DNA from: Paraspadella gotoi
Lineage: Eukaryota > Animalia > Chaetognatha
DNA length: 64,000 bases
Reading direction: 5' to 3'
Assembly: GCA_051294375.1 (NCBI GenBank)
Contig: CM119270.1
Coordinates: forward strand, 2,232,388 to 2,296,387
Part shown: piece after piece, positions 1-64,000 of the stretch
How the letters are laid out: each line of letters opens with the position of its first letter
Position numbering within the stretch: the stretch's first letter is position 1
Program-made: the position numbers and the translations under genes
Notes under the pieces: model-generated
Told to the model about the DNA's origin: nothing
What the model saw: the letters and a program-made list of their open reading frames with translations, nothing else
Database searches by the model: none

Positions 1-1943
1 GTGGAGAAACGAGTCTCGGTAAAAAAAGGAGACGAACGACCTTTTTTCTGATAACGACGATTTCGATGACAATGGCGAAGAGAAAGGAAAGAATAAGTCG
101 ATGGCATCGGGAGAGATGAACGGAGATGGCAACGGGGAAGAGGCGAATGGCGATGGCGATGGTGAGGTGGCGAATGGCGACGGCGAAGAGATCGATGATG
201 AAGATGGCACTGAAAAATAAAATGGAGATGACAACGAATAGAAGACTTGCAACGGTGAAATGGCGAATGGCAATGGTCAAGTAGCGAATGGCAATGGAAA
301 AAAGGCGAATGACAATGACGAAGAGGAGAAAAAGACGATAGCAGCGACGAAAAAGGACATACAGCGACGGAAAAAACCGATGAGAGCAGCGAGTAGTGGA
401 AAGAGTACGATCAGGCACAGCACCGAGAAAAAGACCGATCGAGAGCAACTGAAAAAGACATAGAGCAGCGGGACGATAAAGACAATAGCGAAAAGGAAAG
501 AAAAATAAAGAAAAGAAGACAAGGCAGAAAAAAAAAAAGATAGAAGGGGAGGAGAAAGAGAGGAAAAATAGGAGCAAGAGAAATGAGGAGGAAGAAAAAA
601 AACACAATGGGTAATGTCATGATCTCTAACATACTCCTCTCTCTCATCTATCTTCCTGATTTTTCCTCTAACTATCTTTTATAAAAAACCCAGTATACCC
701 GAAGATACAACTGGAGAGGAAGGATCACAAATAAGCCGAATAAACAACCTGTATTAATATTAATAATTCTAAGCAACACACAACGCCAACAGCCTCTATC
801 TTTCTATAAGAATATTCCTTTCATTTCCACTTTGCTTCTTTTTTATTATACATACATTTTATTATTCTTAAGAATAATTCCTCTACGACCTCGCTCGAAA
901 ATAATCTCACAGGTGCAAATTTAATAGCCAGTGATCTCTCAAACTAAGCGCTCAACAGTCCGCACCGTAAACAGATCGACCCATTCCATCCCAGCGGACT
1001 CTGACAAAAAACACTATATCACAAACGGCGGAAAACATGAACAAAATTATTTCTAGGCACAATGAGAATAAAAGGACAAGAGATAGAGACAGCGGTACCG
1101 GATAAAATACAATCCAAAGGCGAGCGACGTATCAAATATGGCTCAAGTCAGCTTAGCCCGACGAAAGATGAGACTCTTCCCAGGCGACTGTAAGAGATGC
1201 ATTTAGCAATGATCCACCAAAGATATCCCACTATAGTAAGCGCCCAATTTGGCGGAAAAAGACTATAAGCAGCGACTGAATGAAAGAAACGATAAAGCAG
1301 CGGCTCTGTATTATCCTAATGAAAAGATGATTAGTCAAGGCAGACGCTAAAAAAGTACCCACAATTTTCTCCAGACCGGCGAAAACTAGATCAAGGTGAG
1401 AACGCAGACGCAACGTGAAAAAGTACAAGAGCAAGTTGACTCGATAGTCAAGACATAATAGCAGCTGCGCGGGAAAAAGGGCAATAGAAAGCTCGGATCT
1501 CTCTCGGGAAAAAAGAAAATCTCGAAATTAGATTACTCAAGCCACGAAAATAAAAAGACAACGTAGCAGACGACGAAAAAGACAAAAAAAATGAATAGCA
1601 GTTGACGACAAAAAGACGAAGTTACATGGATCAGCCCGAAACAGAGCGATGCGCAAAAAAAAGACGATATAGCAGCGACGAAAAAGACGATAGCAGCGAC
1701 GAAAAGAGACGATATTCAGCAGGATGATAGCGAAAAAGAACAAGGATGCAGCGACGATAAAGACAAGAGAAGCGACGAAAAAGATGAGCAGCGAACGAAA
1801 AAGACGTAAAAGACGACGAACAAAGATGATAGCAGTCAGATGAATAAAAAACAATAGCAATGGCAGAAAAAAGCAAAGTCAGACGACGAAAAAACATCGA
1901 TATGCTAGCGACGATAAAGACTAAAAAAAGTTATTAAACAATG

Positions 1944-2008
<65 letters not shown>

Positions 2009-2395
2009 GAAAATGGGTCGACGAATATCAAGACGATGTCATTAAAGGGAAAGAGAAGAGGACGACGACAACAACGACGACGACAACGAAGAATACAATG
2101 GTGAAGACGACGACGACGAATGAATAACGACGACAACGAAGAATACAAATGCTATATGACGTACGACTATAACGAAGAATACAATGGTATAGACGATCGA
2201 TTGACGATGATGATGACGATAACGAAGGAATACTAATGGTGAAGAACTACTACGACGAAAACAACAACAACGACGTCCCAAGACATTACCGTTTCTCTTC
2301 CTTCTTTGAAATTTCTCTCTGATTCATGCAAATGAGAATGAGTGAGTCTTTGCGAGTGGGAGTCGTGGGTGGCGGTTGTGATTAGGGGACATTTA

Positions 2396-2461
<66 letters not shown>
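2396..2461 (+). repeat. (GAC)n trinucleotide microsatellite
   Basis: Perfect run seen directly. Confidence 0.95.
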
Positions 2462-2948
2462 CATTCACGTCACTGGTCCGATAAATGGAGCGTTTTATGT
2501 ACGCGAAGAATATGCGTGGAAAGCTTTGGTTGCTTCTGCTTCCGATCGTAAACGACGCACATGTTTCCAGCGGAGAATAAGGAACTCGTCGAATTTTAGA
2601 GGGAAAGATGTTCGTTTGACAAACTTTTAATATTTTTTTATATGAACGAGACTGATTAAGTGCTCTCACTCCCAGTTACCTGATTGGTTCACAATGTAAA
2701 TTAGTTTAATAGGTTTTGTTTGTTGCTTAAAAATGTCTTTTTTTTTGTGGCCCGATTAAATTTTTTTCAACCGCCTGAAAAATGTTGCTTAACCTAAAAT
2801 ATATCGGATTCCTGAATATGTGGTTATGTATAGGCCAGATATCGTTAGGTAATAATAAAAATAATATTGTTATTTTCATAAAAAATTAGTAATTACTTCA
2901 AATAGAATAAAATTGTTAATTGATTAAATAATCAAATATTGTTTTCAG

Positions 2949-23766
<20,818 letters not shown>

Positions 23767-24231
23767 TGAACAGGGAGGGAAGAGAGAAGAAAAGGTAATA
23801 CAAAAAAGAATATAAAAAGAGAGGAGAAGATAAAACGAAGAGAAAGCGAAAGATAAGACGAGACAAAAGAGAAGAGAAGGAGATAAGTAGAGAAAGAGAA
23901 AGAATAGAGGAGATTGAAAGAGAGAAGGATATGAGAAAAAGAAAAGAGAGGATGAGGAGATGTGAGATGTGACCGGGAAAGATGAGAGAAGGAGATAGCT
24001 AAGGGGAGTACGACGACGAAGAAAGAATAACGAGTCGCCGAGTCACTGGTCGTCAAGGAGACGGGATAAACAAAAGCCCGACGACGATCAACGCGCGACG
24101 AAAAAGATGAAAACGGTTAGATTGAAGCTCTTTTTAATTTCACTTTTAACTTTCCTTTTTTTTAAAGTTTTTTTATTATATTTTAATTTAATATTTTGTT
24201 GACGAGCAACGATTTCACCTCGTGGTGACGG

Positions 24232-24385
24232 TGAGACAGCATGTCCTGAGCTTTGGATCTGGCAGCAGGTCCTTAGCAGGGGGGGTTACCCGGTCCATCA
24301 CCCTGTGTACATGACGACCTCAGGGGTCGAACCAGGGACGCACATTGGGATGGTGCATTAGGCCACTGAAACGCTGAGGCGCGGC
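24232..24385 (-). mobile_element. tRNA-derived SINE-like fragment
   Basis: Minus strand gcctcag...TTTCAGTGG (A-box-like)...GGTTCGACCC (B box)...ctgaggt, with pairing ends, followed by a GC-rich body. Confidence 0.55.
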
Positions 24386-24922
24386 GAAGGAAGCAGTTTT
24401 AATCCGTCTGTGATGATTATTAGAGTCGAGCACTCAAGAACAAAAAAATTATTTGAATGATCAAACAAGGATATTTAAATGAGAGATTGTATGATTAACT
24501 AGTACAGAAAATATTTATCACTCCACCCTAGTGATGATAGGGCCACCAGATTGTAAGAATTTACATGGACTTCAAAGTGAAACGAAAAAAAAAACTTGAA
24601 CTACAATCGAAAGGAAAAGTGATTGGCCGATTTTGAATTAAAATATCTGAATGACGTGTTTCCCTTTTTTCTTTCAGCCGAACTCATATCCTGGATTCGC
24701 TTCACTACGCTGCCTCACCGTTTCGCCTTAATTCAACAAAACAAAACAAAAAAACAAAAGAACAACGAAAGTAATTATTAAACTTGAATCGACATTTCGC
24801 CAACAAAACAAAAACAAAATTTAAATCTCATGATTAATGATTAATGATTATGTAACATCTCAAAAGTAGAAAAAAAAACTCCGATTATATTTATATATCT
24901 ACTCGTCTTTATGTTTAGTTAT

Positions 24923-24984
<62 letters not shown>

Positions 24985-25939
24985 TTTCCTTCTTCCCCGC
25001 TCTCTCTCTCCCGCCTTTTTCTCATTCTCCGTTCTAATAAATTATCATAGTAAAAAAATTAAGATAAGCGTTTGTCCTCCGGTGTTATGTACAAATTTAA
25101 TAGGATAAATAAAAAAATAGAAATGTTTTCATGATACTGTTCCGTGGTTTTAATTAGAAAATGGTGAATTTAGATAAACATTGTTAAGCATTTAGCTATT
25201 TATTTTTTAATTTTAGAGACAAAATAACACCATTTCTTATATGAAATTGGTACAACCAATATAAATGTATATGTAACGCACGATGAAGAAGGCCGTCTAC
25301 GACGACGACGACGACGACGACTACGACGACAGCGTTTACCACAGGCGCGGCGCTGTGTTAATTTTCCAAGAGGCGAATAAATTGTTTTTCTAAAACCTAA
25401 GAGACTTGAAAAAAAAAATTTAAAAAAAAAGGCTAAACGCAGAATGTCGCCAACTCCGCCCCCCCCCCCGCCTCCCTCTCGGTTTTTTAATCTCTCTCTT
25501 TTTATCTTTATTCATTCTTTTCTTTTCTTTTCTTTTTTTTTCTTTTCTTTTCTTTTTTGTCGCCTTTAATTTTTCTTCGTGATATTTATCTCTATCTCTT
25601 TAATCGCTTCTTTAATTACCTTTCTTTATTTTTTTCTTTATTTTATTTTTTTTATATTACTTCCTTCTTATCTTAATTTTCTTTCGCTGCCATTACTATT
25701 ATTATTAATAATACTACTACGTCTAGAACTGCTATTGCTGCCAGTTTTCGCATTCTTTATATTGGACAAGTTTGATATAATTTGAACTGAGGGAGTACAA
25801 TGTTTGAGTTAGTTATTTCTTTAGTAAGATAGTTTAATTTATTCGTGATAATATACCAAATGTCAAATTTACTGAGGTCAAAAGTGGATGTTATACAAAA
25901 TTCGTTGAAAAAAAAAAAAAAATTTAGTATTTCCCAGAA

Positions 25940-27140
25940 ATAATGATGTCATTGATCTATATATAAAAAATATTGAGATTATGTCATCGTATCAAAATGA
26001 GTGACGTCATCTGTGTAACCGGAAGTGACCAGATCCGGAAGTAATTAAAACCCAAAGTGACCGGAACAGGAAGTGAGCAATCTATAAATAGAATGATGAC
26101 GTCATTATATTAGAATGTGGATGACGTCATCGTATTGGAATGATGATGACGTCATCGGTCTAAACCGGAAGTGACCGGAACCGGAAGTGACCAAAACCAG
26201 AAGTGGCCAGAACCAGAAGTGACCGGAACCGGAAGTGGCCGGAACCAGAAGTGACCGGAACCGGAAGTGGCCGGAAACGGAAGTGACCAATCTATAAATA
26301 GATTGATGTGGCCGGGTTATAGTTGAGCCACAGCGCGACGAAGACCGGACATGAGTAGAGTCACAATACTAAGACAGAAGCTTCGATAAGCATTGAAGTT
26401 TGTCACAGGGAATTTGTGGCGCGTAGTTCAATAGAGAAATATGTTTAGCATGAAGAGTAGTTTCAGATTATGTAGAATAAGTCTTCAGATTAATTAATTA
26501 AGACGTTTTTAATCGAGATTGAAATCTTTGGATTATCGCTAATTCAGAGTTCAGATCTTTGCACTACTCGAAATTTAAACTTTCTTCTTTGACGATCGAA
26601 TTCATTGAGATTAATTATTCATATCTTAGATAATTCGATGAATTGTTTTATCACATGTATTAATGTACTTGCTACATTATTGTGAGGAAATTAAAAACAA
26701 GTTCAAGCATGTTTTACCATGTATTTCATGCGTGAGTAAAAACCGAACTGATTTTTCATAGAATCAATCACAGAAGTAAACAATGGTTGATTCAGAACAA
26801 TTAACTGATTGACAGCCATCTGAGGGGGAAACAGTTATTTGGGAAAAACAAAAGGCATCGAATATCTCTGTTTCAATTCATTAGATCGAGTTTGAGATCG
26901 ATTTATTTCAGGAGCAGGTTTAGCGCTGGGCTATAACTCACTGCTTCTCGATCTCTGATTTCAGGTTCGAATCCTGTTAGGGGCGATCTATTTATAAAAT
27001 AATAGGTCGATCAGCGATCTTTATTGATGACGTCATCGTATTATCTATAAATAGATTGATGACGTCATCAGATTGGAATGTTGATGACGTCATCAGATTG
27101 GAATGTTGATGACGTCATCACTCTAAACCGGAAGTTGGCT
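25940..27140. repeat. Repeat element with arrays of ACCGGAAGTG and GATGACGTCATC units; possibly Helitron-derived
   Basis: Units seen directly at 26000-26290 and 27025-27135; TCTATATATA near 25956 resembles a Helitron 5' end, but no 3' end was found. Confidence 0.5.
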
Positions 27141-28206
27141 CCCAAATTTACCTTATTCTATCTCTCTTAAGGGTTAAATATTTAAAATCCCTTAGATAGG
27201 GTATTGCACAAAAACTTTAGAAATACTAATTTTCTTTATTCGATGGTTTTAAACCTTATATTAAGCCTAACGAAGTGTACTTTAATCGTTAATTCCAAGT
27301 TTGACTTTTAAATATTTGATTTACGCCAACTGATTTACGTCAATTTGGAGTAACGTTTCTGCCTCCTTACTGCTGTCAAGGATATTCAACAAAAATTTTT
27401 GAAAACGCTTTTTTCTAATTAAGTATACATCGTTGTATTGGATTCAGATTTGATTTCTTTTTATTTACGTGTTTGTTGGCGCTGGTGGCGTAAAAACTAC
27501 GCCAAAACGTATTATTTCCTAATTACATATGTGGCGTTAATGATTTTTCAAAAAAAAATGTTAAAATATATAAAGTTAAATAATTGTAAATATTTATATT
27601 TAAATTTTTATACAATCTCCAATTCAAAGTCGATTATTTTTCGGTTTTAATCTTAAATCAAAGAAAAACGAATACCGAAAATAAATCTTAAATCATAGAT
27701 AAAAAGAAACAAAGATACTAAACATAAACCCAGTGGACCAATTTTAGTAAAAGTATCAGAAATTGTGTGATCAATAATGGGTCTTTAGGTTTATGTTTGA
27801 AATTTGTTAAAAATAAAGACTATAATAAAGCTAATACCCATTATAATAATTACAGTTATCATGATATTAAGCAAATGAGGAATGGTTGTAAGCAGAAAAA
27901 AGGCATGATAAATCTTAAGATCATAATAAATATATTATATCAGTTTCATACATTATGATGATTCATAGGCCTTAATATACAGTAGGAAACAATATATAAA
28001 ATGACTATCGCCAGAACTGCTCGCTCTGGCGCATTTTTGCGCATCATTTTTGGGAATTATCAATGATAAATACCTTGAGAGAAATACATTTGCATCTCCT
28101 ATAACCAGAGGTTTTGCGAGGAAAGCCTAGTTTTTGCGCTACAATAAAAAGAAATATTCCTTTCTGTACTATTCCAATATTTTTTTATTTGAAGATTCTT
28201 TTTCGG

Positions 28207-29891
28207 TTTTTAGTCGGATCTGCTTATCAGCAGATCCCGACTCTATAACTCACTTTTTCGGTCCGTCGGTCCGCCCCTCAATATTGTCGGGCACACACTT
28301 ATATCATGTCAGAACATCGAATTATGATAAATTATGCAAAAAAAATGATGTCCGTCGTCTGTCCGTCCGTCGTCCGTCCGTCCGTCCGTCCGTCGTCCGT
28401 CCGTCCGTCCGTCCGTCCGTCCGTCCGTCCGCCGTCGTCCGTCGTCCGTCCGTCCGTCTCTCCGTCCGTCCGTCGTCCCACTTAGCAAAAAACACCAATT
28501 ACTCGTGATTGGATGGATGGATTTAAATGAAATTTGTTGTGAGGAGGGTAAGTGTGTGATTGAGCTGGATATGAAGTTTCGATGGAATCGTCCGAGTGGA
28601 AATGAGTTTAAATGGAAAAACAAAAAAAATATATTCACTATTTGAACACCAATTGCTCATGATGGATGGGCTGATTGACCTGGAATTTTGTATGTGGTAG
28701 GAAAGTGTGTGATTGAACAGGAAATCAAGTTTCGATGGAATAGTTTGAGTGGAAATGAGTTTAAATGGAAAAAAACAAAAAAACTGTTTTACTAATTGAT
28801 TATGCTTCTTTTCCTTTTATATTAAATGTATATGCAGGATGTATTAAAAAATCAAATAATTAATCAGTTAATTAATCAATTAGTAAATAAATTAATCAAT
28901 AATTAATTAATTAGTCAATCAATCCGTCCATCCGTCCCATCTTAGCAAAAAGCTCCAATAACTCGTGATTGGCTGGTTGGATTGGAATTAAATTTTGTGT
29001 GTGAGTAGGAAAGTGTGTGATAAAGCTGGAATATAAAGTTTCGATGGAATCGTTGGAGTGGAAATTAGTTTAAATGGAAAAAACATAAGTCGAATTTACT
29101 AAAATCTTTTTACTTATTTTAACCAATAAATACTCTAATTAATCATAATTGGATGGATAGATTGAGTTGAAATTTTGTGTGTGGGTAGGAAAATGTGTAA
29201 CGCAGCTTGATAAAAAGTTTCAGTGGAAACGTACCAGTGGAAATGAGTTTAAATGAAAAAAATATGAGTCACATTACTTGAATCTTTTTATTTATTTTAA
29301 CCATGATAGATTGAGATGAAATTTTGTGAGCCAGTAGGAAAGTGAGTGAAGAAGCTAGATATAAAGTTTTGACGGAATGCAAGTTGAAAAAATTATGCAA
29401 GTTGAAAAAATGATGCAAGTTAAAAAAATCTTAAAAGCATAAGGATCGTCGCTATTGCATAAAAAGAGAGAGAGAGAGAGAAAGAGAGAGTGAGAGAGAG
29501 AGAGAGAGTGAGAGAAAGAGAAAGAGAGAGAGTGAGAGAGAGAGAGAGAGAGAAGAAGACATAAAATAAAAAATCTTAAAAGACTCAAGATCGAGCCAGA
29601 GCCCACTATCAAAGAAAATTAATTAAAAAACCCGGGAAAAAAACGAATGAATCATGCGATAACGAATATTGATGTAATAGTAATTGATTGAGGTAATACT
29701 AATTGATTGATGTAATAGTAATTTATTGATGTAATAGGAATTGATTATTGATTCGATGATAATCAATTATTGATGCGATGATAGTCATTCATTGCTGTGA
29801 TGATAGTCATTCACTGATGCGATGATTGTCATTCATTGATGCGATGATAGTCAATAAAACAAACAAATGCGTGTATGAGTGAAAGAGAGAG

Positions 29892-29942
<51 letters not shown>

Positions 29943-30382
29943 TGAGAGAGAGAGAGAGAGAGAGAAAAAGAAAGAGAGAGAGAGAGAAAAAGAAAGAGAA
30001 TAAATCCACGAAAATCTCGGATGAAAATATGGATTTTGTATTGAAAAAAAGCGCGGATAAATCGTAATAATGAAAAGTTTTTAGAAGGAAAAAAATAATC
30101 AGAATTTTTCAAAAAACAAACGATCACGCAAGAGATCGGACAGAGAGGGACAGACACACACAGGAGAAAAAGAGAGAGAGAGACAGCCGCTGCAGAGAAA
30201 AAAGAGAGAGAGAGAAGCTCTACAGCCCCTTTACTCGTTAAAGAATCAGCAGTACCTATGGCGCCGGACGTAGCGTGAGCTCTTCTCTACCCAAAGGACC
30301 CGGGTTTGCACCCTCTTCGCCGCCATCGTTTTTTACATTAGTGAGCCCACATTATATCTAAAATTTTTTTTGTAAAAAAAAA

Positions 30383-30415
<33 letters not shown>

Positions 30416-30976
30416 AAGAAGCTGGACAGACGCTGCAGAGCCGGAACTCGTTTTTAGACAAATCAGAAGAAGCAGTGACAGAGAAAAGAGAGAGAGAGAG
30501 AGCGACATATATTTAAAAGAAAGAGAGAGGAGAGAGCGACATATAATTAAAACGTTTTTGTTTTGTAAATAAAACATAAACAAATACGAATATTGATATG
30601 AAACATGAGAATTTTAAAGATCTTGATCTTAGAAGCCATATATGAAATTTCAACTCCCTATGATATCACACTTTCAGAAGCCATGATTGCAAAAAAACGT
30701 GACCGAAAGCTAAACCGAATCAAAATCTAGCCAGGACGGGCTTTGCCCGCCTGGCTCGATAATAGAGGATATTTGTTTGTTTTGATAAAATGTAAACAAA
30801 ACATTTAATAACTGTCCTGACTCAATTTGAAGGACATCGATGATGACAAGCTGAATATAAATTATAATTAATTATTAAAATTAATTAATTAATTAATCTA
30901 TTAATTAATTATTTAATTAATCTATTAATTAATTAATTATCGTAGGCAGATCCGACATTGTTTGCTCAAACTTGTT
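28207..30976 (+). mobile_element. DINE-1/HINE-like non-autonomous Helentron, family 1 (full-length, with nested insertion)
   Basis: 5' subTIR GTCGGATCTGC (28213-28223) with nearby inverted copy (28230-28241), (GTCC)n microsatellite, ~150-bp internal tandem repeats, 3' subTIR GCAGATCCGAC (30946-30956), terminal hairpin GTTTG-CT-CAAAC, T-rich flanks. Confidence 0.8.
29566..30763 (-). mobile_element. HINE-like element, family 2, nested in family 1
   Basis: Inverted subterminal repeats TCGAGCCAG (29591-29599) / CTGGCTCGA (30751-30759), 5' palindrome AGCCAGGACGGGC-TTT-GCCCGCCTGGCT, 3' hairpin at 29574-29590; related copies at 13265-13590, 51680-52000, 53968-55714, 61720-61820. Confidence 0.72.
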
Positions 30977-32150
30977 AGTTAGAGTTACGCTTACGCTACC
31001 TATATTCAAAAAATTAAATTTTTCTTTTCAGTATTTTCCATACAGTAAATATTTCAAAAAGCCTTGTTTTTTGGTATCAAATTCGCTATTATTTTTCGGC
31101 CGATAGAGAAATAAAAATTTCGTCGAATACTGCTAATCCCTACCTTAGAGAGTTCTATTTGTATAACCAAATCTTACTTTCTTATAAAATCTTATTAGAA
31201 TTTGTAGAGTAATTTGGTCAGGGACGATTTGACTTAAAAAAATCTAATAATTTTTAATTTGAAGTCTTTCATAATCATAATTTTTTAACCTTATTTATAA
31301 ACTACTACAAAAAACTTAGTAATAAGGTTAGTAGTAACTTTATTTTGATTAATTAAAGTATGCCAGCTGAATAACAGCTCATTTTTTCCCAAAATCTGAC
31401 GTGGAAAATCCATAAAGAGCATTTGGGGATATTTTTTAATGTGATATTCGTTTTCTCCACAAAATTTGGCACAAGAAACTTTGCAGGTATCAGGAACTTT
31501 CAAAAATGCATGATTTTTCTGGGAGCTCTACTCCGCACTAGCATCAAAATACAAGGAGCTGAATTTTATGAAATTGGTACAACCAATATAAAAATTATCC
31601 ATTCACTATCTTGCCCCTGACTTTGGACAGGCTTTGGTGGTTTAAGGCCTCCATCACTCTTACAAGATAATGACATAGCAGGAATATTAGAATAAATTTA
31701 AAAAAAAATTATTTGAATTATCAAACAAGGATATTTAAATATGATATAGTATGAATATTGAATAACTAGTATAAAAATATTATTTATATTGTTTCAGGAA
31801 TAGAATAGTAAAATATAATATATTTATAGTAATATTCTTATAAAATATTAAATTTTAAAAATAATTTTTTTTAAAGCTTTTAATAAAAATTCAGATTCTT
31901 CATAAAAAGTTGAATCAAAAATATAAAATATATTATTAAAAATTCGATCATTTTCAGCATTTAAAATAGAAAAATAATAAAAATTTATAACTTTTTTATT
32001 CTCTGTAATAAAAACTTATATATATTAAAACGTTTTAATTATTTTTTATGATCTAAATATTGTATTAATCCTTTCTTTTGTTGTTTGTTGAGATTAATTA
32101 AAAACGAAATATTTTCGTGGAACAACAATAAAGTTTTTTATTAATTTTAG

Positions 32151-32185
32151 GACATGTTTCGGCTTACAACTCAAGCCTTCATCAG
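32151..32185 (-). ncRNA. Minimal hammerhead ribozyme motif (Penelope-type), inverted copy
   Basis: Reverse complement CTGATGA-A-GGCTT-GAGTTGT-AAGCC-GAAAC-ATGTC. Confidence 0.8.
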
Positions 32186-32218
32186 CATTTGAAATCACAA
32201 ATAATTTATTTCACAAAC

Positions 32219-32257
<39 letters not shown>

Positions 32258-33018
32258 TCCAACAAAGAATTTAGTAAAGGAAAGTGGTCAGATGTGAGGA
32301 CAGGTGAAGATGAGGACAGGGATGAAAAACATTGAATGTGAAATTGGTGAAAACGACGGCTGCAGGAGGAGGGGGAGGAGTCTGTATCTCCTGTACCAAA
32401 ACAGGCCAGAACAGGCAATCGCCCGCCTCACCGTCAGGTGAGAGGAGGGCATTCGGCAGGCTTAACAGGTCAGAGAGACATTCGAGTGGCACTGGGCATT
32501 CTTCCAGGTGGGTCATTACCAGATCCCAGCCTAACTCCACCACAATACTCTCTCAACCTATGACAGGCCTATGAACCAAAATTCATCAGTAATATCCCTT
32601 ATTTGCCCGACTGGGGGGGGACCAGCTCATTTTGAGCTCTTTCTTTACTTATTTTTCTCTTACCTTTTTATCTTAACTATCTCTCACAAACTATCCTTTT
32701 CCATCTCATTTTCAATATTTCACTATTTCAAAAATGCACAAACAGCCTAATTTAATTTATTTCAATCTTTGTTATGTCTAGTTTATAATACTATTTATCT
32801 TTGTTGTACATTGCCTAATGTATACGATTATTTCTCTCTCTCTCTGTCTCTCTCTCTCCCTCTCTCAATTTCACATTCAATCTTTTTCATCTCTGTCCTC
32901 ATCTTAACCTGTCCTCACATCTTACCACTTTCCTTTACTAAATTCTTTGTTGGAACTCTCCCTCTCTCTCTCTCTCTCTCTCAATGTTTGTGAAATAAAT
33001 TATTTGTGATTTCAAATG

Positions 33019-33053
33019 CTGATGAAGGCTTGAGTTGTAAGCCGAAACATGTC
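33019..33053 (+). ncRNA. Minimal hammerhead ribozyme motif (Penelope-type)
   Basis: CTGATGA core, stem II GGCTT/AAGCC, GAAA, palindromic helix III ACATGT, GUC cleavage triplet. Confidence 0.82.
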
Positions 33054-33127
33054 CTAAAGTTAATAAAAAACTTTATTGTTGTTCCACAAAAATATTTCGT
33101 TTTTAATTGATCTAAATATTAAAATAT

Positions 33128-33526
33128 TGAAGAGACAGTGATAATTGTTATGTGACAGAACCATTCAATATAAGCTTTGGATCAGGCTGTAACACCATGT
33201 TACAGGCGGGTTAAGCGCCCCGTCCCCCTTAACTGCAAGGCGGCCACCGGGCTAGAACCGCGGAACTTTGGGTTGGGAGGCGAATGACTTGCCTCCGGCA
33301 CCAATGGCCGCTGATGAACGGTTGGTGGATTTTAGTCAACCATACATCCCCCCCTCCCGTAGGGAGAAGTCTGATGTGTCTCTTCAGTGAATTGTTGTTG
33401 TTGGTAGAAAATGTGTCACCAAGTTGAGGCATGTCGCCTGATGTGTTGTTGGCGGAAAGTGCATCGCCAGGTTGAGGCATGTCGCCTGAAAGTGTTGTTG
33501 TTGCTGTTGTGTTCGGAAGTCGGGCT
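33128..33526 (-). mobile_element. Truncated copy of the tRNA-LTR TRIM (3' LTR 33128-33346, PPT, internal region, partial PBS)
   Basis: Reverse complement matches 50115-50524; PPT seen as tccccccctccc at 33347-33358. Confidence 0.88.
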
Positions 33527-33774
33527 TTGCCTTTAATCAGTCTGGAAATTGTTGCTGTATTAAGTAAGCCAAAGCATATTCAAGGATAAATTTTACTTCA
33601 TAAAAAATTGAAATTATTTATAATAAATTTAATAAATTAAAAATAAAGAATTATTATTATTTACATAATCTTATGTATAATAAATATATGATAATATTTA
33701 AATTATAAAAATCAGTATTATATTTTTTTTAAATATTTTTTTAAATTTAATAATTTTAATTTTATTTTATTTTT

Positions 33775-33953
33775 ATGGAGCTGGAGCCGGGCATTTTTAT
33801 TTCGGCTCCGGCTCCAGCTCCGGCTCCGGTCAAAAATTTATTTCGGCTCCGGCTCCGGCTCCGGCCAGATAAAAATTCTGGCTCCGGCTCCGGCTCCGGC
33901 AAAAAAAGCTCGGCTCCGGCGGCTCCGGCTCCGGCTCCGGCTCCACATCCCTG
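33775..33953. repeat. (GGCTCC)n subterminal array, probably the end of a non-autonomous DNA transposon
   Basis: Hexamer array ending ...ggctccacatccctg seen directly; family assignment is inference. Confidence 0.6.
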
Positions 33954-35115
33954 CCAGCAACATAAAAAGCCTTACCGTGACGCCCGAGGTCACTACTTGT
34001 CCGCAATAGCTGAGCAAGAAACAGGCCATTTGTTCAGAGATTCAGACTGTCTCGTGCTGTCCCATGACCCAAACTGGTTCTCAAGAGGTATTTAGAGAGG
34101 CAGTCTACATCAAAGCCCTCGAGCCCTCTTTGAACCGTGATGGAGGACGATTCGACCTCCCTCCAAGCTATGATTCGCTTATCAAAAGCGTGGTGGAGGC
34201 CCCGCCCACCACGCCCGCACAATGATTCCCCCGTCTCCACTCAACGAGACAGGCAGAGACCCTTACGCAGGCAATGGGCAAACGATGCCTCTCCTTCGAA
34301 TGCAGCAACTCAGCCCTCTCTCTGTGGACTGACGCCCAAAACGACGGCTTCAGGAGGAAGGAGAGGAGTCTAACATTTCTGTCGCAAAAGCGGCAAAAAT
34401 AGACAATCGCCCGCCTCGCCAGCAGGCGAGAAGAGGGCAGCCGGCAGGCGTATCAGGTCAGAGAGACATAAGAGTGGCATTGGGAATTTTTCCGCCTGGC
34501 ACAATCCCCGGTGCAGAATTTACCGGTTCAGTTGCACTCTCCTCTCAGCCACTGACGCGCCAATGACCCGTCGCCATCGTCCATGCCCTTCATTTGCATA
34601 AACCAAGGGGGGCCAGCTCATTTTGAGCTCTTTCTTACTCCTTAAATTTCATTTTAATCATTTACTTAACACTTAAAAATTCTCATATTTCATTTAAACA
34701 AATTTCATTTCATTTTTCACTTTCTATCCCTTAACTATTTATCCACTATACAATTGTTAAATTCACTAATTTTAGTTTCAAAGCATTAATTTTCTGTTGT
34801 ACATTGCACAATGTATCATTTATTATTTATTTATCCCTGTTCTCTCTCTCTCTCTCTCTAAGTTTCACTTCTTTTCACAACTTATTCAATCTGTCCTCAC
34901 CTTGACCTGTCCTCTCATCTGACCACTATTCTGTCTCACCACTTTGTTGGAAAACTTTTACCCAATTCTCTCTCTCTCTCTCTCTCTCTCTCTTCTTATG
35001 CACAAATTTAAACCAATCTGTCAAAACGCTTATGAAGGGCCTTGAAGGCTTGTAAAACAAGTCGAAACATGTCTGTTCAAATATAAATAAAATTCGTTGC
35101 AAACAAAACTTTGTC
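33954..35115 (+). mobile_element. Penelope-like retroelement 3' fragment: GIY-YIG endonuclease C-terminus (frameshifted) plus pLTR with decayed hammerhead
   Basis: QHKK...SAIAEQETGHLF...VLSHDPNWFSRGI/REAVYIKALEPSLNRDGGRFDLPPSYDSLIK (1-nt insertion near 34092) is the typical Penelope endonuclease end; hammerhead remnant at 35029-35073. Confidence 0.88.
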
Positions 35116-36096
35116 AATTCTCTAATTTATTAATTATATATCCATAAACAACAAAAAAATAATATTCAATCTCTCAATCTTTTCATCATTCCACCTTACA
35201 TGTTCTAAAAACTTATAAAAAAATAAAAAAAATAAAATATTTAAATTTATTTTTTATAAAAAAAAAGATTGTAATAATAATCTTGAATATTTAATATATA
35301 ATATTTATTATAGCATTATAAAAAATACTTAATATTAATTTTTATTTGATATATATAATTTAATTATTTGTAAACAATAAGTTTGTATATATAAACAAAC
35401 AAACGGATCTGAGGTTAGGGTAAAAAATACAGGTAAAAAATCAGGTCCGATCGCGATGTCTATAAATTTTGTAATTTTTTCATTGTCGCTGGTTATTATT
35501 ACATGATAATATACCTTACATTTATGAAAAAAAGCCCCTTTAATATAATACTTTTGCATACTACTGTATTTTTTATTGTATATATATATATAAATTACAA
35601 AAGTTAAAAAATTTTCAATATTAAAATATATTTTTATATTTACATATTAAAATACCAAAAAATATTTAAATAATTGCTGTAACAATATTTTTTTCCATAA
35701 TGATATTCATGCGACACTCGACAACTCAAATTTCTGATGGATTTTTTTATGTTCCGCGCATACCGCGAGGCCTGCGGCGGTCGTCGAGCCACGGAGAGGT
35801 GTTGGAAGAAGTTTATTTCAGCGGTACTCGCTTGGCCCCACTATTGAGCACAAATTTGAGGAAATGTGTTCATTCTTTATCCCAACCTCCAAAAATTTCA
35901 ACAATGACCGCTTAACGAGAATGCTTTATGAGCAACCAGCGTCTAAGTTTTGACAAATTTTTTCACGTTTTCCACAAGTTGATGGCGGCGACGGCGGTCT
36001 TGGCGTTGCTGAAAATGAAAATTTAAAAAAAACACGTGGCGAATGAAGAGGGTCGAGAAATTTCTATGGCAACTGTTTGAAGAATGATATTGAGAC

Positions 36097-36315
36097 TGAA
36101 GAGACAGTGATTATTGATATATGTTAATGACAGAAGCAGTCCCTGAGCTTCGGATCAGGCTGTAACACCATGTTACAGGCAGGTTAAGCGCCCCGTCCCT
36201 CTTAACTGCCAGACGACCACCGGGCTAGAACCCCGGACCTTTGGTTGGAGGCGAATGACTTGCCTCCGGCACCAATGGCCGCTGATGAACGGTTGGTGGA
36301 TTTTAGTCCACCATA
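36097..36315 (-). mobile_element. Solo LTR of the tRNA-LTR TRIM
   Basis: Matches LTR 50294-50524; flanked by AGAC on both sides (36093-36096, 36316-36319). Confidence 0.88.
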
Positions 36316-37294
36316 AGACATGAAAACACGTGATTTTTCCAAGTTGATTTTGAACGAGGACCTGATCGCGCATTAAGTGATTAGCGGTGTAAAAATTATG
36401 TTGCATCGAAAATTCGAGAGCGGCGAGGAACGAAAAAAAATCGCAACTTCTGCAGACCAGCTCCCTTAAATAATAAATTTCAAGATGAAAACGTGAAAAC
36501 TACGCTGTTGTTCCGGCAGATTTGGAAAGTTCAGATCGTGAACTATCCAGATGTCAAACAATAATGGTCAGTTAACATCATCTTCAGGTGCAAATTAAAG
36601 CCTCTACTAAAAGTTGGTTCAGGACTTTTTAATAAGCAAATAGCTTAGCCGTTTGGCAAGACACTAAACTAAATATATGTATTGTGATAAGTTCTCTTTT
36701 TAGTACCAGCGCTAGACGAGGGACAGTTAGACTTGACAAATTCTTAAATGTAGTATTATGTTTTACTGGCTTTGTTTCATATCAAGACCTTTACCGATTT
36801 TCTTTGTTCCCGCAAAGGAAGATACCTAGGACGTCAGAGGTTCAAATACTAATAACACTTTTTAATTTATTTGTTGGGATCAGGTGAAAATATTGTAAAA
36901 TATAGCAATGAACGGACATTTTCGAGTAGAGAACCGGTTTTAAAATGCTCAATATTGTACCAGGACCATTATTTATAGTCTTTATTTGCATTAGAAATGA
37001 GTTCAACGATTGTCTTAGAGTAGGAAACTCGTAATAAATTAGTATTTACAGTAAATTACGAAACAAAGACAAGTTAAAGAAAAATCGCTCGCGGAGTAAT
37101 CGTTTTAAGTGGCTTTAAATACTACTAAACCATTTATGGATTTATGTTGTTCCGGCAATTTTAGATACTAAAAAGCATGTACTATCGAAAACTATTCGTA
37201 TTTTGAGAGTATTTAAAGCGCTTCTGGTGCAACTTTCGTCATGAACCAAAAAAAACGAAAAAAAATTTCGATCGCTCGAATTCTTTTTCTTCGC

Positions 37295-37626
37295 AAATAG
37301 TGAAATATATTTTTTTGTTTTTTCCATTTAAACTCATTTCCACTCGGACGATTCCATCTAATCTTCATATCCAGCTCAATCACACATTTCCCTACCCACA
37401 CACAAAATTTCATTCAAATCCATCCATCCAATCACGAGTAATTGGTGTTTTTTGTTAAGGTGGGACGGACGGACGGACAGACAGATGGACGGACATCTTT
37501 TTTTTTTGCATAATTTATCATAATTCAATGTTCTGACATAAGTAAATTGCTCGACAAGATTGAGGGGGCGGACCGACAAAGTGAATTATAGAGTCGGGAT
37601 CTGCTGTAGGCAGATCCGACTAAAAA
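37295..37626 (-). mobile_element. HINE family 1, 5' fragment
   Basis: Reverse complement of 28207-28640, including subTIR hairpin and (GTCC)n. Confidence 0.85.
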
Positions 37627-37691
37627 TAGAATTACAGATAAATGACTAAGAGACGCGATGTAATTCCGTAACAGTTATCAGTATATTTCTT

Positions 37692-37734
<43 letters not shown>

Positions 37735-38049
37735 ACTTCTTGATCTTCACGCTTTGCGGCCTAAGGCTTTCGACGTGTCGCCCGTCGAGAAAGGGGTTCT
37801 GACGAGTCTCGGCGAGTATATTATGTATATTGGTCGTGACAAATCGTGGCAATAATTGTGACAAAAACAGTAGCGAAGTCGTGAAAACGCGTAAAAACGT
37901 TTTCCAACGAGCGACGTTCAAATGGTTCATTAACGACTGAAAAGCCAGTGACAAAAATTTGGAAAAGTTGACTTAATAATTGACCGTCGTCAAAAACTGG
38001 TCGATATAAAGAGAGAGAAAAATATGACCAAAAAAGGACAATTCTTTTT

Positions 38050-38095
<46 letters not shown>

Positions 38096-41000
38096 ATTCT
38101 CAGACTTATTTTTTTAGCCCTGATTTTCTATTGTCAATTTATGATTCATGAATATTAAGGAATAAATGAGTGTTTGATTAATTGCATACATGATTCTTGG
38201 TCTGATTGACTGAGTGATTGATTTATATATCAATAGATTGATTGATTGGTTGGTTGTTTGAGTGATTGATCCATCTATCAATTGATCAAATGATTGACTT
38301 ATTGGTTTTTACTGATTGATTGAAAGTTTATACAAATGATGTTTTTTTATTTTTTTTTTGGAAAAAAAAAAAAAAGAAGAACCTTCTTTTTTTCTTCATT
38401 TTTTTATTCATTCATTTTCATTTGAAAGAGAGAGAGAGAAAGAGTGATAAAACAGCATCAAGATCTCGTATTACAAATTAGAATATGTACATTTAGTAAG
38501 AAACTGCATCAATTTAAATAAAGCACGTTTTTATCTAAAAGGCGTCAAAGATAGGTAGACCGTAGAAAAAGATAGGTTTGGATTGGAAGGTTGTTTTTCT
38601 CGGTATAAGCCCTTCAGATTGCTTACTATTGAACCCTTCTTTTAAAATTAGATTACCAGCTACTGGGACAGGATATTTTCCTGGAGGAATGTGGCACCGT
38701 GGGGAGGGGGAGAGAAAAAGAGAACATGAAAGAGGTAAAATGAGATACACTGGTTAATCATAAAACTTGTCTCCAAGATAGTCTGGTTAAACTCATTATT
38801 AGCTTGGACAGCTAAATACTTGGTCAGTGACAAGGGGTAGTCATGCCCTGAGCACTAGCTTTTGGGAGATGCTTTATACTTCATCCAGATGTTCTAATTA
38901 CATACAACCAGTTCGCCGGAGTGGCCAAATATAAAATATAGCGTTCATACTTCATCTAAATGCTCTAATTACTTACAACCAGTTGGCCCATTTTAAAATA
39001 TAGTAAACTAAATATTAACAAAATTTAATAGTTCTAATTAAAACATTAAAAGACAAAAGACCAGAGAGATTTAATGTTCGGTGGAAAATAACAATTTTAA
39101 AACAAAAATGTTATTTTTAGGAAGATTCAAGGGCACACTTAATCCACAAATTCTAACCTATAAAGTGTTGTAAATATGTTTTACACTGCAAGGATTGGGT
39201 GCAGCTACCCTCAAAATCCCAAACGACCAATAATGTATTCGTTTGAATTTGGAATCCTGAAAAGGCGAAACGAAATAGTTAAGATTAAATATCAGTAAAC
39301 GACTCATGTAAATACTCACCAGCCGAATTCGCTTTATTCATCTCTCATGTCACTGCTAATTCTGCAAAGTTACTTGTACCTTGACCAGGTTTCTACTTAT
39401 TTACGGAGACAGCGAAGTCTGATAGCTCAGTTTCTACTTACCCAAATTTTGGCCGAAAACCAGTGAGACTTACCAAGCGCTAAAATTTCCCATGCGCAAT
39501 TTCCATCGGTAAACGATTCGCACTGCTCCGCTAAGAAATCTCTTCCGTTGTCTTTGTCATAAGGCAAAAGCTGAACGGTCAGTTAATATCTAGTAGTTTT
39601 TTTTTAGAAAATTAATCGTCTGTTCTAACTACTGTAGCATAAAAATTACGTTGAATTTTCAAAATATCAGAGGAAACAAGCCGAATTAGGAAAGAAGGCG
39701 AATAAAATGGGTTCCAATATGTATCTTGCATAACATTCAAGGCTGTCATTCTCTCACTCTCACCCAGATGATCTTGCCGGGTTGGGAACGCTGAAAATTT
39801 CATTGAGTTCTCGGGATTTAGTGAAGAAGCGAACTGTGGAATCTTTTGGTGAGTAGCCAAATCAGGGAGTTGTAAGATTTGGTACAGTTAATGCCAGCCA
39901 CGTGACAACGCGCCATCTTAACGCGCAGTAAAAACAGAAGCAGTTTATAAGCGTCTGCTCTCCAAAATTATGTACGTAAAACATAAGAACTAACAGCCTA
40001 AACGATTTGATAGAAAATGGAGAGTAGAGAACAGTAATGACACGTTAGTTAGAAAATCTGATCGACACCTAACATTCGAATAAGGTCTTTCGTCAAAGAC
40101 AATAACAAAAATTATTCACTGACATGCTCTGGCCCGGATGTCCGCCCCGCGGCCAACGCACGTTGTTACGCCGTGAGCAGTGGAAACGCCCCTCGTTTCG
40201 GGCGCTCCTCCCCTTCTTCGCGGTAAGCGTCCTCGGAACCGCGCGTTGACGAGCGTGGAGGGCGCCGACGCCCCTCGAAGACGCCCTCGATGACAGGAAG
40301 ACGCAGCCCAAGTTGACGGCGTCGATCGATCCGCTCGCAGAGGCCGACCCCCATGACCCTTGCTCCTGACCAGCGAGGGGTGAAACCAACCCACGTACCT
40401 CTTGGTGTGCTGGGCAGACAGCGTGAGTCAGAAGGCGGTTGAACCGGGCTATACCGAGCATGCGGAACCCACGCAGAATTGAGTGAGTTGATTGATTTAC
40501 CTCACTGATCGGATTAAATTCTGACTCGATTGGATAAATTAAATTTGACGTAAATGAATGAAGGAAATTAACGAATTGCGGTGAGAAGGCAAAGAAAGAA
40601 GTAAGAATAATCGGTAAGCCACCTCCGCATTGAATAAATCTGAATTTCGATTGACTGAGCTTGATGCTATATTGAAATGGAAATTATTGATTAATTTAGA
40701 TAATTAGATCTTGAACGAATAAAAAGAATTGAGCTGTGTTTAATTCTCGACTAGAATTGATTGATTTTTCCCGCTTCTTCCTCCATAACCTGCACTTCCA
40801 ATCGAATTTGTAGAGGGAACGGCTTCGGGTTTCGCACCGCCGCCGGTGGCATTCCCACGCGCGCCTTGCAGTTTTCCCACGATCTCCTCCCTGACAAACT
40901 GGGAGCCATTGCTTCTGAGAGCCGGACCTCCACGGAACTCAGGGAGTTTGGGCCTGCTCGTACATACACGAGGGCGCGAAGAGAGAAGGTCAGAGTTGAG

Positions 41001-44000
41001 AGAGGCGACTTAAAAAAGAATCACCGTTCGTCGTGTACCCAACGAGTGCAGTCTTTCGGGGTCCGAAATATCATGTTGAAGAATCATTTCAAATCGGTTA
41101 TTTAAAATTATATATTTTTTTCTGTTTTTTTAGTCCAGGTAATGGTCGCCCAGGAACGAGATTCAGTAATCATATTCGGTGTGTCCCAAGTTTTCTCTCA
41201 TTTCTTGTATTTTCTTTTGTTTGTTGAAACTCATTGTGTTCGTGTGGAAATTCCGTGAATTCAAGTACATGCTATGAGGAAAATAAAAAAAGACCGCTTA
41301 AATGTTTTACAACGTCATCGCCAGCAACCATAATATTGATGATTATAAAGAATGTATTTTCATTTATGGAGAACAAAACAGTGTGGTCATTAACATTAAT
41401 TTCTCAAATATTTCGACTTAATCTTCATAAGCTTCATCAGCAGTGGATAAATGAAAAATAATTATAGTAACACAACAGACGAGATAAGAAGAGAATAGAA
41501 AGAAGAGATGAAGATAATTACCTTGAAAGAAGAGCTGCGGGGAAGAAAAGTAGTAAAATGGGCAGATGCAAAAAGAACAAAAAAGGGATCCATGAAGTTA
41601 CGAAAGAGCAGTTTGAATTAGAGACCAACCGGACCCACCAAAGAATACCCTCTACCGATAGGTCAAAACACGCGGAATGTAGTTCAAAAAACCCAAGAAT
41701 GGAAGGAGCATAAGCGATGCCATTAAAACCGCCAGCAAGTGGAACCATCAGCGAAACCTCGCAACAGGTGTTCTGCGAAAACGGTTTCACTCTCTTCTCT
41801 CTCCTCTCCTTTGTTTCCCTATTTATTTTTATTTATCCAACTTATGGAAGATAGCGAAGAAATATTTCAGAAAAATTGCTTTTTTGGTCAAATCACCCAG
41901 TTTTTGCTTCCAATAAGTGAAAACTACAACTGTATTGTATCCTGAATAAAAAAAAATTTAAGAAAGCCATTGTTCCTTGAAAAAGAGGCGTGTATTTTAG
42001 AGCCCGCCATACTCGCCTACAACTCTTCTAAATTGTTTAGAGTCGGCAATTATCTGTTGTTTAAAAAAAACAAACTTACCTTTACCGTCCCTTTATTTTT
42101 AAAATATTTTTGGCGGAGGTTATGTTGGAAGAGAGTTTCCTTTCCCTTATGCCTGGTCTCGCATGTGTTGAGCCTTGCGTCAAGACGTACTCTGGGGAAA
42201 GCTGTTAATATTCCGATTCGCACCAAAAAGAGGTCGTTTCGTTTAGGAAGACCTATGGATGCTTCAAACGCCTCAACCCCACTAAAAATATGAACTTACT
42301 TGAAAAAATATTTGTATCTTTAATAGATTTATTCGTTGGTGATTGTCTGTTTGGCTGGGCCCTGATAAAACATTCACAAAGAAATAATGGATACCTGGTA
42401 AGTAATACTGAAGATCTGCACAATCTTGCTATAGCTCTTGATCTTAATGTCAAAATGCGGAATTGAAGGAAAATTTATAGAATCTTATGGACGGTTTTAA
42501 CAAATTACAGACGTTAATCGTAACTAACATTCATTAACGATGGCACAACAATGAAATTTCCCTCTCCGTCCGAACGGGCGGTCCTCATATCCTCTGTCTT
42601 CTCATGCGGGTCTTAAAGCATCCTTTTGTCTTATTCTCTCGAACACGACATTCGTTTCTTTTTTCTTCCTCAGGCGCAAGCTAGCTCCGGGCGGAAAAGC
42701 AGTGCAGAGAGGAAGGCCCGAGGAAAGCTATGGGTCGGGCAAGCGAGACCCGTGTCGACAGGCGGACACGCGAACGGCATCGTCGAAGGAAAGGAAAGGA
42801 GTAATTAAACGCCACACAGAAGCTTTTTCAAAAGGGTCAAGACCTTTAGAATCCTTGTTTAAAAAAAAAATTCAGAATGGGCAAAATATCCCCTAAATAA
42901 ACAAAATTAATAAACGACGAACAGACAAGTGATAACACCAGGTGGAGCAGTCGGGACCTGGAACAAAAAACGGAGAGTGTTTTAACTTTTTATAAACTAC
43001 ACTAGACACGGCCTTACGAATTGTTTATCATATTTTTGGAGATTGACTCGATCAATAGAACACGAGTGTCCCGTATTCGCCTTCGTCCGTCTTCGAATTA
43101 TCGTCGGTCCCTATTCAATGAATTTGTGTTCATGGTTCCTCGATCCAATTCCATTTGATTCCCGTCAGAATTAATGTAGCAGATTCGTAACATGAGATAA
43201 GTAAATCAAAACGAAAAAAAAGGGGAGGGAGGTTGAATACACTTAAACTGAAAAATGTTTCGTACGATTACGAATGATGACGACCACTGTTACCACCTAA
43301 AACAGTTTATATATAAAGAATGTATTTCATAACTCCCACCTGAGTTCGTCCGATCAAGTTCCTTAACGCGTCCTGATTTTGTAATCTAACTATTAAAGAT
43401 TATCAATCGGCGACACACTGAAAAATCTCTTAAACAGTTTGAACTTTATAATAACGTAGATCACTAAACATTATTTTTTTAGGTAATTACCTAAGAAGCG
43501 GAACTAACACAATTTTGAGAATTTTATTTTTTGTCGATGAGAGCTGCAACGCAAATTTTTGAAGCAAAAAAAAAAGAAGTGTACTGGGAGAAAAGTCATG
43601 TTATGTTTCTTCGACTGATCAAATTGCAAGGTTCCCGCGTCTCGGCAGCGAGTTCGAGTTTCTCGAACGCAACCGCGTGGAAAGATCCGGTTAGATTGGG
43701 CGACGTGCTTGAGAACGTTGGTAAAAGGACCACGACCGTCGTCAAGAATGACGAGAACGAATCCGTCGTGTCGTCGAGCCAAGCCGACCGATGTCATCTG
43801 CCGGTCGGCTTCGAAAGGACCGTCACCCTGCGGGGAGAGCGAGACGGAGAAGTGGGGATTTGCTTTGTCCGTACCGTTACCCGTACCATCACCCATCCGC
43901 TCACCTTCTGATCCTCTAAACGACCGAGGAAGTTCGTCGAGGTAGAGTTTGATCGCGGTTGCCGTGAATGTAAGTGAAGGCACGAGCGACAGTGCCACCT

Positions 44001-44384
44001 CGTCCAACGGGTCGTCAAACGTCGACAACGGTGGTCAGAAAGCAGGGGTGAGTTTTATACTGGCTGTCCGGACGCGTACCATAAACGCATTATCAATTCA
44101 CTAGCTGCCTGTCTGTCCTGTTGCTTTGAATATTATTTTGCATTGAGTTTCAAGCCTGATCAATTCCATCAAGATCATTTTGATTGGCATCTTAAATTTG
44201 TTTTTATATACGCAAATGGTTAGCTCAGCTTTATTTTACCGGAACAACGATGATAGGAATTACAATTTTTTATTTTTTGTTGGTAACAGTATTTAAATTG
44301 TTAACACAGACTATTACTTTTACCATGGAACACCATTTAAGATAAGAAGAAAAATTTGACAAAGCTGGTACAGCCGGCGGACCA

Positions 44385-44476
44385 TCAGTTCATTGAAGGG
44401 AAAGCCAACGTCGTCGCATGCCCTCTCTCGCATCGATGTTCCCAAACTCCCTGGTCAACCCGGCCTGTAGCATCAG
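44385..44476 (+). mobile_element. Gypsy pol fragment, end of RNase H (IEGKANVVA[D]ALSR)
   Basis: Canonical GK-x-NVVADALSR motif with a 2-nt deletion; ends TGTAGCATCAG, which recurs near 46507. Confidence 0.7.
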
Positions 44477-45304
44477 NNNNNNNNNNNNNNNNNNNNNNNN
44501 NTATAGCGTTCATACAAGGATATCTTCTGCCCTCGCTATCTCAACACATCGTAACTTTAACCTTTTTACATTATTCATCTATCTATTTTTTTTTTTAAAT
44601 CGATTTTTTTCAAAAATAATTTTCTCCTTAAAGATTTAATAGTAAAAGTTTTTCGATTGATCTGAAACTTAAAGACTGTTAATTTGAATGAAAATATTAC
44701 CTTCTGGTGACCTGAATTGACCTCGGTCAATTAACTTACCCTCGTCGCAAAAATACAACTCACCAAACAATATGAAACCTAACGTCTTTGTTCTCGTCGT
44801 CGTCGGTCAACTCTCTCTCTCTCTCTCCATCCTTTATATTTTGAAAAATCTGGTTTTTTTCTCTCTCAAAAATAACGTCGTTTTAACCTTTTATTATTCG
44901 TTTTGTCTACAATTAATTTTGCCTCAAGTATTTTCGTCTATTTTTATTATTGTTAGTACGTTGTAATAACGTATACATTTCTCAATTGTAAATATTGTTT
45001 TTTATTGTAAGTTAATATAATTAATTAAAATTAATCAACGACTCTTCTTAATAACGAGGGTTTTCCAAAGTGGTAAGCCCGACTAAAAAATCGCAACCTG
45101 GCTGACCAACGGGAATCTCGAAGCAACATCCTATCTCCTAATCTCATCGTCAAATCGGAGCGCATCCGCAGTCGCAGCCCAATTCAAAGGAGATTTGGCC
45201 CACCGACTCTTCACGAACAACTTCACATAGATCGTGCGACCTCGCCCTTTAGGTTTGACTGCGCGACTTCCAACTCCTCCACTGTTTCAACATCCGCCAG
45301 CGAC

Positions 45305-46460
45305 ATGTCGGCCAATGAAGAAACCGTGGCCAAACAGCCCATCGACATGGACTCTGTCAAGGACATGATGAAGCACCTTGCTCAGATGACAGAGAACTTC
45401 AACAGCCTCCTGAACGAGATGAGTCAAATGAGGAATGAGCATCGACTTTTGGCTGATAGGATGACCCACCATATCGCCAGCGTAAATCAGCAACAGCAGG
45501 TCATCCACAACCTCCAAGAAGTAACTTCGCCACTCAACCCTGAGGCATCCATTTTCAGGCCGCCAATCTCCGTGGAAATGGAATCAATTCCAGAGCAACC
45601 TCGCCCACCGAGGATGCCAAAATTGCCGACCTTCGACCCAAGGACCCTGAGCTTTGGCTCAGCATCGTTGATGCCGCCTACATCAACTGCAATGTCACCA
45701 ATCTACAAGAAAAAAAATGTCATCTCATTGCTGCCATCCCTGTTGAACATCGTCAACTCTTCAGGGATTTTATGACCGACACCACAGGAGATGACAAATA
45801 CAACTATGAATCCTTCAAAGTCGCCATCAAGGAGGCCTTCGGGGAGAATAAGTCCCAGCGCATCGCCCGCTTTATGGCATCTTCCACCCTCAATGGGAGG
45901 AATCCGACGCAGCTTGTCAAGGCAATGAGGGCGACCGCTAAGGATCTCACCATGGACGACATCATCCGTCATAAATTGTCCAATGCCCTCCCTTCAACCA
46001 TCCGCAATGTTGTCTTCAAGGACAACAAATCAATTGACGACATCGCGAAGGAGGCTGACGCCTTTTTCACCACTGCCGGGACACCCATTGAACAAGCCAA
46101 AACAGCGCCAGTGTGCCACATCTCTCAGGAAAGTGATCTTGAGACTTTCGATGCCTGCGACCAAATTCAAGAGGATGAAACTCTGCCAGCACCCTCCTAT
46201 GCGCAGGTGTGTGCGGCCACGCGCAACTTTCAAGTAAGAAAGCCGGCTCCAGCATATAAGGCCCAGAATAGAAACACCAAATTTACTGCTCGCGCCTCTT
46301 TCCCTTTTGAGCCTCATTAAAGACTGTTTCTAACGGAAAAACCATCTGTGGATATCATCGTCGATTTGGTGACCGTGCCATAAACTGCCAAAACGGGTGT
46401 GAGCATCGGGGAAACGGAACGGCGGCAGCCGTCAATAAACGCCGCTGCCGGCGATCCTGA
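45305..46460 (+). pseudogene. Gypsy gag, frameshifted near 45640 and 46310
   Basis: ORFs 45305-45775 and 45772-46320 plus the CHCC knuckle join into one gag-like peptide after two frame corrections. Confidence 0.82.
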
Positions 46461-46506
46461 AGCTCTCCTTCACGTCCGCGACCACATCAATGGCCTCACA
46501 TGGGTT

Positions 46507-46956
46507 GTGTAGCATCAGCAAGGGCTTGCGAAAGCCTTCACAGCATCATTGCAGCGGTTGGCCCTCATGGAATCGACTTTGATGCAATGGCGAATGACCA
46601 ACAAAATGATGCTGATGTGAAAAAACTACTCGACAATCCACTTACTGGAATTCGTTTCAAAGTTGTCAAAATTGGTGAAGCTGATCTCATCTGCGATATC
46701 AGCAGTGGTCGCGCGCGCCCAATTGTTCCAAAAAAATGGCGCCGCCACGTTTTTGACGTCATTCACGGCCTCGCCCATCCAGGTGTTCGCGCCACAAAAA
46801 AACTAATAACGCAAAAATTTGTTTGGCCTTCGGCATCATCCGACGCTGCAGAATGGAGCCGCACGTGCATAACGTGCCAACGCACTAAAGTACAGGAACA
46901 CGTCCGTGCCCCTCTCCAAGCTTTCGAGACACCGGAGAAACGTTTCCAACACGTCC
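46507..46956 (+). pseudogene. Gypsy integrase N-terminal HHCC zinc-binding region, truncated before the DDE core
   Basis: LICDISSGRARPIVPKKWRRHVFDVIHGLAHPGVRATKKLITQKFVWP...CITCQRTKV...PEKRFQHV. Confidence 0.9.
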
Positions 46957-47044
46957 TATTGTAAGTTAATATAATTAATTAAAATTAATCACGACTCTTC
47001 TTAATAACGAGGGTTTTCCAAAAACCTATCTTTAAAATATAAAG

Positions 47045-47760
47045 NNNNNNNNNNNNNNNNNNNNNNNNNNNNNNNNNNNNNNNNNNNNNNNNNNNNNNNN
47101 NNNNNNNNNNNNNNNNNNNNNNNNNNNNNNNNNNNNNNNNNNNNNNNNNNNNNNNNNNNNNNNNNNNNNNNNNNNNNNNNNNNNNNNNNNNNNNNNNNNN
47201 NNNNNNNNNNNNNNNNNNNNNNNNNNNNNNNNNNNNNNNNNNNNNNNNNNNNNNNNNNNNNNNNNNNNNNNNNNNNNNNNNNNNNNNNNNNNNNNNNNNN
47301 NNNNNNNNNNNNNNNNNNNNNNNNNNNNNNNNNNNNNNNNNNNNNNNNNNNNNNNNNNNNNNNNNNNNNNNNNNNNNNNNNNNNNNNNNNNNNNNNNNNN
47401 NNNNNNNNNNNNNNNNNNNNNNNNNNNNNNNNNNNNNNNNNNNNNNNNNNNNNNNNNNNNNNNNNNNNNNNNNNNNNNNNNNNNNNNNNNNNNNNNNNNN
47501 NNNNNNNNNNNNNNNNNNNNNNNNNNNNNNNNNNNNNNNNNNNNNNNNNNNNNNNNNNNNNNNNNNNNNNNNNNNNNNNNNNNNNNNNNNNNNNNNNNNN
47601 NNNNNNNNNNNNNNNNNNNNNNNNNNNNNNNNNNNNNNNNNNNNNNNNNNNNNNNNNNNNNNNNNNNNNNNNNNNNNNNNNNNNNNNNNNNNNNNNNNNN
47701 NNNNNNNNNNNNNNNNNNNNNNNNNNNNNNNNNNNNNNNNNNNNNNNNNNNNNNNNNNNN
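47045..47760. other. Assembly gap between Gypsy fragments
   Basis: Run of N. Confidence 1.
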
Positions 47761-48105
47761 ACACACGCATCCATATTGATCTTGTGTGGCCCCAACTTCC
47801 AGAATCAGCGCGGCCACACCTACTTACTCACATGCATTCGACCGTTTTACGCGAATGGCGAAGCGATTCCACTCAGAAGAACAATTTTCGCTGCCGGCCA
47901 ATGTCGCGTCAACTTTCTCCCATGGTTCGGTCGCTGTGCAGAGCCGACTATTGCGGCGTCCCAATAATGACAGTTACTCACTTTCCGGCGACGTGGAGCT
48001 CAGTTGAGTCATTGCCCTCCGAGTTAGTGGGCAGGGCTGCAAAAACCTTGTGTTCTGTCTTGTACTTTGTTTGGATATCGGGCCCTCCGCGAACAAAACA
48101 CATGT
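47761..48105 (+). pseudogene. Gypsy integrase catalytic-core fragment, heavily frameshifted
   Basis: Piecewise translation gives IHIDLV(GP), GHTYLLTCI, DRFTR, EAIPL, ANVASTF, (D)RGAQ. Confidence 0.75.
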
Positions 48106-49876
48106 AGATATTTTGATTGTACAGTTTTTTATTGGGGTTTGAAAATGGGTATTTTTTTCTCTTTTTGACAATTTCAAAATGTCGTATCTCGGCCTTGGAT
48201 GATCTAATTTACAAATATATATATATATATATATATTTAGAATCCTTGTCTTAACCTCTTTTTATAATAATAACAAATATTGAAATTTTATAAAGTATTA
48301 ATAAATACCTTTTTAAAGTAATATCTTAAAATTAATATCAATTTGAAAATAAAGTTAAAAATTTTCCAAAATAAGCTTAAGTTAAAGCTTATCACGGTTC
48401 TTTTTATAGGAGGAAAAAGAAAATGGAAATATACCATCTCTGGAATGATAAAAACCTGAAAAGTTGCTGTCTGGACAAGAGCTTAGGCTAAGTCGAAAAA
48501 TTTTTCCAAACTCAGTTTTTTTTAAATTGCAGTTGAAGTTGGTAAGTTAATTTTTGAGAAAATTTGATAACTTTTGTACTAATTTTGCAGAATATAGACT
48601 CAATTCAAACATCTATATGTCAAACGATATCAGTATACCGAGAGCTTTATTTTAAGACCACTCTCAACTTTCTCCGACTTTTGGTTAAAAAGTTATTAAT
48701 CAAAATATATTATTTTTTCTTTAAAAAAGTAATGGAATGGTGAGTATTATTGAGAATATAATAAGACTTTAATCTGAAAAATTGAGGATACCAACGAGTT
48801 ATATAGACAGTCTTCTTTCAATTAATTCATAAATAAAATTTTTCTTCAAGCTTAAATATAGGTACATCATCCCCCCAAAAAATTAAAAAAATATAAATTA
48901 AATTTCTAAATAATTTACCATAATAATTTTCTATAATTTTACTTAATATATATGGACTAGAAACTATAGGATGTGACCTTCATTTTGAGCCTATTGCCAA
49001 CTCTTTACGATAAATATTTATTGAGATACTACCAAAGAAAGCCCCAAAAATCTTTAAAAAACATAATTTTTAATTTATTTAAGTCATATCTCAGTGCATA
49101 TATAACTTATTTTAAGTCAAATCATTTTATTCAGCAGATTAAAGTGTAAGGCACATATTAAATACCATTAGTTGTATTATTTTATCATAATTTAATCAGG
49201 ACACTTAATTTTCAGACAATTTTTACCAAATTTACATATACTTTTGGTTTTTACAGCAACAATGTACTACAACAGGTAAATAAAAATTGATGATAAAATA
49301 TGTAAGCCAAAAGACCTTAGAATGTATTATATAGTTTTAAAAATTTTTCTCATAAAGATTTAATGATATAAGGACAATAAAAAAAAAATTATATATATAA
49401 ATTAAAGATTGAAGAAAAATCATGATATTACAGTTAGTTTTTTATGATTATTGTAGTGCTTGTAGTAGTAGTCGTTGTAGTAGGGGTCTCAGTGATTGAG
49501 GTTTTTGCGTGTTTGGTGTGGGAATAATTTTTTTTGGTCATTATAATTGTTGTGGTCAATATTGTTATCATGGTTGTTATTATAATTATAATATAGTGTA
49601 AATAGATATCATATAGCAGTCATAGTAGGTGGTTGTAGCTATTATATCTGTAATAGTACTGAGAAATATGGTATGAATGTTGTGATTGTTTAGAGTGTAG
49701 GAAATATGTTTTTTGAACCAAATTTTAAAAACAATTTTTAAAATTAATTTATCCAATTGCAAAAAATTCGAATTTAAAATTTAGGGGGGATGGATAATCA
49801 GACATACAGACTTATGTTTATTTTTTCCCTCTCCCTGGTTAAAGAATATGGCTATCTTTTTATAATATAGAATCAT

Positions 49877-50524
49877 TTATGGTGGACTAAAATTCACCAA
49901 CCGTTCATCAGCGGCCATTGGTGCCAGAGCAAGTCATTCGCCTCCCAACCCAAAGGTCTGGGGTTCTAGCCCGGTGGTTGTCTGGCAGTTAAGAGGGACG
50001 GGGCGCTTAACCCGCCTGTAACATGGTGTTACAGCCTGATCCGAAGCTCAGGGACTGCTTTATATGAACGGTTCTGTCATTAACACTTATCAATAATTAC
50101 TGTCTCTTCATTGGTGAGCCCGACTTCCGAACACAACAGCAACAACAACACTTTCAGGCGACATGCCTCAACCTGGCGATGCACTTTCCGCCCACAACAC
50201 ATCAGGCGACATGCCTCAACTTGGTGACGAACTTCCACCAACAACAACAATCACTGAAGAGACGCAACAGACATCTTCCTACGGGAGGGGGGATGTATGG
50301 TGGACTAAAATCCACCAACCGTTCATCAGCGGCCATTGGTGCCGGAGGCAAGTCATTCGCCTCCCACCCAAAGGTCCGGGTTCTAGCCCGGTGGTCGTCT
50401 GGCAGTTAAGAGGGACGGGGCGCTTAATCCGCTGTAACTTGGTGTTACAGCCTGATCGAAGCTCAGGGACTGCTTATATTGAACGTTCTGTCATTAACAC
50501 TTATCAATAATTACTGTCTCTTCA
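49877..50524 (+). mobile_element. Complete miniature LTR retrotransposon (TRIM) with tRNA-derived sequence in both LTRs (Helenus/TRIMp3-like)
   Basis: 5' LTR 49877-50110, PBS TGGTGAGCCCGAC 50112-50124, ~180-bp non-coding interior, PPT GGGAGGGGGGA 50283-50293, 3' LTR TGTATGG...CTCTTCA 50294-50524, TCAT on both flanks. Confidence 0.9.
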
Positions 50525-52077
50525 TCATGATCAATAATAAAAAACTAACAATGCAATTGTTATGCACTTAAAACAATGAAAAAATATTTACCTAGTAAGG
50601 AGAAATTTAGTAAAGTAGAAAATCTTTAAATATGTAAATGAGATTATGCTTATTTTAATTTAAATTTTTGAGACCACCAGCAGATAAGGTATGCTTTGGC
50701 TATTTTATGGTTAAAAAATCAATCCAGTTCTCTGCATATTTTAGGTATAAATGACAATTGAATTTTGTTATTAAAATTTTGACCTGTGACAAAATTTTTT
50801 TCGAGATAACCGAAACTCATATATGTTGTAGAGCTACCGAAGGCCCATCTAAGACTGTAATATAAAAGCATAATATTCAATAATATAATAGTTATGACTG
50901 ATTAAAAAAATAACCCATTTAAAATATTTCCCTTAGTAAATGCTAATAAAACTGTTCAAATTTTATTCATCTTCTGACAACATCTCACAAACCCTTTTGA
51001 GTATGTATATATAAAATTTTAAAAATGTACTACTTATAATGACCAAGTTATGCAACTTTTAAATTTTTTTTTTTGGGCCTATTTTTAAGTGGTTTAGAAT
51101 TGTCCGATTTAAATTTTAACTCAATGGGCAATAGACCTATGTTGAGACTATTTTATGTTAAAATATCAGCTCATTGGACTTAAAAATAGAAGAATTATTT
51201 CATCCCTGAAAAAAGGACACTCTATGCTTCGGGTACTATAGTTTTTCGACGAATCTCAGTAGGGACAAACTCTTTTCCTTTCTATAAAAAAATATTCAAA
51301 AATAAATATTTGGGTATAGAGCCATATAAGAAATTTTTTGTACATTGAAAGTATAGTTAAAAATGCATGAATTTTCGTTTGAGCATGTTTCAATATATAC
51401 ATATAATTAAAAGAGAGAGAGAGAGACGTGACAGCCGCTGGACAGCCGCTGCAGAGAGAGATAGAGAANNNNNNNNNNNNNNNNNNNNNNNNNNNNNNNN
51501 NNNNNNNNNNNNNNNNNNNNNNNNNNNNNNNNNNNNNNNNNNNNNNNNNNNNNNNNNNNNNNNNNNNNNNNNNNNNNNNNNNNNNNNNNNNNNNNNNNNN
51601 NNNNNNNNNNNNNNNNNNNNNNNNNNNNNNNNNNNNTTCGTCCCCTGCTGATTCACACAATTTATATGTAAAAATTTAAAAAAAAAAGAGAGAGAGACAG
51701 AGAAAGAGAGAGAAAGAAGCAGGACAGATGCTGCAGAGCCAGAACTCGTTTTTAGACAAATCAGAAGAAGCAGTGACTGAGAAAAAGAGAGAGAGAGAGA
51801 GCGACATATAATTAAAAGAAAGAGAGAGAGAACGCAACATATAATTAAAAGGTTTTTGTTTTGTAAATGAAACAAACAAATACGAATATAGATATCAAAC
51901 CTGACAATTTTAAAGAACTTGATGATTAGAAGCCATATATAAATTTTCAACTCCCTATGATATCACACTTTCAGAAGCCATAATTGTAAAAAAGCGTGAC
52001 AAAGAAGGAACCCTGAATAGATTTTATTTTTGTTGAAGATGAGATTGCAGAATTTCACACAATCCGTATTTATCAAT

Positions 52078-52249
52078 TCAATCGTGAAATATCGCCATGA
52101 TAATCTTTGAAGGAGTGAACCATTTCATTTTGGAGGAACAATATTTTTTGTCTTCCATACCCCCCTCCTTGATGCCATGGTGACGATAGAATTCCGTCAG
52201 ACCGCAATTGTTGTACCAAAATCCTCCTCTCATGATTTTGGCGCAATTT
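52078..52249 (-). pseudogene. Fibrinogen-related domain (FReD) C-terminal fragment next to an assembly gap
   Basis: NCAKIMRGGFWYNNCG matches the FReD NCA-x4-GG-W-W-Y-x2-C motif; ends KIIMAI like the FReD terminal strand. Confidence 0.6.
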
Positions 52250-53967
52250 NNNNNNNNNNNNNNNNNNNNNNNNNGACCCTTGAATGTGTCAGTTAAGGCC
52301 AAGTGGGAGAAGTGGTGGAGAGCGAAGAGAAATTTATTTTATTCATTTAATTTGGCATTATTTGGATCGCTACCTTAAAGTTAGACTATAGATTCAGCGT
52401 CCCCACCCCCCCCGCTTTTGGCGTCTATTCTTTGCCTTCTCCGAATTCGCCCACTACGGCCCGTTTCTTTCCACACATCATTTTCTTCTTAACATCAAAT
52501 TCCATTTTCCGTCTTTTTGGTCCAGGCTGATGTAGAGTGGTCCAATCCAAGCCATATATTTCCCCCTTAGAGAAAAATTACCATTCAACATAGTTGGGAA
52601 AATGATATGTTGGAGAAGACGTGAAAAATTAATGGAAAACAAGGATTAAAATGATTCATAAAAAAGTATTTATAGCGGATGAATAATTGTAGGAATACTA
52701 TGCCAGGTAGATTCTTGAACATTTATTATCAATAATATTATTGTCAATTAATTAATCCTGGCTGTTTATAATGGGAAAAATTGAGTAGCTTTTATAGGTA
52801 AAGAAAAAGCAAAATAAAAAGGCAAGCAACTTGAAAGTAATTGCATTTATAAATTTAAGAAATATACTAAACTTTTATAGACGCACTTGACTTGTGTTTT
52901 ATGTATCAAACAATAGTTTTATTTTATAATATCTTGTTTTTTAAGCATTTCTTAGTATACTTCGAAGGAAACTGAGTATTCATTATTTGCGCCGACCTTT
53001 CGATGAAGAAGACGAGAAGTCTTTCAAAATAACTAAGTGTTTTTCTCAATAAATATATTTTAATTTTTAAAACTTATTTTCCTAGTGCGCAAAAGCAAAG
53101 GCCAAGATATTACAAAATTCAAACTTCAAATCTAATCTTGCCAGAATGAGCTCTCTGAAAAACTGCATAATCAATACCCATGGTCTGGAAAAACTACCTA
53201 AAAAATATTTATTGGTAGTTAAATACTTTCTCATTCTTACTTCAAACTGTTTGAAACATAGCATATCCAATAAGGCGGAAAAAGGTAAAAACTAAGAGTT
53301 CTGTCATATAAATAATGTTAAAGCATCCCTGTGGGATAACGAATTTAAAAAAAAATTAAGATTTTATATATAGCATTTAAAATTTATCGTATTACTATAA
53401 ATCAAATTCAGAATTTTTAAAAAGAGAGCTTGCAAAAATAAATAAAAAATATTATTACAAGAATTCTAAATTTTTATGTTTTATTGGTTAAAATTGTAGA
53501 CAACTTTTTATGGGCTATCTGAATCCGTTCTTAAAAAAAAAATTTTTATAAAAATTTTTTTTATTGCCTATGCATTTATAAATATTTTAATACTTCAATG
53601 TTATACTGTGCTTCACTAGTTATAAAAGTGATAGTAAATATTGATTAAGTATATGATGGACAAATGAATTTTATATGACAGAACTTCTAATGATAAAAAG
53701 GGATCAAATTTAACCCGCCTTAATGTCCAACCAACCATTTTAATAATTTTAAAAAAAGTGTCTTAACTAAAAATCATTTTAAAAATGTAAAATTTAATCC
53801 TAACCAAAGCTGAATGCCTTTTTGTACTTCTCCCATGTATTGCTCTCATTGAAAATCTTTGATCCACAGGTATCGAAATCGTTTGAGAGAAAAGTGATAT
53901 AAGTTTTGTGATGGTGATTTTCAACTGGAAAAAAATGCATGGCCATGTTATTAAATAAATATATAGG

Positions 53968-54287
53968 TAAAAAAAATCTTAAAAGCCTACTTTCAATGAT
54001 AACCAAATATTGATGCGATGATAACGAAAGGATTGATGCGATGATAACCAAATGATTGATGCAATGATAACCAATAATTGATGCGATGATAACCAAATGA
54101 TCGATGTGATGATAACCAAATGATTGATGTGATAATAACCAAATGATTGATGCGATGATAGTCATTCATTGATGTGTTGATAATCATTCATTGATACGAT
54201 GATAGTCATTCATTGATGCGATGATAGTCATTCATTGACGCAATGAATCATTCATCATAAATAAAACAAACAAATGCATGTATGAGT

Positions 54288-54341
<54 letters not shown>

Positions 54342-55714
54342 AAGAGAGAAAGAAAGAGAATAAATCCACGAAAATCTCGGATGTAAATTTGGGATTTTGC
54401 ATTGAGAAAAAAAACGGTAAGTCCCAGCCAAACCTATAAAAGCGTAGTAGTTTTTAGTCAGATCTGCTTATCAGCAGATCCTGACTCTATAATTCACTTT
54501 GTCGGTCCGTCGGTCTGCCCCCTCAATATTGTCGGGCACTAACTTATATCATGTCAGAACATCGAATTATGATATATTATCCGTCCGTCCCACCTTAGCA
54601 AAAAACACCATTTACTCGTGATTGGATGGATGGATTTGAATGGAATTATGTGCGTGGGCAGGGAAGTGTGTGATTTAGCTGGATATAAAGTTTCGATGGA
54701 ATCGTCTGAGTGAAAATGAGTTTAAATGGAAAAAAAACAAAAAACCTGTTTCACTAATTGATTATGATTCTTTTTCCTTTTATATTAAATGTATATGCAG
54801 GATGTATTAAGAAATAGAATAATTAGTCAATTAATTAATCAATAATTAATTAATCAGTCAATCAATCCGTCCATTCGTCCCACCTTAGCAAAAAGCTCCA
54901 ATAACTCGTTATTGGCTGGTTGGATTGAAATGAAATTTTGTGTGTGGGTAGGAAAGTGTGTGATAAAGCAAGACAGATAAAAAGAGAGAGAGAGAGAGAG
55001 AGAGAGAGCGATATATTTATTAAATGGATAGATAATTTTTATATTGGTTGTACCAATTTCATATAATAATTAAAAGAGAGAGAGAGAAGCTCCACAGCCC
55101 CTTTACTCATCAAAGAATCAGCAGTACCTTTGCCGCCGGACGGAGCGCGTGCTTCTCCCAACCCAAAGGACTCTGGTTCGCGCCCTGCGCCTTTTCCATT
55201 GGTGAGAATGTAGGAATGTGAAAGAGAATGGAATTTTAGGCCGAGAAATATTATTTGACATTTTTGTAATTTACCAAATTTTTCCCACAACCTTCACTCC
55301 ACAATATATATAAAAAAATTAAAAAAAAAAAAAAAAAAAGGAGAGAGAGAGAGAGAGAGAAAGAAGTTGGACAGACGCTGCAGAGCCGGAACTCGTTTTT
55401 AGACAAGTCAGAAGAAGCAGTGACGGAGAAAAAGAGAGAGAGAGAGAGAAAGCGACATATAATTAAAAGAAAGAGAGAGAAAAAGCGACATATAATTAAA
55501 ACGTTTTTGTTTTGTAAATAAAACATAAACAAATACGAATATTGATAAGAAACATGACAATTTTAAAGATCTTGATGATTAGAAGCCCTTTATAAAATTT
55601 CAACTCCTTATGATATCACACTTTCAATAGCCATGATTGCAAAAAAGTGTGACCGAAAACTAAACCGAAACAAAATCTAGCCAGGACGGGCTTTGCCCGT
55701 CCCGGCTCAATAAA
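53968..55714 (-). mobile_element. HINE family 2 copy with ~23-bp internal tandem repeats and a nested family 1 fragment (54451-54970, +)
   Basis: Homologous to 29700-30763; terminal palindrome AGCCAGGACGGGCTTTGCCCGTCCCGGCT at 55679-55707. Confidence 0.75.
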
Positions 55715-55751
55715 ACCTCTGGCTTTTTTTGTCAGAGCTTAGTCCTAAGTA

Positions 55752-58004
55752 TTGCTATTATTGCTTTTGCTTGTTTAATGCATAAAGAATATCATTTGGC
55801 GCCGACATGCATGGCAAATTTGACTTCTGGTTCCATCGCTCACCGGACAATCCACCACATCACTCTCTGACGAGAGCTCAGAAAACATGTATAAGCCTCA
55901 TTTCAATATTTATTATTTTTTTTTTAATAAACCATATGATGATAGAAAATTGCCTTTATTTTGTCACAAACCTTTTGAGTAATCAATACATTTATCACAG
56001 AGGCAGTGATCTTTTGTTTTTCCACACCATCCAAATGGGGAACAGCAAGGATAATCGCCATCTGGCTTACAGATGAAAGTTTGCCCATTGATAAGGCCAC
56101 ATCTGCCGTTTTTTCCAATTTTTTTTTCTGATCAACAAAAAAAATTATATTTTTATTTACTGAAAACTACTCAGTTGGATTTAGGCGACATGATCTCGTG
56201 AAATTGACTTTAAATTAAATTTGAATTGATAACTTAAAAATGTTTATGGAGTTGTAAAAAGCCTACTTTCAATGATAACCAAATATTGATGCGATGATAA
56301 CGAAAGGATTGATGCGATGATAACCAAATGATTGATGCAATGATAACCAATAATTGATGCAATGATAACCAATAATTGATGCGATGATACACCCTCCCCG
56401 CCTCCCTCACCTCGTCCCCCGGGCCGTCCGCCCGGCCGCCGCACGAGAATCCTTCCAACATCGACACGAGTACTACGATCGTCGACTCGTGGAAATTTAG
56501 CAATTTATATTTAGCAAACATACACCTATTACTTATAATATCGTCAGCGGAAACGAGTCTCCGCCTCCCTTCGATCCCTCTCTATCTCACCCTCTCCCTC
56601 TCTCTCTCTTTCTCTCTTGCGGAGAGACAGCGATCGGACGAATCAGAAGACGAGAAGTGGGACTAGGGCAAAGGGAGGGACGAAGATCATGGGCCGTGGG
56701 CTGTGAGAAGGAAAAGACTTTAGTGTTGCAATTCGCCCTCGGCCCGAATGGTTGTTTTTAATATCCTCTTTTTTTCTTACATCAATTTCCCTTGTAAATA
56801 AACTGTACAAATAGATGCCTTGAAGTTGAAACGTATAAACTTATTTTAAACTCATTGAAATTAGCCAAAACGGCAAAGTGGTTGCTATTATTGCTTTTGC
56901 TTGTTTAATGCATAAAGAATATCATTTGGCGCCGACATGCATGGCAAATTTGACTTCTGGTTCCATCGCTCACCGGACAATCCACCACATCACTCTCTGA
57001 TGAGAGCTCAGAAAACATGTATAAGCCTCATTTCAATATTTATTATTTTTTTTTTAATAAACCATATGATGATAGAAAATTGCCTTTATTTTGTCACAAA
57101 CCTTTTGAGTAATCAATACATTTATCACAGAGGCAGTGATCTTTTGTTTTTCCACACCATCCAAATGGGGAACAGCAAGGATAATCGCCATCTGGCTTAC
57201 AGATGAAAGTTTGCCCATTGATAAGGCCACATCTGCCGTTTTTTCCATTTTTTTTTTCTGATCAACAAAAAAAATTATATTTTTATTTACTGAAAACTAC
57301 TCAGTTGGATTTAGGCGACATGATCTCGTGAAATTGACTTTAAATTAAATTTGAATTGATAACTTAAAAATGTTTATGGAGTTGTAAAAAGCCTACTTTC
57401 AATGATAACCAAATATTGATGCGATGATAACGAAAGGATTGATGGATGATAACCAAATGATTGATGCAATGATAACCAATAATTGATGCAATGATAACCA
57501 ATAATTGATGCGATGATACACCCTCCCCGCCTCCCTCACCTCGTCCCCGGGCCGTCCGCCCGGCCGCCGCACGAGAATCCTTCCAACATCGACACGAGTA
57601 CTACGATCGTCACCTCGTGGAAATTAGCAATTTATATTTAGCAAACATACACCTATTACTTATAATATCGTCAGCGGAAACGAGTCTCCGCCTCCCTTCG
57701 ATCCCTCTCTATCTCACCCTCTCCTCTCTCTCTCTTTCTCTCTTGCGGAGAGACAGCGATCGGACGAATCAGAAGACGAGAAGTGGGACTAGGGCAAAGG
57801 GAGGGACGAAGATCATGGGCCGTGGGCTGTGAGAAGGAAAAGACTTTAGTGTTGCAATTCGCCCTCGGCCCGAATGGTTGTTTTTAATATCCTCTTTTTT
57901 TCTTACATCAATTTCCCTTGTAAATAAACTGTACAAATAGATGCCTTGAAGTTGAACGTATAAACTTAATTTTAAACTCATTGAAATTAGCCAAAACGGC
58001 AAAG
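55752..58004 (+). repeat. Near-identical tandem duplication, two ~1.13-kb units (55752-56878, 56882-58004)
   Basis: Direct comparison; differences are mostly single-base indels. Confidence 0.93.
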
Positions 58005-60274
58005 ATATAAATATTAAAAAAAATATTAAGTTAGGTCAATTTCTTTTTAATGTCAAAATTATAAATCAAAAGTCGTTCAACTACTATCAATAATTTCTTT
58101 AAGAACCAAATTTGTCGGTTAATGAATTTTTTCTCCATATTTTTTTAAATCAATTTTAAACATTTGAAACTTTCCAACAACTTCAGAGGGCTTCTATGAT
58201 AATCAGCATATGAGAAAAAGTTGTTTTTGCCTAAAAAGAGAGGTTTATCCGGAAATTTAGTCCATTTGGATCACTGTGCCGGGCCTCCCGTTCAACTCCC
58301 GTTCAACCCTAACCCTAACCGCCTTCGACACGTCAACCACGGGCTCCTCCCTCAACCCTAACTAGATACCTCACTCGAGAGCCAATATTAGTTGTTTTTT
58401 TTATATATTTTTATCGGGGTCCTTGGAGGATGATATCATTATTCACTTGCAAAAAAACATTTTTAAATTCCTACAATGGTTTCCGAGATATAGTCATAAA
58501 CGTCAGCCTCGAAAAGCGAAATTTGTCAGAATAAAATTTTCGAGTTTCTTCTTAGATTTCTGACGCGCTAGTACAAACTATTTAAAAAAAAGAGAAAACG
58601 TTTTGCTGATTTCTTCCAGCATAATCGATAAATGTGTAAGACGATGGGTACACCTGAAAGTGATATGTCTCTAGAGGACGAAAAATTTTTCTTTAGATTT
58701 TATTTTAAAATTTAGGTATTGTACCAATAGGATAAATTGAGATACTCCCACTTTGCCGAAATTTTTATTTAACAAAGATTTGTACTGCATAGTTCAAATC
58801 CTTAGTTCTCTAACGGTAAAAAAAGTTTTTTTCTTGAATAACTTTGGAAAGAAAAGAGGTAGGAATGTGAGTGAGGTATTAAATTAAAGCCCTAATCATG
58901 GGACACCACTCTAAAATAATTTTATTAAATTTTATCCATAAATCTTTACACAGCTTTTATTTAAATCGGAGTTAAAAGTATAACAGTTTTTTGCATTAAA
59001 AATTTCAATGAAGGCATGCAAACTTTTTTTTCTTCTTTCGTAATTTGAAAAAGGAAAGACTAAATTACATTTTGATTACCATTAAATTTTCTCTACTCTA
59101 TAAATTTCCTTGTATTTTTTAGTGAAAGTAAAAAACAAGCAAAAATTTATGAAGTAGCTGGATAAAATGTTTTTTTAAATATGAAAAATGATAAATACAA
59201 AAATATTTTCAGATTGATATAAACAGTCTGGACGTCTACCTTCTTGTCTGCGAAAAAAAAATTTTCATTTTTCATTATCTTCAACTGCAAACAAAAAGCT
59301 TGACACGCTGTTTGTTTATCATAATAAAATTTTAAAAAATTACATAGCTGGCGACGTATTTGACAAAGTAAGACATCATTGTTAGAGCCAAACTTTGTCA
59401 ATGGGGTGGTTTGATTTGGGAACCTTCCCAAATGAAACTTCATACATTTCTGAGAAAGCTTTCAATGGAACAAAATTTTCTAAAATGGCTAGAAGCACTA
59501 GTAATTAATTTTTTAATATTTATTTATAGATAGGAAATGTCAAAAATTTTTTTTTGAATTTTGTATTTTTAAAAGCAGATTCAGATAGCTTATTAAAAGT
59601 TGTCTACACAAAGTATAATTCTTTTTTCAATATTTTGATGATAAGTGGGTCAATATTGGGAAAAACCTGAAAAAATCATCAAAATTTTAAAAAGTTGTAA
59701 TTACATTTTTTGTTTAACTTTTTGAGCTCTATCACAATCAATTAAAAAATCTTAAAATATCTAAAAAAAATTTTTGACATTATATAGCACGATGTGTGCA
59801 AATAATTTAAATTAACGAATTACTCATGGTTCGGAACATTTTTGTAAAAAAATATTTTAACACAATAACTAATACTAATAATGGATTTGTTTAATGCTGT
59901 TCCCATTAAAATTTAAATTTGGTCGGCTACCGCTATCATTGTGTTTATTTGTATTGATAATTTTCTTTTAAATATAACAACCTTTATACAAGGAATTTAA
60001 TTCTATTACTTATCATCCGTTTTAATTAAGAAAAAAAATTTCGCAGAATAGCCCATTGGAAAGGGTTCATTGACTGACTTAATGATCGATTTTTTAGGTT
60101 TCTTTACTGCCCCCATTTTACAAGACATAAAAGGTCAAAAATATATGAAAAAAAAAGAAAAAACGTTCTGACAAATTTAAAAATTTATGGAGGAATCAAC
60201 CCTAACCCTAAACCGGGCCTCCAGTTCAACTCAGTGCCTTCCCCTAACCCTAACCCAGGCCCGGGTCTCCCGTA

Positions 60275-60693
60275 CATCTGAATTATGATAAATTATGCAA
60301 AAAAAATGTCCGTCCATCCGTATATCTGTCCGTCCATCCGTCCATCCATCCATCCGCGCCTCCCACTTTAGCAAAAAACACCAATTACTTGTGATTGGAT
60401 GGATGGATTTGAATGGAATTTTGTGTGTGGTAGGGAAGTGTGTGATTGAGCTGGATAAAAAGTTTCGATGGAATCGTCCGAGTGGAAATGAGTTTAAATG
60501 GAAAAAACAAAAAAATATAATTCACTATTTGAACACCAATTGCTCATGAGTGGATGGGGCTATTGACCTGGAATTTTGTATTGTGAGTAGAAGTGTGTGA
60601 TTGAACAGGAAACCAAGTTTCGATAGAATCGTTTGAGTGGAGATGAGTTTAAATGAAAAAAAAAAAAACCTGTTTTACTAAATGATTATGATT
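60275..60693 (+). mobile_element. HINE family 1 internal fragment
   Basis: Matches 28315-28805. Confidence 0.85.
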
Positions 60694-61165
60694 AGGAGTC
60701 TACGTCGTTCTTTAGAGATCGAGAAAGACTTTTCCAACTGGACTGGATTTCGTTCAAATCTGACTACCAAACAATATAAACGCCCCTGGTAAAAATTCTG
60801 GTATAATATCGATGTAAAAACACTTGATTCCGATCCTGTTGCATCTGAAGGGCTCGCATTTTTTTTTCTCTTGTCAAATCATCAACATCTTGATATCAAA
60901 CAAGCCAGAACAAATAGACTGCTTCTGGATGGAAAATTTTTTCATCTCTGATTTTATATAGAAATAAGAGATTTTTTTCCTTGAAAACGATATAAACGTG
61001 ACTGAGTTATGTTCCTGTTCAACAAATGAGGTCCAATTTTGGAATCCTTTGGCAAAGTGTCTGAAGGGCTCTCAAAATTTTTTCTTTACATTTTATTTGG
61101 TTATTTTAATATGATACGATCATGGTAAAGTGAATTAGTCCATTTTGGTGAAATTTTAAAAGTAA

Positions 61166-61450
61166 TGTAGTCGGGCATTGCCTAGGTTCACCCCGCCTAT
61201 AAGCATGACTCTTTCAGTTGTGACCCGGTGGCTCATTGAGTAAAGCCATCAGCTCATGACCACTAGGTACCGGGTTCAATCCCAACCCGGTACCTACCCT
61301 GCGGGAAGAGTGAGGACGGCCGTAAGCCGCCTTGGGGGCGTGGCAAACCCTCAAGCCTGGTTCCAAGCCCAGGACCCGTTCCATGTCTGCTAGAGGGGGT
61401 TATAGAAGTTATGGATAGTCATCTTCAGCCCACTTAGCGCCTTATCTACA
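61166..61450 (+). mobile_element. Putative solo LTR of a second tRNA-bearing family
   Basis: TGTAG...CTACA inverted termini, GTAA on both flanks (61162-61165, 61451-61454), internal A box TGGCTCATTGAG (61229-61240) and B box GGTTCAATCCC (61273-61283). Confidence 0.7.
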
Positions 61451-64000
61451 GTAAAAGTAAATTTAAAAGTAAAAGAGCTAACGATCGGAATTCTAAGAGT
61501 TTTCAACTGGGAGTCAGATTTGGGAAAAATCTTTTATGGCGAAAATCTTCCAAAGAAGGGGTGAATTTTCCGAAGATTTTGGTTAATATTTTTTATATTA
61601 ATGGTCGGATTTTTTTGAAACTTAATATTAACAATATTGCCATCATTCTACCTTGGCCGGTATAAGAATATATTAAAAAAACCTTGGGCTTTGTTCATCA
61701 GAGCTTAGTCCTATTTATTCTTTTTATCGAGCCATGACCGGCAAGCCGGTTCAGGCTTGATTTTGTTTCGGGTGAGCTTCTTTGTGACGTAGTCGTCGTC
61801 ATCGTCGTCGTCACGCTGTTTTTATATATACCTAAATTTTAAAATAAAAACTAAAGAAAAATTTTTTTATCATCCAGAGACATATCACTTTCAGTTGTAC
61901 CCATCGTCTTACTTGTTTATGGCTTATGGTTTAAGAATTCAGAGAAACAAAGTATCTAGTCCAAATTTAAACTTTTATACTGTATTTTACTGTATCATTC
62001 ATTCTGTATCATTTCTGGGCCGAATCATATTTTACATGTATTTGTCCAGCATAACTGTCAGGAAGGGATGGCTTTATGGCCTCTGCTTGACTCTACAAAT
62101 TGATGTCAGAACAAGTAAATTGTTAAATAGTTTATAAATATTTAGTTAATTTTCGAATATTAATTTTTCGGTTTTATATGGAATACCAATAACGTTACTA
62201 GCTTAAATTCTTCAAACTCGTCCTTCATTCTGTGAGTTCATTGGTGTATTATTTGGTTCTTTACATTCTGATTGACGAGACCTTTCTTGCATCCAATTAT
62301 TGGTACGCTATTCTAAAAGTTCGAAAAGTCGTTTTTAATTGGTCTATTTTAAATTTAAAGAAGTTATAAAAGGGCAAGTAGAATGTTTAAAACTTTTAGG
62401 AGATGCCCAGGGGAAACATTAGGTAACATGATGAAAATATTTGTAAACTCTCTTGAAATGGAATTCTAATCATTCGAAATATTATTATTTTGTACCAGTG
62501 CTTTGATGCGTCTTCTTATTTGAGCTCTCCTTCCTATAATCTGGTAGCCTCTCTCTCTTCTCTCTTGGCTCTCTTCTCATTTTATTAAAATCTTGTGATT
62601 TGGATTTGCATTCTTCATTTTCGCAGACGTGAACGATGGCTTCGCCCAGTGCAAATCTCAGACAAGGTTACAAATCAGCTAAGGTTTAGAGCTAAGTGCT
62701 CAAACAATGTTTTTGTTTAAAAACATCCTCCCAACACATCCTCAAAGCTAATGGATTATTTTATTTTAATTGTGTTTGCAATGCAATAATCAACTTTATT
62801 TACCGTGTGTGTGTGGTGTGTGTTCGTCTGGGTTTGAAATTCGCTCTGCTTGTCTGCGGCCTTCGCCAGCGAACCGCCAGTTTCAGGCCACCAAACTTTT
62901 TATGAAGATCCCTCTGTTGCTTCGAGTTGGACTTCAGTTACGTTATCCCTTCCGTCATGATCATTCTCTGCCAGCAAAATTTTCATCCGTCATCAATGAT
63001 ATCGATTTGATTTAATGGAAGATTTAAATTAACAACTGCATCAAGTCTTCCTATCGCGATTTCTAATCGTCCTCGACGACTACTGCATAGCAAATTAGAT
63101 TTTTGCGACTAAGGTAAAACAAAATGGCTATTTCTGAAGAGATATTCGTATAAAACTAAGGAATGCTCGTGAAATAAAAGTTTTAATAAGATGATTGGAT
63201 TTTTGAGAATTGAAAGATAGAAAATTCTCTTCCTCCTCGCACAAGCAGAAGCTCAATCTGTTTATGAAGCTGCCTAATGTTGAAGCAAGAAATTTGCGCA
63301 AGAGCTATTGAAATCACGGACCTGGTCGGATGCCTTACGTTGCCAAATTGAAGAATTATGGCAGAATACTCTTGAAAAAAGGTCTGCTGGAGTATAGGAC
63401 TGAACTCCAAAAAACGGGCACCGGAAATTCAAGTACAATCCCCCACGCGCACATCTTTTGGTAAACAATTTGGTAATTCCCACCCAAACCTGAGGTAACA
63501 CAGATAAGACCAGCAAAGTATTTCAGAGTTCTGTGAGGAGTGAAAAATTAAAAGTTAATTATGAACATATTAAAAAGGAATTAGATATAAGTTAATGAGA
63601 GGAAAAGAATAAAAAAGACGATTGGAAGAATGATTTGGAATTAAGAAAGAAAAAGTTAGAATTAAAAATTTAAGGGACGAGGAAGAAGAAGCAGAAACGT
63701 GAGGCTCAGTTATTAAAATATGAAAAGGAATAGCCGGAGAAATAGATGGGAGTGAAGCAGAAGTTAATCTGTAGTTGCTGATTTGCCTGAACAATGTCTC
63801 CTCAGCAAATATATTCAGAATTGGACTGAGCAAAATGCGATTCTGATTTAGTAATTGTAAATAATCAAATTAATGTTCAGCCTTTAGCCTTGAAGCCTCC
63901 AGTGATGGCACAAGCGATTTTACGTCCCAGCTCAAGTGGCGGCGCGACCTCCACCTCCACAGGGCTCAACAGCAACCTCCACCTCAACAGGATGAAGCTC

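Follow-up and report, generated by a model that had tools for sequence, protein, structure and literature searches.

Non-coding LTR elements that carry a ribozyme in each LTR are known from plants, where they make circles and where the retrozyme cycle has been modeled (PMC4918200). In the literature searched, such LTR retrozymes are restricted to plants and to hammerheads, and the metazoan retrozymes are described as having no LTR, no primer-binding site (PBS), and no polypurine tract (PPT) (PMC7761336, PMC6765202). The monomers of animal retrozymes are circularized by RtcB in vitro, and tandem twisters give circles in mammalian cells (PMC7229834). Within animal retroelements, twisters are in print for non-LTR elements only (accessible text of PMC8501958), and the accessible text of PMC10085705 reports no further twister permutations. 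Another closely related system is Helenus, a group of TRIMs for which Pol III transcription is itself unvalidated (PMC10886601). Our search of the openly accessible literature returned nothing on a twister in an LTR or on a palindrome-linked twister dimer.

The element described here lies in a 64-kb stretch of DNA (the window) and, as judged from its sequence, joins features of Helenus and of the LTR retrozymes. A preceding sequence-only reading had assigned it to a Helenus-like family, and the published definition of Helenus (short and non-coding, two LTRs, tRNA segment, PBS, PPT, 4-bp TSD) does apply; that reading had, however, overlooked a twister ribozyme fold, which likely shifts the mechanism from that of an ordinary TRIM to a retrozyme-like cycle. 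We consider it moderately probable that the element is a Helenus-like TRIM working as an animal LTR retrozyme.

Layout of the element and its copies

The 647-bp element occupies positions 49878-50524 of the plus strand and consists of a 5' LTR, one T, the PBS, the interior, the PPT, TG, and a 3' LTR. Its parts are as follows.

49873 to 49876, plus strand: left copy of the TSD TCAT, with an additional T after it at 49877 (sequence)
49878 to 50110, plus strand: 5' LTR, 233 bp, ends TA...CA (BLAST; contig loose ends at 49878 and 50110)
49880 to 49899, plus strand: hairpin at the LTR 5' end, with a perfect counterpart in the 3' LTR at 50298-50317
50112 to 50125, plus strand: primer-binding site of the tRNA-Trp type, fitting the CsRn1-clade PBS (PMC2582038)
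50126 to 50282, plus strand: non-coding interior with a direct repeat of about 48 bp (50155-50202 and 50203-50250)
50283 to 50295, plus strand: polypurine tract GGGAGGGGGGA (50283-50293), then TG (sequence; LTR start from contigs)
50296 to 50524, plus strand: 3' LTR, 229 bp (BLAST and contigs)
50525 to 50528, plus strand: right copy of the TSD TCAT (sequence)

The two LTRs of about 230 bp that had been proposed are confirmed and are 93.7% identical by BLAST, differing by 6 substitutions per 227 aligned bases and 8 single-base gaps; several of these differences fall in base runs, and assembly error may account for part of the divergence. The PBS (TGGTGAGCCCGAC, 50112-50124) stands one base past the 5' LTR as claimed, and is identical in 12 of 13 positions to those of Helenus-2_SyJa and Gypsy-32_NVi. 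The PPT, in contrast to the claim, is not directly adjacent to the 3' LTR, as TG stands in between, which likely represents two bases trimmed at integration. The first base had been placed at 49877. In three runs of the same organism, contigs pass from the element into unrelated flanks more often at 49878 than at 49877 (98 versus 60, 54 versus 24, and 22 versus 12), and 96 contigs exit at 49878 among the positions listed for a fourth run of this organism; the ends at 49877 occur at about the rate expected from a chance T in an AT-rich flank. Because more contigs exit at 49878 and because a solo LTR of the same family reads GTCT/TATGG...CTTCA/GTCT, the LTR start was set to 49878 (TA...CA). The TCAT duplication of the full copy, proposed as a plain 4-bp repeat, is therefore present with one extra T on its left side. 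The possibility that two SINEs had come to lie next to each other by chance was rejected, as the PBS, PPT, TSD, and LTR ends speak against it.

The interior measures 185 bp. Its segment TGAAGAGAC (50255-50263) is complementary to the 3' end of the LTR, as had been noticed before, and the duplex is predicted at -17.8 kcal/mol; a 9-nt complementarity to the LTR end was reached by 0.12% of 5000 base shuffles, and the truncated copy of the family keeps the segment. The full copy does hold an ATG frame of 115 codons inside a stop-to-stop frame of 130 amino acids. No Pfam domain matches the latter at E 0.1, and the truncated copy has a different frame; the element is therefore considered non-coding, in agreement with the sequence-only reading, and a conserved encoded peptide was rejected. 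The plus strand of the element contains no run of four T, an absence that is weak evidence since 24% of shuffles share it, and the first such run lies in the flank at 50653.

Long matches to the element were found at three loci of the window only, namely the full copy and the following two, so that all three proposed insertions are present.

33128 to 33526, minus strand: 5'-truncated copy, broken inside the PBS; best tRNA-model score, twister without the 3' strands of P4 and P5
36097 to 36315, minus strand: solo LTR of the same family with an exact 4-bp TSD (GTCT) and a fully paired twister at 36136-36209 (sequence comparison)

Outside the window, element-matching contigs numbered 4152, 15283, and 1052 in runs of the same organism, in which contig depth over the element was far above that of the flanks. 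This shows a high-copy family, the contig counts not being a copy number. Two further contigs came from a run with another organism label; being only two, they were not accepted as a second host. The host is a divergent animal, one exon of its TPR gene having given nothing in a word search and at most 59% identity among 150 matches listed. All 54 loci from a metagenome scan with an 18-mer of the element matched over the seed and a few adjoining bases only (28 nt at most) and were taken as chance. TSD lengths were legible in three insertions only, being exact in the solo LTR and in a solo LTR of a second family, and longer by one T in the full copy.

A tRNA-like segment and a type-P5 twister fold

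Each LTR had been proposed to contain a tRNA-shaped segment with A-box-like and B-box-like motifs. Such segments were located in both LTRs of the element and in two of three further families that carry a twister fold.

49911 to 49982, plus strand: degenerate tRNA-like segment of the 5' LTR (own tRNA model, 12.9 bits, E 0.021, model positions 1-73)
50329 to 50399, plus strand: tRNA-like segment of the 3' LTR (own tRNA model)
61166 to 61450, plus strand: family 2 solo LTR, TGTA...TACA, TSD GTAA, tRNA-like segment at 61222-61294, P5 twister with palindromic hexamer
31609 to 31667, minus strand: family 3, minimal P5 twister without P3, with palindromic hexamer
24240 to 24367, minus strand: family 4, decayed, with a tRNA-like segment and, after it, a damaged P5 twister (twister read by eye)

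In the 5' LTR, the segment comprises a 7-bp acceptor-like stem, a weak box A (49919-49929), and box B GGTTCTAGCCC (49962-49972). When our tRNA model was run unfiltered on the 64 kb, five LTRs of two families took ranks 2 to 6 of 12 matches at E<=10, right after a true tRNA-Glu (55.4 bits), with 17.2, 14.0, 12.9, 12.0, and 10.7 bits (E 5e-4 to 0.15). These E-values are rough and the model is biased, as its training set consisted of the tRNA-Glu of the window and 36 phage tRNAs that had been selected through a single box A motif. Each LTR match spans the full tRNA model in the register that the sequence-only reading had proposed, and the triplet CCC falls at the anticodon position. By contrast, Rfam tRNA gave no match to the LTRs at E<=10, and ARAGORN made no tRNA call on the LTR. 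The proposed promoter boxes hold up in part: box B contains GGTTC, but box A of the first family has only three of the five bases of TRGCY and two of the three of YGG. In family 2, box A (TGGCT) agrees with the TRGCY..YGG pattern and is followed by a GGTTC box B, giving clear tRNA boxes at the same place. Plain folding of the segment rearranges the D and anticodon arms into another hairpin. Common T/C variants at 49978 and 49981 in run contigs switch between G-U and G-C, and the acceptor-like stem stays paired. The segment is, on its sequence, tRNA-derived and degenerate, with scores far below a real tRNA, and it is predicted to be a Pol III promoter; a functional tRNA gene in the LTR was rejected.

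Three bases past the tRNA-like segment of the 5' LTR, a type-P5 twister fold starts, and its counterpart is found in the 3' LTR.

49985 to 50058, plus strand: type-P5 twister fold of the 5' LTR (consensus, descriptor, and alignment)
49985-49989 with 50054-50058, plus strand: stem P5
49994-49996 with 50011-50013, plus strand: stem P2
50016-50023 with 50027-50034, plus strand: stem P3, 8 bp, CTGTAACA/TGTTACAG
50035-50039 with 50048-50052, plus strand: stem P4
50014-50015 with 50046-50047, plus strand: pseudoknot PK1
49999-50001 with 50041-50043, plus strand: pseudoknot PK2
49997 and 49998, plus strand: general base G49997, and A49998; predicted cut between 50008 and 50009
50002 to 50007, plus strand: self-complementary hexamer in place of P1
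50402 to 50473, plus strand: twister of the 3' LTR, predicted cut between 50425 and 50426 (alignment)

All elements of the Rfam twister consensus occur, and in the right order (the U-A-A cut site, the general base G, PK1, PK2, P2, P3, P4, and P5); the consensus lines come from phage loci that had been retrieved through the P4/L4 motif of rice, as given in PMC11662667. Along the LTR, P2', the general-base GA, PK2', a 6-nt linker, U-A-A, P2, PK1, P3, and P4 follow one another and are closed by the 5-bp P5. The pairing of CTGTAACA with TGTTACAG, noted before as a hairpin of its own, is real, but it forms helix P3 of this fold. The P4 loop (L4) UCCGAAGC agrees with the rice loop UCCCAAGC in seven of eight bases, and the changed base is matched by GGG to CGG in the PK2 partner. 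The same PK2 swap occurs in phage RNAs scored as twister-P1 by Rfam (L216 with E 3e-11 and L207 with E 1e-8, two of the three loci tested); the scan for this variant passed 8 of 120 loci through a loose filter, and three were twister-like by eye.

A descriptor based on the consensus matched 102 of 117 phage loci. In the window it matched the solo LTR and no other place, and among 193,141 dinucleotide shuffles of the LTR it matched one. With one P2 mismatch allowed, it matched 104 of the 117 phage loci, four window places, and 19 of 175,225 shuffles, the additional places being the 5' LTR and the two unrelated loci of families 2 and 3. These counts have to be read knowing that the descriptor was written after the motif had been seen, that its relaxations (unpaired P1, 3-bp P2) suit the motif, and that the phage loci had been fetched by twister seeds. 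The families share little sequence by BLAST, yet their twister folds align in register. In a six-row alignment of three families, pairing holds in 94.4% of the cells, and 13 of the 27 pairs show changes of both bases, with each pseudoknot represented among them. None of 500 shuffles reached this and slid registers gave 25-48%; the covariation count stems from six related rows of three families, and the shuffle comparison does not amount to a probability. By element, paired cells reach 100% in PK1, 94% in PK2, 96% in P4, and 78% in P2, where the third pair is an A-C mismatch in four of the six rows. The cut-site adenines, the GA, and the AA of L4 are invariant in all six. Among the 40 of 52 run variants that were listed, a single one above 15% falls inside 49985-50058, at 50024 in the P3 loop, whereas U5 has several, and most of the rarer ones in the fold are C>T or G>A changes at CG sites, among them 50043 in PK2, with a frequency of 1-11%. 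This evidence from sequence comparison shows that the LTRs of the first family carry a type-P5 twister fold.

Covariance models see little of it. Rfam found no twister at E<=10 in the first family's LTRs (element, 5' twister, and solo LTR), and its matches there were at chance level only. In the family 2 LTR, Rfam Twister-P5 had the best E-value of eight matches, with 16.3 bits and E 0.41 (gathering score 37.6). Unlike the present fold, the P5 model of Rfam includes a long P1 but lacks P3. A model that we built for the 3' half of the twister misses the first family and gives one weak match in family 2; its 19 phage training sequences came from 25 picked ones, of which four were excluded as mis-parsed and three more for other reasons, with two added, and the model is likely overfitted to one seed. 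Rfam scans of the element returned no hammerhead, and a 16-mer from the twister, used to scan viral sequences, gave 12 matches that were all seed-only. Pseudoknot-free folding prefers a hairpin that pairs PK2' with P2 over the cut site and would block the active fold. Two of the four first-family copies in the window have broken twisters; that of the 3' LTR of the full copy is damaged by two single-base deletions and one substitution, and many run contigs lack both deletions. For the family as a whole, we consider it highly probable that the twisters cut at the predicted sites. The order of a tRNA-like segment followed by a twister is common to families 1, 2, and 4, and at the family 3 locus no tRNA-like segment or LTR ends were seen.

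The linker in place of P1 is 6 nt long in all three intact families (GGCGCT, CGGCCG, and AGGCCT), whereas the P1 hairpins of the phage P5 twisters measure 16-39 nt in all 18 matches listed. The hexamers form no hairpin when alone but self-pair over 6 bp with -8.3, -10.7, and -9.1 kcal/mol, as 5% of hexamers would. Their central bases are adjacent and cannot pair within one strand, yet they switch between CG and GC from family to family. Because these bases covary although unable to pair within a strand, the hexamers are best explained, at the level of sequence, by pairing between two copies. A precedent is provided by axolotl hammerheads with one base pair and a palindromic tetraloop, in which cleavage is improved by dimerization (PMC7229834). 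On the other hand, P1 has been reported as dispensable in twisters (PMC5408937, PMC11662667), so that monomers may cut without a dimer.

A proposed cycle and its rivals

In the cycle that we favor, transcription, cleavage, dimers, and circles are all predicted steps. TFIIIC and Pol III would start near 49911 and read through both LTRs to a flanking T-run, the first being that at 50653, a step we hold to be fairly probable. The twisters would then cut between 50008 and 50009 and between 50425 and 50426, releasing a monomer of 417 nt. For this cleavage, the hexamers of the two copies would pair into a 6-bp helix equivalent to P1, with the ribozyme halves swapped between the LTRs, and cutting would need both copies on the transcript; we give this step about the same credit as the model as a whole. 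Because the 417-nt monomer has no terminal repeat, it would be ligated to a circle and copied more than once round from a tRNA-Trp primer, in line with the model for plant retrozymes (PMC4918200). The predicted fold of the circular monomer has a z of -3.2 against 60 shuffles. At its junction, such a circle would be identical in sequence to the LTR, and the data analyzed are assembled contigs. Finally, Gag-Pol of a CsRn1-clade Gypsy element would quite probably package, copy, and integrate the element with a 4-bp TSD. Elements of this Ty3/Gypsy clade have a tRNA-Trp PBS and a 4-bp TSD and tolerate altered LTR ends (PMC2582038, PMC3630058), and a relic of the clade lies 5 kb upstream of the element.

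45003 to 47995, plus strand: broken, internally deleted CsRn1-clade Gypsy relic (domain search, motif, and PBS)
45071 to 45084, plus strand: PBS of the relic
45544 to 46317, plus strand: gag (DUF7041) of the relic
46347 to 46400, plus strand: CHCC motif of the relic, C-X2-H-X9-C-X3-C
46461 to 46961, plus strand: integrase H2C2 of the relic

Both the CHCC gag motif and the tRNA-Trp PBS that characterize CsRn1 are found in the relic, whose PBS is identical to that of the TRIM in 13 of 14 positions; no similarity between the two was found beyond the PBS. The relic likely marks the helper clade. As a working helper it was rejected, since it is broken and no RT was seen in it.

An alternative is that the twister is active but forms the 3' end of a linear RNA. 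Cutting would be confined to the copy in the 3' LTR, the 5' copy being held in the competing hairpin, and a transcript of about 49911-50425 with a terminal repeat of about 98 nt would undergo ordinary strand transfer without any circle. This would suit an element that has no Pol III terminator of its own, the hairpin can indeed sequester the cut site, and twisters trim linear retrotransposon RNAs in Schistosoma (PMC8501958). However, both LTRs carry the same fold and nothing was found that would silence the 5' copy alone, a swapped dimer would form both active sites at once, and circles are produced from the plant elements whose LTRs each contain a ribozyme (PMC4918200), which leaves this alternative unlikely in our judgment. 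We consider it less probable still, and indeed quite improbable, that the element is an ordinary Helenus-type TRIM whose tRNA-plus-twister cassette was inherited from a SINE-like ancestor, the twister now being inactive or incidental and the element moving as other TRIMs do. Helenus is proposed to have arisen by the insertion of a SINE into an LTR (PMC10886601), Rfam misses the fold, the twister is broken in two of the four first-family copies in the window, and the family 3 twister lies outside any evident LTR. Against this reading, families that otherwise share little sequence show compensatory changes in both pseudoknots, and the catalytic bases stay unchanged among the listed run variants while U5 drifts.

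The tRNA-like segment could also serve as an RNA structure, recruiting a ligase or acting in stability or packaging, in a twister retrozyme that is not a Pol III unit and depends on Pol II read-through or on an LTR promoter. The degenerate box A, the refolding of the D and anticodon arms, and the acceptor-like stem that remains paired through the T/C variants would all agree with such a role; retrozymes have been described without promoters (PMC7761336), and a plant retrozyme LTR shows a promoter (PMC9695139). Against it, the invariant bases of box B are kept, family 2 has both TGGCT and GGTTC at the same place, and neither LTR contains a T4 run, so that this reading, too, appears very doubtful.

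The cycle that we favor can be put more strongly, namely that an animal lineage has undergone a radiation of Pol III-driven LTR retrozymes in which palindromic hexamers join the two LTRs of one transcript, the ribozyme halves are exchanged, and neither cut occurs without the other, exactly one unit then being excised and its circle retrotransposed by CsRn1 Gypsy enzymes. We regard this obligate-dimer version as a tentative possibility that is more probably wrong than right. Under it, the element would be a natural counterpart of engineered twin-twister circular-RNA vectors.

Comparison with known systems

If the favored reading is true, the LTR retrozyme design would be extended to animals and to a second ribozyme class, and twisters would be given a concrete job. 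It would also suggest how the RNA ends can be set in a Pol III-type LTR element that lacks both a terminator and an R region, a matter left open by the Helenus paper (PMC10886601), and the palindrome-linked dimeric twister would constitute a compact natural generator of circular RNA.

The Helenus TRIMs (TRIMp3; Kojima 2024, PMC10886601) share with the element the non-coding body of less than 1 kb with LTRs, the tRNA-like segment with a GGTTC box B, the PBS of Gypsy type, the PPT, and the 4-bp TSD. The nearest ones are Helenus-2_SyJa and Helenus-2_SyUm of Synergus wasps, which are Trp-primed like the element. It differs from Helenus in the twister fold that follows its tRNA-like segment, in its weaker box A, in an LTR that starts with TA, and in the absence of a T-run after the tRNA-like part, which many Helenus LTRs have. 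The accessible text of the Helenus paper does not mention twisters or claim a ribozyme, and the twister loop motifs of the window are absent from its consensus file (Data S1), in which six motifs of the element found no match while a positive control gave 48, although line breaks in the file can hide a motif. The element is, by its sequence features, likely a family separate from the described Helenus. By eye, the Helenus LTRs of Synergus show a hammerhead-like core after the tRNA box.

Like the plant LTR retrozymes (Cervera et al. 2016, PMC4918200), the element has a non-coding interior, a ribozyme fold in each LTR, a PBS, a PPT, a 4-bp TSD, a likely Ty3/Gypsy helper, and a predicted structured monomer between the cut sites. 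The plant elements, whose circles have been shown, use a type III hammerhead and a tRNA-Met primer and have monomers of 600-1000 nt, whereas the animal element has a twister instead of the hammerhead, a tRNA-Trp primer, a predicted monomer of 417 nt, and a tRNA-like segment. With the CsRn1 clade it has in common the tRNA-Trp PBS, the 4-bp TSD, and the non-canonical LTR ends; the clade is autonomous and coding, which the element is not, and their LTR sequences are unrelated.

As to the ribozyme, the order of elements, the cut site, the general acid and base, both pseudoknots, P4, and L4 are those of type-P5 twisters (Rfam RF02684; class RF03160), from which the fold differs by a P1 reduced to a hexamer, the presence of P3, a 3-bp P2, and scores below the Rfam thresholds. 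The dimeric minimal hammerheads of amphibian retrozymes (PMC7229834) and of Penelope-like elements similarly use one pair and a palindromic tetraloop to build a helix between two copies; they belong to another ribozyme class, and in the present element one transcript would supply both copies, one from each LTR. The Perere-3 RTE of Schistosoma mansoni (PMC8501958) resembles the element in being an animal retrotransposon that carries twister variants with a poor P1, in its case at the 5' end. Perere-3 is, however, a protein-coding non-LTR element with a single ribozyme and no LTR pair, and the accessible text mentions neither a palindrome nor a dimer.

Ends and interior of the main element

The genomic copies of the main element, a 647-bp TRIM (49878-50524, +), start with TA (49878), yet PPT-TG precedes the 3' LTR (50294-50296), so the canonical TG start appears to have been trimmed off during integration. 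Non-canonical LTR ends have been reported for the CsRn1 clade (PMC2582038). Bases 50096-50116, which cover the end of the LTR and the start of the PBS, can pair with the interior (50240-50263, -17.8 kcal/mol); two copies retain this pairing, which could act as a gate on priming or packaging. Low-frequency LTR variants, that is, base differences among same-organism run contigs, are mostly C>T or G>A changes located at CG dinucleotides (among the 40 of 52 variant rows listed). As this excess occurs despite a CpG ratio of 1.0 in the window, the sequences suggest methylation directed at the main element.

Other tRNA-like and twister-like sequences

Further families in the window carry a predicted twister fold, and fragments lacking a visible twister also occur:

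61166-61450, +, second-family solo LTR, ends TGTA...TACA, TSD GTAA
31609-31667, -, third family, minimal twister fold without P3, hexamer AGGCCT
24240-24367, -, fourth family, tRNA-like segment and twister (recognised by eye), both decayed
26962-26976 and 55155-55185, +, lone box B-like or tRNA-like fragments

The second-family LTR has clearer tRNA boxes than the main element, with CAT at the anticodon position, and carries a predicted P5 twister with the hexamer CGGCCG (Rfam Twister-P5, 16.3 bits, below the gathering score). Double-sided base changes in PK1 and PK2 mark the third-family twister, which lies in AT-rich repeat DNA; no LTR ends were seen around it in the window. In the fourth family the linker is ACCGGG, enclosing the palindrome CCGG. 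No twister was seen downstream of the two lone fragments, which are possibly old SINE pieces.

Surrounding repeats and genes

45003-47995, +, broken Gypsy relic of the CsRn1 clade
32088-32346 and 32866-33116, long inverted repeat, arms 97% complementary
~11240-22230, +, TPR-repeat gene exons, separated by microsatellite-rich introns
18372-18443, -, tRNA-Glu(CTC) gene, Rfam 59.4 bits

An assembly error is possible at the Gypsy relic, since a 67-bp LTR-end piece is present twice (45003-45069 and 46957-47022) beside an N gap, past which integrase-like sequence continues. The inverted repeat, which stops 12 bp short of the truncated copy (a 5'-truncated insertion of the main element's family), is either a foldback element or the product of misassembly. 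The TPR-repeat gene, which resembles TMTC3, has diverged strongly, with none of the listed matches above 59% identity, and the tRNA-Glu gene is located within an intron-like stretch.

Comparison with known systems

In the LTRs of two Trp-primed families, Helenus-2_SyJa and Helenus-2_SyUm (PMC10886601 Data S1), a hammerhead-like core recognised by eye follows the tRNA box; that paper makes no mention of it. The main element's PK2 swap is shared by type-P1 twisters on the phage contigs L207, L216, and L219, two of which (L216 and L207) are confirmed by Rfam.
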